A DNA stretch of 64,000 bases from an uncultured Nitrososphaerales archaeon (lineage in GTDB: Archaea > Thermoproteota > Nitrososphaeria > Nitrososphaerales > Nitrososphaeraceae), in contig CAVOHZ010000003.1 of assembly GCA_963695855.1 (NCBI GenBank), positions 160,001 to 224,000 on the forward strand, given 5' to 3'. Below the pieces are notes generated by a model, which saw only the letters and a list, made by a program, of their open reading frames with translations, did no database searches and was not told the DNA's origin. The position numbers and the translations under genes were made by a program. Shown piece by piece: positions 1-64,000 of this stretch. Position 1 is the stretch's first letter; each line of letters begins with the position of its first letter.

Positions 1-520
1 GTTATATTACCTGCCAAGTCGTGTGATACTAAGGAACCATGTAATTGTTCACTGCTGGATATCAGTAACCACAAAATTTTCTTCCTTCTTATGTCAACTG
101 CTACACGTGCAGTTAGATAGCGTTTTTTAAATCTCTTTTTTTTAATATGCTCGTCTCTGAATGATACTTTGATTCCAGTAGAATCAATTGCTATTACAAA
201 ATTATTATCATGTAAATTACAGTTAATGACCTCGTCGGAAATCTTGCTATCATCCGTCTATTCTTCTGATAATGTTACTATAATGAGGATTTGATGATAA
301 TGCATTACAAGCACATGCTGGTACTATATCTTCAGTCTGTCTCTATGGTAAATGAAAGTAAACTCATATGTAATCCAACAATTTGGTATACGAAATTTCC
401 ATCTTCTTTATACCTGGTAATATCTTCCATTTTAGTAATTCGGTTGTCAATAAGATCAAAATCAAGAAATCTCTGCTCTCTTTATAAGATATTAGTCTCT
501 ATTTCCCGCAGTGAAAAAGA
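1..520 (-). pseudogene. Degenerate IS5-family transposase remnant, runs off the window start
   Basis: Minus-strand fragments YFHLP*RQTE, PHYSNIIRRID and VIAIDSTGIKV...RYLTARVAVDIRRKKIL resemble archaeal IS5 DDE transposases; they are broken by stops and frameshifts. Confidence 0.7.
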
Positions 521-727
521 TAATAGCATCAGGATTGATAGCTAAATATTTTAGGAATGTAACTTATGCAAGAATACATTAAAATCAAATAAAGAGATTG
601 GAATCAGGATAACCGATATTCAAATGTGATTTAAAAGTAAAATATGCTAATGTTTTTTTGCACCTAGTATTCATAAAATATAATGAAATAAAATTAATTT
701 TTATTATCCTTATTTTATATTCAGAGT

Positions 728-1780
728 ATGATCTCTGCAAGAATAATTAAAACCAATGAATCTTTGATAATTGAGAATATGCAGCAACCAAAACCTGTAC
801 ATACACAAGTTTTGGTACGAGTTAAAGCTGCTGGAATATGCCATAGTGACCTACACTTGTGGGAAGGAGGATACATTGGACCTGGTGGAAAAATCATGAA
901 AGTAGAAGATAGAGGAGTTCGTTTCCCATTAACACCAGGGCATGAAGTAGCGGGTGTGGTGGAGGACATAGGAGAATCAGTATCATATTTTCAAAAAGGA
1001 GACAGAGTTTTGGTCTATCCTTGGATTGGGGACGAAATATGTTCTTCATGCAAGTCAGGGGATGAACATTTATGTGATAAACCTAGAACATTAGGAATTT
1101 ACCAAGATGGAGGCTACTCAGACTTAATTCTTGTTCCTAATTATAAATACCTAATAAAATTAGAACAGAATGATTTTGATTCTGCAGCTTCTCTTGCATG
1201 TTCTGGGTTAACTGCTTATACAGCAATAAAGAAAGCAGCTGCAACTCCCAATGATAATTTGGTAATTATTGGAGCTGGCGGATTGGGATTGATGGCAGTG
1301 CAGATAGCAAAATCAATCACTAATTCCAAAATTCTGGTTGTAGATGTGGACAATGAGAAATTAGAGGAAGCGAAGAAATTAGGTGCAGATCACATTATCA
1401 ATTCCGTGGAGACAGATCCTATCAAGAATGTAAAAGATTTAACAGGGGGAGAAGGTTGTGAAATAGTAATAGATTTTGTAAATAACAGTAAAACCGCGCC
1501 GGTAGCTATAGATAGTTTGAGGAAGCGAGGAAAATATATAATGATAGGATTATTCGGAGGATCTTTGGAATTGAATCTCCCATTGGTTCCCCTGAGAGCA
1601 TTTAATATAATGGGCGCTTATACTGGAAGAATCACAGACTTGGTTGAACTAGTATCTCTCTATAAAAAAGGAAAGATAAGTTCTGTTGTATCAAAGAAAT
1701 ACAAATTGGATGCCGTGAATGAGGCTCTACAAGATTTAAAGAACAGAAAAATTATTGGAAGAGCAGTATTTAATCCTTAA
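728..1780 (+). CDS. adh: Zn-dependent alcohol dehydrogenase (MDR family)
   Basis: GICHSD, GHE, CxxCxxGxxxxC structural Zn site and GAGGLG NAD-binding motif. Confidence 0.92.
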   Translation: MISARIIKTNESLIIENMQQPKPVHTQVLVRVKAAGICHSDLHLWEGGYIGPGGKIMKVEDRGVRFPLTPGHEVAGVVEDIGESVSYFQKGDRVLVYPWIGDEICSSCKSGDEHLCDKPRTLGIYQDGGYSDLILVPNYKYLIKLEQNDFDSAASLACSGLTAYTAIKKAAATPNDNLVIIGAGGLGLMAVQIAKSITNSKILVVDVDNEKLEEAKKLGADHIINSVETDPIKNVKDLTGGEGCEIVIDFVNNSKTAPVAIDSLRKRGKYIMIGLFGGSLELNLPLVPLRAFNIMGAYTGRITDLVELVSLYKKGKISSVVSKKYKLDAVNEALQDLKNRKIIGRAVFNP

Positions 1781-1819
1781 AAATTTCTAATCCTTTATTT
1801 TTAATCTTCTTTAAGTGTA

Positions 1820-1978
1820 TCCCGCGAGCAGGATTTGCTCCAAATAACAATTGTTACTTTGTTTGAGCCTGCGACAATTCGGTTTCTGTTAAATGTAAGC
1901 CTGATAGGCTGATCACAACGGTTAGCTAAACAGCCAACTTCTACAGCCGAAAGCTCTACCAGGCTGAGCTATCGCGGG
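1820..1978 (-). tRNA. tRNA-Tyr(GTA) with two introns: 1884-1940 at 37/38 and 1835-1862 at 58/59
   Basis: Removing the 57-nt and 28-nt inserts gives a 74-nt cloverleaf with CCCGCGA/TCGCGGG acceptor, A73, loop CTGTAGA and T-arm GCAGG-CTCAAAT-CCTGC. Both junctions are BHB-like. Confidence 0.92.
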
Positions 1979-2041
1979 ATACCTGCTGTGAAACATATAT
2001 TATATATAATTGATTCTAAGCAGACATTCAAAGATTCAATT

Positions 2042-3064
2042 TCAATTCGACATGAATTCAGATAAATACAATGAGGAATAAGTAATTATTTTATCTGCTC
2101 CAGATCTTTTAAGTGAACCCAAGAGATTTAAAAGAAAGTGGATCTCATCTATTACTCCCTTCTTTGATGCTGCTTTTATCATCGAGTATTCGCCAGACAC
2201 AATCTGGACTACTGTTGGAACGGTGTATTTCTTACTAACTTGATAAACCAAATCTAAAGAAGTAATAGAAGGTTTTAACATTATCATATCTGCACCTTCT
2301 CGAATATCAAATTCAATCTCCCTAAGCATCTCCATGGTGTTGCAATATGATACCTGATAGGATGATTTGTCCAAGTATTTCTGAAAGTTGAGGAATACTC
2401 CGGATTGAAATGGTTTATAAAGCGACGATGATTGTTTTGCTGAAAATGAAAGTATTTGGGTTTTCTTATATCCCTCGGTATCTAGTTTTTTCCTAATACA
2501 ACGTACTTGACCATCCATCATTGATGAAGGAGCTACAATATCGGCTCCAGCATTGGAATGACTTAACGCTATCTTAGCGAGATAATCGACGGTTTGATCA
2601 TTTTTAATTTCATTATTTTTGCTAGTTATACCGCAATGTCCTGATTCGTTATAGTGGCATAGGCATATATCAGTAATCAATTTTAGTTTATCTCCAAAAT
2701 TAGATTTCAATGTTCTTACTGTCTTTTGAACAACTCCGTTAGATGAAAACGCTAAAGAACCATCTATTGTTTTATTTCTTGGTATTCCAAACAATATGAT
2801 TGATTTGATACCTTTATCTACTATATCTTCTACCGAATCAATTATTTTATGATAGGGAATCTGAAAAATTCCAGGCATTGATCCAAATTGTTGATACTTT
2901 CCCATCTCAGTAATAAAAATTGGATAAATCAGATCATCTTTATATAGTCTAAAATTTTTTGTCAATTCCAAGTAAAATTTTTGATCTGATTCTGGCATCC
3001 TTATTACACCGTTGATCCAATTATTCATAGTTACACCGTTGATCCAATTATTCATAGCTACCAT
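2042..3064 (-). CDS. hemB: Divergent porphobilinogen synthase (ALAD) paralogue
   Basis: DICLCHY..GHCG Zn motif, APSSMMDG, SAK and MLKP lysines, VSGEYSMIKAA; lacks the N-terminal RxRRLR arm. Confidence 0.8.
   Translation of the reverse strand: MVAMNNWINGVTMNNWINGVIRMPESDQKFYLELTKNFRLYKDDLIYPIFITEMGKYQQFGSMPGIFQIPYHKIIDSVEDIVDKGIKSIILFGIPRNKTIDGSLAFSSNGVVQKTVRTLKSNFGDKLKLITDICLCHYNESGHCGITSKNNEIKNDQTVDYLAKIALSHSNAGADIVAPSSMMDGQVRCIRKKLDTEGYKKTQILSFSAKQSSSLYKPFQSGVFLNFQKYLDKSSYQVSYCNTMEMLREIEFDIREGADMIMLKPSITSLDLVYQVSKKYTVPTVVQIVSGEYSMIKAASKKGVIDEIHFLLNLLGSLKRSGADKIITYSSLYLSEFMSN
3004..3057. repeat. Perfect 27-bp tandem duplication
   Basis: TTACACCGTTGATCCAATTATTCATAG occurs at 3004-3030 and 3031-3057. 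Confidence 0.95.
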
Positions 3065-3109
3065 GCATGAATATCATACCATTTGATTTAATGATAAATT
3101 GCTTCTTTT

Positions 3110-3775
3110 TCATTTTTTTTCATCTTCAGAGAGAGTCCAAGGAAACCATTTCCCAATAATCTTTCCCCAATCTATTTTCAAGTATAAATAAATTATTACT
3201 ACCAATACTATGATACTCGCACTTATTCCAAGATAAAGATAAATAGGATCGGTTTTTCCAGAAGTAAGAGAATCAACTACGGGACGACCTAGGAAAACGC
3301 TACCAAAAACAATTATTTCATTTAAAATAAATTTTCCTGAGAATGTGGATATGGCAAATTTCCATGGACTATATTTTGCTAAACCAAGTGGAATATATAC
3401 CAAGTCGTCAGGTATTGGAGTCATTGCTGCTATAAACGCCCCAGGCCATCCATATTTGGATACCAATCTTTGCAGGGGCAACATCCTCTTCTTAGTTTTG
3501 GTACTCAAAATACGCCGTCCGTAATAACTTACATAAAAAATAATCAATTTAGCTATAACAGCACCTAGAGCACTCACAATAGATACAAGATGAGGATCTA
3601 ACTGTTTATCAATTCCTGCCGTAAACAAAATCGGAAAATAAGGAACTGGTATAAATACAACTATACTTCCCAGAAAACTTATTATCAGTATTCCTAAATA
3701 TCTACCTATGATACCATATTCTTCTACGTATCCAAAATCTTGAAAGAATGAAAGCAGATCATTAGTATTTTCCAA
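3110..3775 (-). CDS. DedA/VTT (YqaA-like) membrane protein
   Basis: Several hydrophobic helices; TPIPDDLVYIPLG motif. Confidence 0.75.
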   Translation of the reverse strand: MENTNDLLSFFQDFGYVEEYGIIGRYLGILIISFLGSIVVFIPVPYFPILFTAGIDKQLDPHLVSIVSALGAVIAKLIIFYVSYYGRRILSTKTKKRMLPLQRLVSKYGWPGAFIAAMTPIPDDLVYIPLGLAKYSPWKFAISTFSGKFILNEIIVFGSVFLGRPVVDSLTSGKTDPIYLYLGISASIIVLVVIIYLYLKIDWGKIIGKWFPWTLSEDEKK

Positions 3776-3905
3776 GTATCGTTACTCCTTTTCCTTGTAT
3801 CTAATCGGTATTTAAGTGAATAATGAGATCAATAAAATTTCTCATACACTTGATATTAATATTATTTTCATATATTATTTTAATAAAAGTAAATATGTGT
3901 CTCAT

Positions 3906-5363
3906 TTAGTAGGCTTTTGCAAAAATAACAACATGTTTTGAGGGCTTTCTACAGAATATACAACGAGTATTTTCGTCTTTTTCCTCTAAATCAAAAGGAA
4001 TTATCCTAATATCTGCACCGGTATCGTTTTTTATTTTATTTTCGCAATCTTCATTTCCACACCAAGTGGATAATATAAAGCCGCTATTCTTATCTAATTT
4101 ATCTCGCATGTCCTCATAATTTGAAACACTATGAAAATTATTCAGATGAAACTGCAACGCCTTATCATACATTGCCTTTTGAATATCAGATAAAATAGTA
4201 ATAAGAGTTCTTATTAAGTTGTTTCTTCTTTCAATAATTAATTTCTCCTTTGTATCTCTTCTGACAAGTTCTAACTTTTCATTATTTAGATCCCTTGAAC
4301 CTAGATTAATTCTAAGTGGTATCCCCTTTATTTCCCAATCATTGAACTTCCATCCTGATGTATATCCATCTCTTGCATCCAGGTAACTTCTCAATCCTCC
4401 TGATACCAATTCATTTTGCAATATTCTTGATTCTTCAATTACCAAATCTTTATTGCTATTTTTATAGATTGGTACGATAACTACCTGGATAGGTGCAACA
4501 TTTGGAGGTAAAATTAAGCCTTTGTCATCTCCATGAACCATTATTAATGCGCCTATTAATCTCCAGGACATTCCCCAAGAAGTTTGCCATGCAAAATATT
4601 GCTTAGAATCCTTTCCAAGAAATCTTATCTCGAATGGTTTCGAAAAATTTTGTCCGAGATTGTGAGATGTCGCCATTTGTAAGGCCTTGCCATCAGGCAT
4701 TATAGATTCAAGGCTGGTAGTATACGAGGCTCCAACGAATTTCTCTTTTTCAGTCTTTAAACCTTTCACTGTAGGGATAGCAAGATAATTTTCTATTAAT
4801 TCTTGGTAATATCCTAAAATTAGTAAAACTTCATTTTCGGCATCGCTGCTAGTTTCATGGACCGTATGTCCCTCTTGCCAAAGAAATTCAGAATTTCTTA
4901 TAAAGGGTTTTGTAGATTTTATTTCCGCCCTGAGAGCAGAATTCCAAAAATTTATTTTTAAGGGCAGGTCACGATGACTCATTATCCATTTTGAAAAAAT
5001 GCTATAAGCTAAAGTTTCTGAGGTTGGACGAACGGCTAATTTATCTGAAAGATTATTGTTTCCGGCCTTCGTAACCCAAAATACTTCTGGAGTAAATCCA
5101 GTAAAGTGGTCTTTCTCTTTCGAAAGAAGACTTTCTGGAATCAATATAGGTAAAAAACCATTCTCATGTCCAGAGTCTTTTAGTTTCTTGTCAAGAATCT
5201 CTTTGATATTTTCCCAAATTCGATATCCATAAGGTCTAAGAATAATAAATCCCTTAACTGGAGAATAATCAACTAACCCTGATTTGGTAACCGCTTGGGT
5301 GTACCATTCAGAAAAATTATCATTTTTCTTTACAGTTATTCCGATTTCCTTAGATCCTGACAA
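3906..5363 (-). CDS. proS: Prolyl-tRNA synthetase (archaeal/eukaryotic type)
   Basis: RPTSET, FLWQEGHT, QTSWGMSWR and C-terminal AKAY. Confidence 0.97.
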   Translation of the reverse strand: MSGSKEIGITVKKNDNFSEWYTQAVTKSGLVDYSPVKGFIILRPYGYRIWENIKEILDKKLKDSGHENGFLPILIPESLLSKEKDHFTGFTPEVFWVTKAGNNNLSDKLAVRPTSETLAYSIFSKWIMSHRDLPLKINFWNSALRAEIKSTKPFIRNSEFLWQEGHTVHETSSDAENEVLLILGYYQELIENYLAIPTVKGLKTEKEKFVGASYTTSLESIMPDGKALQMATSHNLGQNFSKPFEIRFLGKDSKQYFAWQTSWGMSWRLIGALIMVHGDDKGLILPPNVAPIQVVIVPIYKNSNKDLVIEESRILQNELVSGGLRSYLDARDGYTSGWKFNDWEIKGIPLRINLGSRDLNNEKLELVRRDTKEKLIIERRNNLIRTLITILSDIQKAMYDKALQFHLNNFHSVSNYEDMRDKLDKNSGFILSTWCGNEDCENKIKNDTGADIRIIPFDLEEKDENTRCIFCRKPSKHVVIFAKAY

Positions 5364-5408
5364 ACATTCATTCCTCTTTTTAAGGGTTTCGAATATTCAT
5401 TTTTAAAA

Positions 5409-5720
5409 TTAAAGTGGTTCTCCACGACAGTATACTTTCCCAGAAATCCTACTATGGAAATTTTTACAAACATAACATTGTATAAAAGGAACTTCTTTTT
5501 GCAATACTGGACAATCGACTGATTCCATTTTCATCCTTTTAAGCATTTTTGGACTAACTCCTTTTAATTTTAGTTTACCTTTGTCATCCATCATACCAAT
5601 TCCCTTTAATTGATTTTTAACGTCATCAGTTAATCTAGAACTTTTTTCCGTTAATTTTATAGGTACTATGAATTTTGTTTCAGTATCAAGATTATTGTTA
5701 GAATTTGAATCTTCCATCAA
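5409..5720 (-). CDS. Hypothetical protein with C-terminal Cys cluster
   Basis: CP..CxxC..H..C pattern; same strand as, and directly upstream of, proS. Confidence 0.7.
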   Translation of the reverse strand: MMEDSNSNNNLDTETKFIVPIKLTEKSSRLTDDVKNQLKGIGMMDDKGKLKLKGVSPKMLKRMKMESVDCPVLQKEVPFIQCYVCKNFHSRISGKVYCRGEPL

Positions 5721-5826
5721 ATTATTTTTCCTTCAATAGAATATATTTGATTTCCTTACCAAAATTGTTTATGAAAAAATAGAATTACTTTTTATATTAT
5801 AACTTCTTTAAAACACTATTAACGAA

Positions 5827-7023
5827 TTGAATTCAGAGCTGATACCGTGTAAGAATAGTATTGTATCTGAAATTCTCCAAAAGTGTTTTGAAAAAAAAAC
5901 TCTATCAAAAGAGGAAATTCTCTTATTATTAGAGTCAAAAGAAGATCGTTCTCTATTCCATGTTGCTTCCTTTCTAAAGGAAATTTATAAAAAAAAGACG
6001 ATAACCTACTCAAGAAAAATTTTCATCAACATCACAAATTTATGTAAGGATTTTTGTTCCTATTGTACCTACAGAAAAGATCCTTTTCATCAACAAGCAG
6101 TTATGATGTATCCAAATGAAATATTGGATTTGGCAGAGAAAGGAAAAAAATACAAGTGTACTGAAGCTTTGATAGTTTCAGGAGAAAGACCAGAAGAGCG
6201 GTATAAAGAAGCAAAAGATTGGTTGAGATCACTAAATTTTAAGTCTACTGCTGAATATGTTAGCAACATTTCAGAAAAAATAACTAAAAAAACCGGATTG
6301 CTTTCACATTCTAATTTGGGAAATATATCCAAGGATGAGATGAAAATGTTAAAAGAATATAATGTTAGTTTGGGATTAATGTTGGAGTCTTCAACATATA
6401 GATTAAGAGAGAAAGGGATGGCTCATGAATATGCACCAAGCAAGGACCCAGGAATCAGGTTAGAAACAATTGAAAATGCAGGTATATTAAAAATTCCTTT
6501 AACTACAGGAATATTGATAGGTATAGGAGAGAGTATTGAGGAAATAATAGACTCGATTTTGTTAATTGGAAATATTAATGCAAAATATGGTCACATTCAG
6601 GAAATTATCCTCCAAAACTTTAGGCCAAAAACTAATACGAAAATGCGTAATATGCCCCCTCCAGAAGATAATCTTTTTTTGAGATTAGTTGCAATGTCAC
6701 GAATATTGTTGCCTACAATGAATATACAAATTCCACCTAATTTATCTCCATTAAACTATAGATCGTTTATTGATGTTGGAATTAATGATTGGGGAGGTAT
6801 TTCACCACTTACTGTTGATCACGTAAATCCAGAATTTGCTTGGCCTGATATTAAAGACATAGAAAAAAATACTCGATCAAAGAACCAAATTTTGAGAGCA
6901 AGACTCCCTATTTATCCCGAATTTATAAAAAAAGAATTCGTTAATTCAACTCTAGAAAATTATATAGATAATCTAATGGATAAAGACGGATTAGTAAAAG
7001 AGGAATATTTAAATGAATTTTGA
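5827..7023 (+). CDS. cofG: FO synthase subunit 1 (radical SAM)
   Basis: TYSRK, CKDFCSYC, QNFRPK, DWGGISP; overlaps cofH. Confidence 0.92.
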   Translation: MNSELIPCKNSIVSEILQKCFEKKTLSKEEILLLLESKEDRSLFHVASFLKEIYKKKTITYSRKIFINITNLCKDFCSYCTYRKDPFHQQAVMMYPNEILDLAEKGKKYKCTEALIVSGERPEERYKEAKDWLRSLNFKSTAEYVSNISEKITKKTGLLSHSNLGNISKDEMKMLKEYNVSLGLMLESSTYRLREKGMAHEYAPSKDPGIRLETIENAGILKIPLTTGILIGIGESIEEIIDSILLIGNINAKYGHIQEIILQNFRPKTNTKMRNMPPPEDNLFLRLVAMSRILLPTMNIQIPPNLSPLNYRSFIDVGINDWGGISPLTVDHVNPEFAWPDIKDIEKNTRSKNQILRARLPIYPEFIKKEFVNSTLENYIDNLMDKDGLVKEEYLNEF

Positions 7024-8257
7024 AAGTATTCAAAAATACATTGACCCAGTAATTTCAGAAATTTTAGACAAAGCAGTGGACAATAAAGAAATTACTATTT
7101 CTGAAGTAGTAGAATTACTCGATTGTAAGGGAATGGAAATGAGCATGTTAATTGTTGTTGCAAATTATCTTCGTGAAATTAAAAATGGCAATGTGGTTAC
7201 ATATGTTTTGAACAGAAATATTAATTTCACTAACGTTTGCATCAAAAGATGTGGATTCTGTGCTTTTAGTAGAGATTTTAGACAAGAGGAAGGATATTTT
7301 TTACCAACTGAAGAAGTTGTTAGGAGATCAAAAGAAGCATATCAATACGGAGCAACAGAAGTTTGTATACAAGCTGGACTACCTCCCAAGATGGAGGGAA
7401 ATCTATACGTAGAACTATGTAATTCAATTAAAAAAGAAATTCCAAATATTCATATTCATGCTTTTTCACCAGAGGAGATAATGTATGGGGCTCAACGTTC
7501 AAATATTTCAGTAAAAGAATATCTAAGTAGGCTAAAAGACGCAGGACTAGATAGTATTCCAGGAACTGCTGCTGAAATACTTGACCAAGAGATTAGAAAT
7601 ATTATTTCACCTGGAAGAATTTCTGTAAAAGACTGGATTGATACTATAAAGACAGCTCACTCCATTGGAATCCCATCAACTTCTACAATTATGTATGGGC
7701 ATATCGAATCTCATAAACACATTGCAGAACATTTGCAGATAATAAAAAACATACAAAAGGAAACTAGAGGGTTTACAGAATTTGTTCCCCTAAGCTTTGT
7801 TCATACTGAAGCACCCATGTTTAACAAGAATTTAATACACAATATAAGCCCGGGTCCAGATGGAGCATATGTATTGAAAGTGCATGCAGTGTCAAGAATT
7901 TTCCTTAATAGCTATATAAACAACATACAAGTTTCTTGGGTAAAGGAAGGTCCCAGGATGAGTCAAATCTTGTTAGACGCAGGAGTGAATGATTTTGGTG
8001 GAACATTGATAAATGAAAGTATTTCTACGTCCGCTGGTGCAAATAATGGACAAATATTAAAACCAAAGAATATCAGACAAATAATTCACAGTGCTGGAAA
8101 AATTCCAGCACAGAGAACTTCAAGGTATAAAATCATTAAAAAATTCTGCGAAGAAGACTATGATGACGAAGAGCTATTGGATAAGGCTGACGCCGAATCG
8201 TTTGGATCATATCAAGAATTAATTAAATTAGATAAGTTCAGATTCAGAAAAGAATAA
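7013..8257 (+). CDS. cofH: FO synthase subunit 2 (radical SAM)
   Basis: NRNINFTNVCxxxCxFCAF, PGTAAEIL, NIQVSWVK. Confidence 0.92.
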   Translation: MNFESIQKYIDPVISEILDKAVDNKEITISEVVELLDCKGMEMSMLIVVANYLREIKNGNVVTYVLNRNINFTNVCIKRCGFCAFSRDFRQEEGYFLPTEEVVRRSKEAYQYGATEVCIQAGLPPKMEGNLYVELCNSIKKEIPNIHIHAFSPEEIMYGAQRSNISVKEYLSRLKDAGLDSIPGTAAEILDQEIRNIISPGRISVKDWIDTIKTAHSIGIPSTSTIMYGHIESHKHIAEHLQIIKNIQKETRGFTEFVPLSFVHTEAPMFNKNLIHNISPGPDGAYVLKVHAVSRIFLNSYINNIQVSWVKEGPRMSQILLDAGVNDFGGTLINESISTSAGANNGQILKPKNIRQIIHSAGKIPAQRTSRYKIIKKFCEEDYDDEELLDKADAESFGSYQELIKLDKFRFRKE

Positions 8258-8390
8258 GAAAACCTATTAAAACCAAACTAGAAAATTTATAAATATCGAT
8301 CTTCTAATATCATTTTTATAAAGTCTAAACACCATATTTCTAAAATAAGAATTGGTAAGATTTATCAATAGTAATAGATTTTCATAATTT

Positions 8391-10085
8391 TTGTATAAAT
8401 ATATGAATAATTCTCTAAAAAATTCTTTCAAATGGAAAACATTGCAACATAATGGAGTTGCTTTTCCTCCAGATTATTCCTACAAGGGAATAAAAATTGC
8501 GATAAAAAATGATCAATTTCAATTAAATAAAGACCAAGAAGAATTGATATATGCCTGGGCAAAAAAGAAAGATTCTCATTATATTCAAGATATTGTATTT
8601 CAAAAAAACTTCTTAACAGATCTTAAAAAATTATTACCTAACAGATTTCAATACATCAAAAATATTAGCGATATTGATTTTTCTGAGATTTTCGGACTAG
8701 TCGATGAAGAACAAAGAATAAAATATCTAGAGAAGGAAAAAATCAAATCATTACCTAGAGAAGAGAAAAAAAAACTATCAACAGAAAAGAAAAAACAAAA
8801 AGAGTTGTTGAAAAAAACATATGGCATAGCAATAATAGACGGAGTTGAAGTGGAGGTCGCAAACTGGTTAGTTGAACCACCGGGATTGTTTATGGGAAGA
8901 GGATTACATCCTCTAAGAGGACGATGGAAACCAAGAATAAGACCTCAGGACGTTATATTGAACTTGGATGAAAATTCTCCTGTTCCCGAGGGGGTATGGA
9001 AGAAGGTTGTACATGATCATTCCTCTACATGGCTTGCAACATGGACGGAAACATTAACTAGTAAGAGAAAGTATGTTTGGTTACACGATTCTGCATTATT
9101 AAGACAAGATAAAGATAGAGAAAAATATGATAAAGCTAAAAATCTAGAAAAACATGTGGAGAAAATTGAAAAGGATATAATAAATAAAATGATCAACGAA
9201 AAAGATCTTAATCAAAAAAAAATTGCAACAGTTTGCTATCTCATATTAAAATTAGCTATGAGAGTTGGCGACGAAAAAGATACTGATGAAACTGATACTG
9301 TAGGAGCATCAACTTTAAGAGTAGAACATATTAAATTTCCTGAAACAGATGATGGAAGAAAATTTATACAATTTAATTTTCTTGGGAAGGATAGCGTACC
9401 TTGGCAAAAAACCATTGAAATAAGCTCAATAGACACAAATACATTATATGAAAACCTACGATTTTTTATGATAGATAAACAGAAGGATAGTGAAATTTTT
9501 GACAATATAAACTCTGCAAAGGTTAATTCTTTCTTAAGGAATCTTGATCCTAAAAATGTTCCCGGATTGACTGCAAAAGTATTTAGAACATATTTAGCAA
9601 CAAAAATTGTTAAAGATGCATTAAAATCGCCACCTGTACAAGTGGGTAAAAATTCATCTGAATTCAAAAAAATCTATATCGCAAAGATCGCAAATTTAAC
9701 CGCAGCTATAGAATGTAATCACAAAAAAGGAATTGATCCTAATAATCCAGCAAGTAAGAAGGCTATCGAAAGATTGGAAGAATCATTAGAAAAAAAGAAG
9801 CAAACAATTATGAATCTAAGAAATGATATCAAATTGAAAAAATGGAAAACAGAAAAGCAAAAAGAAAAGTTAGAATCCAGAATTGAAAAAATAACATATC
9901 AATTAAAACTGCAGAAGGAAACTAGTGACTACAATCTTGGAACATCATTGAGAAATTATATTGATCCAAGAGTGATGAAGTGGTGGATGGATAGCGTAAA
10001 TCTGGATTGGAAGAAAGTATACACAACAACCCTCCAAAGAAAATTTAAATGGATAGAAACATCTGAAATATCAAAGGATGTCTAA
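8391..10085 (+). CDS. Type IB DNA topoisomerase
   Basis: KWKTLQHNG, EPPGLFMGRG.HP, MRVGDEKD, FLGKDS, AKVFRTY, CNH and the catalytic SLRNYIDPR. Confidence 0.95.
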   Translation: MYKYMNNSLKNSFKWKTLQHNGVAFPPDYSYKGIKIAIKNDQFQLNKDQEELIYAWAKKKDSHYIQDIVFQKNFLTDLKKLLPNRFQYIKNISDIDFSEIFGLVDEEQRIKYLEKEKIKSLPREEKKKLSTEKKKQKELLKKTYGIAIIDGVEVEVANWLVEPPGLFMGRGLHPLRGRWKPRIRPQDVILNLDENSPVPEGVWKKVVHDHSSTWLATWTETLTSKRKYVWLHDSALLRQDKDREKYDKAKNLEKHVEKIEKDIINKMINEKDLNQKKIATVCYLILKLAMRVGDEKDTDETDTVGASTLRVEHIKFPETDDGRKFIQFNFLGKDSVPWQKTIEISSIDTNTLYENLRFFMIDKQKDSEIFDNINSAKVNSFLRNLDPKNVPGLTAKVFRTYLATKIVKDALKSPPVQVGKNSSEFKKIYIAKIANLTAAIECNHKKGIDPNNPASKKAIERLEESLEKKKQTIMNLRNDIKLKKWKTEKQKEKLESRIEKITYQLKLQKETSDYNLGTSLRNYIDPRVMKWWMDSVNLDWKKVYTTTLQRKFKWIETSEISKDV

Positions 10086-10314
10086 TCTTATTCCATGATA
10101 GAATTGATTATGCAAAGTTAAGATATATCTCTAGCACTGTTTTTAATTTATATAACATTTTGTATTTGGTTATCACAACCGGCTTCTAAGAAATACAACA
10201 AATAGAATAATATTTGTTACATAGTTCAATTTTTCATTTTTCATAAAACAATAATGCCGCTATTGATTTAATCTTAGGTATAAATTAATGATACAACTAT
10301 AAAAATCCTCTAGG

Positions 10315-11256
10315 TGTTGTACTTACTAACATGGGTTGCAATTTCATTTACCAATACAGGTAACGATTTCCAAGCTTCCCAGGAAGTATATAAAAAAGAG
10401 TTATAAACAGAACTCAATTTATTTCAAGAGAAAGAATTGAATGGATATATAGTAACTGATATCTGTAAAGATATGATACGTTTACAGATAGATTAGAAGT
10501 GATAGAACAGGTACCTAAATTATACAATAGATGATCTACTGAAATAGAATTGGGAACCACATAATATACAACCTGTAAAAGTAAAGGACCAGAAACAGAA
10601 TATACTGTTTTCACTGATCAAATGATTTGGTTGCAATTGTATAAGATCGGATTAAACTAACACTATATTAAAGATACTGAAAAGACATCGAATAACTTCC
10701 TGGAATGCAAGATCAGCAACAGAAAATCAAAAATTGAGATGTAGAAACCGATTCAGATAATACGCATAAATATTTTAGGTCCGTTTAACATGACAATTTT
10801 GCTCAAAAAACTATTTTATTAGTTGGAAGGATGACTCTTCAAGAAAGATAGCAAGTGTGGGCTATGAGAAAGAAGAGAGTAGATGTTTCAAATGTAATCG
10901 AAGACTACATTGTAAAAAATGATAAACCTGAAAAGATAACACATATAACGGTAAACAGTTTACATTCGAAAAATTCAGGCTTTTTCTGCAAAAGAAATTA
11001 TAAAGGATAAATTAATTCCAAAAGGCTCTCCGCAAATATATGGAAAGATAGAAGCATCCAACAAGATAGTTAAAAACGTATTTTTCGCAGTAAAAAATAT
11101 TCTCAATAGGAAAGAAGGAAATAAAATCTGTTTCATGTTGTTATCAATGGTCACATACCATTTGAAATGTTTCTTATGAAAGAAAGATTAAATAATTCCA
11201 ATGATAGCAAGGAAGTTAAGCAGATAAAAAGTGTCACTCATGTAGATAAGTGAATC
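10315..11256 (+). mobile_element. Degenerate IS481-like (integrase-core) element
   Basis: Broken NGKQF and PQ..GKIEASNKIVKN motifs. Imperfect terminal inverted repeats ACTTACTAACATGGGTTGCA (10321-10340) and the reverse complement of 11232-11251, 14/20 identical. Confidence 0.55.
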
Positions 11257-11925
11257 TTTTACCTGCCTATGGAAGTACAACATTTAGACAAAGGGCTATT
11301 TAATCTGGAATTTATCAAACATAGAAATTTACACAATCAATTTTATTACTTTATATCCTAATAAACTAGGACAAATCTCTGGATGACTTGTTCATTCTTA
11401 TATTGTCTAGAAAACAATTACGAAATTTTTGTAATTTACGAAATTTAAACTAACAACAAAGGCTAGAAGTATCATCAATCTCGGTTTAGCAGCCATTACT
11501 GCAAAAAACATAAAAAATAAATCGAGAATTTTGAGAATTAGAAAAACAGAATAAGAAAAATTCTAGAAATGGTTGATTAAATTGTTCTAATATTAAAGTA
11601 ATAATACTGAAAACAAACAAGGATGGATGTCATTAAATAATGCTTTAAAAGACTATATTCTTAATTCTCAAAAAATTAGCCAATAAATATCGAAATATTA
11701 GCCATAGGTATGCAACACAAATAACTACATTAAGCCAAACAATATCATAATAAAAATAACAAGGAAAAAAAGAGGAAAAATCTTATATTTACTTTTATAA
11801 GTATTTATATCTACTAACAGATTTATAAAAAAATCGAGAGAATTATCTTCGTAAATGACGTTCATTTTAATATGAATAGAATATATATTACAAAAATTAA
11901 AATTTTCTTGAACGCTTCTGAGTTT

Positions 11926-12000
11926 GCCGGAGTGGCTCAGCTTGGTTAGAGCGTTCGACTCATAATCGAAAGGTCACGGGCTCGAATCCCGTCTCCGGCA
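11926..12000 (+). tRNA. tRNA-Met(CAT), probably elongator
   Basis: GCCGGAG/CTCCGGC acceptor, TTCGA-CTCATAA-TCGAA anticodon arm, T-loop CTCGAAT, no intron. Confidence 0.93.
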
Positions 12001-12008
12001 TTTTTTTT
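12001..12008 (+). terminator. Oligo-T terminator of tRNA-Met
   Basis: T8 run immediately after the discriminator base. Confidence 0.65.
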
Positions 12009-12217
12009 AAAAAATGATATAATTTAAAAATCTCTTAATAAAGACTAAAGAATTATAAATTTCTAATAAAGAAATAAAGATAAAGTGAAATATAACACTA
12101 ATTGCAAAAGGGCAATAGGGCTGAACTCGCGTTTATTGATTCTTTCTTTGAAACTACTACAAATTTAAATCACTATTAACTATTTATTATTTATCAATAT
12201 CACCAAATAGAGAATAC

Positions 12218-12895
12218 ATGAGTGAAACAGCCAATCTTAGAACAAGTAAATTTTTGATTGTACTTATCTCTTTTATAGGCTTGACTTTTTTTGTTCATGA
12301 TGGAATAACTAATAACGTTGATAATTTAATAACCAAGATTTTTTACAATATTGGGGGACTCCATAATACCATTGATGTAATTGTAATCATCATCTCATCC
12401 CTTGGAGACCTTTTTGTAATGGTAATAGTAGGATTAATTTTAACAATAATTAGAAGAACAAGGAGAATCGGACTGCTTGTATTGATTTCAATTGTTATCC
12501 TTTCAGTTTCAACGATGTATATTAAACCGCTTGTAGGGAGATCTGCACCATTGGAACAATACGTACCTAAATTTCATGTTCCTGATAAATATACTATCGA
12601 AAAAGACAGCATGATGCCAATTTCTAGAGACCTTTCATTTCCGTCTAATCACGCAGCTCGTGCGACTGCCTTCATTTTAATATTAGGTTTCTGGTTCAAT
12701 GTTCAAGGAAAGAGGAGTATAGTTGGAAGAATATTATGGATATTTCCTCTAGCGATAGGATTCACGAGATTATACCTGCTTCAAAACTATTTGTTTGATA
12801 TAGTCGGGGGTTCGCTTTATGGGATTATAGTTGGGTTAGTATTGTGTAGATTAATAAAGGTAAACAGAATGTCAGAGATGAATAAATTTAATTAG
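12218..12895 (+). CDS. PAP2-family membrane phosphatase
   Basis: KxxxGRxxP, SFPSNH and TRLYL..Y..D motifs, with TM helices. Confidence 0.8.
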   Translation: MSETANLRTSKFLIVLISFIGLTFFVHDGITNNVDNLITKIFYNIGGLHNTIDVIVIIISSLGDLFVMVIVGLILTIIRRTRRIGLLVLISIVILSVSTMYIKPLVGRSAPLEQYVPKFHVPDKYTIEKDSMMPISRDLSFPSNHAARATAFILILGFWFNVQGKRSIVGRILWIFPLAIGFTRLYLLQNYLFDIVGGSLYGIIVGLVLCRLIKVNRMSEMNKFN

Positions 12896-12943
12896 AATTT
12901 TTTTATCTCGTTTTTTATTACACTCATTCTTCCATGAATTTAT

Positions 12944-13279
12944 TCAGAATTCATGTGTTTCGTATATTTCAGAATTCAATAATAACCATCCATAATGTTG
13001 TGGGTCGTGGATATATTTTATATCTCTTATTTTTACCTTAATCTTTCTTTTTCTCAATTCACCCAAAAAATATAATTGAATGTTCAATCCGATCTTTTTT
13101 GCATACCTATTATTTATTTCATTACGAGGGATGAGGATTCTATAACTGAATTTATGTTCTTTTGCTAATAAAATATAATCTTCTATCATGCTTTCAGTGA
13201 ATTTATTTATATCTGCTTCATGAGACATTTCTACTGTTTTATAAACAGGGAAATTTCTAAAGAAGGAAGAGTCATTCAT
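12944..13279 (-). CDS. Hypothetical protein
   Basis: 111-aa ORF co-oriented downstream of sufU. Confidence 0.65.
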   Translation of the reverse strand: MNDSSFFRNFPVYKTVEMSHEADINKFTESMIEDYILLAKEHKFSYRILIPRNEINNRYAKKIGLNIQLYFLGELRKRKIKVKIRDIKYIHDPQHYGWLLLNSEIYETHEF

Positions 13280-13327
13280 AGATCGAAAATAGATATCATT
13301 TTTGTTTGATATATTTTTATTTAGAAA

Positions 13328-13753
13328 TTAAAGATCCGAATCTTTCTCCAATTTTTGAGCTGTATTTGGTTCTTTGTCCTCATAGTATTTAACCATACCC
13401 ATCTTTAGAACCTTTAATGACAATAACGCACATTTTATTCTAGCTGGACCCAAATTTGTTAGACCAATATTTTCTAAAATATCATCTTTCGATATATCTT
13501 TCGCATTAGTTAAAGGTTTGTTAATAATCATTTCAGTCAGCATAGAAGCACTTGCTTGGCTAATTGCACACCCTCTCCCATCGAATTTTATATCTTCAAT
13601 ATTTCCATCTTTAACCTTGAGATAAATATCAATTATATCTCCACATAAAGGATTACTGTCGTGGATTACAACGTCAGCATCTTCTAGTTTTCCTTTATTT
13701 CGAGGATTTCTATAATGATCTAATATAATTTCACGATAAATATCGTCACTCAA
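13328..13753 (-). CDS. sufU: SufU/IscU-type Fe-S assembly protein
   Basis: ILDHYRNPRN, NPLCGD, GCAISQASAS, RIKCA. Confidence 0.93.
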   Translation of the reverse strand: MSDDIYREIILDHYRNPRNKGKLEDADVVIHDSNPLCGDIIDIYLKVKDGNIEDIKFDGRGCAISQASASMLTEMIINKPLTNAKDISKDDILENIGLTNLGPARIKCALLSLKVLKMGMVKYYEDKEPNTAQKLEKDSDL

Positions 13754-14991
13754 AGTCGAAACAACTTTATAGCTTTGCCTAACGCATTAATAAATATATT
13801 GATTTCCTCCTGAGTATTATAAATGTAGAAACTGGCTCTTGATGTAGCAGACACATCTAATTTTTCCATCAATATTTGGGCACAATGGTGTCCTGATCTA
13901 ATTGCAATGCCATTATCGTTCAGGATAGTTGCAAGGTCGTGTGGATGAATATCACCCAAATTAAAAGATATAATGCCACCCCTTCTTGAAAGATTATGAT
14001 CACCATATAATTTCATTCCCTTCAAACTTGCCAGACACTCGAGAGCATACTTTGTCAGCTCTAATTCGTGTCTACGGATATTATCCATACCAATCTTGTT
14101 CAAATAATCAAGAGCATGACTAAATCCTATTACATCTGCAATATTTGGGGTACCGCCCTCATATTTATAGGGTAAATCATTATACGTAGTTTCGTATTTA
14201 TGAACTTCCTTAATCATATCTCCACCGCCTATGAAAGGATTCATACACTCAAGAATCTCTTTTTTGGCATAAAGAACACCGACTCCCGTTGGTCCAAGCA
14301 TTTTGTGTCCTGAGAAAGCAAGAAATTCACAATCTAAATCTGTAACATCAGTTCTAATATGAGGAACAGACTGTGCCCCGTCTACAAAAAATGGTATTCC
14401 AAATGAATGCGCATATTTTATCATCGATTCGATCGGTAATATGTTTCCTAACGCATTAGACATATGACTTAAAGAAATCAATTTTACGTTATTCTGTTGA
14501 ATACACGATTCCAGTTTACTTAAATCTAAATTTCCGTTGTTATCTACATTCAAGTATTCGATTTTTGCTTTTTTTTCCTTACACAACATTTGCCATGGAA
14601 CTATATTACTATGATGTTCCAACTCGGATAGAATTATCGTATCACCTTTTCCGATAGCCTTTCTGCCCCAAGAATAAGCAACAAGGTTTATAGCTTCGGT
14701 GGCATTTCTAGTAAAAATTATTTCCTCACGTGAATGTGCGTTAATAAATTTACAAACTTTATCCCTGGTCATCTCATAGGCATCAGTAGCTTCTTCTGCA
14801 ATCTGGTATACTGCCCTATGAATATTAGCATTGTAGCTAGCATAATAATCAGAGATTGCATTGATTACAGAAAAAGGTTTCTGGGTAGTTGCAGCGTTAT
14901 CAAAGTACACTAATGGCTTCCCATTAATGGTACGGGACAGAATAGGAAAGTCTTTTCGAATCTCATTTACTTCTAATTGGGCTGTTTGCAT
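13750..14991 (-). CDS. sufS: Cysteine desulfurase (group II)
   Basis: YFDNAATTQKP, EHHSN, SGHKMLGPTG, RSGHHCA. Confidence 0.95.
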   Translation of the reverse strand: MQTAQLEVNEIRKDFPILSRTINGKPLVYFDNAATTQKPFSVINAISDYYASYNANIHRAVYQIAEEATDAYEMTRDKVCKFINAHSREEIIFTRNATEAINLVAYSWGRKAIGKGDTIILSELEHHSNIVPWQMLCKEKKAKIEYLNVDNNGNLDLSKLESCIQQNNVKLISLSHMSNALGNILPIESMIKYAHSFGIPFFVDGAQSVPHIRTDVTDLDCEFLAFSGHKMLGPTGVGVLYAKKEILECMNPFIGGGDMIKEVHKYETTYNDLPYKYEGGTPNIADVIGFSHALDYLNKIGMDNIRRHELELTKYALECLASLKGMKLYGDHNLSRRGGIISFNLGDIHPHDLATILNDNGIAIRSGHHCAQILMEKLDVSATSRASFYIYNTQEEINIFINALGKAIKLFRL

Positions 14992-15138
14992 AATATATGA
15001 ATATATAATAATTAATAAATATAAATTGATTGAAAAAAATTTTGAAGGAAATCATCTTTGATTTGCTAGAAAAAGTTTCTTAAGTATCAATTAGCAATTC
15101 CTTTCAAGAATTTCAAAGATGCTCCTTAAAATTCATTC

Positions 15139-15585
15139 CTATCGTCTTGCTTTTGTTGACCAAAATGTCCCTCCTGAATGTCTCCAATTTATGTAATCCT
15201 TGATAATTAATTTATGATCAAATGCGAAGTCAATATTATTGATATTATCTAATGGGATCCAGTGTAATTCTTTTGCATCGTCCCCAGCGCTTGGCTCTCC
15301 TCCATGCGTAATGGTAATGAAAACAACAGTCATCATATGTCCTCTTGGATCTCGTGTAGGAGTAGAATAAACTCCAAGAATTTCAATAGGGTGAATTTCT
15401 AGAGATGTTTCTTCGAAAACTTCTCTTATCAACGCTTCTTCTACTGTTTCACCTTCATCAACAAACCCACCAGGAAGGGCAAAAGTATCCTTATAAGGAT
15501 CATTTTTTCTTTTAATCAACAATAAAAAAGATGATTTTTGAATTATGGCATCGACTGTAGGTATAGGATTTCTATATTCTTTCAT
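15139..15585 (-). CDS. NUDIX hydrolase
   Basis: Nudix box GGFVDEGETVEEALIREVFEETSL; RDPR. Confidence 0.9.
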   Translation of the reverse strand: MKEYRNPIPTVDAIIQKSSFLLLIKRKNDPYKDTFALPGGFVDEGETVEEALIREVFEETSLEIHPIEILGVYSTPTRDPRGHMMTVVFITITHGGEPSAGDDAKELHWIPLDNINNIDFAFDHKLIIKDYINWRHSGGTFWSTKARR

Positions 15586-15645
15586 ATGACTAAATATTAA
15601 AGATTATTTTAAAAATATTATATATAATAAGTGTGAAAGACCAAT

Positions 15646-15888
15646 ATGCAACTTTTATGGAGAGAAGAATGGCTTAAGCCTTTAATAGATTATGAGATAA
15701 GTTCTGAGGAGTGTAATTTCTGCAAAAAAAAGTTCCTAGATTTTTCTTTTGTAACCTCATGTGAATTCTGTGACATTGGAATAATGCATGATCATTGTGC
15801 GAATTCACATTTAGTGGGTATTCATTACCAGGAGTTGATAAAAAAAACAAAAAGATACAAGGAAAAACAATTACATGATTTCCAATAA
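15646..15888 (+). CDS. Small Cys/His zinc-finger-like protein
   Basis: CxxC..CxxC..HxxC..H pattern; divergent from the NUDIX gene. Confidence 0.65.
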   Translation: MQLLWREEWLKPLIDYEISSEECNFCKKKFLDFSFVTSCEFCDIGIMHDHCANSHLVGIHYQELIKKTKRYKEKQLHDFQ

Positions 15889-15914
15889 TGTATAGTTAAA
15901 TTAGAAATATATTT

Positions 15915-16883
15915 TCATTCCTCATATAGCCAACATTTCACATAACCGTCCTTCCCAATTTTATAATCTGGGGGATTATTCTTACATTTTTTCATTGCAT
16001 GTTCACACTCTGAGTAATACTTACAACCATTGGAATTGATTTTACCATTCAATATAGGTAATTTACGTCCACTTGGATTTACTTTTTTAACTATAAAATC
16101 AACCTTGATATCTGGAATCGATGATATTAAAGATTTAGTGTAAGGGTGTTTTGGATTAAATATTATCTCTTTGGTAGAGTTTATTTCAACGAGTTCGCCT
16201 GCATACATGATTCCTATCTTGTCTACTAATTGAGCAATTAATGGAATATCGTGGGAAATTAATATAATACTTATCTGTTTTTCTTTTTTTAATTTTTTTA
16301 AGAGATTAATAATCTGAGCTTGAATCAACACATCCAATGCAGTAGTTGGTTCATCAGCAATAATTACCTCTGGGTCAAGCAATAAAGCCATGGCAATAAT
16401 TATCCTTTGTTTCATTCCACCACTTAATTCATGAGGATATTTATCAAGTATTGATTTATCCAACTCAAAATCTTCAAAAATTTGCAATACCTTCTCTAAA
16501 TTTTCTTTTTCCCTATGCGCTAAAAATATACCATTTATTTGAGATTTTATTTTATAAACAGGGTCCAATGAATTCATTGCACCTTGAAATATCATAGAAA
16601 TTTTTTTCCACCTTATCTTCAAACTGAAATCCTTATCAGATAATTTAGAGATATCTTCGTCATTAAAAAATATGCTACCTGATTCTATTTTACCGGGGTA
16701 ACCGATATTTTTCAATATTGCTGATGCTAAAGTACTTTTACCGCATCCTGATTCTCCTGCGATTCCAAACGATTCTCCTGCATTGAGACAAAAGGATACG
16801 TTGTCTACTGCTCTAATAGTCATATTATGTAGATAATATGAAACACTTAAATCCTTAACAACTAATCGCTTTCCGGAAGGCAG
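15915..16883 (-). CDS. Oligopeptide/dipeptide ABC transporter ATP-binding subunit (DppD/OppD-like)
   Basis: GESGCGKST, LSGGMKQR, IADEPTTALD, HPYT and C-terminal Cys cluster. Start placed at CTG 16883 so as to include LVVKDLSV; the ATG at 16823 is the alternative. Confidence 0.88.
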   Translation of the reverse strand: MPSGKRLVVKDLSVSYYLHNMTIRAVDNVSFCLNAGESFGIAGESGCGKSTLASAILKNIGYPGKIESGSIFFNDEDISKLSDKDFSLKIRWKKISMIFQGAMNSLDPVYKIKSQINGIFLAHREKENLEKVLQIFEDFELDKSILDKYPHELSGGMKQRIIIAMALLLDPEVIIADEPTTALDVLIQAQIINLLKKLKKEKQISIILISHDIPLIAQLVDKIGIMYAGELVEINSTKEIIFNPKHPYTKSLISSIPDIKVDFIVKKVNPSGRKLPILNGKINSNGCKYYSECEHAMKKCKNNPPDYKIGKDGYVKCWLYEE

Positions 16884-16979
16884 TTTATTATTTTTATCCC
16901 AAGAGATATTTTAATTTTTTTCAGAAATTTATTCTAGATATATATACTGGATAAAAAAAGAATTAAATATAAAGAAAAA

Positions 16980-17489
16980 TTGAAAACTCCTATTTGTTCT
17001 TTTGATGCTAAAACTGGTATATTGTGTTCAAAATGTGAATCGAAATTAAAATCAGGTCATCTTACAGAAGGCGATGTAGAAGCATCGATAAAATTAACGA
17101 AGTTAGCAGAAAAAAATAATACAATCGATAAATTCACGTTATCTGGAGCGTATAAGCTTGAGGAAGATTTGATAATGGTTCTTCCCAGTTCAGATATCAG
17201 TATCATCAGATCTGATGAAAATATAATGAATAAAATTAAAGAAGAATTTAAAGGAAATATGTGGATTATTGAGACAGGGGCGACTGAAAAGAGATTCATT
17301 GAGAATTTAGTATATCCTGTCAAAATAGATTCTATAAATCTAGTATGGTTACCAGATGGTAACAAACTTACAAAGATAGTGATATCGGAAAAAAAGAATA
17401 AAAATAGAATTGCAGAAGAAGTCAAGATAAAAAGAATCGCCAGCAAGATAAAGAATATTGAGCTATTAATAGAATATGTCAAGAAATAA
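16980..17489 (+). CDS. Archaeal NusA-like KH-domain protein
   Basis: N-terminal PICxxD..GILCxxC and WLPDG, typical of this archaeal family; lies upstream of aspS. Confidence 0.65.
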   Translation: MKTPICSFDAKTGILCSKCESKLKSGHLTEGDVEASIKLTKLAEKNNTIDKFTLSGAYKLEEDLIMVLPSSDISIIRSDENIMNKIKEEFKGNMWIIETGATEKRFIENLVYPVKIDSINLVWLPDGNKLTKIVISEKKNKNRIAEEVKIKRIASKIKNIELLIEYVKK

Positions 17490-17540
17490 ATTTTACTACA
17501 AGCAAAAAATGAAATAAACCATAAAAACTATTATAAAATA

Positions 17541-18833
17541 TTGAAAAAAAGAAATAAAAGAACTCATTATTCTAATCAGCTAAATGAAAAGATGTTTGGT
17601 AATATGGTGAATGTCGGAGGATGGATTGAGGACTTTCGAGATATAGGAAAAATAATTTTTTTAATAATTAGAGACATTACTGGACCGATTCAAATTGTTG
17701 TAAATTCTGATGATTTTCCAGAAATAAAAGAAATTCCTAGACAAAGTTCGGTACTTATTTCAGGAACAGTACAGAAGAGCAGGGCAAGGGAAATTAAAGT
17801 CGAAATAAAGCTCGATAAGATAATAAATATATCATATGCCCAACACCCACTTCCAATAGATCCGACAGGAAGACTAGAATCGGCTATTGATAAGAGACTG
17901 GATTCGAGAGCACTGGATTTGCGAAATATGAATGTTTCAAGGCTTTTCATTATTAGGTCAATTGCTCTAGAGATCATAAGAAAGACCTTAAGAAAAAAAG
18001 GCTTTATAGAGGTAAACACTCCAAAAATTATAGGAAGTGCAAGTGAAGGAGGAGCTAATTTATTCTCTTTTGATTATTTTAAGAAAAAAGCTTATCTCGC
18101 CCAGAGTCCTCAATTATATAAGGAACAATTAATTCTTGCCTTGGATTGTGTCTTCGAAATAGCTCCATATTTTCGAGCTGAAAATTCTAATACTGTTAGG
18201 CATCTAACCGAATTTCAAAGTGTGGATATTGAAGCAGCATTTGTTGACTACCATGATATTATGGAAATAATGGAAGAAACAATAAAAAATGTCATCAGCA
18301 AAATGAGCAAATATTATTTAATTAATTTAGAGGATAATGAAAAGATAAAAACTGCATTAGAGTCGAAATTTGAAATTTTGTCTTACAAAGAATGTGTTGC
18401 AGAACTAAGGAAGATTGGAGAGGAAATAGAATATGGAGATGACCTTTTAGATACATCATTAAGAAAATTAGGTCAACTACATCCAGGATTTTACTTCATA
18501 ACTGATTGGCCTTTGAAACTGAAACCATTTTATATTCATGAAAATGAGGACGATCCTTTTCTTTCATACTCCTTTGATTTGCAGATTGGATATTTGGAAT
18601 TGATTTCGGGTGGAACACGACAACATAATCCAGATAAAATCAAAAAGAGATTGATTGAACAAGGCCTCAATCCAGATAATTTTTCCGAACATTTGAAAAC
18701 CTTTCATTGGGGAATGCCTCCTCATTCTGGATGCGGGTTGGGTCTAGATAGGCTTATGATGGCAATTACGAATTCTACTAATGTACGAGAAGTAGTACTT
18801 TATCCAAGGGATCCGGACAGACTTAATCCTTAA
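17541..18833 (+). CDS. aspS: Aspartyl-tRNA synthetase (archaeal type)
   Basis: RTHYS, LDLR, YLAQSPQLYK, FRAE, GMPPHSGCGLGLDR, YPRDPDRL. Confidence 0.96.
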   Translation: MKKRNKRTHYSNQLNEKMFGNMVNVGGWIEDFRDIGKIIFLIIRDITGPIQIVVNSDDFPEIKEIPRQSSVLISGTVQKSRAREIKVEIKLDKIINISYAQHPLPIDPTGRLESAIDKRLDSRALDLRNMNVSRLFIIRSIALEIIRKTLRKKGFIEVNTPKIIGSASEGGANLFSFDYFKKKAYLAQSPQLYKEQLILALDCVFEIAPYFRAENSNTVRHLTEFQSVDIEAAFVDYHDIMEIMEETIKNVISKMSKYYLINLEDNEKIKTALESKFEILSYKECVAELRKIGEEIEYGDDLLDTSLRKLGQLHPGFYFITDWPLKLKPFYIHENEDDPFLSYSFDLQIGYLELISGGTRQHNPDKIKKRLIEQGLNPDNFSEHLKTFHWGMPPHSGCGLGLDRLMMAITNSTNVREVVLYPRDPDRLNP

Positions 18834-19245
18834 TTCTATTAATGAGTACTTCAATAATTTTTTTTTCTTCACTTAGCAAGAAAGCTTTAAATGAAAATTC
18901 CGTTATTGAATAAATTAGCCAAATAACTGGATTTATTTCCATATATCTTTGGTCACTTGCAGACGGATAAGGTATTGATGGATGAGAATGAAATATTGAT
19001 ATAACATCCAAATTCATTGACTTGGATTTTTCATAAAAGGTTATCAAATCTTTTGGATCTACTTCGAAAAATGTAGAAGATTTTGAGAAATTATTCGTTA
19101 TTATGATATTTTTTACAGAATAATTAGTTAAAGAATTTTTCTTGCCTAAAAGTAAAGCACACGATTCTAGTGGAATTGAATCTTTTGCCAACTTTTCTAA
19201 ATGATTTAAATTATAATCACTTATAGAAAGAATTATTGAGTCCAT
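18823..19245 (-). CDS. JAMM/MPN+ metalloprotease (desampylase-like)
   Basis: ESCALLLG and HSHP....PS..D JAMM motif. Confidence 0.88.
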   Translation of the reverse strand: MDSIILSISDYNLNHLEKLAKDSIPLESCALLLGKKNSLTNYSVKNIIITNNFSKSSTFFEVDPKDLITFYEKSKSMNLDVISIFHSHPSIPYPSASDQRYMEINPVIWLIYSITEFSFKAFLLSEEKKIIEVLINRIKD

Positions 19246-19564
19246 AATGACAATTTAAATAAAACAAAATAAATTTTTTTGTTAAATAAATAGGAATATT
19301 CAGAAGAATTTACTTATCATTTTTTTCGTCAACTCAAATTTTTATTTAAAAAAACATATAGAGCGATATTCTGTAATGAACGGGGATTCTAGATATCCTT
19401 AGAGACATCAGTTTCACAATACTTGTTGTCATAGCTATATGTTTTTACTCTCTATGTAAGTATGTAATTTCCTATGACAAGTACAAACTAGACTATATAT
19501 CATACAATTTAAATATGTGACTGTAACATTTATACCTGAAACCAATTTTCTTGATCTCATAGAT

Positions 19565-20601
19565 TAGATCTATTGCATAATTAGAAAGCTTACAGCTATA
19601 TTCCTCATTTCTATACTAATTTCTCATAAATTTGCTCAATTATGATAGTTTATCTAAAAAACCGTTATTGTTTAGATCCTTTACAGGATTGGAATTATCT
19701 GAGTTTGATTCTATTTGTAAGCAAGTAGAATCAAAATATCCAAAATATGAGATAAAACGTCTATCAAAAAGAAAGAGAAAAAGAAATTTAGGAGCTGGAA
19801 GACATTTCAAACATACAACAAGAGATAGATTTGTTATGCTTCTTGTGTACTATAAACTATACATAACCAATGCATTAACAGGATTTTTGTTTGATCTGGA
19901 TCAGAGCAATGTACATAGAGATGTAAGATATATGGAACCTATAGTAAAAAGTTGTATTCCACTACCTCAAAAAATATACAACGTAACAAGAAGATTAAGA
20001 ACAGTAGATGAAGTAGAACTGTATTTTCCAGGATTTAAAGCATTTATAGATTCAACAGAACAGGAAATTCCAGTACCTACAGACAAAACAAGAAGAAAAG
20101 AGTACTATTCTGGAAAAAAGAAAAAACATACTGTAAAGACACAGTATATGGTAAACAAAAAAGGAGAAATATTACATAAATCAAACCATGAAGAAGGAAG
20201 AGAGCATGACTATACAGTATACAAAGATGTTCATCCGACAACACCAAAAGATGTAAAAAACTATTTTGATCTTGGTTATATTGGAGTAGAAAAAGATTTT
20301 CCAGATATCAAAGCAGTATTACCTGTAAAGAAGAAACGTAATATTGACCTTACAGAAAAAGAGAAAATGTACAACAAAAGACATCGTAGACAGAGAGTAA
20401 TAGTAGAACATACTATATGTAGAATAAAGAAATTTAGTATTATGGGAAACAAATACAGAAACAGATTGAAAAGATACGATACAATGTCAGATATTGTTTC
20501 TGGTTTAGTAAATTATCGAATAATACACAACAGAAGATGATAGCAATATAAGGCATCATCAAGATATATAATAGATTTTATCTAATTACGCAAACGATCT
20601 A
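19565..20601 (+). mobile_element. IS5-superfamily (ISL2-like) insertion sequence, apparently intact
   Basis: Inverted repeats TAGATCTATTGCATAATTAGA (19565-19585) and the reverse complement of 20581-20601, 18/21 identical. The outer TA is probably the target duplication. Encloses an intact transposase. Confidence 0.88.
19632..20540 (+). CDS. DDE transposase (HTH_Tnp_4 plus DDE_Tnp_4 type)
   Basis: FRSFTGL, IDSTEQ, YSGKKKKH, HD, DLGY, RVIVEH. Confidence 0.9.
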   Translation: MLNYDSLSKKPLLFRSFTGLELSEFDSICKQVESKYPKYEIKRLSKRKRKRNLGAGRHFKHTTRDRFVMLLVYYKLYITNALTGFLFDLDQSNVHRDVRYMEPIVKSCIPLPQKIYNVTRRLRTVDEVELYFPGFKAFIDSTEQEIPVPTDKTRRKEYYSGKKKKHTVKTQYMVNKKGEILHKSNHEEGREHDYTVYKDVHPTTPKDVKNYFDLGYIGVEKDFPDIKAVLPVKKKRNIDLTEKEKMYNKRHRRQRVIVEHTICRIKKFSIMGNKYRNRLKRYDTMSDIVSGLVNYRIIHNRR

Positions 20602-20697
20602 TTGTATATTTTTGTATTATACTCTGTTAGCACAATTTTAATATAATAAAATATGTCTTATCTATGTTCAATACCTCGCTTCACCTTAAGAAATTAA

Positions 20698-21606
20698 GAG
20701 CCTATCCCAAAAATAGATAGGAATATGACTCGTTGGTTTCCTATCATATATGATAATGTTTGAGTAAGAATAAAAAGTATGTTAGAACAATTATACGTAT
20801 TCCAGACGATCTTTGGAATGAAATTAAAAATATTTTATCAGACGAGAAAGCAGAGAATACAATAGGCCGTCCAATTGTTCCTTATAGAAAAGTACTTGAT
20901 GGGATCATGTTTATCCTCCTGAGGACTGGATGTCAATGGAAAATGTTACCCAAACAAAGAATATGGTTCTGGTTCTACCTGTCATAGAAGATTTCAAGAA
21001 TGGAGAGAATCAGGTATATTTGATAAATTATGGAGCAGATTATTAAAAATATACGATAACAAGAGAGGAATCAAATGGACATGGCAATCACTCGATAGCA
21101 TATCCGTAAAATCACCTTTAGGGGAGCGATGACCGGAAATAATCCTACTGCTAATAGAAGCAAATTAGGGACGAAAAGACATATTCTAACAGATAAAGAT
21201 GGCATTCCCCTTTCAACTGTTATAACATCTGCATATACTCACAATGATGTTACTGTTGCAATTGAAACAGTTGACAGTATGGTTATCAAAAGATTATCAT
21301 CATCCAAACCAAAGCATAAACAGAAACAGAATCTATGTCTTGACAAAGCATATCATTCCAAAAATGTAGAACAAGAAATCATCAAGAGAGGATACATTCC
21401 ACCTATCCGACACAGAAGAGAAGAAAAGATATTTTGTAGAAAACATCCATTAAGACGATGGGTTGTAGAGAGAACAAATTCATGGCACAATAGATTCAGG
21501 AAATTATTTACAAGGTATGAAAAGAAGGATGATGAGAACTATCTTGGTCTTGTGCAATTAGCTAATAGCATTATTGTTTATACGAGGATAATTTTGGGAT
21601 AGGCTC
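20698..21606 (+). mobile_element. IS5-family (IS427-group-like) element with disrupted transposase
   Basis: Perfect 15-bp TIR GAGCCTATCCCAAAA (20698-20712 and 21592-21606), flanked by TAA on both sides. Confidence 0.9.
20760..21602 (+). pseudogene. IS5 transposase in three frames
   Basis: LRTGCQWKMLP, then a CAAA duplication (20951-20958); YGSGSTCHRRFQEW..SLDS in a second frame; after TTAGGGGAG (~21118-21126), GTKRH, LDKAY and RWVVERT in a third frame. Confidence 0.8.
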
Positions 21607-21785
21607 TAAGCTTAAATCTAGAAAATCCTTTGCTGCTGATATTTAACCTAACTATTAATGGATATTAAATTTTAGCCTGTTGCAACATATTGCTTTTTGT
21701 CCAGCACATAATGTTATCAAATTCCTTTTCCATATCTTCGTTTAGTGACCTCACGGATTTTGTTGTCAGATGTACATTTTGTTAA

Positions 21786-21830
21786 ATTATATTATATTAT
21801 ATTATGTTATGTTATGTTATGTTATGTTAT
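21786..21830. repeat. Pentanucleotide microsatellite (ATTAT)4(GTTAT)5
   Basis: Read directly from the sequence. Confidence 0.9.
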
Positions 21831-22224
21831 GTATGAATTTTCATATCACGCTTACGTGTCGTGAGTTGCTGTTCAATAGATTTTAAAGTGTTAAAATTAG
21901 AAGACCACATGTAATTCAGCTATAATTTTTAATTTTCTACAATATTCTATAACTGCTTTCAAAATCTGTTTGTAATTTTTAACCGAAGCTTTAATGAAGT
22001 AGCTATGAATTTACAAATTATTCCTTCAGTTCTAAGAGCGTATATGATTTTTTTGTTCAATCTCTTTACAGATCAGATCAGAGTTGGACAGATCCAATCC
22101 TAGAATTGATACAAAATAATCCAATTTTATGGATGGGAGAGTAAAATTTGGTAAATCCATATAGACTGGCGCGGTGAAAAGGGAACGAAGCTGTAGACCT
22201 CATTTTCATGCAAGATACCTGATA

Positions 22225-23025
22225 CTACTCCATTTTGAATTTCGCATTCATATATGGATGAATGCTGCAAAAATATTCATACTCTTTATCTTTCAGATCG
22301 GATAACATTAAAGTGTAGCTTTCATTTGATTTTATAATTGATGAGTCGAACGATTTCCCATCGTCTTTGAGGCTTGTTACCGTGTGTGGAACATTATCTA
22401 AATTTGTCCATATAATTCCAGAAGAGCCTTTTATAACTAGATCTTCAGGGGAATAATCGGGATTTCCCTGTGCGGAGGAGCCTGCCAGTATTTCTACTTT
22501 TGCTAGTTTCGAGGTATCTATTTCGCTAGTTTGAAGCTGACTTGTTTCCTGTTTTTGAGTAACTTCGGGTGCTGCTTCAGGATGCGGTATTGCAAGTAAA
22601 GAAAGTACTATTATTCCTACAACAACAGATATAACAAATATAACAAGATATAATTTCACTTTTGAGCTGTTTCTGTGAATTGCTATCACAACTGCTGTGG
22701 CTGGAATTGATATAAGTAGGATAAGCCCAATGTATATGAAAATACTTGGAGCTTGAACACTAGAAATAACAGCATTGGTTAATCCTAAGATTACCAGAAT
22801 TCCTAATGTAATGAAGGTTGCTAATTTTGCTTTTTTCGAAGAGGGAAATCCATCTTTGAGAACCCCAGCTGAAAGGAAAATCATACCTATTAAAAAGGTT
22901 AATAAGGATACAGCGTGCATTCCATCAATAAATGTCTTAGCTATTCCAGAAAGAGATATCATTACACCTACGATACCCAGAGATGTAAGACCTATTCCAG
23001 GGGTTAAGAGGTCCCAGTCAGACAT
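22225..23025 (-). CDS. Membrane-anchored cupredoxin (blue copper) protein
   Basis: About five N-terminal TM helices; type-1 Cu ligands in PHTVTS and YFCSIHPYM. Confidence 0.88.
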   Translation of the reverse strand: MSDWDLLTPGIGLTSLGIVGVMISLSGIAKTFIDGMHAVSLLTFLIGMIFLSAGVLKDGFPSSKKAKLATFITLGILVILGLTNAVISSVQAPSIFIYIGLILLISIPATAVVIAIHRNSSKVKLYLVIFVISVVVGIIVLSLLAIPHPEAAPEVTQKQETSQLQTSEIDTSKLAKVEILAGSSAQGNPDYSPEDLVIKGSSGIIWTNLDNVPHTVTSLKDDGKSFDSSIIKSNESYTLMLSDLKDKEYEYFCSIHPYMNAKFKME

Positions 23026-23190
23026 ACTGTATGGTTAGTTTTGAGTGTTTCGCTATAATTTTAACCTTTTCAACTGTGATAAGTATTTCACATTGTGATA
23101 ATGACAAAAAAAATATTATATTAAATCATAGAGATATATAACGAATAAATTAAATCCAACGTTATTAATTATTCTAAACGTGCTGATAAA

Positions 23191-24078
23191 GTGGATATAA
23201 AACCGTATATTGAAGTTTCAAAACCAAGAATTGTAGTTGTTTTAGTAATAACTGCGGTAGCATCAATGCTAGGTGCAACTCGATTCGATAGCTCGCCAGG
23301 TATTGCATGGGATGTATCTCTCTGGAAATTATTTTTCTTGACTCTTTGTGGCTCTCTTGCCTCTATGGGCTCTAGTGCTTTAAATCACTACTACGACAGA
23401 GACATTGATAAGATTATGGAAAGAACATCGAAAAGACCTATCCCATCTGGACAATTATCAGCAAGAACTGTCATTATTTATGGTATATGCATTAGTGTTT
23501 TTTCAGTGGTCATTGCATGGTTTACATTAAATCCGATGGCTACATTCATGATCGCATTGGGAATATTTTTTTATGTAGTTATATATACAGCATGGCTGAA
23601 AAGATCACACTCCTTGAATATAGTTATCGGAGGGTTCGCTGGCAGTGCAGCATCAATGGCTGGATGGGCCACAACAACTGGATCCATGGATCTTTTGGGA
23701 TTTCTAGTAGGCTGGTTGGTTTTCATGTGGACACCGCCTCATTTTTGGTGTCTCGCGATAAAAAAGAGAGAAGAATATGCAAGTGTAAAAATTCCGATGC
23801 TTCCTGTGCTTATTGGAAATACAAAAACTGCAAAGTATATCTTTATCAATACTGCCATATTACTACCATTTTCACTTTTATTATATTTTTTTGGATTGGG
23901 AATAGTTTACACAATAATAGCATTTGTTTCTGGTACTGTTATGCTAATTTATCACTATAAATTAACAAAAAATCCGACCCCTGAATTTGCTTGGAAGGCG
24001 TATAAGGTAACAGCGCCTTACTTAGTTATAGTATTTATAGCAATAGCGATAGACGCGTTATTTTATTTTAGATTCTAA
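23191..24078 (+). CDS. cyoE: Protoheme IX farnesyltransferase (heme o synthase)
   Basis: KPRI, DRDID.IMERT..RP, YTAWLKR, WTPPHFW. Confidence 0.93.
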   Translation: MDIKPYIEVSKPRIVVVLVITAVASMLGATRFDSSPGIAWDVSLWKLFFLTLCGSLASMGSSALNHYYDRDIDKIMERTSKRPIPSGQLSARTVIIYGICISVFSVVIAWFTLNPMATFMIALGIFFYVVIYTAWLKRSHSLNIVIGGFAGSAASMAGWATTTGSMDLLGFLVGWLVFMWTPPHFWCLAIKKREEYASVKIPMLPVLIGNTKTAKYIFINTAILLPFSLLLYFFGLGIVYTIIAFVSGTVMLIYHYKLTKNPTPEFAWKAYKVTAPYLVIVFIAIAIDALFYFRF

Positions 24079-24112
24079 TAAATTATAGATCATCTAACAA
24101 ATTATAGGTCAT

Positions 24113-24322
24113 TTAACGCAATAGTTCAATTCGTCGTTTATCTTTAGATATCCATGAGACTTTTAATAAACCATAAATTTCCAAATCTAACAGGATTTTG
24201 TTCAGTTCTGCAGAATCTAACTCTATCCCTTCCTTTGACAAAATGGACGTTAATTCTGAATCGGTAAGATTATTTAATTGCTGTATTTTTTCATAGATGA
24301 TATTTCTTAAAGGATATTTCAA
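24113..24322 (-). CDS. Small winged-helix-like protein
   Basis: ELNKILLDLEIYGLLKV pattern; downstream of EF-1beta. Confidence 0.65.
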   Translation of the reverse strand: MKYPLRNIIYEKIQQLNNLTDSELTSILSKEGIELDSAELNKILLDLEIYGLLKVSWISKDKRRIELLR

Positions 24323-24403
24323 GCTTAGTGATAAATGATCATCTAATATAGTATTAATATATTTTCCAATTTCAAATTCATGTGATTTAATAAAAAAACT
24401 CTT

Positions 24404-24685
24404 TTACTTTATATTTACAGATTGTCTACTTACGCTAATAACTTGTATCTCACTTACACCGTTCGTTTTCTTTATGCTTTCTTCTAAGGCATCCATTTGA
24501 CCTTCTGAATCATCTAATGTGAAATCGCAAAGTAAAGAGAAAATACCAAACGCGAGAGGTTCTTTACCATATCTTTTTAGTTCCATTCCACTTGGAATTT
24601 GTAAGGGTAAATCTTTAATAATTTCGTCTAGATTAGTATCAGATTCCATGGGTAATATTTTAATTCTAGCCACGAGTCGAGCCAT
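24404..24685 (-). CDS. ef1b: Translation elongation factor aEF-1beta
   Basis: KILP, EPLAFGI and GVSEIQV; size and context fit. Confidence 0.9.
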   Translation of the reverse strand: MARLVARIKILPMESDTNLDEIIKDLPLQIPSGMELKRYGKEPLAFGIFSLLCDFTLDDSEGQMDALEESIKKTNGVSEIQVISVSRQSVNIK

Positions 24686-24687
24686 AT

Positions 24688-24873
24688 CTATGGACCCTCG
24701 AAGCTACAATTTACACATTTATATGATCTTGCAAATTCTCTACAGCTTTGACATCTCCACAATAAAACGTATCCACAACTAGGACAATAAAATTTTACAC
24801 ATTCATCATTAGGCATTATTGATCTATTACATGATGAACAGACTGGCAATTCTAATGTTTTAGACATTTTCAT
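24688..24873 (-). CDS. Zinc-finger protein (DUF1610/HVO_2753-like)
   Basis: Four CxxC motifs ending FEGP; sits immediately upstream of EF-1beta. Confidence 0.85.
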   Translation of the reverse strand: MKMSKTLELPVCSSCNRSIMPNDECVKFYCPSCGYVLLWRCQSCREFARSYKCVNCSFEGP

Positions 24874-24910
24874 TCAATTTGACAAATCCGAATTTATATC
24901 TTGTTATATA

Positions 24911-26081
24911 TTAAAAGTCTATCATATGTCTGAATTCATTTCCCACTATAGTACTGATCAATTTCATAGTTTTTTTAGTTCCAAGAATCCTAGATATAGC
25001 TATACTATGAAAATCGAAACTTGCTGATTCAGAAATTTCATCAAGAGTGGTATCGGTTACAACTGAAAGTATTTCATCAAGGGATTTGTTGTCAAGTCTT
25101 TCCAAAATTTTCCTAAATAGAAGCATAATTTGAAACTCTTTTCCAAAAATCGAAAACCATTTTTTTTCATATTCATGAAGATGAATTTTTTGATTAGTGG
25201 TCTTGTATCTTGCGATGCTCTTCCCAGCCAATATTCCTCCCATTCCACATGAAAAAATTCCTCCTGCAGTAGTTGGTTTTGTTTGGCCTGCAGCGTCACC
25301 TACCAACAGACTTCGCTCATTTATGAAATTTTTTAGTGGTCCTCCAACCCAAACAGGAGCATATATCTTTCTAATGGCAGAATATTTGAAATTGAAACTT
25401 GAGATAAAGGATTCAAGTGTTTGTAAGGCATTGATTTTGCTTCCTGCAACACCTACCTTTGCTTTTCCTTGACCAGTTGGTATTATCCATGCGAAAAAAT
25501 GAGGATATATTTCGCTATCTAATTTTACTAGGATTTCATCACATGGAATCCTATCAGCATAGATCTCATACTGAGCAGATTGTAAAATGCCATTTCGACT
25601 AGTTCGATTAATAAGAGATGAAATACCCCTTGCATCAACAAAAAGAATCCGAACTGAATGAGCAATTATTAGTTCTTATTGCGAATTTCTTTTCAAGAGA
25701 ATCATAATTTATAGTGGTTACTAAATTTCTTGTTACAATATCAGCTCCAGATTTTTGAGCTTGAAACGCTATCTGTTTGTCAAATTCTCTTCTATCGAGA
25801 ACGATTAATTTATCATGTTTTATAATAATGTCAAAACTTTTAGAAGCTGACGAGATTTTTGCTTTTTTTATACTATGTACAATTGATCTCGAAGATGGAA
25901 TAATTCCCAATTTTTCCATAGCCTGAAGACTAACCAGTCCACCACAATGTTCTGGAGTTCCAATTTCACTATCTTCTTCAAGAACTAATACTGATAAACC
26001 GGATCTCGCTATTTCTCTAGCGCACAATAAACCTGAAACGCTTCCACCTGCTACTATTACATCATAGAATTTTTTTTCCAT
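24911..26081 (-). pseudogene. Geranylgeranyl reductase-family flavoprotein, split by one frameshift near 25640
   Basis: N-part has YDVIVAGG, EHCGG, DRREFD. After a T5 run a second open frame continues VDARG..FFAWIIP..VGDAAGQTKPTTAGGI. Could be an assembly indel. Confidence 0.8.
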
Positions 26082-26130
26082 TAATACAATATAACCATTT
26101 TATTAATAATAATTAAAATGTATTTTAGAT

Positions 26131-26484
26131 ATGGATCTTAAACAAGTCATGATAGTTCGAAAAGATCTTAAAATGGGTACTGGAAAGATAGCTGCACAAG
26201 TAGCACATGCCTCAGTTTTAGCATATGAAAGATCTAGAATCAAAAACAGTGCTTGGCTTAAAACATGGTATAAGTTTGGACAACCAAAGGTGGTACTTAA
26301 AGTAAATAGTTTAGAAGAGTTAGAGGAAATAAGGAAAAGAGCAGAGGCACATGATTTACCTGTCGTAATAGTACGTGATGCTGGTTTGACTCAACTTGAG
26401 CCAGGTACTGCGACTTGTCTTGGAATCGGGCCTGCGCCAATTAGTTTAATTGACAGGGTTACTGGAGGTTTAAAGCTTCTTTAG
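26131..26484 (+). CDS. pth2: Peptidyl-tRNA hydrolase 2
   Basis: KQVMIVRKDLKMGTGKIAAQVAHA, DAGLTQ, GIGP. Confidence 0.95.
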   Translation: MDLKQVMIVRKDLKMGTGKIAAQVAHASVLAYERSRIKNSAWLKTWYKFGQPKVVLKVNSLEELEEIRKRAEAHDLPVVIVRDAGLTQLEPGTATCLGIGPAPISLIDRVTGGLKLL

Positions 26485-26623
26485 AATAGTGGAAAAAAAT
26501 TATTATATTGATCAAATTTTGTTATCCAGCAATATTAAAAAGTCGCTTGAATCTTATTACATAGAAAAAGTTAAGAATTCAGTTAGTTAAAAAAAATTAA
26601 CACAAAGCCTTATTTTAGTTGTA

Positions 26624-27019
26624 ATGTATAAAATATTGTTGCGAAGGAAGAAAAAAGACGTAGTTCATAGTTCACAGATAACCTTAGATGAATTCTATAT
26701 TAAAAAATTTAAGGAAAAAATAGAAAAGATGTTGTTAATAAGTAATATGAATAACCATCCATTAGTACTTTATAGAAGGACGATTGAGGAAAACGATGTA
26801 AGTATAGAAGAAGAAATAGGTACTGTTTCGGAGCGATATGTGGTAGTTCAAATCTTTACTCATGGAGGATACCTTCCGGTCCTATTTAGGGAACAACATG
26901 TTTTCACGCCTGAAGAATTCCCCTACTGGATAATTAAAAGAAGTAGGAGTATGCTCTTACAATGTATGGAAAATATGGATGACTTTATAAACACATACAA
27001 TTCTCATTTAGAGAATTAA
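26624..27019 (+). CDS. Hypothetical protein
   Basis: 131-aa ORF with ATG start; no motif recognised. Confidence 0.6.
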   Translation: MYKILLRRKKKDVVHSSQITLDEFYIKKFKEKIEKMLLISNMNNHPLVLYRRTIEENDVSIEEEIGTVSERYVVVQIFTHGGYLPVLFREQHVFTPEEFPYWIIKRSRSMLLQCMENMDDFINTYNSHLEN

Positions 27020-27086
27020 TTATTTTTTAATGAGTTTTTTAAATCTATTTTGGCGACATATAACTGAAAAAGGAAAAGAAAAAATT

Positions 27087-28283
27087 TTAAAAATTAGAAT
27101 CTAATATAACTAAACCTGGCATCTTATCACCAGCAAGATATCTAAGAGTAGCACCCCCTCCCGTTGAAACGTGACTTACTTCTGATTCAGAAACTCCGGA
27201 TTTCTTCATGGCCTCCAATGTGTCTCCTCCTCCTATTAGTGTCTTGGACCCTCTCCAATATGCTAAAGCCATACTTTTTGCTATGTGGATAGTACCATTA
27301 GAAAAGAGATCCTTCTCAAAAAATCCCATTGGTCCGTTCCAAAAAATTGTTCCGTTCTTATTAGATCCAATCTCGGAGGAATAATTTTGTATAGTTTCAT
27401 TTCCGATATCAAATCCGATCATTCCGTCAGGAATATTTTCCTTACATAGGATTGCCGACTCGCTTTCAGCATTTGTTGAAACTATGTGATCGACTGGAAG
27501 TACTATCTTTTCCTTGTATCTTTTTAATGAGTTTTTAGCCCAATCTAAATGCGCTTCGTCTATCGGAGAATTCCCAATATTCAGTCCTTTTGCCTTGAGA
27601 AAGGTATATGCAGCGGCTCCGCCTATTAAGATTTTATCTGCTTTTGTTAACAAATTTTCCATTGCCCCAATTTTATCTCTTATTTTGACACCTCCGATAA
27701 CCACAAGAAATGGTCTAATTGGTTTCTCTTTTATCATTGTAAGATATTCAAGTTCCTTCTTCAGATTGAATCCGCCCAATTTCATATCAAACAATGTTGC
27801 GGCGCCATAAGTTGACGAATGTTTTCTATGCGATGTGCTAAATGCGTCATTCACATAAATATCAGCCAATGATGCAAGTTGTTTTGAAAATTCTGGATTA
27901 TTTAATTCCTCCTCATGATGAAAACGGAGATTTTCTAATAAAATAATTCTTGATTTTTGAAGTCTGCGAACTTGGTTGTAAACTTTATTTCCAACACAAT
28001 CCGGAACAAATTTGACTTGTGTTTTTGAAAGAATTTCAGAAAGTCTTGTTGCAACAGGAAATAGAGAATAATCTGAATTGTGATCCTTGGGTCTTCCCAA
28101 GTGCGAAATTAATACTACCTTACAATTTCTTTTTACCAGATAATCTATGGTAGGAATAGACATTCTAATCCTATAATCCTCACCTATGTTCCCATTTTTA
28201 ATACTGACATTAAAATCAACTCGAACTAAGGCAGTCTTTCCATCGTATTCATCATCATTGATATCTGTCAAGAATTTGATCAT
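27087..28283 (-). CDS. pgk: Phosphoglycerate kinase (bacterial-like motifs)
   Basis: RVDFNV, SHLGRP, LLENLRF, VNDAF..HR, WNGPMG, HVSTGGGA. Start taken at ATG 28283. Confidence 0.93.
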   Translation of the reverse strand: MIKFLTDINDDEYDGKTALVRVDFNVSIKNGNIGEDYRIRMSIPTIDYLVKRNCKVVLISHLGRPKDHNSDYSLFPVATRLSEILSKTQVKFVPDCVGNKVYNQVRRLQKSRIILLENLRFHHEEELNNPEFSKQLASLADIYVNDAFSTSHRKHSSTYGAATLFDMKLGGFNLKKELEYLTMIKEKPIRPFLVVIGGVKIRDKIGAMENLLTKADKILIGGAAAYTFLKAKGLNIGNSPIDEAHLDWAKNSLKRYKEKIVLPVDHIVSTNAESESAILCKENIPDGMIGFDIGNETIQNYSSEIGSNKNGTIFWNGPMGFFEKDLFSNGTIHIAKSMALAYWRGSKTLIGGGDTLEAMKKSGVSESEVSHVSTGGGATLRYLAGDKMPGLVILDSNF

Positions 28284-28411
28284 ATAGATAGGATAAAAAA
28301 TATCTGTTGGAGAATAAAGGTTTTGATAATTAAAATAATGATAAATACCCAGAAAAAAACAACTGAAATATATCATCAAGTTTTTCTCCGAAAATTATTT
28401 TAGGAAAATTT

Positions 28412-28990
28412 ATGCATATTAATGATTCATCATGGAAAACTAATAGTGGTAAAAAGCTAATATTTTTCTTAGCTGCTGGTTTCTGTCCATATTGTGCTGC
28501 AGAACGATGGGCAATAGTCGAGGGATTAAGAAAATTTGGAGAATGGGAAGAATTGATCGAGAATCACAAAGCAAACACTAATGAAAAGTTTTTAAATATA
28601 CCTACTTTTGATTTTTCTCATTTCAAATATGAAAGTTCGTTTGTAGAGTTTCGTGGAAACGAAATCTCTGACAGATATTCTAAAGAAAAAGAAATATTGG
28701 AAAAAATTGACGCATAAATCCTAGAAACATATAACCCTCATGTTCTGATTGCATTTTTACTAATTGATGGTCAATTTATGCAATTTGGAACTGGGATAAA
28801 TCCAGAATTATTAAAGAAATTAAATCATGAAGAGATAAGAAAAATGATGAGGGACGAAAATTCCCTACTTGGCAAATCTATCATTAACGAGAACAACGTT
28901 ATAGCATCTCTAATATGCAAAAGTATTGACAATATACCAGAAAATATCGAAGATAAATCGATTATAGAACCGTTTTCAAAGATAAAATGA
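28412..28990 (+). pseudogene. DUF929-like thioredoxin-fold protein with in-frame TAA at 28715-28717
   Basis: FCPYCAAERW motif; the two ORFs share a frame and are separated only by one stop codon. Confidence 0.6.
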
Positions 28991-29012
28991 AGGAAATTGA
29001 ATAAAAATTAAT

Positions 29013-29507
29013 TTATTTCAATCCAGTTATTCGTATTTCAGTTGGACATCCAAGTTTACTTGATGCTACTTTGAATCCTTCTTTTGCCAATGGTAAATTT
29101 GCAGAAGTAACATAAGCTTCTATTATTGATTGCCCTGGTTTAACCCTCGCTGCTAGCCCAGTTGCTTTCCCAAATGCTCTTCTCATACCTTCCTGGAGTC
29201 TATCTGCTCCTGCAGTTGCTATCATTTTGTTTTCCCTTAGCAGTACATGAGGATATACTTTTAATTTAGAGAAAAAACTAGTCTCTCCAGCCTGAGCCAT
29301 TCTTTTATTAGCAGATAATCTTGCTGCCTCTAAAGCATTATGACGAATTTGAATATTTTCTGTAACAATTAATTCTAATTTATAATCATAGCTATTACTT
29401 GCTTGACCTGAAGAAAATTTTGCAATTTTCGATTGCGGCTTTCCTTTAATATATTCCCGTCTAACATAGGGCATCCCCTTTGGTTCTCTATAATTTGCAC
29501 CTTTCAA
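29013..29507 (-). CDS. rpl10e: 50S ribosomal protein L10e (uL16)
   Basis: QIRHNALEAAR, YPHVLLRENK, GADRLQEGMRRAFGK. Confidence 0.95.
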   Translation of the reverse strand: MKGANYREPKGMPYVRREYIKGKPQSKIAKFSSGQASNSYDYKLELIVTENIQIRHNALEAARLSANKRMAQAGETSFFSKLKVYPHVLLRENKMIATAGADRLQEGMRRAFGKATGLAARVKPGQSIIEAYVTSANLPLAKEGFKVASSKLGCPTEIRITGLK

Positions 29508-29559
29508 TTTTAGTTCACTAATCTTTTTATATCAAACATAAACTTTGATTTATTCGTTT

Positions 29560-30167
29560 ATGTATAATACGACATCCGGCACAAATCACAATAACACGGA
29601 TAATGAAAATGAATTAAGTTTTAGTGTAGATGCACGAATAGATAATAAAAATACAATAATAATAGATTCTATTAAACAACAGGATCAGTTAAGAAATAAA
29701 GGGTTTGGAGAAAAAATAAAAGAAAAATTTATTATTGAAGCGTATGAAGCTCTTTTTCTTTTATATAACAAAAGATTAGTTTTAAAAAAAAAAAGACAAA
29801 ATTAGATTTTTCACAACTTTCTGAAATGTTATTGAAGGATGACATTTCAATATTTACCAAATTTCTCATATATAGAGATCTAAGAAGTCGAGGATACGTG
29901 GCGAAAGAAGGATTCGGATTTGGTTTAGATTTTCGTGTTTATGATAGAGGAGAATATCTAAAGAAACCTGCTAAATACGTAGTTTTTGGAATTAATGAAG
30001 GATTGAATATTCAGAGTAGCCATTTATATGAGAATATTAATTCCATTGAGAAAATGGGAAAAGAAGGAATAATTGCTGTAATTGAGAGAAGAGGAGAAAT
30101 AATCTATTATAAGATAAATAGAAAAAAATTTGAAACTAATAACAGATCGATTTCACTTTCTCAATAA
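29560..30167 (+). pseudogene. endA: tRNA splicing endonuclease subunit (probably the structural one), frameshifted at an A11 run
   Basis: GFGE..YEALFL in the first frame; YRDLRSRGY..GFGFGLDFRVY in the -1 frame after A11 (29784-29794). No catalytic His is evident. Confidence 0.8.
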
Positions 30168-30234
30168 TAAAAAAAAGTGCAACTAGCAGATGTAAAAATA
30201 ATAAAATTAAGAAAATAGAGATATAGATGTATTT

Positions 30235-30242
30235 TTTATATA
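30235..30242 (+). promoter_or_regulatory. Candidate TATA box for the C/D sRNA
   Basis: TTTATATA about 23-30 nt upstream of the predicted sRNA 5' stem. Confidence 0.45.
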
Positions 30243-30264
30243 CGTTATTCTGTGTAAGATGATC

Positions 30265-30354
30265 TGTGGGATAATGATGATCACGATAGTCCCCCTATTA
30301 TATGGGATTATGCCCTGTAAAATGAAGAGAGGTACCGGACTACTGAGTTCCATA
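30265..30354 (+). ncRNA. Box C/D sRNA candidate, convergent with tRNA-Glu
   Basis: C box ATGATGA 30274-30280, C' ATGAAGA 30322-30328, D box CTGA 30343-30346 and an 8-bp terminal stem with G-U pairs. Guide ACCGGACTA is complementary to the tRNA-Glu D-loop. Confidence 0.7.
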
Positions 30355-30357
30355 AAA

Positions 30358-30433
30358 TGCTCCGACCGGGATTTGAACCCGGGATCGTCGCCTTGAGAGG
30401 GCGAAATGCTTAACCGGACTACACCATCGGAGC
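30358..30433 (-). tRNA. tRNA-Glu(CTC)
   Basis: GCTCCGA/TCGGAGC acceptor, TCGCC-CTCTCAA-GGCGA anticodon arm, T-loop TTCAAAT. Confidence 0.95.
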
Positions 30434-30578
30434 CCAACACAATAGAGACGTTCTCAATATAAAAATTCTGTTAGTGCTAAGTAAAAATGAATTTAACAAA
30501 GTTTATTATGGTTCGAACGATCAGTAGAAGATTCAGGAAATTTAATACTTAAAGAAAAATAAATTTTATAACTGAAAT

Positions 30579-30821
30579 TTAAACAGTTATAACAGGGGCT
30601 TCTAGCGGTTCAACGGTTTTTTTGGTTTTAGCACGTAACTTGGCTTTATATTTTAGATTACGTGGTTTAGTTCTCAATCGATAACCACAACATGGGCACC
30701 ACAATCCATCCCATTTTATGAAGATTTCACAAATTTGGCAGCGTTTTTGTCCGCTGGCATACCTTCCAGAACCTACTGGTTTCTGAGCTTTATGTCTAAC
30801 GCAAATACCTTTACAAGTCAT
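30579..30821 (-). CDS. Small basic Cys-rich zinc-ribbon protein of AOA type
   Basis: CKGIC..GQKRCQICE..CPCCGYRLRTKPR. Confidence 0.85.
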   Translation of the reverse strand: MTCKGICVRHKAQKPVGSGRYASGQKRCQICEIFIKWDGLWCPCCGYRLRTKPRNLKYKAKLRAKTKKTVEPLEAPVITV

Positions 30822-30942
30822 TGGTATATATATATCATAAACGACTATTTAAATATGAATAAAGTCATATTGTGATAAAATTTAATAAACTAGGAGAAAA
30901 ATTTTTAAAAAATAAAAAAAATATCAATAGTTTGGGAATTTT

Positions 30943-31197
30943 TTAACTTACTGATATACTCTTTGCCTGAAACGCTTCGTTCATGGAAACGTATTCTTCT
31001 ATTTTCATCTTGATATCATCTGGATCAGTATCATCCATTCCCTGAAATCCTGCCTTAAATGAGATTGTATTTCCAGAAACGTTGACATTGTCAATTTCCA
31101 TGTCTGCATAAACATTTGATAATTCAGTAACCCAGTCCTTAGCTTCTTGTGAGTCTATTCCATTGGTATCAATATTTACATTTAGCATTTTTGCCAT
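30943..31197 (-). CDS. Small acidic hypothetical protein
   Basis: 84-aa ORF with ATG start and natural composition. Confidence 0.75.
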   Translation of the reverse strand: MAKMLNVNIDTNGIDSQEAKDWVTELSNVYADMEIDNVNVSGNTISFKAGFQGMDDTDPDDIKMKIEEYVSMNEAFQAKSISVS

Positions 31198-31281
31198 CCA
31201 AATACACCTAACTGATTTATGAAAAAGACATTAATAAATTTGACTAATATAGCTTATAAATATCGAGTAAAAATTTAAAAG

Positions 31282-31446
31282 CTATTCTTTTTCATCAAAT
31301 CTCCAATATTTTATGAGTTCTTTTTCAAATTTTGAAAACTGATTATCATTTAATGATTCTCCGCAATTTTTATGAGTCGGTACTACTCGCATTCCTGCTA
31401 GTTTGAAATCAACCTCATAAAAATGAACAGAAGCACAATCACACAT
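31282..31446 (-). CDS. Small Cys/His protein (MCDC...THKNCG)
   Basis: Likely start ATG 31446; the upstream extension in the ORF track overlaps a divergent promoter region. Confidence 0.55.
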   Translation of the reverse strand: MCDCASVHFYEVDFKLAGMRVVPTHKNCGESLNDNQFSKFEKELIKYWRFDEKE

Positions 31447-31595
31447 TACATTAGAATATAAATGATATCCATTTATATTCTTATTAGCCTTAAAATCTCG
31501 TCTAAAAATCATGAAAATATAATAAACATTTATCAATCCTTTTTTAGTTATTATCTTATATGAAAAAGCATTCATTGATTCAATTTGGATCAAAA

Positions 31596-32633
31596 ATGTC
31601 AGTCAAAATAATCTGCCTCACTTTGGTACTGTCATTAGGAACAATATTTATGACTTTACCTGATTCACAAGCTGAAGATAATAATTGGTATGTTGGAGAA
31701 GGAGTGAAAAAGGATATGTACGTAAAGTATTTAGTCTCACATTACGATGTTAATAATGGAAGAGAATTTGAGATAACTATATATTTCAAAGATCAAGACG
31801 AGAAGGGAAATTGGATTGCTCCAGTATATGTTGAAGATCAGGGAAAAGTTTTAGTAGGAACATTTAGGCTCAGTCCCCTTGACTTGACTGCATTAGGAAC
31901 ATCAGAAATACCGCCAGAGATGAGAGAGTATAGAAGTGGTTATGCTAATTCGTTACAATGGCTTGCAGCATATGTACCTAAACCAGGAAATTCACTCAAC
32001 GCAGGTTCATGGGGCAAAATAGGTTCAATAGGCGGTTCAGAAATCAAACCAGTAGGTTCTCAACAATTAACAATACCAGCATTTTCTCAACCGATAGAGA
32101 CAACCAAAGTGGAATATCATAAATCTGTTTCAAGTGATATTTACATATTAAATGAATTCCCATATCCAGTTATGGCCAAGACATTTGTAGATGTAACTAC
32201 TGGAACTCCACCGGTTCAGTTTCAATTTATATTGGAAAAGACAGGAACTGGAGAACCACCTATTCCAGAAATGACAAGTTTTGAAGCTACCCCTCCACTA
32301 CTTGAAAGAACAGAGAGAGGAGATTATTATGTACAATTGGATTGGAATCCGGTACGCATTCTTGCTGGAAACGAAACAACATTTACATTAGACTTTCTTG
32401 ATAAAGACCATTTCCCAACATCAAAGGTAAGTTATAACCTAAAATTGACCGGGTCTAACAATACATCTATAGCAGATTTGAAAAATCAGTTTGCTCCAGA
32501 TGGAACAAAAGCTCATAAATTTACGTTCGAGAAACCAACATTAGTTAATGTAGAAGTATCGATCAATAGTGTAAAAGGTGTCGATACAGGAGCATTCATC
32601 GAGAAAACCGATTTTACAGTGAATGTAAATTAG
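31596..32633 (+). CDS. Secreted/surface protein with C-terminal beta-rich domain
   Basis: Signal peptide ending SQA; WYVGEG N-domain; beta-rich C-terminus. Confidence 0.75.
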   Translation: MSVKIICLTLVLSLGTIFMTLPDSQAEDNNWYVGEGVKKDMYVKYLVSHYDVNNGREFEITIYFKDQDEKGNWIAPVYVEDQGKVLVGTFRLSPLDLTALGTSEIPPEMREYRSGYANSLQWLAAYVPKPGNSLNAGSWGKIGSIGGSEIKPVGSQQLTIPAFSQPIETTKVEYHKSVSSDIYILNEFPYPVMAKTFVDVTTGTPPVQFQFILEKTGTGEPPIPEMTSFEATPPLLERTERGDYYVQLDWNPVRILAGNETTFTLDFLDKDHFPTSKVSYNLKLTGSNNTSIADLKNQFAPDGTKAHKFTFEKPTLVNVEVSINSVKGVDTGAFIEKTDFTVNVN

Positions 32634-32685
32634 AAAGAAAATAATTTTTTTAATTATTTTTTATTGAATCTATTCTTATCAAAGT

Positions 32686-33390
32686 ATGTCTCCAAAAAAA
32701 AGAGTCGTTCTAATAACTTGTGTTTTTATTGTAACCTCCATAATAGTCAATTTAACAATCATAGCATATAATGGAGGTTTTAGCAACGGTAATTTGGTCA
32801 CCTCGACTGGATCTCAAAATCTATGGAAGGCAGGCAATAACATAAAACCGGGAGATTTTATGGTTTATGAGCTACAAACAAAAGATAATCAAAACAATAT
32901 TCAAAATAGAATCGTAAATATTTCTTTTTATGACAAAGCAGATGAATATTGGAATACCCGGTTCATTATTTCAAACCAAACTGGAAATATTATAAAGTTT
33001 GTAGAAAACTTATCAAAGTCAAATCTGTTAGTAAAAGACCCCGATGAGAGGAATAAAGAATATTTCAAAGAAATTGAGACAACAATTCTATCAATAAGAG
33101 ATGTAACAAGAGAACAAAAATACCTAGTAATAGGAGCGCAATGGGATACAATTTTATCAGGGGTTTCCACCATTCCATTGAAAATAACTTCAAATCAAGA
33201 GATAGAAACCCCTATAGGAAAAGTAAACGCATATATTTTAAACTATAGGCTAAACAATACCAACAATAACATATGGATTTCAGAAAAATTTCCATTACCT
33301 ATAAAAGCAGAGATTCATGATGAACAAGGCAAAATAATATTCAAATATTTAATAAAAAACACAAATATTAAATCTTCTTTAAACACATAA
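32686..33390 (+). CDS. Membrane-anchored protein, probable paralogue of the upstream gene's N-domain
   Basis: N-terminal TM helix; W..G..IK.G...YE and IWISEKFPLPIKA resemble upstream motifs. Confidence 0.7.
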   Translation: MSPKKRVVLITCVFIVTSIIVNLTIIAYNGGFSNGNLVTSTGSQNLWKAGNNIKPGDFMVYELQTKDNQNNIQNRIVNISFYDKADEYWNTRFIISNQTGNIIKFVENLSKSNLLVKDPDERNKEYFKEIETTILSIRDVTREQKYLVIGAQWDTILSGVSTIPLKITSNQEIETPIGKVNAYILNYRLNNTNNNIWISEKFPLPIKAEIHDEQGKIIFKYLIKNTNIKSSLNT

Positions 33391-33879
33391 ATTAAAAAGT
33401 TGTTTGTTTTTCTTTGACATAAAAACCTCAGATAAAAGCCAATTTATATAATTTTCTATATAAGAGTCAATTAAACACCAAATGTGTACAGAACCTGGAA
33501 GTATTTCAATTCTGCCATTTTTTAGAATAACTCTTACTCCTTCTTTACCCTCATACATATATGCATCTAAGACTCGAGCTCCAGGAATACTAGCTGTCGC
33601 TTTAGATTTGACTATTTCTCGGGATATTGTAAAATTTTTTCTAAATTTATCTACAATGATACCAATATTTTCACGACCGTATGAGTCAAAATCACTTATT
33701 TTTCTAGAGTCTGGAAAATGTAATTGCAAATCTAAATTATACCTTTTCCCCACAAAATGTGCGATTTCGTTTATCCTAGCAAATGCAAGATTTGAATTTT
33801 TTCTAGCCAATTCTTCTAAAACGGCTTTATTAGCCATGAAATTAAATCGCAAATCCCTAATAAGATCTGAGAATATCAT
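33379..33879 (-). CDS. Hypothetical protein
   Basis: 166-aa ORF; distinctive DAYMYEGKEGVR and IEILPGSVHIWC segments. Confidence 0.7.
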   Translation of the reverse strand: MIFSDLIRDLRFNFMANKAVLEELARKNSNLAFARINEIAHFVGKRYNLDLQLHFPDSRKISDFDSYGRENIGIIVDKFRKNFTISREIVKSKATASIPGARVLDAYMYEGKEGVRVILKNGRIEILPGSVHIWCLIDSYIENYINWLLSEVFMSKKNKQLFNLCV

Positions 33880-33941
33880 ATTTAGAAGAGTTTCATAACA
33901 TATTTATATATTATACACATCTAACAATAAATTTTAATGCT

Positions 33942-34571
33942 ATGTTAAATAGTGGAAGTAGACAAGACAGGATAGAAAATGTCAATAATTATAAGATGAT
34001 ATGTACTGATTTTATCAAGGACCTATCTACAGATTACATTGGATGGATAGAAAGATATGATCTCGAAGAAAAAGAAAATAAGAAGAGAAAAGAACGAATC
34101 AAAGAGACAGTAGAAAAAACGAATAATTGGATTTATGTGTTCGGAAATTCAATAAAGAAAATAGATATAATAATGAATGACGGCATAAATAAGATGGCTG
34201 AAACTACAGCAGGATACCCATTTAAATTTGACATATATATTAAAAATATGTTTAGGTATACTTATCACGAGATCGGAAAAATAAATGTAAATTTAAAAGC
34301 GATACCCAGGTCAGAGAATCAAATAAGATTGGGAAAATATGATACCATAAATTCGATACTAATTAATTCATCATCAACCGTTAATTACACAATAAGTAAA
34401 AATAGTTTTGAATTAGTCGATGTGCTAGATGATTTTATTGTTATTGATGCAACGAAATGTTCTGATAAGGATGTTATATCATTCACCACAATAGTAGAAG
34501 AATGTAAGAATGATTTTGTATCTGAAAAGAGAGGATATTCAACCATCATTTCCATAAACCAAAATTCATGA
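33942..34571 (+). CDS. Hypothetical protein
   Basis: 209-aa ORF; no motif recognised. Confidence 0.65.
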   Translation: MLNSGSRQDRIENVNNYKMICTDFIKDLSTDYIGWIERYDLEEKENKKRKERIKETVEKTNNWIYVFGNSIKKIDIIMNDGINKMAETTAGYPFKFDIYIKNMFRYTYHEIGKINVNLKAIPRSENQIRLGKYDTINSILINSSSTVNYTISKNSFELVDVLDDFIVIDATKCSDKDVISFTTIVEECKNDFVSEKRGYSTIISINQNS

Positions 34572-34612
34572 AAAGATACTTTAAATAACGAAGAATTCAG
34601 ATTTTCGTATGT

Positions 34613-34687
34613 GCGACGGTCGTCCAGTTTGGTCTAGGACATCAGATTGCCAATCTGGTAACCCGGGTTCAAATCCCGGTCGTCGCA
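34613..34687 (+). tRNA. tRNA-Gly(GCC)
   Basis: GCGACGG/TCGTCGC acceptor, TCAGA-TTGCCAA-TCTGG anticodon arm, T-loop TTCAAAT; TTTAAATA about 30 nt upstream. Confidence 0.95.
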
Positions 34688-34718
34688 TATTTATAGATCG
34701 AATTTAATAAATCACTAT

Positions 34719-34940
34719 TTAATCAAATCCACTTCCACATGCACATAGGCCATTCTCGTCAACACCTCCATCACATATTGGACACACCGCAATGTATTTG
34801 GATTCCCAAATGGATTTTCCAAATAAATGAAAATGCGTGTCGATCTCTTTTGGAATTTCAAAATCCTCTAATTTACAAGATATTTCATTATCAGTAGATT
34901 TCGACTTTACATTTTTTTTATGTCTCTTATTTGGATACAC
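34719..34940 (-). CDS. Small protein with C-terminal CxxC...CxC motif
   Basis: CPICDGGVDENGLCACG. Confidence 0.6.
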   Translation of the reverse strand: MYPNKRHKKNVKSKSTDNEISCKLEDFEIPKEIDTHFHLFGKSIWESKYIAVCPICDGGVDENGLCACGSGFD

Positions 34941-34945
34941 CTGAA

Positions 34946-35401
34946 TTATTCACTTTTTTTATAGTACAATCTTTCAATATTATTCCTAATAATATTAATG
35001 GCATTTTCTATCTTATCTCTATTGGGAAGCTGAATCATAAACAAATTAGAAGAGTATTTTGTAGAATATTCTTTCGGGATAATGGCTAATAGACCGATTC
35101 GGTACAGACATTCGAAAAATTCTAACGATGTATTGGCATGTATCAAAAAATTTTCCTCGATGCCCAAATTAATCATTTCTAATTGTATATCTACAAAAAC
35201 ATAATAACCATCATAAAAAATATTTAGCAGAACTTCAACAGTATATTTTTTTCCGAAAGATTTATTGATAATATTTTCGTAAGCGTCTTTATTTAAGTAA
35301 ATGCAAGGTATTTTATTACCTTCATAATCAATCACCCCAAAACCTTCTTTATGCAGATTTGTCAAGAAATCCTTTACATCGTTAAATTTCCGAAATCTCA
35401 C
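34946..35401 (-). CDS. Hypothetical protein
   Basis: 151-aa ORF; C-terminal LFMIQLP. Confidence 0.65.
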   Translation of the reverse strand: MRFRKFNDVKDFLTNLHKEGFGVIDYEGNKIPCIYLNKDAYENIINKSFGKKYTVEVLLNIFYDGYYVFVDIQLEMINLGIEENFLIHANTSLEFFECLYRIGLLAIIPKEYSTKYSSNLFMIQLPNRDKIENAINIIRNNIERLYYKKSE

Positions 35402-35462
35402 AATAAAAAATTCAAGAGAATCACTTTTATTTCTTTTTCTTTTTGGATAATGTAGGATTAGA

Positions 35463-37082
35463 TTAGTTTAGATTGATTGATTTAGCTAATAAAATAGCTC
35501 TCTCAGTATCTTCATTTGTACTCATATTGGCTTTTAATTTATAAGCATAATACAACAAGTCAATTATTTTGGTACAATCCAAAATTATTTTATGTGTTGC
35601 AGAACCGGCTATATTAGAACCGGAGAACACACTGCTTGCATCAGAAGCAAATTCTGCAATATTGTTAACAGATAAATTTTGTTTAAATAAAAGGGCACCA
35701 GAATTACCTGAAATAGAAATTGCTGATGTTTCATTTGGCTCGTTGCGGAAAATTTCAATATCGTCATGCGAAAAATAATAATTTTCATAGCGAGGAGAGG
35801 TTTGTTTAATTGATTCTAAAAGAGTTTCAATAGAAGTTATAATTTCCTGCTTTAAATCAACTACAGAGATCATATGATTTTTAATTTTGATAAATTCTGA
35901 AATAGAAATATTCATTATACTGCCTTTTATCTTCAGACCAGGATAAGTACTCTTTAGAGCTTCATCTATTGAATCTTCAGTAACTGATTGCAGATTTTTA
36001 TGGCGACCGATTTCAAAAGAATTATACATTATATTCAAAATTGAACGAATATTTCTAAAATCAAAATCATCGTATAATATCTTCAATTTAGACAATAAAT
36101 CTTTTATGTCGGCTTGCGATAAACCGGAGTATTGATTATAATACCTTATATATTCAAGAACAATGTCTGAAATTTCTTCAAAGGAATTTGATCCTGCTAA
36201 ATCAATTTTATAATTAGCCTTTTCAAGTCTATCAAAAACAGAACTATCCTTCATCCCAATTCCGTTATATGCGAATGGAGTTGAAATTAACATGAGAATT
36301 GTATATGGGAGATGGGTGTTTATCAAAGCTTTTACGAAAGATAACGTATCACTAGTTGCGTCGAATTCATCAAACTGGAATATAGAAATCTTGTTTAGTA
36401 GTTTTAGATTAAGGCGAGAGAGTAATGATAACCTATTTATCATATCAAGTAATGTAACAGAGTCATAAGAATCAAATTTATTTTGTATTATTTTCTTGAT
36501 TATCACTAAATCCGATGACGAGAACTCGCCTTCAAATAAAGAATCAATTTTATCAATATTGAGATCTATCTTATTTGCTATAATTTGAAGAACTTTACTT
36601 TCCAAACCTTTACCAGATAAAGACTCGAAAAAGCCAAGTTTAAAAATTTTTTTTGCAAGTTTATTATTACTTTTGCTTTTATCCAGTATATAATATAGTA
36701 TTTCTTTCCTTAGCATTCCCAGATAATCATTGTCAAAACCACGGATCATTGATTGATAAATACTCGGGATATTTTTAGGATAAATTTGAGATAAATCAAG
36801 ATAAGAAAAAATAGCTTTTTCTTTCAGATCGGATATTTTTACGTGGAGAGTCAAATGTGTCTTTCCAGATCCTACATCTTGAACTATCGTAACTATTCGA
36901 AACTTATTATTATCATTATTGATTCTATCTATGTTATAAATATCTTCAACGCAGGAAATAATAGAATTTTTTGCATCGTTATGTCTTTTACCTCCCAATA
37001 TCCTAGAGTCATCTATACTAGGAGTAGGACTGCTAGGAAAAGGATTATGAAGTAGATGATATGGATACAATTTTATAAACAC
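35463..37082 (-). CDS. Uncharacterised AAA+/P-loop ATPase (Orc1/Cdc6- or BrxD-like architecture)
   Basis: N-terminal NPF, Walker A QDVGSGKT, Walker B IFQFDEFD, putative Arg finger VFDRL and sensor-2-like NIRSIL. Confidence 0.8.
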   Translation of the reverse strand: MFIKLYPYHLLHNPFPSSPTPSIDDSRILGGKRHNDAKNSIISCVEDIYNIDRINNDNNKFRIVTIVQDVGSGKTHLTLHVKISDLKEKAIFSYLDLSQIYPKNIPSIYQSMIRGFDNDYLGMLRKEILYYILDKSKSNNKLAKKIFKLGFFESLSGKGLESKVLQIIANKIDLNIDKIDSLFEGEFSSSDLVIIKKIIQNKFDSYDSVTLLDMINRLSLLSRLNLKLLNKISIFQFDEFDATSDTLSFVKALINTHLPYTILMLISTPFAYNGIGMKDSSVFDRLEKANYKIDLAGSNSFEEISDIVLEYIRYYNQYSGLSQADIKDLLSKLKILYDDFDFRNIRSILNIMYNSFEIGRHKNLQSVTEDSIDEALKSTYPGLKIKGSIMNISISEFIKIKNHMISVVDLKQEIITSIETLLESIKQTSPRYENYYFSHDDIEIFRNEPNETSAISISGNSGALLFKQNLSVNNIAEFASDASSVFSGSNIAGSATHKIILDCTKIIDLLYYAYKLKANMSTNEDTERAILLAKSINLN

Positions 37083-37723
37083 CTTACAAAGCCATGCAAT
37101 AATCCACGAATAATTATTCCCTCTTCCCCGCCAGAAGACAACTCATAATTATTTTTGAATTGATCTATCAATTCTTTTGTATAATAGTAAAATTGTTTCT
37201 CTGTGAGTTCGTGTTTTAGACAAAGATCATTTCGAACTATAGATAATGCCACCCATCCAATTGAACCAGCATTTTTTGAAATTGATAAATCGAAATCAAG
37301 TTTAAAAGTATTTAAATCAATTGTTTTTTCTGGTTTTGAAACCGACTCCTCATATCGTTGGTTACCGTTCGTTAATAAAGAATCCATTAGTAAAATGAGT
37401 CGACCATCCAGTTTTTCAACATGTTTATTAACTGAGGAAGACAGTCCATGAAATGAGTCTTGTAAATCTTTCAAAAGCTCGTAAATGTATTTAAATTTAG
37501 CGTCGGAATTAATAAGATATTGAAAATAGTTATCTTTATGCCAATAGTAATATATATTGGCTTTTTTGGCAATAATTACCTCTCCAGTTTTAAGCCATTC
37601 TTCAATTTTTTTATCAAAGTCTGTACCAGGATATTCTTTTTTTAAGGCAATCTTTTTTACCCCTTCTTCACCTGAAGAAAAAATTTTGTCAAATATTTTT
37701 TCCTCTAAAGACATGGAATACAT
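37073..37723 (-). CDS. Putative wHTH / coiled-coil / wHTH protein coupled to the ATPase
   Basis: Likely start ATG 37723 or 37714; stop overlaps the ATPase start region; C-terminal YELSSGGEEGIIIRG. Confidence 0.65.
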   Translation of the reverse strand: MYSMSLEEKIFDKIFSSGEEGVKKIALKKEYPGTDFDKKIEEWLKTGEVIIAKKANIYYYWHKDNYFQYLINSDAKFKYIYELLKDLQDSFHGLSSSVNKHVEKLDGRLILLMDSLLTNGNQRYEESVSKPEKTIDLNTFKLDFDLSISKNAGSIGWVALSIVRNDLCLKHELTEKQFYYYTKELIDQFKNNYELSSGGEEGIIIRGLLHGFVRCL

Positions 37724-37920
37724 TTTTAATTTTGTTATAAAAGATACTGGGTGATAATAGATAAAATAATTAGTAAATTTAATTTTACTATCATCGACCT
37801 TAGGTTTATTCTCAAATTTCAATAAAATTGTTGTTGTAAAATTTTATTTTATTTTCCCAATAAAATAATTAACAATTATTAATAATAAAGATCAAATTTG
37901 AATGTAAAATCCATATTTAT

Positions 37921-37981
37921 TAACGGGATGATGAAAACTTTGCTGATGGATGATGAAAGCACTAGGGTATCTGACCGGTTA
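37921..37981 (+). ncRNA. Box C/D sRNA candidate
   Basis: Four perfect boxes: C 37928-37934, D' 37943-37946, C' 37950-37956, D 37971-37974. Flanks TAACGG and CCGGTTA can pair. Confidence 0.8.
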
Positions 37982-38333
37982 CGCTTTTATAGCTTTAATA
38001 AATACTTACATTTTACATCTCAAAGAATTAGTATAGTCGAAAATCAGAGATTATTTATTTTTCTTATCATGGTTTTGCTTCAACATAGAATCCTTAAATA
38101 TGATTTTTTATACTCCTGTGATAATTTAACATAAATCTCTTGTTGAAGATTTGCTCTTTCTACGCAAATATATTTATGGAATTCTATACCTTGTTTCCTA
38201 ACTCGTTGTTTTTAACAAATTTAGCTAACTTATCCTAGTCATAATATGTGAACTGGAGAAATTATAAGTAGTCTCTAGTAAAAAGAGATGAGATATTACT
38301 TGATATTAACGTTGTTCATAAGAAATAGATAGA

Positions 38334-38696
38334 ATGAACAATGATTTAACAAACAATGAAGATGGATGTATTTCTTTTGAAGAATTTTTAAAAATCGATT
38401 TAAGAGTAGGAAAAATAAAAAAAGTAGAGACTGTCCCTCGTATGAACAAAATATACAAAGCCGAAATTGACATTGGAACAGAAGATAGAGAAGTAGTAAT
38501 TGGAGTAGCAGAGTATTATAAGCCAGAACAATTAGAGGGGAAAATTGTTGTTGTGTGTACTAACCTTCGTCCAAAAAAGATTGGACAGATATTTTCCAGA
38601 GGAATGGTATTAGCTGCAGAATGTGATAAAGAAAAGCCGATTCTTATTACTATTGATAGTACAGAGAATTGTAGTCTAGGATCAAAAATTCATTAA
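38334..38696 (+). CDS. tRNA-binding OB-fold protein (Trbp111/CsaA/MetRS C-terminal type)
   Basis: F.KIDLRVGKI, NLRPKKI, SRGMVLA. Confidence 0.9.
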   Translation: MNNDLTNNEDGCISFEEFLKIDLRVGKIKKVETVPRMNKIYKAEIDIGTEDREVVIGVAEYYKPEQLEGKIVVVCTNLRPKKIGQIFSRGMVLAAECDKEKPILITIDSTENCSLGSKIH

Positions 38697-38701
38697 TTAT
38701 A

Positions 38702-39418
38702 TTAAAAATTATTATTATGACTATTTGTTTCCTTTTTATTATATACATCTTGCATTAGGTCTTCGTATTCCTTATCGAGATCTTTAGTATCTATTCTTAT
38801 TTTCTCTAGTTTGGAAAAAGCATTAATAATACTCTTAGCTGCCAAAGGTTGTTTAACATCTGTTTTTGAAATTTCTCCAAACAATCCTATTGCATCTATT
38901 CCTCTTTGCCAAGCTAATCCCAAAATCAAACCATTAAACCATGTAATATTACCAATTTCGTTTCCAACCAATTCTATTCCTGAATTAAACAACCGAGGCT
39001 TCAGTTCAGGATTATTTGTCACTCCGCAAACTTTAGGAGCGCCTGTCACTTGTTGTTTTAAGTAACCGCCTGCAGAATACAGACATTTAATTTTCCCAAT
39101 AGATAATATGTAATCTAAAAAAATATTACACAAGCTGTAAAGTTCATTTGAATCTTGTGGCTGGGAATCACCAGTAAAAATTATTATATTATATTTTTCT
39201 GAAAAATATATTTTATAAAAATCAAGTATGGGCTTGACAATCCCATCAGAATGAGATACCCATGGTTTTTCAATAGCTTCAATGTTTGCAATATTCTTTG
39301 TATCTAATTTTTTGGATAAAAAAGAAGATACAATGCCTCCAACTTTACCCATATCAGGTAAAGACGATATAACCATAAAATCATTAATATTAATATGTTC
39401 CAAAATTTCAAGTTTCAT
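38702..39418 (-). CDS. PAC2-family proteasome assembly chaperone
   Basis: LPDMGKVG, FTGDSQP, GGY, GLFGE. Confidence 0.82.
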   Translation of the reverse strand: MKLEILEHININDFMVISSLPDMGKVGGIVSSFLSKKLDTKNIANIEAIEKPWVSHSDGIVKPILDFYKIYFSEKYNIIIFTGDSQPQDSNELYSLCNIFLDYILSIGKIKCLYSAGGYLKQQVTGAPKVCGVTNNPELKPRLFNSGIELVGNEIGNITWFNGLILGLAWQRGIDAIGLFGEISKTDVKQPLAAKSIINAFSKLEKIRIDTKDLDKEYEDLMQDVYNKKETNSHNNNF

Positions 39419-39421
39419 ATC

Positions 39422-40300
39422 TTATTTAATTCCATTTAATTTCTTGACCAATGTATAGATAGCGGTATAATCAAGATTTGCTAATCCCATTTTTGAGGCA
39501 TAATTAAATAAATGTAAAACTGAATTTGTTATAGGCAAGGTGATATCGTTATCCTCTGCTAGATCCATAACTAAGCTTAGATCTTTTTTCATATGCTTGA
39601 GGTAAAAAGATGGATTATAATCACCCTTTATCATTCTAGGCCCTTTATTCTTACTCATACCCGTTTTAAAATGAGTAGAATTCAGAATTCTGAGATACAA
39701 ACTCCGATCTAGTCCAAAACTCTCTGATAAAATCAACCCTTCTGAAAGCGCTACAGCAATTATTCCTATATTAAGATTTAACGCTAGTTTTATGGCATTT
39801 GCTAACCCTGGCTTATCGCCGACATAATAAATAGGATTACCTAGCTTAGAGATTACTGGTCTAATTTTTTCATACACAGACTTTTCTCCTGAAACAATTG
39901 GAATAAGTTTTCCTTCAAGTACTGCTGCAGGCCCCCCCATCACTGGAGTGTTTAGGTACGTAATTCCGTTTTCCTTGAATTTATTATAACAAATTTCCGA
40001 TTCTTTTGGTGTAATCGTACTAAAATCTAAAACTATCATGTTTTTATTATTAGAATTTATTAAACCGTCCTCCTTAAAGCAAAGATCATTAATTGCTTCA
40101 TAATTAGTCACACAAATGGCAACAATTGAAGACTTATCGCCTATTTTTTTTGGAGAATCTAAAATAATCGCTCCACTTCTTGCTAGTGTTGATGATTTGG
40201 AAGATGTTCTATTATATACATTAATTTTGAAATTGCAATTTAACAATCTCAGACCAATATTATAGCCCAATAATCCAAGTCCCATAATACCGATTTGCAT
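39422..40300 (-). CDS. Beta-hydroxyacid dehydrogenase (3-hydroxyisobutyrate DH family)
   Basis: GLGLLG, YNRT, PVMGG, AIKLALN, HMKKDL. Confidence 0.88.
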   Translation of the reverse strand: MQIGIMGLGLLGYNIGLRLLNCNFKINVYNRTSSKSSTLARSGAIILDSPKKIGDKSSIVAICVTNYEAINDLCFKEDGLINSNNKNMIVLDFSTITPKESEICYNKFKENGITYLNTPVMGGPAAVLEGKLIPIVSGEKSVYEKIRPVISKLGNPIYYVGDKPGLANAIKLALNLNIGIIAVALSEGLILSESFGLDRSLYLRILNSTHFKTGMSKNKGPRMIKGDYNPSFYLKHMKKDLSLVMDLAEDNDITLPITNSVLHLFNYASKMGLANLDYTAIYTLVKKLNGIK

Positions 40301-40360
40301 AAAAAAACAATAAAAGATTCCATAAAAATATTTTTTTATTTTTAAAAAAATAATGACCGA

Positions 40361-40672
40361 TTATACCAACAAGAATACGGATCCATTAGAAATCTTTGTT
40401 TGGTAAATCCCTAAAGGTATCTCCGCAGGTAGATTTTCAGGTTTTCCAGTTTCTAATTTGAACGCTGACATATGGAGTGGACATGTAACTGTTTTTTCTT
40501 GTTCATTTAGAATGCCTAAAGAGAGATCTGCATCAGCATGGGTACAAATTCTATCACTTGCATAAATTTGATCTCCTATTTTTACCAACAAGATTTTTTT
40601 TTCTTCGTAATTAAACTCCATAATCTCCCCAGACGAAAGAGATTTTAAATCACATACTTCAATCCAAGACAA
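40361..40672 (-). CDS. Rieske [2Fe-2S] ferredoxin
   Basis: CTH and CPLH ligand boxes. Confidence 0.92.
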   Translation of the reverse strand: MSWIEVCDLKSLSSGEIMEFNYEEKKILLVKIGDQIYASDRICTHADADLSLGILNEQEKTVTCPLHMSAFKLETGKPENLPAEIPLGIYQTKISNGSVFLLV

Positions 40673-40708
40673 AAGACAAACACCGAATCATGGCTATATA
40701 AGGGAAAG

Positions 40709-42115
40709 CTATCGATACTTGTAATGTTTTTCAAATATATCCTCTGTTTCTCTATACCTAGTTTTCTCAACTTCAAGAATTTGTTCCATAGCTTCGTCTG
40801 TTCTTAAAATCAATGGTTTTCCTAACCATTTATTTTCGATAAGATAATTTATCCAAGCTCGAATAGTAGGACCCATTCTTCTTGAAATAGGTTCTAAAAA
40901 TCCCCCAACTATTTCCCGCTTTGCCGATTCTTCAGATAAACCACGACTCATTAGATAGAAAATTTGTTTTTCATCGATTTGAGATACTGATGCTGAATGA
41001 GTCGCCCTAACTTCATTTGATTCTATCTCCAATCCTGGAATAGCATCGGATTTTGCGCCTTTATCTAATAAAATAGCATGTCCTGCAAGATAAGATTCTG
41101 TAGATTTTGCATTCTTGTTGATCTTTATCATTCCCTTAAACAAAGATTGAGAAGTATCTTTCATTACAGATTTAACTAGAACCCTGCCCTTAGTATTTGG
41201 CGCAGAATGTATCAAGTTGGAAGAAATATCAAATGACTGGTTGTCTATTCCGAATATGATCTCCACATCCCCAACTGATGCACCTTGACCTTGCATTATG
41301 CTATCTATTTTATATCTTGAAAGTTGTGATCCAAATAGACCTATAGACCAAGACATATTAGCATCTTGTTCAACAAACGATTTTCTATTTGAAAAATTAA
41401 CTGTCTGGTAATCTAAGGATTGGAGAGTTACCATTTCTAGTTGCGAATTGTTCATGAGGTGAGCGTCCATTAATTCAAAATATACCTGCTGAATGTCCTT
41501 ATTTTTTATGTTCGCAGAATACAGCTCTTGAACTACAGTAGCTTTTGAATTTGATTCGCTAATGATAATATTTCTGGAAATAGAAGAAGATCCGCTTTCT
41601 GAAAGATAGTTAATTATTCTTATAGGCTCATCTATTACCATATTTTTTGGTACATATATAAAAAATCCATGTTTAAAAGCGGCGGAACAGAGAGCCAAAA
41701 ACCTATCTTCTTTAAAGTCAAGTTTATTTTTTGTAAGGTGTTTTTTTATTATATCAGAATATTCATTTAGTGCCTCAGAAATTTTAGAAATAACAAGACC
41801 TCTTTTCTTTAATTCATCATCCAAAAATGTATTTATAATGCTGCCATTCTTGCATACAATACCAGTTCCTTTACTCAACTCTGCAATTCTATCCGAGAAT
41901 ATACTTACATCTTGATTCTCTTTAGTTTCATCAAAAAAAATCTTATCCGGTAGTAGACGATTTGCATTTGAATATTTTGTATATAATTGCGAGACCTCAA
42001 ATGGAAGCTTTTCATAGTTTAGAGATGCATCTTTCCTGAATTGACGCATCCATTCTGGTTCTGAATCATCAAAAATATTGTCAAAATTATCTTCTATAGA
42101 CGATAATTTGTACAT
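40709..42115 (-). CDS. sufD: Fe-S assembly protein SufD
   Basis: PGLEIESNEVRATHSASV and IFYLMSRG; follows sufB. Confidence 0.9.
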   Translation of the reverse strand: MYKLSSIEDNFDNIFDDSEPEWMRQFRKDASLNYEKLPFEVSQLYTKYSNANRLLPDKIFFDETKENQDVSIFSDRIAELSKGTGIVCKNGSIINTFLDDELKKRGLVISKISEALNEYSDIIKKHLTKNKLDFKEDRFLALCSAAFKHGFFIYVPKNMVIDEPIRIINYLSESGSSSISRNIIISESNSKATVVQELYSANIKNKDIQQVYFELMDAHLMNNSQLEMVTLQSLDYQTVNFSNRKSFVEQDANMSWSIGLFGSQLSRYKIDSIMQGQGASVGDVEIIFGIDNQSFDISSNLIHSAPNTKGRVLVKSVMKDTSQSLFKGMIKINKNAKSTESYLAGHAILLDKGAKSDAIPGLEIESNEVRATHSASVSQIDEKQIFYLMSRGLSEESAKREIVGGFLEPISRRMGPTIRAWINYLIENKWLGKPLILRTDEAMEQILEVEKTRYRETEDIFEKHYKYR

Positions 42116-42151
42116 TTTGAATACCTGTTATTTGAAATAATAGGTGTTTGG

Positions 42152-43552
42152 TTAACCCACAGATCCTTCCATTTCTAATTTGACTAATCTATTCAGCTCA
42201 ACAGCATATTCCATTGGTAATTCTTTGGTAAATGGTTCTATGAATCCCCCAATAATAAGAGATAATGCATCTGATTCTGAAAATCCCCTACTCATTAAAT
42301 AAAAGATTTGGTCTTCACCTATCTTTCCCACAGTAGCTTCATGTGAAATAGTAGCATCATCTTCATTCACTTCAACATATGGATATGTATCCGTTCTTGA
42401 ATTTTCATCCAGTAAAAGTGCATCGCATCTTACATTTGATTTTACTCCCGTTGCACCTTTGGCAACGTGCAATAAGCCTCTATAAGTTGTTCTTCCTGAT
42501 TGTTTACTGACAGACTTACTGGTAATTCTTGATGTTGTATCTGATGCAAGATGTACAGCTTTGGCTCCTGCATCTTGATGCTGATCCGATCCTGCAAAAG
42601 CAATTGATACAACCTCAGCGTGAGCATTTTTTCCCAACAAGTATACGCCAGGATACTTCATAGTCAATTTACTTCCAATATTTCCATCAATCCATTCGAC
42701 TTTGGCATTTTCATAAGCGTATGCTCTTTTGGTTACTAGATTATAGACGTCTTTACTCCAATTTTGGATAGTAGTATATCTTATTTTAGCACCCTTCTTG
42801 GCAATTAACTCAACTACAGCTGAATGTAATGATTCAGTAGTATATACAGGAGCAGTACATCCTTCTATATAATGGACTTCAGAGCCCTCATCAGCAATTA
42901 TCAAGGTTCGTTCAAACTGTCCGATATTTTCTGCATTTATTCTAAAATATGCTTGTAATGGTAAATCAATTTTTACATTTGGTGGAACATAAATAAATGA
43001 ACCCCCAGACCAAACTGCACTATTTAATGCAGCAAATTTATTATCTTCTGGAGGAATTATTTTACCGAAATATTTGCGAAAAATATCGGGATGTTCCTTC
43101 ACTGCTGTATCAGTATCTAGAAATATTACTCCTTGTTTAGCTAAATCTTCATGTAAGTGGTGATATACTACCTCGGATTCATATTGAGCGCCAACACCAG
43201 CAAGAAATTTCTTCTCGGCTTCAGGGATTCCGAGCTTATCAAAAGTGTTTCTAACAGATTCCGGAACATCGTCCCAGCTTTTACTTTGCTTTTCAGAAGC
43301 TTTAGCATAATAATAAATATTTTGAAAATCGATTTTTGAGAGGTCGCCGCCCCAAGTAGGCATCGGTTTTTTCATAAAAATGTCATAAGATCTTAATCGA
43401 AAATCAAGCATCCAGGCAGGTTCATTTTTGATTTTACTTATTTCCTCTACCGTACCACGGGAAAGTCCTTTTTTACTTAGATACACGTATAAATCAGTAG
43501 AGTCCTTAAAATCGTATTTACTATAATCCATGTTCATTTCTTCGACAGTCAT
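42152..43552 (-). CDS. sufB: Fe-S assembly protein SufB
   Basis: [35 protein letters not shown]. Confidence 0.96.
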
Positions 43553-43657
43553 TATAAATTAATAACGGCGTTATACTATATATAAATTTTGCAACACAAT
43601 AAATAATATAAAAAATAGCATAAAAGTAAAAATTTTTACAATTACATCTAAAAAAAA

Positions 43658-44440
43658 TTAAATTCGAGATTTTAACAAGTCTGCAACATCATTTAAAGAA
43701 TGCATGTGTGATTCGGTAAAGCGAATGTCATATTTTAGCAATTCTTTGCTTGTTTTAGGTCCTATTGAAATAACCAGACCTATTTTTTTTATATTTTGTA
43801 ATAAATCTTCTGATATCATTTTAATAATCTCAAAAAAAAATCTCACATTAGATGGACTAGTGAAAATCAGTGAGTCTATCTTATTATCTCCTAGCAATTT
43901 GGAAAAATCTATCCAGTTATCGTCGATACCAGATGGTTTAACATCATACAAATAAAATTCATGAACTTGATATCCTAATCTCGTAAGATTTTCTCGTAAA
44001 TAGTCATCGGCTAATCTACTTCTAGGAATAACGATTTTTCTTGCTTTCTGAGTTTTTGGAAATATCTTTAATATCCCTTCTGAGGATGATTTTGATGGAA
44101 CGTATCCAACGTTTATACCATTTTTATTCAGACTATTACTAGTTGAATTACCTATCGCTACAACTATAACTTTTTCATTAAGAATCCTGGCAATATCATC
44201 ACATTTGTTTATTCTCTTGGCAAATTCAAAAAATAATTGTACAGCATTGACACTTAAAAAAACAAAATAATCGTTTTCATTAAAAGAGAATCGAAATATC
44301 TCGTTTATAATATCAGCATTGTTAGGTATTATTTCACTAGTTTTGAGTCTAACTAACCGAATAGAGTCATTATTTAGTAAATATGAAAACTCATTTGATA
44401 AATTTCTGGAATGAGTTATTGCAATAATTTTATCTTTCAT
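43658..44440 (-). CDS. hemD: Uroporphyrinogen-III synthase
   Basis: FLSVNAV, AIG, FTSPSNV, SIGPKT; last gene of the hem operon. Confidence 0.85.
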   Translation of the reverse strand: MKDKIIAITHSRNLSNEFSYLLNNDSIRLVRLKTSEIIPNNADIINEIFRFSFNENDYFVFLSVNAVQLFFEFAKRINKCDDIARILNEKVIVVAIGNSTSNSLNKNGINVGYVPSKSSSEGILKIFPKTQKARKIVIPRSRLADDYLRENLTRLGYQVHEFYLYDVKPSGIDDNWIDFSKLLGDNKIDSLIFTSPSNVRFFFEIIKMISEDLLQNIKKIGLVISIGPKTSKELLKYDIRFTESHMHSLNDVADLLKSRI

Positions 44441-44456
44441 ATTATCAGATATTTTT

Positions 44457-45221
44457 TTATCTCCAACCGATCCTTTCTGACAATGAAACTACTTCTCCTA
44501 TTACTATTACCGCAGGTGGTTTAATAGATGATTCTTTCATCTTTTCTATAATATTTGATGCATTTCCTATTATTATTTTTTGATCTTGAAGAGTACCACG
44601 TTCGATAATAGCTACTTTGGTATCTTTATCCAGGCCGTGATGTATTAATTTACCCATTATTTTTGGTAGATTCTCTATTCCCATAAGAATAACTATTGTA
44701 TCCACAGATTTAGCCAATTTATCCCATCGAACACTTTTTTCTTCTTTGGTCGGATCTTCATGCCCTGTAACTATCGCAACTGAGGATGAAAGTTTTCTAT
44801 GGGTAAGCGGAATTCCAGAATAAATTGCTGACCCTATTGCGGAGGAGATCCCGGGAACAATTTCAAATCGTATACTATTTTCATAAAGAAACTCTGCTTC
44901 TTCTCCTCCTCTACCAAAAATAAAAGGATCTCCGCCTTTGAGCCGTAAAACTTTTTTGCCATCTTGAGCATACTTTAACATCATTTTATTAGTTTTTATT
45001 TGATTACTAGTAGGATCTCCAGAAGATCTTCCAACATAAAGCCGAATTGTTTTTTCTGGTATTAGTTTTAAGATTTCATTACTTACTAGCCGATCATATA
45101 ATATAATATCGCATTTTTTGATTAACTCATGACAACGCATTGTTATCAATTTCGGATTTCCTGGTCCAGAGCCACAAATGTAAACCTTGCCTTTAGTGAT
45201 TTTTTTTGTTCCATTCGTCAA
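44457..45221 (-). CDS. cobA: Uroporphyrinogen-III C-methyltransferase
   Basis: GSGPG, YDRLV, RLKGGDPFIFGRGGEE, PGISS. Start taken at TTG 45221. Confidence 0.93.
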   Translation of the reverse strand: MTNGTKKITKGKVYICGSGPGNPKLITMRCHELIKKCDIILYDRLVSNEILKLIPEKTIRLYVGRSSGDPTSNQIKTNKMMLKYAQDGKKVLRLKGGDPFIFGRGGEEAEFLYENSIRFEIVPGISSAIGSAIYSGIPLTHRKLSSSVAIVTGHEDPTKEEKSVRWDKLAKSVDTIVILMGIENLPKIMGKLIHHGLDKDTKVAIIERGTLQDQKIIIGNASNIIEKMKESSIKPPAVIVIGEVVSLSERIGWR

Positions 45222-46149
45222 CAGCTTTATCCCATCCTTGTGCAAACCTAGCTGCACCATTCCTTAACAAATATTTAGCAGCTATATTTCCCAATCTCTT
45301 AGGGCAATCATAGGAACCTATTTTTTTAACAGTCAATTGTTCTGACCCATTAGAGGAAAATATTTTTGAAAAAAATCTTATACTATTATTTCTTTTTGAA
45401 GCAATCGCACATGCTCCTATAGGAAATCTACAACCACCTTCTATTCTTGATATAAAAGTTCTTTCTACTTCGATAGATTTTCTCGAAGGCTCATCTTCAA
45501 TTTTTTTCAAGAAATTAATTAGTGTTTTATTGTTTTTTTTAGATACTATTCCTAAGGCACCTTGTCCAGGCGCTGGTAGAAATTCTGTTATTTCCAGTCT
45601 TTGACTAATCACATTTAACTTGCCCAATCTTTTTAGTCCTGCTTCTGCAAGGATAATTCCATCATAATCTCCTTTTAATGTTTTATCTATTCTTGTATCT
45701 ATGTTACCACGAATTGGTTTTACAATCAAATCCTTCCGAAGATTGATCAACTGAATTGCCCTACGTAAACTACTAGTACCAATAACAGAGTTCGAAGGAA
45801 GATCTATCAATTTTCTTTTTCTTTTACTAATTAAAACATCGTTTATACATTCTCTTCGGGGTATAGAAGAAATAGTCAAATTTTCATTTAGTGTAGAAGG
45901 AACGTCTTTGATACTATGAATTGCTATGTCTACTTTGTCATTTAGCACAGCTTCATTGATTTCTTTTTCAAATATCCCTTTCCTATCCATTGAAAATAAT
46001 GCTTGTTGTTTATCTAAATCACCACTAGTTACAATTTTAACAATTTCATATTTGAAAACAGGATTTACACGTGAAAGAGATTCTAACACAATATTTGTCT
46101 GAGCAATGGCCAATTTGCTACCCCTAGTTCCTACTCTCAATTCCTTCAT
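45193..46149 (-). CDS. hemC: Hydroxymethylbilane synthase
   Basis: GTRGSKLA, HSIKDVP, GTSSLRR, IRGNIDTR, PAPGQGAL. Confidence 0.95.
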   Translation of the reverse strand: MKELRVGTRGSKLAIAQTNIVLESLSRVNPVFKYEIVKIVTSGDLDKQQALFSMDRKGIFEKEINEAVLNDKVDIAIHSIKDVPSTLNENLTISSIPRRECINDVLISKRKRKLIDLPSNSVIGTSSLRRAIQLINLRKDLIVKPIRGNIDTRIDKTLKGDYDGIILAEAGLKRLGKLNVISQRLEITEFLPAPGQGALGIVSKKNNKTLINFLKKIEDEPSRKSIEVERTFISRIEGGCRFPIGACAIASKRNNSIRFFSKIFSSNGSEQLTVKKIGSYDCPKRLGNIAAKYLLRNGAARFAQGWDKAVDEWNKKNH

Positions 46150-47432
46150 TTTATATTCATAATGTCAAGTAATGAATTGGAATAACTCTCTATAGTTCTT
46201 TCTATATCTTCTTCATTATGGGAAAATGATGTAAAACATGTTTCAAATTGTGATGGCGGAATGAAGATATCCTTTTGAAGTAGCGTCAAGAAAAATTTTT
46301 CAAATAATTTTTGATCTGATTTTATAACATCAAGTGTTGAGTTTACTTTTCCACTCGTAAAAAATATTTGAAAAAGTGATCCTATAGAATTAATAGTAAA
46401 AAATTCATCGAATTTATTTATACTGTCCCTTATTCCCTTAACCAAAGTATCACATGATCGAGCCAGTTGCGGATAAATTGCATTCTTGTTAGCCTTCAGG
46501 ATTTGCATTGTAGCAATGCAAGCAGATACAGAAATAGGATTTCCAGCGTATGTACTAGCTTGATAAACATTTCCGATTGGTGACAACTGGTCCATTATCT
46601 CTGCCTTCCCACAAATTGCTGCAATTGGGAATCCGTTACCAAGTGATTTCGAAAATGTAGCAAGATCCGGTTTAATACCAAAAAATTCACTTGCCCCACC
46701 TAAGGATAGCCTGAATCCAGTTATCACCTCATCAAAGACTAAAATAATATCGTTCTTCCGAGTTATTTTTCTCAAATTATTTAAATAATTTTTTTCAGGC
46801 AACACTAGACCATAGTTTCCCAATATAGGCTCAACAATAAGACAGCTGATATTTCCTGATTCTTTTTTAATAATATTCTCAAGATCCTCTAGATCATTGT
46901 ATTTGACTATCAATGTCTCTTTAGAAATTTCTTCGAGGGAACCTTCTGAAGAGGGGATATTTGCTGCTCCTGAACCAGCTTTTACTAGAACGTAGTCATA
47001 AGATCCGTGATAACCTCCATCAAATTTTATTATTTTCTTTCTCTTATTAAATGCCCTAGAGAGTCTAATGGCAGTCATTGTGGATTCGGAGCCGGTGTTT
47101 AGAATTCTTACCTTTTCAGCACATGGAATAATGTCAGTCAAAAGTTCTGCAAGACTCACCTCCTTTTCGGTAGGGATACAGAATAGCGTTCCCTTATCCA
47201 GCTGATTTTTTATTGTTTCCAGCACTTCAGGATAAGAGTGACCTAGGATTAAAGATCCATAACCCATACAATAATCCAATAAAGTCCTATGATCAGCAGT
47301 TACTATTTTACTTCCAAATCCAGAAGAAACAAAGAATGGATATGGTTTAAAAAACCTTACAGGGCTGTTTACCCCTCCTGGAATTACCTTTACAGATCTA
47401 TCAAATAATTCCTTTGACTTTGTAAATTTCAA
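46146..47432 (-). CDS. hemL: Glutamate-1-semialdehyde 2,1-aminomutase
   Basis: PGGVNSPVR, FDEVITGFR, PPSQFE. Confidence 0.95.
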   Translation of the reverse strand: MKFTKSKELFDRSVKVIPGGVNSPVRFFKPYPFFVSSGFGSKIVTADHRTLLDYCMGYGSLILGHSYPEVLETIKNQLDKGTLFCIPTEKEVSLAELLTDIIPCAEKVRILNTGSESTMTAIRLSRAFNKRKKIIKFDGGYHGSYDYVLVKAGSGAANIPSSEGSLEEISKETLIVKYNDLEDLENIIKKESGNISCLIVEPILGNYGLVLPEKNYLNNLRKITRKNDIILVFDEVITGFRLSLGGASEFFGIKPDLATFSKSLGNGFPIAAICGKAEIMDQLSPIGNVYQASTYAGNPISVSACIATMQILKANKNAIYPQLARSCDTLVKGIRDSINKFDEFFTINSIGSLFQIFFTSGKVNSTLDVIKSDQKLFEKFFLTLLQKDIFIPPSQFETCFTSFSHNEEDIERTIESYSNSLLDIMNIK

Positions 47433-47470
47433 TAATAATTATTTTGATATTATTCTATTTATAAAATAAC

Positions 47471-48493
47471 TTATTTATTGTTAAGCATACTGGCCATTTT
47501 TTTTGCGTGATAAGTAATAATTATATCTGCACCTGCTCTTTTTATTGAGGTAAGAAACTCGGTCATCACATCAATTTCATTTATCCATTCTTGTTCAGAG
47601 GCTGCTTTAATTAAAGCATATTCACCAGAAACACTGAATGCACAAAGTGGAAGTTTAAAGGATTCTCTTGCTTGGTATATAAGGTCTAGATACGGAATTG
47701 CAGGTTTAACCATTATCATATCTGCACCTTCATTTACGTCCATTTCAATCTCCCTTATTGCTTCCTTTGGATTTGTGAATGGCATTTGATAGGTCTTTCT
47801 ATCTCCAAATTCGGGATATGAACCAGCCAAGTCACGGAATGGCGTATATAAAGGAGATGCAAGTTTTGCAGAATAAGCAAGAATTGAAGTGTCAAAATAT
47901 CCTTTTTCATCTAGTTCATTTCTGATGGTAGATACTTGTCCATCCATCATTGAAGAAGGTGCCACAATATCTGTGCCTGCTGCTGCGTGACTCTCAGCAA
48001 TTTTTGAGAGAATAACGTTAGTTGGATCGTTATCAATTTTTTTGTTTTTTATTATACCACAATGCCCTTTTGGAGTATATTGACACATGCATACGTCAGA
48101 TATTATGACTACTTTTTCACCAAAGTTACTGCGTATATTTTTGATTGTCTTTTGAATAATTCCTTTTTCACTATATGCTGCGTTTGCTTTATCATCTTTA
48201 TCAGATTCAATTCCAAACAAGATTACGGAATTTATCCCCAGCTTCAAAATTGAATCAACTTCATCAGTGATTTTAGACAAAGGCAATCGCTTAACATCTT
48301 GCATAGAAGATATATTTTTTGGTTCCTTTAATCCGGATTCTACAAAAACTGGACAAATAAAATCCTTAACAGAAAGTCTTGTTTCCTGTAACAGTTCTCG
48401 TATGGCTTTGTTTTTTCTCAACCTCCTTAGGCGGACAAAAGGATATCCAGATCCTCCTAAAAGCCCATAATTTGAATTAATTTGTGTTCTCAT
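47471..48493 (-). CDS. hemB: Porphobilinogen synthase (canonical)
   Basis: RLRRLR, DVCMCQY..GHCG, YSAK, PFRD, DRKTYQ, MVKP. Start taken at ATG 48493. Confidence 0.95.
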   Translation of the reverse strand: MRTQINSNYGLLGGSGYPFVRLRRLRKNKAIRELLQETRLSVKDFICPVFVESGLKEPKNISSMQDVKRLPLSKITDEVDSILKLGINSVILFGIESDKDDKANAAYSEKGIIQKTIKNIRSNFGEKVVIISDVCMCQYTPKGHCGIIKNKKIDNDPTNVILSKIAESHAAAGTDIVAPSSMMDGQVSTIRNELDEKGYFDTSILAYSAKLASPLYTPFRDLAGSYPEFGDRKTYQMPFTNPKEAIREIEMDVNEGADMIMVKPAIPYLDLIYQARESFKLPLCAFSVSGEYALIKAASEQEWINEIDVMTEFLTSIKRAGADIIITYHAKKMASMLNNK

Positions 48494-49769
48494 TATCGTA
48501 ATTAAATAATTTAGCAGCAATTTTCATAATTTCCTGTTCATCACCTGTATCGCTTTGGATATATCTACGTAAATTATTCATAGGGGTAGAAATAATTCCT
48601 TCCAATAACGCATGAGAAAATTGTTCAATTATTTTCATTTCTCGGGGGCTCATATTCTTTCCTAGAATGGATAATGCTTTTTTCAGCTCTCTTTCCCGGA
48701 TCTTATCCACATTGCGAAAAACAGATATCACAACTGGATCAGCTTTCTTCCTCTTCAACAATATATCAATATTCTTCATTTCATCCTCAATAATATCCTC
48801 AGCTGATTGAATTTCCTTTCGTCTAAACTGAATATTTCTCTTCACTATATCTCCAATTTCATCCATATTAAATAAATTAATATTTTTGATAGATGAACAA
48901 GTTTCCTCAACAGTTCTGGGATTGGATAGATCAAAAATCAAGAGTGATTTTGATCTAGAACTTGCTGCTCTCTTGATTCTATCATAGGTTAACAAATAAT
49001 AAGGAGCTACTGTGCTGACAAAGATAATATCCATTTCTCCTAATGATTCAATAGCTTTTTCAAAAAATATCGGATCTCCTCCCATTGATTGGGCAAAAGA
49101 ATTTGCTCTTTCAAAAGTTCTACTGGTATTCATAAAAAGGATATTTCGTTTTTTAAGGGCCTTTGCAACCAGCCCTGCCCCTTCTCCCGAGCCGATTAAC
49201 AAAATGTTTTTGTTGTCTAACGTTCCAAGTTTTTCTTCTGCAAGATTAACTGCCATAGATCCAACAGAAACACTACCTTTATTGATCCCAGTAAGATATC
49301 TTACCTTACTTCCAACTCTTATTGATTTTTCAAAAACAAGAGCTAGAACATTTTTTGTAAAGTTATTTGATCTAGAAAATTCATACGATCTTTTGACCTG
49401 AGCTAGAATCTGATCTTCTCCTAAAACTAATGAATCTAATCCCGATACTAACTTTAATAGATGTCTGACTACATCTTCTCCATTTTCAATAACTATCATT
49501 TCAGAAAACGTTTGGACTGATAATCCACAATGTTCTGCCCAGAATTTTATAATATTTTCTGTGTCTATCGTACCAACACATATTCCAAAGATTTCCACCC
49601 TATTACAAGTCTGTAATATTAGACATTCTCTAAGATTAAAATTTTCTAGTAAAAAGGTATGGGCACCTTCGATGTCTTTAAAAGAAAATTTTTCCAGTAA
49701 ATGAATAGGAGCTTTTTTATAGGTAACGCGAAAATTTATTATTTCAATGAATTCACTTACTAATGTCAT
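48477..49769 (-). CDS. hemA: Glutamyl-tRNA reductase
   Basis: QTCNRVE, GLDSLVLGEDQI, DLSNPR. Confidence 0.95.
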   Translation of the reverse strand: MTLVSEFIEIINFRVTYKKAPIHLLEKFSFKDIEGAHTFLLENFNLRECLILQTCNRVEIFGICVGTIDTENIIKFWAEHCGLSVQTFSEMIVIENGEDVVRHLLKLVSGLDSLVLGEDQILAQVKRSYEFSRSNNFTKNVLALVFEKSIRVGSKVRYLTGINKGSVSVGSMAVNLAEEKLGTLDNKNILLIGSGEGAGLVAKALKKRNILFMNTSRTFERANSFAQSMGGDPIFFEKAIESLGEMDIIFVSTVAPYYLLTYDRIKRAASSRSKSLLIFDLSNPRTVEETCSSIKNINLFNMDEIGDIVKRNIQFRRKEIQSAEDIIEDEMKNIDILLKRKKADPVVISVFRNVDKIRERELKKALSILGKNMSPREMKIIEQFSHALLEGIISTPMNNLRRYIQSDTGDEQEIMKIAAKLFNYDNENTN

Positions 49770-50437
49770 TATTTTTCAGACTCGCCCCACTTGTTCAACA
49801 ATTTGAGAGTAAGAGTTTTGGCTTCTTCCATCCTATTGTCTTTAATTAATGTCTGAATATGCTCATCTCTAATTAAAGAATACAAGAATTTCTTTCTTTC
49901 CGATACAGTGTTGATAATAGGCCTTGCTTGTATTCTTGCAAATTCCTGCAATTTTGTATTGTCAATATCTGCCTTCTTAATTATTCTTGTTAAAATACGT
50001 TCTGCTTTTATTCTTAATCTCCTAGCCATAATAGGACTCTTACCGTAAGTTGAAATTGCTACTTGCATAGTACCTTCAATATTTATTACTGAAGCATAGG
50101 AAAAGTCGCTAACATTGGGATCATCAGCAGCGTATACAAAAGATCTAGACAATCTACCTTTCTCAACGATTTTTCTATTCAGGTCCTTATCATCGGTTGC
50201 AGCCAAAACAAGAAAAACGTCTTTGAAATTGTCTAAAACATTGGTGTCGGTAATCTTTTGTTTTATTAAATTAATCTTTCCCTCGTCAGAAAAAGTACGA
50301 AGATTAGAGTTAATCTTATCACCTATGACCGTGATTTTGCAATTTTGACCTAGTAGGCCCCGTACTTTTCTGTAGCCTTCTACCCCTCCTCCAATAACTA
50401 GGACATTTTTTCCATTGAGGTTCAGGTCAACTATCAA
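49769..50437 (-). CDS. sirC: Precorrin-2 dehydrogenase (SirC/CysG N-terminal type)
   Basis: VLVIGGG, AATDD, AISTYGKSP. Confidence 0.88.
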   Translation of the reverse strand: MIVDLNLNGKNVLVIGGGVEGYRKVRGLLGQNCKITVIGDKINSNLRTFSDEGKINLIKQKITDTNVLDNFKDVFLVLAATDDKDLNRKIVEKGRLSRSFVYAADDPNVSDFSYASVINIEGTMQVAISTYGKSPIMARRLRIKAERILTRIIKKADIDNTKLQEFARIQARPIINTVSERKKFLYSLIRDEHIQTLIKDNRMEEAKTLTLKLLNKWGESEK

Positions 50438-50580
50438 TTACCACACCGTGTTGAAGAAACAATATCTATTACATTATTTAAATTATTTCAACAAAAAAGA
50501 AAAGAAAAAACTATTAATAATTTTGAATCCTAAACAATACTTATTTGATTATAAAATAATATAGTAAAAAATGAGCCTAA

Positions 50581-51561
50581 TTGATAAATAAAAACTCTGC
50601 GAATAAAAAATTAGAACTTGAGGATATTGAAGAAATAGGTCCTGCAACAAAAATGCATTTGATTAACGCAGGAATCGAATCCGTAAGAGACTTGGTTGTC
50701 AGAGGACCGCAGAATATTTCTGAGGTAACAGGAATAAGTATCGAAAAGGCAATGGATTTGTGTAATAAAGCTAGAATGAAGTTAGAGGAGTTTGAAATTA
50801 TAGATAAATCATTTATAACTGCTACGGAGTTATATAAAAAGAGGCTAAATATTGAACGAATATCCACAGGATCGAAAAATCTCGATGAGTTACTAGGGGG
50901 CGGAATTGAAACTGGAGCTATCACAGAAATATATGGTGAATTTGGTTCTGGAAAAACACAAATTTGTCACACCACAGCAGTTTTGGTACAACAAAAAAAA
51001 GAATACGGGGGTTTAGAAGGTGGAATCATATACGTAGACACAGAAAATACCTTCAGGCCTGAAAGGATAGTTTCTATATCAAAATCAAGGAATATTGATC
51101 ATTCACCTGTCTTAGAAAATATTATTGTTGCAAAAGCTTTTAACAGTTCTCATCAGGAGCTTATTATTCAAGAAATTGGAAAAATAATAGAAAACAACAA
51201 CATCAAGTTAGTAATAGTCGATTCTGCTATTTCCCATTTTAGAGCAGAATTTTTAGGAAGAGGTACACTCCCGGAGAGACAACAAAAATTAAATAAATTA
51301 ATGCATATCCTTATGAGGATTGCTGAGACATATAACGTTGCAATAATAATCACTAATCAAATTCAATCTGCTCCAGATATGATATTCGGGGATCCATATA
51401 GACCGACCGGAGGGAATGTTATGGCACATTCTAGTACTTATAGAATATATTTAAAAAAAGCAGGAAAGAATAGGATAGCAAGGATTGTAGACAGTCCGTA
51501 TCATCCAGAAATTGAAGCTCTCTTTTCCCTAAGTGAAGAGGGTATTTCTGACCCAGTCTAA
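50581..51561 (+). CDS. radA: DNA recombinase RadA
   Basis: HhH N-domain, GEFGSGKTQ, DTENTFRPER, GRGTLPERQQ. Confidence 0.95.
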   Translation: MINKNSANKKLELEDIEEIGPATKMHLINAGIESVRDLVVRGPQNISEVTGISIEKAMDLCNKARMKLEEFEIIDKSFITATELYKKRLNIERISTGSKNLDELLGGGIETGAITEIYGEFGSGKTQICHTTAVLVQQKKEYGGLEGGIIYVDTENTFRPERIVSISKSRNIDHSPVLENIIVAKAFNSSHQELIIQEIGKIIENNNIKLVIVDSAISHFRAEFLGRGTLPERQQKLNKLMHILMRIAETYNVAIIITNQIQSAPDMIFGDPYRPTGGNVMAHSSTYRIYLKKAGKNRIARIVDSPYHPEIEALFSLSEEGISDPV

Positions 51562-51606
51562 AATTTATCAGTTAATGTTAAATTAAGGAGTTAATCTAGG
51601 AGTAAT

Positions 51607-51891
51607 ATGACACGTTCACATGGATTTAGAAGAAAATCGAGATCAGTATTAACAAAAAGTAATGTACTTAGGGGTATTACTTATTTATTAATAAATTATA
51701 AAATTGGCGACAAGGTCATGATAAATATTGATCCGAGTGAACACAACACTATGCCACATAGAAGATATCAGGGAAAAATAGGAACTATCTTAGAGGTTGG
51801 AAAAAGAATAGTAAGAATTGCTATACAAATTGGAAACAAAGAAAAGATTCTTCAAACTAAAAGAAATCATATAAAATTAATAACAAATTAG
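51607..51891 (+). CDS. rpl21e: 50S ribosomal protein L21e
   Basis: SHGFRRKSR, GDKV, MPHRRYQGK. Confidence 0.93.
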   Translation: MTRSHGFRRKSRSVLTKSNVLRGITYLLINYKIGDKVMINIDPSEHNTMPHRRYQGKIGTILEVGKRIVRIAIQIGNKEKILQTKRNHIKLITN

Positions 51892-51903
51892 GTTTGATGT
51901 TTT

Positions 51904-52239
51904 TTGGAAATACTAAAAAGAGAAGTGGTTTCTCTAGGGCAAGTAAAGGAGATTCTTGACAAGACAGAATCAGAAAACATGGATCAGATTCAGAGATGGA
52001 CTCTTGATTATGTAACCAAATTCTCAAAAACCTCGCCAGAAGAGTCAAGAAAAATTATTGAGGAATTAGTTGATCAGTGTGATCTAAAAGAAGAGGAAGC
52101 TGTTGAGATAACCAATTCTATGCCAAGTTCAATTGAAGAGCTAAGGGCATTTACATTTGGGTGGAAAAAACTTATCTTAACAGATACTCTTACTCGAATA
52201 TTAGAAATTATAAACAAGGCAAGAAATAAAGATAGTTAG
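51904..52239 (+). CDS. rpo4: RNA polymerase subunit Rpo4 (F)
   Basis: QRWTLDY..KFSK and MP.SIEELR; fits rpl21e-rpo4-DUF655-ksgA order. Confidence 0.88.
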   Translation: MEILKREVVSLGQVKEILDKTESENMDQIQRWTLDYVTKFSKTSPEESRKIIEELVDQCDLKEEEAVEITNSMPSSIEELRAFTFGWKKLILTDTLTRILEIINKARNKDS

Positions 52240-52257
52240 AATTAAGGATGATCAATA

Positions 52258-52872
52258 GTGTCACAGCCAAACTACAATCCGAGAACTAGATCTAGCGAGT
52301 TTGGTGGCAGTGGCGGAAATTATCTACATCGAAAATATGAAGAATTTGCACACATATTGGATTTTTCAATAACAGGTAAGGCATCTACAGTAAAAAAAAG
52401 AGAAGGAATAATAATACAAGCAATAGGGGAGGAGAGATTAACATTATTAGAATTATTAGGAGATCCTAAAAAGAACTTTGACATTGAGGAACGTGTTTAT
52501 ATAGGCAGAGAGGGCAGAGAAAAAATTATTAGTGTACTCGGTCGTCTTAACTTTAATGATCTATCCCAATCATCTAAAAACGAAATACCAAATGTGATCG
52601 AGACAATAATAAATATTAACCAGAAAAGATTTGTTGATTATATTAACCATGCACAACCTCTAACACCCAGAATTCATGCCTTGGAATTGATTCCAGGAAT
52701 TGGAAAAACCTATATGAAAAGTATAATCATTGAAAGAGAAAGACGAAAATTTGAGGACTTCAATGACCTTCAGGCAAGAACCGGAATAAAGGAACTTCAA
52801 AAACTTATTGCAAAAAGAATAGTAGAAGAAATTTCTGGAGATACAAGGATGAACATCTTTGTAAGAAAATGA
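52258..52872 (+). CDS. DUF655 putative RNA-binding protein
   Basis: QAIGE..TLLEL and RIHALELIPGIGK; synteny. Confidence 0.88.
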   Translation: MSQPNYNPRTRSSEFGGSGGNYLHRKYEEFAHILDFSITGKASTVKKREGIIIQAIGEERLTLLELLGDPKKNFDIEERVYIGREGREKIISVLGRLNFNDLSQSSKNEIPNVIETIININQKRFVDYINHAQPLTPRIHALELIPGIGKTYMKSIIIERERRKFEDFNDLQARTGIKELQKLIAKRIVEEISGDTRMNIFVRK

Positions 52873-53591
52873 ATTTGAACAAGCAACTTGGTCAAAATTA
52901 TTTAATTAGTAAAAAAATAGTAACAAAGATAATAGAAAACTCAGAGATTAAACCTGATGAAACCGTATGTGAAATGGGTTCGGGTAGAGGTGCAATGACA
53001 TTTGACCTGTGTAAAATAGCAAAATCTGTAAAGTCATTTGAATTAGATAAAAAATTGTATGAACAATTGTTCAAGAAAAGTATAAAATATAAAAACCTAG
53101 AATTAATTAATGAAGACATTTTAAAATATGAAAAACCGTTAGCTTTTGATGTCTTTGTTTCTAATATTCCGTACTCAAGAAGTAGAGATACAATATCGTG
53201 GTTAGCAACTAAAAAATTTAATAGAGCTTTAATAATGGTTCAAAAAGAATTTGCTGATAAGTTGAGAGCATCAAAAACAGAAACAAATTATAAGGCAATA
53301 TCAGCCATATCACAATATTGTTTTGACATTCATAAATTATTCGAAGTTGAAAAAGATGCCTTCTTTCCTAGACCAAAAGTGGAATCTGAAGCAATCAAGT
53401 TAACTCCAAAAAATTTAATGATTACTATGAATTTAATTTCCATTATACATTATATTTTTTCTTTTAAGAATAAAAAAGTAGCAAAAATTTCAAAAAAAAA
53501 TCAGATTGACTTAGAGATGAAAAACAGAAGGATAAGGGAACTTAATCCAGTAGAGATTTTTGAATTGGCTAAAAAAATTGGCCGCCTTTAA
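52869..53591 (+). CDS. ksgA: 16S rRNA dimethyladenosine transferase
   Basis: LGQNYL, EMGSGRG, SNIPY, MVQKEFA, FFPRPKVES. Confidence 0.92.
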   Translation: MNLNKQLGQNYLISKKIVTKIIENSEIKPDETVCEMGSGRGAMTFDLCKIAKSVKSFELDKKLYEQLFKKSIKYKNLELINEDILKYEKPLAFDVFVSNIPYSRSRDTISWLATKKFNRALIMVQKEFADKLRASKTETNYKAISAISQYCFDIHKLFEVEKDAFFPRPKVESEAIKLTPKNLMITMNLISIIHYIFSFKNKKVAKISKKNQIDLEMKNRRIRELNPVEIFELAKKIGRL

Positions 53592-53604
53592 GTGAGATAT
53601 TAAA

Positions 53605-54138
53605 ATGTATTTACCTAGTGATGATACTTTATTATTGATTGATTCAATAAATGGATATTCAGGTTTTTCAGCTTTAGAGATAGGCGTGGGCGCTGGTACC
53701 GTTTGTACAAAACTTAAGAACAATTTTGATTTTGTAGTAGGTATTGACATAGATATTCAAGCTATAAGATATTGTAGAAATAATATCAAGTCACAAATAA
53801 CATGGATATGTTGCGATGTCGTTTCCTGCATTACTGGAAAATTTGATCTTATTGTTAGCAATCCACCCTACTTACCTAATGACAAAAGACTTGACATAAA
53901 AGATAATACAATTTATGGTGGAAAAAATGGAGTCGAGACGACTATCAAGTTTATACAAGATTCATTATCATTACTTAAATCTGATGGAAAGTTAATGATT
54001 GTTGTTTCTTCAATTGGAACCATGAACGAACTAGATAAATTCATCATGAATAATAAGTTAGAAAAAAAGATAATAAATGAAAAGAAATTATTCTTCGAAA
54101 TTTTATACGTCTACGAAATTCTAAAAAAATGTGACTAA
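53605..54138 (+). CDS. HemK2/PrmC-like methyltransferase
   Basis: YLPSDDT, LEIGVGAG, SNPPYL. Confidence 0.85.
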   Translation: MYLPSDDTLLLIDSINGYSGFSALEIGVGAGTVCTKLKNNFDFVVGIDIDIQAIRYCRNNIKSQITWICCDVVSCITGKFDLIVSNPPYLPNDKRLDIKDNTIYGGKNGVETTIKFIQDSLSLLKSDGKLMIVVSSIGTMNELDKFIMNNKLEKKIINEKKLFFEILYVYEILKKCD

Positions 54139-54154
54139 ATGTTTTGTGAAATAA

Positions 54155-55180
54155 TCATTTTTGAAGTAATTTCGATGCACGAGATGAGATCTGCTCCGTC
54201 ATTTTTGAAAGTGTAGCACTTCCACCCAAATCATAGGTTACATATTTGTTTTCATTAATTACTTCTTCAGTAGCCCGAAATATCGCTCTTGATATTTCTT
54301 TTTCTCCAAGAAATTCTACCATCCAAGCACCAGAGCATATAGTCGCTACTGGGTTTACCTTATTTTGACCAGCATATTTTGGTGCACTACCATGAGCAGG
54401 TTCAAACATTGCAAATTTATCACCATAATTACCAGAGTAAACGTTGCCTATCGACCCAACATGGCCGGAAGCACATTCAGAAATAATATCCATAAATAAA
54501 TTCGTACTTAATAAGATGCTTTCATTGAAGCGTTCTGGATTCTTTACCAATTGCTGCGTAACATTATCTATATAATACTCTTCTATATCGATATCTGCAA
54601 AATCCTTATTAATTTTTTCGACAGCTGACATGAAGATTCCATCAGTTTCTTTTAGAATATTACGTTTAGTAATAACAAAAATCTTTTTAAATCGACGATC
54701 TTTGGTTACCTCAAACGCTTTTTTTGCTACTCGCTCACATCCTTTTTTTGTAATTTTGCGTATAGCTATGGCTGAATCATCACTTGTTTTGAATTCTATT
54801 CCAGAATAGAGACCTTCAGTCGATTCTCTGACACAAACAAAATTGAGGTTTAACTTCGAAGTTTTGTATGTTTTAATTGGTCTAATATTTGCATATAATT
54901 CAAATTTTTGTCGGATACTCACAGCAACGCTTCTAGGGGCCGACGGGTCAGGAATTGTGGTGGTGGGACCTTTGAAGCACGCATCGCTTTCTGAGAGCAT
55001 TTTCCAAACTTTATCCGATATATAGGAATTTGTTCTATTTTTTTTCCAATACTCTGAACCTGCTTCCACCGGTATTAATTCAACTCCTGTATTACATTCC
55101 TTTAAGACCTTCATCATAGCTGAGACTAATTCTGGTCCCGTACCATCTCCCCTAATCACTATAGCTTTTTTTGGTGTCAA
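54155..55180 (-). CDS. Isocitrate/isopropylmalate dehydrogenase family enzyme
   Basis: GDGTGPE, LYANIRP, RESTEGLY, FEPAHGSAP. Confidence 0.92.
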   Translation of the reverse strand: MTPKKAIVIRGDGTGPELVSAMMKVLKECNTGVELIPVEAGSEYWKKNRTNSYISDKVWKMLSESDACFKGPTTTIPDPSAPRSVAVSIRQKFELYANIRPIKTYKTSKLNLNFVCVRESTEGLYSGIEFKTSDDSAIAIRKITKKGCERVAKKAFEVTKDRRFKKIFVITKRNILKETDGIFMSAVEKINKDFADIDIEEYYIDNVTQQLVKNPERFNESILLSTNLFMDIISECASGHVGSIGNVYSGNYGDKFAMFEPAHGSAPKYAGQNKVNPVATICSGAWMVEFLGEKEISRAIFRATEEVINENKYVTYDLGGSATLSKMTEQISSRASKLLQK

Positions 55181-55217
55181 AGTATCAAAAATTCACTAAA
55201 GCTAATCTATTTATATT

Positions 55218-55781
55218 TTATTTGGATTTCAATTCCATTTTTACTACCATGTCTTTTGTAAATGGTGGCATCAATGTAGAATTTGTAACCTTAGTAAATT
55301 CATTCTTTTCAGAGTAATAAGAATATTGGATATCGTATTTATCAAGATCAATAATTTCGTCAATAAAAGCGCCAGTACTATTATCAACAACATGAATAGT
55401 GTTATTATCAGATGTATAAATTTTAAGGAAATTGTCCATTGTCATCCTAATCGGTCTAATGTATTGTAGATGAATATTTTGACCAACCTCATCTGTGTGA
55501 ATCAGGTGAATACATTCATTTCCGTCTTTGATTTCTTTCCCAACAGAATCTGGTAACAATTTCTGCTTATCATCAACAAAAATTTGAATTATTGGATATA
55601 AATTAAATGTATCTACATTATGAGCTTTTAAGCATATATCTAAGACAGGGGGTGGAGGAGACAGTTGCATTATAATAATTCCCGCCAAAGTAGCTACACC
55701 TATCATTATTGGTGGGAGTAAAAGTTGTTTTTTTCCAATCTTTTTTGATGGTTTTATAGGCTTAAACCGTCTTTTTGGCAT
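55218..55781 (-). CDS. Membrane-anchored hypothetical protein with Cys/His motifs
   Basis: Basic N-terminus, one TM helix, CLKAH and CIHLIHTD. Confidence 0.7.
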   Translation of the reverse strand: MPKRRFKPIKPSKKIGKKQLLLPPIMIGVATLAGIIIMQLSPPPPVLDICLKAHNVDTFNLYPIIQIFVDDKQKLLPDSVGKEIKDGNECIHLIHTDEVGQNIHLQYIRPIRMTMDNFLKIYTSDNNTIHVVDNSTGAFIDEIIDLDKYDIQYSYYSEKNEFTKVTNSTLMPPFTKDMVVKMELKSK

Positions 55782-55929
55782 TATGTAATTTATTGTCTTG
55801 GAATTTGAATATTAGAGTCTTTCTATATTATTTTTTCTACTATCAATTACAATTTTATGCATAAAATTGATAATTTATTTTACAGATATTTTTGGTATTA
55901 TTTAATAATCTTGAAAAGGAAAAAATGAT

Positions 55930-56679
55930 ATGAGAATAGTTCAAATTTCAGATATTCATGTGGGGAGTTATTTCAGACAAGATGTATTTGACACATTAGT
56001 AGATGAAATAAATTCTATAATAAAACCTGATTGCATAATAATAACTGGAGATCTTACTGATGAAGGACTATTATTTCAATTCGAAAATGCTAAAAATCAA
56101 ATCAGGAGATTAGATTGCCCCAATAAAATAATACTTGCGGGAAATCATGACTATAGACATACTGGATATTTAATATTTAAAAAATTTTTTCCATCCAAGA
56201 ATCAAATTTACGAGTTCGATGACGCTGCTATTATAACACTCGGGACTGCCAGGCCTGATCGAGATGAAGGAGAGGTAGGATTCCGACAAAATTCATGGAT
56301 GGAGAAGACCCTTGCAAAAATCAACAAGGTGAAGATCATAGCAATGCATCATCATTTAATTAGTATTCCAGATACTGGAACTGATAAAGTGATTGTGTAT
56401 GATGCTGGCGATTCTCTTAGATCTTGTCTTCAATCGTCTGTTAATTTGGTTCTCTGTGGTCATAAGCATAGACCTTGGCTATGGAACTTGGGAAATTTAA
56501 AAATTGCCTATGCAGGAACAGCAAGTTCTTCCAGATTTAGAGGTTTCTTTGAAAATTCCTATAACATCGTAGAAATATTCGATAATAAAAAATTTAACTT
56601 GGATATCAAGATAGTAGGAGGAAAACGTTTCCCACTAATTGATTTGGTAGAGAAATACAAAGCATATCTAGATAGTTGA
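55930..56679 (+). CDS. Calcineurin-like metallophosphoesterase
   Basis: SDIH, TGDLT, GNHD, HHH, GHKH. Confidence 0.92.
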   Translation: MRIVQISDIHVGSYFRQDVFDTLVDEINSIIKPDCIIITGDLTDEGLLFQFENAKNQIRRLDCPNKIILAGNHDYRHTGYLIFKKFFPSKNQIYEFDDAAIITLGTARPDRDEGEVGFRQNSWMEKTLAKINKVKIIAMHHHLISIPDTGTDKVIVYDAGDSLRSCLQSSVNLVLCGHKHRPWLWNLGNLKIAYAGTASSSRFRGFFENSYNIVEIFDNKKFNLDIKIVGGKRFPLIDLVEKYKAYLDS

Positions 56680-56760
56680 TTTTTTTACTTGATTAGAAAA
56701 TTCCTAGTAGTTTTTTATATCATTTCAGTTAAAAATATAAAATCTAATCACATATTTTTA

Positions 56761-57198
56761 ATGAAAATTTTGCTATCGATCAATATCGATGGGGCATCCC
56801 GAGGAAATCCTGGTCCATCTGGGATTGGAATCTCGATCATTAAAAGAGATAAACTAATCTTAAGATATGGTGAGTTTATAGGTATTCAGACAAATATTCA
56901 GTCAGAATATTTTGCCTTAAAAAGGGCCCTCGAAATAGCGATTGGAATCGATAAGGATATAATGATCTTTTCTGACTGTTTGTCAATAGTTAAACAACGA
57001 AAAATAAAAAACAGAGTAAGAAAAAAAGGGTTAAGAATGCTTACAAGGCAAATAAGTAATCTTGAAAAAAATTTTAACTATATATCTTATATGTTTATAT
57101 CCAGAAGAAAAAATGTCAATGTTGATAGGATTGCAAATCAAGCAATAGACGATTATTTTAATACGAACAATATCCCCTTATATAGCAGGCAGCAGTGA
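56761..57198 (+). CDS. rnhA: Ribonuclease HI family protein
   Basis: DGASRGNPG, SEY, SDC, N..VDRIAN. Start taken at ATG 56761. Confidence 0.85.
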   Translation: MKILLSINIDGASRGNPGPSGIGISIIKRDKLILRYGEFIGIQTNIQSEYFALKRALEIAIGIDKDIMIFSDCLSIVKQRKIKNRVRKKGLRMLTRQISNLEKNFNYISYMFISRRKNVNVDRIANQAIDDYFNTNNIPLYSRQQ

Positions 57199-57254
57199 AG
57201 AATCAGAGTTAATCTTGAAAAAATTATGTAATAAAGGCATTTGACTGAGCTGCC
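57188..57254 (+). ncRNA. Box C/D sRNA candidate overlapping the rnhA stop codon
   Basis: Perfect GGCAGC/GCTGCC stem, C box GTGAAGA 57195-57201, D' TTGA 57215-57218, D CTGA 57245-57248. Both guides match recalled 23S H69-H71 consensus. Confidence 0.8.
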
Positions 57255-57311
57255 AATATATAAGATTTTATCTAAAAGTTTATGTAACGAGTTATTCGAT
57301 TTTATTTAAAC

Positions 57312-57902
57312 TTGTTAGGAAAGAAAGATAAGAAGTATAGTTATATTAAGGATATTGTTATCATAATAATAGGCGTAGCAATATTCTGGTTTGCAGTAAA
57401 GATTTTTTTAAATGTAGATAATCCATTTTACGTAGTTTCTAGTGGAAGTATGGTACCTGTTTTGAACGTAGGCGATATTTTAGTAGTTAGAGATGGAAAT
57501 TCTTTTGAAAATTTGAAAATCGGTGATATTATCGTATTTAATAGACCCGATGGTGCAGACAGGGTAATAGTTCATAGAATAATTGATATCACCGATAAAT
57601 TCGGGGAAAAAATTATAGTTACAAAAGGCGATGCGAATGACGGAATTATTCCCGGAACAGACTTTCCTATTAGAGAAAAAGATTATATAGGAAAAGTCGA
57701 GAAGGCAGAGTTACCTTATGTGATTCCAAAGATTGGGATCGTATTAAAATACATTAACCCACCAGTGAATTACATAATAATAGCTGGAATAATTGGTGCA
57801 CTAATTTATACAAACCTAAGAAAGAAAAAACATGAAAATGAAAAAATAGATAACAACGAGAATAGCATGAGCAGTAACGATGGAAATACTGGAAATAGAT
57901 GA
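57312..57902 (+). CDS. Signal peptidase I (archaeal Sec11 type)
   Basis: VVSSGSMVP, GD, IVHR, TKGDAN. Confidence 0.92.
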   Translation: MLGKKDKKYSYIKDIVIIIIGVAIFWFAVKIFLNVDNPFYVVSSGSMVPVLNVGDILVVRDGNSFENLKIGDIIVFNRPDGADRVIVHRIIDITDKFGEKIIVTKGDANDGIIPGTDFPIREKDYIGKVEKAELPYVIPKIGIVLKYINPPVNYIIIAGIIGALIYTNLRKKKHENEKIDNNENSMSSNDGNTGNR

Positions 57903-57937
57903 GCTTCTCGAGTAATGATAAGGATCTGAATTACCTG

Positions 57938-59059
57938 CTATACTGCGTTAATTTTTTTGATAATTGTTAAAATATCCTGATCAGTCAACATATGATCCAA
58001 ACCCACTTTTTGTCCTTCGAATTTAACACTATTGCCCCATACTAATGCGAATTTAAAATCTCTAAGCAAATTTCTATGTAATTTAACACAAATGTCTTTG
58101 ACTCTTGTTCCTTTTCTCACTATTAGTGGTTCTTCAAAATCAGTTTCTTTTCCCTTTGGTCTCATGTATATTCTTATAAAGTCCAATTTTTGAAAAATAG
58201 ACTCTTTTAATTTTTCTATATTTTTAGTCGAATCTGCTGAAACTGGAATAAAGATATCTGGAAAGTTTTTTACAATTTCATTCAGATTATTGTTATCAAT
58301 CAAATCTATTTTATTTAGAACTGTTATACATTGCGGATACACCCTATTCTCAGATAATACGTCAATCAAATCATCGGTGGTGAAATTTTTCTCTCTGATA
58401 GTTATTCTGCCATTGTGTATGCCATAAATTTTACACATTTCCCTGACTAATGGTTCTGGGACCTGTATTATGGAATCCGAGCTTACAGATACACCGCCTC
58501 TTTCAGTTTTTGCAACCAGAACATGAGGTGGTTTTTTATTAACCTTAATACCGATCTCGGATAATTCTTTAATTAAAATAGAAAAATGATGTGGTTGAAA
58601 AACATCTACAATTACTAAAACGAGATCGGCATTCCTTGCTACTGATAAGACCTTCTTACCCATTCCTTTCCCTGAAGCAGCACCCTTAATTATACCAGGC
58701 AAATCGATTATCTGTATCTTTGCTCCGCGATAATTCATCATACCAGGAATAGCAGTTAGTGTTGTAAATTGGTATGAAGCAATTCTTGAGTTTGCATTAG
58801 TTAGGGCATTAAGAAGCGTTGATTTTCCAACACTAGGAAATCCTATGAGGACCACTGTTGCATCACCTTCTTTTTTTACATCATATCCAGTACTTCCCTT
58901 GCCAGATGATACTGTTCTACCGTGTTTATTTTGCTCGAGATCTCTTCTTAATTTTGCAATTTTTGCCTTTAAAAGACCTATATGGAATTCCGTAGCTTTA
59001 TTTATTTGGGTTTTGTGTATTTCATCTTCTATCGCTTTAATTTTTTCAGGAATCCCCAT
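57938..59059 (-). CDS. DRG/OBG-family GTPase with TGS domain
   Basis: NKATEFHIG, GFPSVGKST, DLPG, NKID. Confidence 0.93.
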   Translation of the reverse strand: MGIPEKIKAIEDEIHKTQINKATEFHIGLLKAKIAKLRRDLEQNKHGRTVSSGKGSTGYDVKKEGDATVVLIGFPSVGKSTLLNALTNANSRIASYQFTTLTAIPGMMNYRGAKIQIIDLPGIIKGAASGKGMGKKVLSVARNADLVLVIVDVFQPHHFSILIKELSEIGIKVNKKPPHVLVAKTERGGVSVSSDSIIQVPEPLVREMCKIYGIHNGRITIREKNFTTDDLIDVLSENRVYPQCITVLNKIDLIDNNNLNEIVKNFPDIFIPVSADSTKNIEKLKESIFQKLDFIRIYMRPKGKETDFEEPLIVRKGTRVKDICVKLHRNLLRDFKFALVWGNSVKFEGQKVGLDHMLTDQDILTIIKKINAV

Positions 59060-59102
59060 TTCTACAATAATATAATGATCATAGACAATTAAAAAATCTT
59101 AT

Positions 59103-59654
59103 CTAGAAAATTCTAAAAAATTTCAAACCATGCATTATGGCTATTAGCGAACCTGATACTATCATTAGGATCCATGGCATTGCAGGTAATTTTGGAGAGT
59201 CAAGAATAATCTGATGATTGTCAATAACATGGGTTATATAGTCTCTGACTTTAGCATTCCAGATCTTGTATTCTATCTTGTGTTTTTTCAATATAGATTC
59301 TATTTCATAAATCACAGGACATCTTGCTGACCTAATATGTTGAATATATTTCCTTGAAATTTCGACCTCTCCTTGAAGTGCTATTAAACCATGATTTATT
59401 TCTAAAAGTCTGACATGTATTTCCCAAGGTTTTTTCAATCTCTTGGCAAAGCCATGACCTATTTGTCCCGGTTTCTTATTTTCAAACTTTACCTTTTTAA
59501 ATCCTTCAGCTATAAGAGTTTGAACTATTTCATCTTTTTTGATTTTTACCATCAAACTCAGATGATCAAATTGTATATCCTCGAATTTTATCGATTCTTG
59601 TAGTCCTTTTAATATATTTATTTTTCGAGGATATCTCGTAAGGAACTCTGACAT
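59103..59654 (-). CDS. Hypothetical protein with C-terminal TM helix
   Basis: 183-aa ORF; PWEIHVR and EVEISR.Y..H motifs. Confidence 0.7.
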   Translation of the reverse strand: MSEFLTRYPRKINILKGLQESIKFEDIQFDHLSLMVKIKKDEIVQTLIAEGFKKVKFENKKPGQIGHGFAKRLKKPWEIHVRLLEINHGLIALQGEVEISRKYIQHIRSARCPVIYEIESILKKHKIEYKIWNAKVRDYITHVIDNHQIILDSPKLPAMPWILMIVSGSLIAIMHGLKFFRIF

Positions 59655-59717
59655 TCGGTTATAAAAATTTTGAGGTCATGGTTATATTAAAATGCTATGT
59701 TAATAATACAACTATTG

Positions 59718-60473
59718 TCAAGCAAGAAATGAATATCCTCTAAGATAAATGTCGTTATTGTAATCTATTGCAAGATTCTTCCAAGTCAATCTTCTATCAG
59801 TTAGAGGTACATTCGAACCACGAATAACAACTATAGGTATAGATTCGTCACTTTCTCCCATCATAAATGTTCCCATAGTTGCGAAGCAATCGGCAGAAGC
59901 CTTTAGAGTATATTTGATTTTTTTACCCCAGAGATCTTTTTTTCCTCTTAAATCTTCAACGGGTTCTATTCCGGAACACCCAATAGCTACACCGATAGTG
60001 CCCATTCGTGTTGGCATCAACCTACTGTCTGAAATAATAACACCAATCTTCAATCCATGATTTACAAGGAAGTGTATTCTAATATTTTCAGCAGTCGTAA
60101 AAGGATCCTTTGGTAAACATATTACATAATTTTCTGGAACATTAGATTTATCGATACCTGCGTTGGGAGCTAAAATACCGTCTTTTATGGAAAGCAAAAA
60201 TCCTGGTAATCCACCAAATATAATATCCGATTCTCTGATTACCATTTCAACAAATCTAGGATCCATATAGTACTGCCTTGCAAGTTTCTTTGCCTCTTGA
60301 CTAACTTTTACAGTTGAAAGATCAACTAGAGATCCCTCACTCATAGAAACAAATTTACTTGAAATAACTATGACATCTCCCTCTTTAAAAATAAAGTCGG
60401 TCGATTCAATAACATTTGGTAGGTCAAAAAGTGTTTTTTTAGTTTTAATCCTTAAAGCAAATATTTCGATCAA
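59718..60473 (-). CDS. cofE: F420-0:gamma-glutamyl ligase
   Basis: SKFVSMSEG, NAGIDKSN, IISDSR, GESDESIP. Confidence 0.88.
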   Translation of the reverse strand: MIEIFALRIKTKKTLFDLPNVIESTDFIFKEGDVIVISSKFVSMSEGSLVDLSTVKVSQEAKKLARQYYMDPRFVEMVIRESDIIFGGLPGFLLSIKDGILAPNAGIDKSNVPENYVICLPKDPFTTAENIRIHFLVNHGLKIGVIISDSRLMPTRMGTIGVAIGCSGIEPVEDLRGKKDLWGKKIKYTLKASADCFATMGTFMMGESDESIPIVVIRGSNVPLTDRRLTWKNLAIDYNNDIYLRGYSFLA

Positions 60474-60566
60474 TTCAATATTTATGAAATAATTAATATA
60501 GTTACATTTTTATTTTTTTAGAACGTATTAATTCTTAGAAACTGAAATTTTGGTTGAAAAAAGAAA

Positions 60567-61844
60567 ATGGGAATGAATATTACTGAAAAAATATTAGCCA
60601 GGGCATCAGGTAAATCTATCGTTTCGCCTGATGATGTAGTAATAGCGAATATAGACAAGGTTATGATGCATGACGTTTCTGGCCCTGGTGTCATTAAAGT
60701 TTTCTCTGAATGGGAAAAGAAGGGTATTAAATTAGAACAGGTGTGGGATCCGGATAAAGTATGGATCAGCGAAGACCACTTCGTTCCTGCATCAGATATA
60801 ATATCTGCTAATAATATTTCACTTTTATCTAACTGGTCAAAGAAATACAATATTAAAAAACACTATAAATATGGTTTAGGCCAGTATGGGATCTGCCATA
60901 CATTATCTCATGAAGAAGGTTTGATTTTGCCTGGTGAGGCATATGTAGGTGGCGATTCTCACACAAATACTTCGGGAGCTATCGGAGCGCTCGCTGTTGG
61001 ATTAGGGCATACAGATATTGCATATGTTCTGATGAATGGAAAAATTTGGTTTAAAGTTCCAGAGACAATATTATTCAAACTAAGTGGAAAAAAACCAGAA
61101 CATATTATGGCAAAGGACATTATTTTAAAAATTATTGGAGATATCGGAACTGACGGTGGCAATTACAAGACAATGCAGTTTACAGGAGAGGTCGTTGAAA
61201 ATTTGGTGATGGAGGAAAGACTAACACTTACAAATATGACAACAGAAGCAGGAGCTAAAAATGGGATAATTGAACCAGATAATACAACCTATGATTATTT
61301 AAGTTCCAGAACCACCGATAATTATTATCCTATATTGGGTGACCGTGATGCAGAATATTCTGAAATTTATACATACGAAATTGAAAAATTAGAACCTACC
61401 ATTGCAAAACCATTCTCTCCTCAGAACATCACCGTCGCAAGAGAATTGCAAGGGATTGAATTGGATAAAGCATACATAGGATCTTGTACTGGAGCTAAAT
61501 TGGAAGACCTGAGAATGGCTGCCAAAATCTTGAAGGGAAGAAAGGTAAGAATCAGGACAGAGGTGCTTCCTGCAGCACAGTCAATATACCTAAAAGCAGT
61601 AAATGAGGGATTGATAAATATTTTCATAGAAGCTGGTGCGGTTGTTGGTCCGCCAACATGTGGAGCGTGTTGTGGTGCTCATATGGGAGTACTCGCAAAA
61701 GACGAGATATGTATAAGTACGACTAACAGGAACTTTCCCGGAAGAATGGGTCATATCGAATCGAAGACATATTTAGCTTCACCATTGGTAGTTGCGGCCT
61801 CAGCAATCAGTGGAAAAATAGTAGATCCAAGAGATGTGAGATAG
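60567..61844 (+). CDS. leuC: 3-isopropylmalate/homoaconitate dehydratase large subunit
   Basis: GICH, DSHT, IGSCTG, CGACCG, TNRNFPGRMG. Confidence 0.9.
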   Translation: MGMNITEKILARASGKSIVSPDDVVIANIDKVMMHDVSGPGVIKVFSEWEKKGIKLEQVWDPDKVWISEDHFVPASDIISANNISLLSNWSKKYNIKKHYKYGLGQYGICHTLSHEEGLILPGEAYVGGDSHTNTSGAIGALAVGLGHTDIAYVLMNGKIWFKVPETILFKLSGKKPEHIMAKDIILKIIGDIGTDGGNYKTMQFTGEVVENLVMEERLTLTNMTTEAGAKNGIIEPDNTTYDYLSSRTTDNYYPILGDRDAEYSEIYTYEIEKLEPTIAKPFSPQNITVARELQGIELDKAYIGSCTGAKLEDLRMAAKILKGRKVRIRTEVLPAAQSIYLKAVNEGLINIFIEAGAVVGPPTCGACCGAHMGVLAKDEICISTTNRNFPGRMGHIESKTYLASPLVVAASAISGKIVDPRDVR

Positions 61845-61849
61845 AGAAA

Positions 61850-62341
61850 ATGAAAATTTTGAAAGGAAAGGTACACAAATATGACAAGGACAACATAGAC
61901 ACTGACGTCATTATTCCAGGTCCTTACCTTAAGATCCATGATCATAAAGAATTAGCAAAACATGCAATGGAAGGACTCGATCCTAATTTTTCAGACAAGA
62001 TATCTGAAGGAGATTTTCTTTTGACAGGCAAGAATTTTGGTTGCGGATCGAGCAGAGAACATGCTCCAATAGCATTACATGAAGTCGGGATAAGAGCAAT
62101 TTTATCACCTTCATTTGCAAGAATCTTTTATAGAAATGCAGTAGACGGTGGATATTTGTTGCCAATTGAAATAGATAAAGACATAGTTATGAAAATTTCT
62201 GATCAAGACATATTGGAAATTGATCTAAAAGAAAATAAAATAGCGAATTTGACTAAAAATGAGACATATTCTATCAAACCATTCCCCGAATTAATTTCAA
62301 AAATAATAAATGCAGGCGGATTACTCAACTTTAGAATTTAG
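61850..62341 (+). CDS. leuD: 3-isopropylmalate/homoaconitate dehydratase small subunit
   Basis: NIDTDVIIP, NFGCGSSREHA, FARIFYRN. Confidence 0.9.
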   Translation: MKILKGKVHKYDKDNIDTDVIIPGPYLKIHDHKELAKHAMEGLDPNFSDKISEGDFLLTGKNFGCGSSREHAPIALHEVGIRAILSPSFARIFYRNAVDGGYLLPIEIDKDIVMKISDQDILEIDLKENKIANLTKNETYSIKPFPELISKIINAGGLLNFRI

Positions 62342-62487
62342 CAAATAACAGATTTTTTATTTTTTTAAACAAATTTAATATTTATTTATTCCTAATCCTC
62401 TAATAATATAAAAAAATATTATAGTATCTTATTTTTTAGTGGTTACTTTGATTGTTAGATATCAATAAAAAAGAGATATTGCTAGTT

Positions 62488-63315
62488 TTATTCGCTAGCA
62501 GAGTCGTCATTATTATCTTTGTTATCTTTGTTATCTTTGTTATCTTTGTTATCTTTGTTATCTTTGTTATCTTTTTTATCTTTTTTATCTTTTTTATCTT
62601 TTTTATCTTCGTCTCCATCGTCGGCAGCTTGGCCTGTAGGAGGAGATTGTTGTGCCTCAGCTATTGGTGCAGGACCGATAGAATCAAAAGTTTCTGCTTG
62701 GAGAACATTACCCGTTACGGTATAGGTTGCAGCAAAAGGATCTCCATTTAAAGTATGCAAGGCTAGAGCATTGCCTGCAAATGGCAACGATGCAGCATTT
62801 ATTGGACCATTATATTGCGGTGTTATTAAACTAATAGCGACTGTTCCTTTTCCTAACGGTGCTGTTGCAAGACCTCCATAGAATGGATCAACTGCAGTAT
62901 TATTTGCAAAATTTTCTAATACGACTACCTCAACTGGTTTACTTGCAGTATATGTAAGAGTTCCCTCGTAAATAGATCCATCGGCTCTTGGTGGTAGGAG
63001 AATAGCTAATTGATGTGCTTCATGACCAGGAAGTGGATCTTGTGTAGAAGTTACCGTTCCTTGTTGAGCAAATGAACCACCTGTCTCTACAGATGATGCT
63101 TTTGGCTCTGGTATGGCAGGAACAGCGGCGCCTTCGGTTGCATTAGCAGTGCCTTGTGTTGCATTAGCAGTCCCTTCTGGTGCACTAATAGATTCAATTT
63201 CACTCTCTTGTGCAAGAATATTTGTAAAAGAAAATCCCACTATTTGTAGACTTAGAACTAAAAGTCCTAGAATAAATCCGGTCAGCATACTTGTATATGC
63301 TAATTTTTTCGACAT
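62488..63315 (-). CDS. Secreted protein with His-containing domain and (DKK)/(DNK) repeat tail
   Basis: Signal peptide from ATG 63315; QDPLPGHEAHQ..GTLTYTASKPVEV..GNALALH; repeat tail. Confidence 0.75.
   Translation of the reverse strand: MSKKLAYTSMLTGFILGLLVLSLQIVGFSFTNILAQESEIESISAPEGTANATQGTANATEGAAVPAIPEPKASSVETGGSFAQQGTVTSTQDPLPGHEAHQLAILLPPRADGSIYEGTLTYTASKPVEVVVLENFANNTAVDPFYGGLATAPLGKGTVAISLITPQYNGPINAASLPFAGNALALHTLNGDPFAATYTVTGNVLQAETFDSIGPAPIAEAQQSPPTGQAADDGDEDKKDKKDKKDKKDNKDNKDNKDNKDNKDNKDNNDDSASE
62513..62609. repeat. 9-bp coding tandem repeat (TTATCTTTG)6(TTATCTTTT)4 plus a partial unit
   Basis: Read directly; encodes DKK x4 and DNK x6 on the minus strand. Confidence 0.95.
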
Positions 63316-63516
63316 GATTAGAAGCTTGGATATACAGAATTTAAAGCTTTCTTCAGTAAAATTCTTCATATGAAAAAATAGCCAATAAGAATACTGACTG
63401 TGATGGTTAATAGAAATTGATTCATCTAGTCTGAAAAACTTCAAGTCGTAGGCATTAATTATATAAACCAAAAAAATTTATAATTTGTGATTTTATCGCT
63501 ATATTGAAAAAGAAAA

Positions 63517-63693
63517 TTAGATATGTTTTTCTACTGCTTCAATATGACATTCATGTCCCCTATGTTCTTTATTTAAAAGAGACATTTCTTCTTCTGTAAT
63601 AGGAAATCTTTCGGCATCGAGGTGAGACTCACCCTCCTTTTCTAATATTATTTTGTCACATTGATCACAGATTAATTGTAAAAATATCTTCAT
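63517..63693 (-). CDS. 58-aa putative metal-binding protein (absent from ORF track)
   Basis: MKIFLQLICDQCDK...EHRGHECHIEAVEKHI; ATG start and TAA stop. Confidence 0.7.
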   Translation of the reverse strand: MKIFLQLICDQCDKIILEKEGESHLDAERFPITEEEMSLLNKEHRGHECHIEAVEKHI

Positions 63694-63772
63694 ATTAAAA
63701 ATATTAAAAATATATAATATAATAGTTATTAAAAAAAATAACTTTTATTACTTTAAACAATTTATTTTGTTG

Positions 63773-63919
63773 ATGGACAGTAAAACTTGTGGCTATTGTG
63801 GAAAATTATTTTTTGATCTGGGGTGGCCCCATATTGAAGGAGACTCAAATAGAGGAGTCCTTAAAATCGAACATTTTTGTTCGGAAGAACATAAAGATCT
63901 TTTTTTAGGCTCTAAATAA
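63773..63919 (+). CDS. 48-aa TRASH/YHS-like metal-binding protein (absent from ORF track)
   Basis: MDSKTCGYCGK...HFCSEEHK; divergent from the previous small ORF. Confidence 0.65.
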   Translation: MDSKTCGYCGKLFFDLGWPHIEGDSNRGVLKIEHFCSEEHKDLFLGSK

Positions 63920-64000
63920 TAGCACTAGAATTTAGAAAAAAAACATAATAGACGAATTAAAGTGTGACATGAATATAATTAGACTACCCTTCTTACAAGG

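What the first reader, a model, noticed from the sequence alone, without database searches (positions are those of the whole stretch)
30265..30433. C/D sRNA facing tRNA-Glu, with a guide complementary to that tRNA
Seen: between endA and tRNA-Glu lies a TATA-preceded C/D-like RNA (C 30274-30280, C' 30322-30328, D 30343-30346, 8-bp terminal stem). It ends 3 nt from the 3' end of the convergent tRNA-Glu. The 10-mer ACCGGACTAC at 30334-30343 recurs exactly at 30413-30422, so the D guide pairs 9 bp with tRNA positions 13-20. The C-to-C' spacer holds a hairpin (ATAGTCCC/GGGATTAT) and has no clean D'; its TAGTCC could alternatively sequester the guide's GGACTA. Established: the +5 rule would target C17. 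Inference: a guide next to its own tRNA target, beside a splicing endonuclease gene, perhaps derived from the tRNA and possibly conformationally gated.
Basis: partly seen in the sequence, partly recalled or inferred. Interest (0 to 1): 0.75.

Follow-up and report, generated by a model that had tools for sequence, protein, structure and literature searches.

The report
Double guide RNA for tRNA-Asp
A small RNA gene kept throughout one archaeal family is a box C/D guide whose two arms match two sites of the aspartate tRNA, one of them completed only by removal of an intron, so it likely methylates that tRNA rather than just the glutamate tRNA it sits beside.

Summary
The C/D RNA is real: single-copy, found in 142 of 150 family genomes and 0 of 112 from other families of the order, with covarying stems. 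The D guide fits the same tRNA-Asp (+5 = C17) across the junction of a 15/16 intron seen in all 76 family genes examined. Shuffled guides hit one RNA in this order in 1 of 1500 trials. tRNA-Asp fits the D guide in 52 of 55 genomes, the neighbouring tRNA-Glu in 43; tRNA-Glu is not within 80 nt in 37 of 109. The D guide also fits both tRNA-Glu, tRNA-Ala(GGC) and one 23S site. No methylation or transcript was shown. This is a new member of a known, rare kind (Pyrobaculum sR61).

The parts
30232..30242 (+). T/A-rich TATA-like box (putative own promoter)
   Evidence: sequence; similar motif 33-52 nt before box C in 88 of 109 homologues (no control)
30265..30354 (+). box C/D guide sRNA, about 90 nt (ends inferred from the terminal stem)
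30265..30272 (+). terminal stem, 5' arm (pairs with 30347-30354)
   Evidence: 7 of 8 pairs with two-sided changes, 93% of cells paired
30274..30280 (+). box C (ATGATGA)
30281..30293 (+). D' guide; core 30285-30292 pairs with tRNA-Asp(GUC) G29-C36; +5 base 30289 faces C32
30294..30297 (+). box D' (CCTA; CCGA/TTGA in 3 of 109 homologues)
30298..30320 (+). variable covarying hairpin = canonical stem of the C'/D' kink-turn, followed by a 3-nt bulge
   Evidence: 5 of 5 tested pairs covary; first two pairs formed in 90 of 109
30322..30328 (+). box C' (ATGAAGA)
   Evidence: 98 of 109 identical
30329..30342 (+). D guide; core 30334-30341 pairs with tRNA positions 14-20; +5 base 30338 faces C17 (spliced tRNA-Asp; also tRNA-Glu x2, tRNA-Ala(GGC), 23S position 883)
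30343..30346 (+). box D (CTGA)
   Evidence: CTGA 49, CCGA 43, CAGA 15, CCAA 2 of 109
30347..30354 (+). terminal stem, 3' arm
30358..30433 (-). tRNA-Glu(CTC), convergent neighbour; possible secondary substrate (C17 = window 30417). The main predicted substrate, tRNA-Asp(GTC), lies outside the window at G000 C8:105-1 minus (intron 90-51), cut by the contig end
29545..30167 (+). endA homologue, likely the non-catalytic (beta) subunit; reading frame broken at an A11 run near 29785-29795

Best explanation
This is a family-wide box C/D guide RNA whose two guides pair with the same molecule, spliced tRNA-Asp(GUC), and it likely directs fibrillarin to 2'-O-methylate C32 (D' guide) and C17 (D guide). 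Shown: boxes, stems, conservation, both complementarities, and the 15/16 intron in the target gene. Inferred: L7Ae binds a terminal C/D kink-turn and an internal C'/D' kink-turn capped by a hairpin; Nop5-fibrillarin load; the D' guide opens the anticodon arm (G29-C36) and the D guide the D-loop (A14-U20), the D site lying 5' of the D' site as for a double guide. In this genome the D site is complete only after the intron is removed, so C17 methylation would follow splicing. The D guide probably also acts on other tRNAs with the same D-loop, including the neighbouring tRNA-Glu. C32 is the better-supported half: in one genus the D guide decays while the D' guide is a perfect 10-bp match.
For: Energy scan of this genome's rRNAs, tRNAs, SRP and RNase P RNA puts tRNA-Asp first for the D' segment (-23.5 vs -17.9 kcal/mol next). 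That the D guide would fit the same tRNA once an intron is removed was noted before the 5' exon was read (note, sequence). Target words are invariant in 75 of 75 parsed tRNA-Asp genes. Guide variants keep pairing: position 7 is U (73) or C (36), both pair with G34; position 8 is A (101) or G (8), both pair with U35; position 1, which need not pair (PMC7229835, passages), varies C/A/G. Duplex from position 2 is 7 bp or more in 68 of 69 genomes for C32 and 66 of 69 for C17. Shuffled guide pairs hit one RNA in the right order within 100 nt in 1 of 1500 trials. Five genus-g19 genomes with both sequences have a 10-bp Watson-Crick D' duplex. Fibrillarin, Nop5 and an L7Ae-family gene are present. No TrmJ-like gene in this genome and in 30 of 38 family genomes. 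Cm at 32 is usual and a probable 2'-O-methyl at 17 was seen in Sulfolobus acidocaldarius (PMC7668247, passages).
Against: No transcript or methylation shown. Duplexes are short (8 bp from position 2 in this genome, one G-U in the D' duplex); a shuffled D' guide alone finds such a site somewhere in 614 of 1500 trials. No two-sided guide/target covariation exists, because the target is invariant. D' is degenerate (U for the G of the sheared pair in 103 of 109). The D guide fits 4 of 39 tRNA entries and one 23S site invariant in 30 of 30 genomes, so sharing a tRNA with the D' guide has about a 1 in 10 chance given a D-loop guide. The parser required the central three bases of each guide (2 of 111 loci unparsed), so invariance there is partly built in. 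In 26 of 69 genomes the unspliced precursor also offers 7 bp or more. TrmJ-like genes coexist with the RNA in 7 family genomes, and family f13 lacks both (0 of 39). Several predicted guide-directed tRNA methylations in Pyrococcus were not detected by mass spectrometry (PMC7668247, passages). Genomes are kin, not independent samples.
Confidence: 0.7

Rival explanations
1. Split targets: the D' guide methylates tRNA-Asp C32, but the selected target of the D guide is 23S rRNA C883 (about E. coli C796; numbering recalled, not from a call).
For: 10 bp (1 G-U) in this genome; site invariant in 30 of 30 family 23S genes; rRNA is the commonest target class (PMC7994747, passages).
Against: Guide position 10 varies over all four bases, so only 8-9 bp are kept, as for tRNAs; the D' guide has no 8-bp site with at most one G-U in 23S; the D guide decays in genus g19 while the 23S site does not change.
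Confidence: 0.12
2. One reading: a guide kept beside, and acting mainly on, its own tRNA-Glu(CUC) at C17, perhaps derived from it.
For: 9 bp Watson-Crick here; tRNA-Glu within 80 nt in 71 of 109 loci; in some lineages the duplex with tRNA-Glu extends to 10-11 bp (11 of 75).
Against: Duplex under 7 bp or no pair at +5 in 17 of 75 genomes; 43 of 55 vs 52 of 55 for tRNA-Asp; no tRNA-Glu within 300 nt or more in 28 of 109; leaves the equally conserved D' guide unexplained.
Confidence: 0.08
3. The RNA is a two-kink-turn structural or chaperone RNA in which the two guide segments pair with each other, or which holds tRNA-Asp unfolded without methylating it.
For: The 5-bp AGUCC/GGACU helix is formed in 106-109 of 109 per pair; in 7 g19 genomes it gains a sixth pair as the D guide decays (probably one event); it is part of the predicted fold; D' is degenerate.
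Against: No covariation in the core; the flanking pair fails in 31 of 109 while the same base pairs with tRNA-Asp in 109 of 109; the helix (-8.1 kcal/mol) is weaker than either tRNA duplex (-15.7, -14.5); the +5 positions fall on C32 and C17, known methylation sites.
Confidence: 0.08

Closest known systems
Pyrobaculum sR61 (D' to C13 of tRNA-Tyr/Phe, D to C32 of tRNA-Phe) and sR46 (U12, U34); Lui et al. 2018, PMC6009581, passages and supplement part 9 / Table S4 row
   Same: One C/D sRNA predicted to place two methyls on one tRNA, one in the D arm and one in the anticodon loop; one guide also fits several tRNAs.
   Different: Different target (Asp, C17 + C32), guides in the opposite order, D site crosses a non-canonical intron junction, hairpin-capped C'/D', kept across a whole family. 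Sequence homology to sR61 was not tested.
Euryarchaeal tRNA-Trp intron guide (sR50; Cm34, Um39), as reviewed in PMC7994747 and PMC11408192 (passages)
   Same: Double guide on one intron-containing tRNA, tied to splicing.
   Different: There the guide is the intron; here it is a free-standing gene and the intron interrupts the target site.
Archaeal TrmJ (protein-only Cm32 enzyme; PMC4105751, passages)
   Same: Same predicted product, Cm32.
   Different: RNA-guided and specific for one tRNA; TrmJ-like genes were not found in 30 of 38 family genomes but coexist with the RNA in 7.
Rfam archaeal C/D families
   Same: Box layout; weak hit to sR1 (9.8 bits vs gathering 45, E 3.7).
   Different: No Rfam 15 family reaches its cut-off.

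Membership tests
archaeal box C/D methylation guide sRNA | terminal box C (RUGAUGA) and box D (CUGA) closing a kink-turn on a terminal stem | tested here: met
archaeal box C/D methylation guide sRNA | internal D' and C' boxes | tested here: met
   C' ATGAAGA 98 of 109; D' degenerate CCTA 103 of 109 with canonical-type variants in 3; 3-nt bulge geometry with first two stem pairs in 90 of 109
archaeal box C/D methylation guide sRNA | spacers of about 12 nt | tested here: met
   13 nt in 98 of 109 and 12-16 nt in 108 of 109, slightly longer than typical
archaeal box C/D methylation guide sRNA | guide-target duplex of 8-10 bp with a Watson-Crick pair at +5 | tested here: met
   8 bp or more from position 2 in 55 of 69 (C32) and 62 of 69 (C17); the D' duplex here misses the strict 9-Watson-Crick rule of PMC4644070 but meets its relaxed double-guide rule
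archaeal box C/D methylation guide sRNA | fibrillarin, Nop5 and L7Ae encoded | tested here: met
archaeal box C/D methylation guide sRNA | expressed as a discrete small RNA | tested here: inconclusive
   metatranscriptome contigs overlap the locus but cannot show ends or strand
archaeal box C/D methylation guide sRNA | L7Ae binding and guide-dependent 2'-O-methylation | not testable with these tools
   needs pull-down, reconstitution or RiboMeth-seq
described Rfam C/D family | score above a family's gathering threshold | tested here: not met

The most novel reading that the evidence does not exclude
A splicing-coupled quality step: the RNP needs both guides on one tRNA-Asp, so it engages only tRNA whose D-loop intron has been removed; the two guides rest paired with each other until that substrate arrives; the gene is kept downstream of the splicing-endonuclease subunit for co-regulation; and it took over Cm32 formation on tRNA-Asp where TrmJ was lost.
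Probability: 0.15. Interest if true: 0.75.

Novelty: new member of a known kind. Interest (0 to 1): 0.46.

Why it matters
It gives a precise, testable prediction (Cm32 and Cm17 on tRNA-Asp) for a lineage with no described C/D guide in Rfam 15 or in the papers my searches returned. It is a rare double guide on one tRNA, conserved across 18 of 18 genera, whereas guide targets in Pyrobaculum are reported to be rarely kept beyond the genus. One guide reads across a non-canonical intron junction, which would order methylation after splicing, and the loss of TrmJ-like genes in most family members makes RNA-for-protein replacement testable. It also shows that guide-target scans miss sites when tRNA genes with D-loop introns are unannotated: ARAGORN missed this tRNA-Asp.

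Tried and rejected
23S 2560-2572 (13 bp, 3 G-U): needs a 5' extension present in 1 of 109. SRP RNA 5' end as D' target: the matching word is seen only in this genome and its closest relatives among 70 SRP loci. 23S 1067 and 1283-1294 as D' targets: 8 bp or a central mismatch, no covariation. tRNA-Pro(GGG) 5' end as D' target: mismatched at guide position 7 in 5 of 5 relatives. D' placed at AUUA (target G29): those four bases vary, the variable base would fall at position 4, and the spacer would be 16-17 nt; disfavoured, not excluded. Bulge-helix-bulge within the sRNA or an H/ACA fold: considered by eye, no consistent motif. Homologues outside the family: 0 of 112 by covariance model; relaxed search of 5 genomes and a pattern search of 200 genomes gave hits that lacked the box layout on inspection; that pattern demanded a canonical D' and did not recover the family RNA itself, so it is a weak test, and a homologue with changed guides could be missed. 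Metatranscriptome contigs: 4 runs on the sRNA locus and 4 on tRNA-Asp showed neither RNA ends nor a spliced joint; no weight either way. Whole-RNA folding z-score -1.0, uninformative for kink-turn RNAs. Sigma-70 promoter scan not applicable. Literature searches (listings only unless cited) returned no description of this RNA; the library omits most subscription papers, and tRNA/snoRNA web databases were not available. Earlier-findings look-ups gave nothing relevant.

Full report
Observation. The boxes, terminal stem, 3-nt gap to tRNA-Glu(CTC) and the repeated 10-mer are at the stated coordinates. The D guide pairs 9 bp with tRNA-Glu positions 13-20 and +5 is C17. The upstream gene is an endA homologue. 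The lineage is not named by any search; from the archaeal rRNA and tRNA matches and from recall I take it to be an ammonia-oxidising archaeon of the Nitrososphaeraceae type.

The RNA is real and family-wide. A covariance model from 52 homologues (52 chosen from 66 distinct) finds one copy in 142 of 150 family genomes, 18 of 18 genera (the tally includes unpublished G111 and G130), and in 36 of 38 family genomes but 0 of 112 genomes from 13 other families of the order. The terminal stem has two-sided changes in 7 of 8 pairs and an inner hairpin in 5 of 5. No Rfam 15 family reaches its cut-off.

Corrected anatomy. Among 109 parsed homologues (of 111 loci) a second conserved segment follows box C. 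Its last four bases are CCTA in 103, CCGA in 2, and TTGA, CTTA, CCAA, CATA once each. They lie 13 nt after box C in 98 of 109, and the next two bases pair with the bases before a 3-nt bulge at C' in 90 of 109. I read this as a degenerate D' box at 30294-30297 forming a hairpin-capped kink-turn with C'. The base just before it varies (C 89, A 17, G 3), as expected for guide position 1, which does not bind substrate (PMC7229835, passages).

Targets. The D guide core fits five places in this genome: tRNA-Glu(CUC), tRNA-Glu(UUC), tRNA-Ala(GGC), 23S position 883 and spliced tRNA-Asp. The D' segment had no match among ARAGORN's tRNAs, because tRNA-Asp(GUC) was missed; Rfam showed a partial tRNA at the start of contig C8, and it was the best partner in an energy scan. 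The gene (C8:105-1, minus) has a 40-nt intron between G15 and U16. With D' as above, +5 is C32. Joining the exons completes the D-guide site, with +5 at C17. All 76 family tRNA-Asp genes examined have this intron (75 parsed, 23-42 nt, central 4-bp helix with 4 pairs in 44 and 3 pairs in 31; the 76th by eye), and both target words are invariant in the 75. The intron boundaries are inferred from sequence and bulge-helix-bulge geometry; no spliced read was found.

Tests. Free guide positions change only in ways that keep pairing with tRNA-Asp: position 7 U/C against G34 (109 of 109), position 8 A/G against U35 (109 of 109); position 9 pairs in 89. The duplex from position 2 is at least 7 bp in 68 of 69 genomes for C32 and 66 of 69 for C17. 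For the neighbouring tRNA-Glu it is 58 of 75, with no Watson-Crick pair at +5 in 8; in 55 genomes with both, 52 fit Asp and 43 fit Glu. tRNA-Glu is within 80 nt in 71 of 109 loci, further in 9, unseen within 300 nt or more in 28, and 1 flank was too short. In genus g19 the D' guide is a 10-bp Watson-Crick match to G29-C38 while the D guide drops to 6-8 bp with wobbles. Shuffled guides: D' alone finds a site in 614 of 1500 trials, D alone in 141, both on one RNA in the right order in 1. Caveats: the parser fixed three central bases per guide; kin are not independent; with 4 of 39 tRNA entries carrying the D site, sharing a tRNA has about a 1 in 10 chance given a D-loop guide.

Self-complementarity. 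tRNA-Asp contains both complementary words, so this follows from the double targeting. The variable pair tracks the tRNA (109 of 109) better than the other guide (78 of 109), and the helix is weaker (-8.1 kcal/mol) than either tRNA duplex (-15.7, -14.5). A resting closed state is possible but unshown; its extension by one pair in 7 g19 genomes leans slightly its way.

Splicing link. Before splicing the D guide reaches 7 bp or more in 26 of 69 genomes, after splicing in 66 of 69; here 6 vs 9 bp. The endA homologue lies upstream on the same strand in 48 of 49 loci with 1450 nt or more of flank, though at 66 to about 1300 nt and often with sequence between. It lacks the His and Lys seen in a paralogue at C10:651310, so it is likely the beta subunit (triad and the (alpha-beta)2 type from PMC5829648, passages). 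Synteny alone does not show a functional link. The intron also occurs in 4 of 6 outgroup tRNA-Asp genes, so it is older than the detectable RNA; 5 of those 6 have a different anticodon stem, and the sixth has the same stem with no detected RNA.

Machinery. Fibrillarin, Nop5 and an L7Ae-family gene are present. TrmJ-like genes (TIGR00050; most hits below the curated cut-off) were not found in this genome, were found in 8 of 38 family genomes, 71 of 73 genomes of twelve other families, and 0 of 39 of family f13. Replacement of TrmJ on tRNA-Asp is plausible but not required: 7 of the 8 carry the RNA too, and f13 has neither.

Comparison. Lui et al. (PMC6009581; passages and supplement) call double guides on one tRNA rare and list sR61 (C13 and C32) and sR46; single guides often fit many tRNAs; their figure S8 lists no position-17 target. 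Wolff et al. (PMC7668247, passages) found a probable 2'-O-methyl at 17 in S. acidocaldarius and warn that several predicted guide targets were not detected. sRNA genes next to tRNA genes are known (PMC7994747, passages). Eight paper searches returned no description of this RNA.

Verdict. A new member of the archaeal C/D guide class, most likely a double guide for tRNA-Asp C32 and C17 (0.7), with tRNA-Glu at most one of several D-guide substrates. Interest 0.46; the coupled splicing-checkpoint reading has probability about 0.15.

Noticed in passing
window 29785-29795 (endA homologue 29545-30167): The gene is out of frame at an A-run in 9 of 19 genus genomes examined (A11 in 6, A10 in 1, A9 in 2) and in frame with A12 in one; the other 9 are intact with short runs. 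Recurrence suggests transcriptional slippage or frameshifting in a likely essential gene, though homopolymer assembly error is not excluded.
   Followed up: partly
G000 C8:105-1 minus (L263): tRNA-Asp(GTC) with a 15/16 intron, cut by the contig end and missed by ARAGORN.
   Followed up: yes
G000 C3:92641-92736 (L393): ARAGORN's 'tRNA-Arg(ccg)' looks like tRNA-Glu(TTC) with a 20-nt D-loop intron, probably also at 15/16; the intron ends so that the D-guide site exists before and after splicing.
   Followed up: partly
L068, L074-L076, L087, L088, L139: tRNA-Glu(CTC) carries a T-loop intron in genus g25 and in G082, unlike this genome.
   Followed up: no
G000 C2, C3, C4, C8, C10 (e.g. C2:122357, C8:271060): A repeated element around a core TCACCTTTAGGGGGGCGATGAC occurs at more than ten places; possibly an insertion-sequence end or MITE.
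   Followed up: no
window about 30640-30790: Metatranscriptome contigs of related organisms are much deeper over the small 80-aa gene (30579-30821 minus, cysteine pairs, no Pfam or NCBIfam hit) than over its flanks; contig depth is a poor measure.
   Followed up: no
L191 1819-1846 (G000 C8, after the SRP RNA gene): Short tandem repeat of an 11-nt unit directly after the SRP RNA 3' end, with a different copy number in the closest relatives.
   Followed up: no
L170, L168, L173, L177 (genus g30): A second hairpin with a conserved TAGGA..TCCT.CCTATGCT motif follows the sRNA where tRNA-Glu has moved away.
   Followed up: no
order-wide: TrmJ-like genes not found in 0 of 39 genomes of family f13 and in most of the window's family, but present in nearly all others.
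   Followed up: partly
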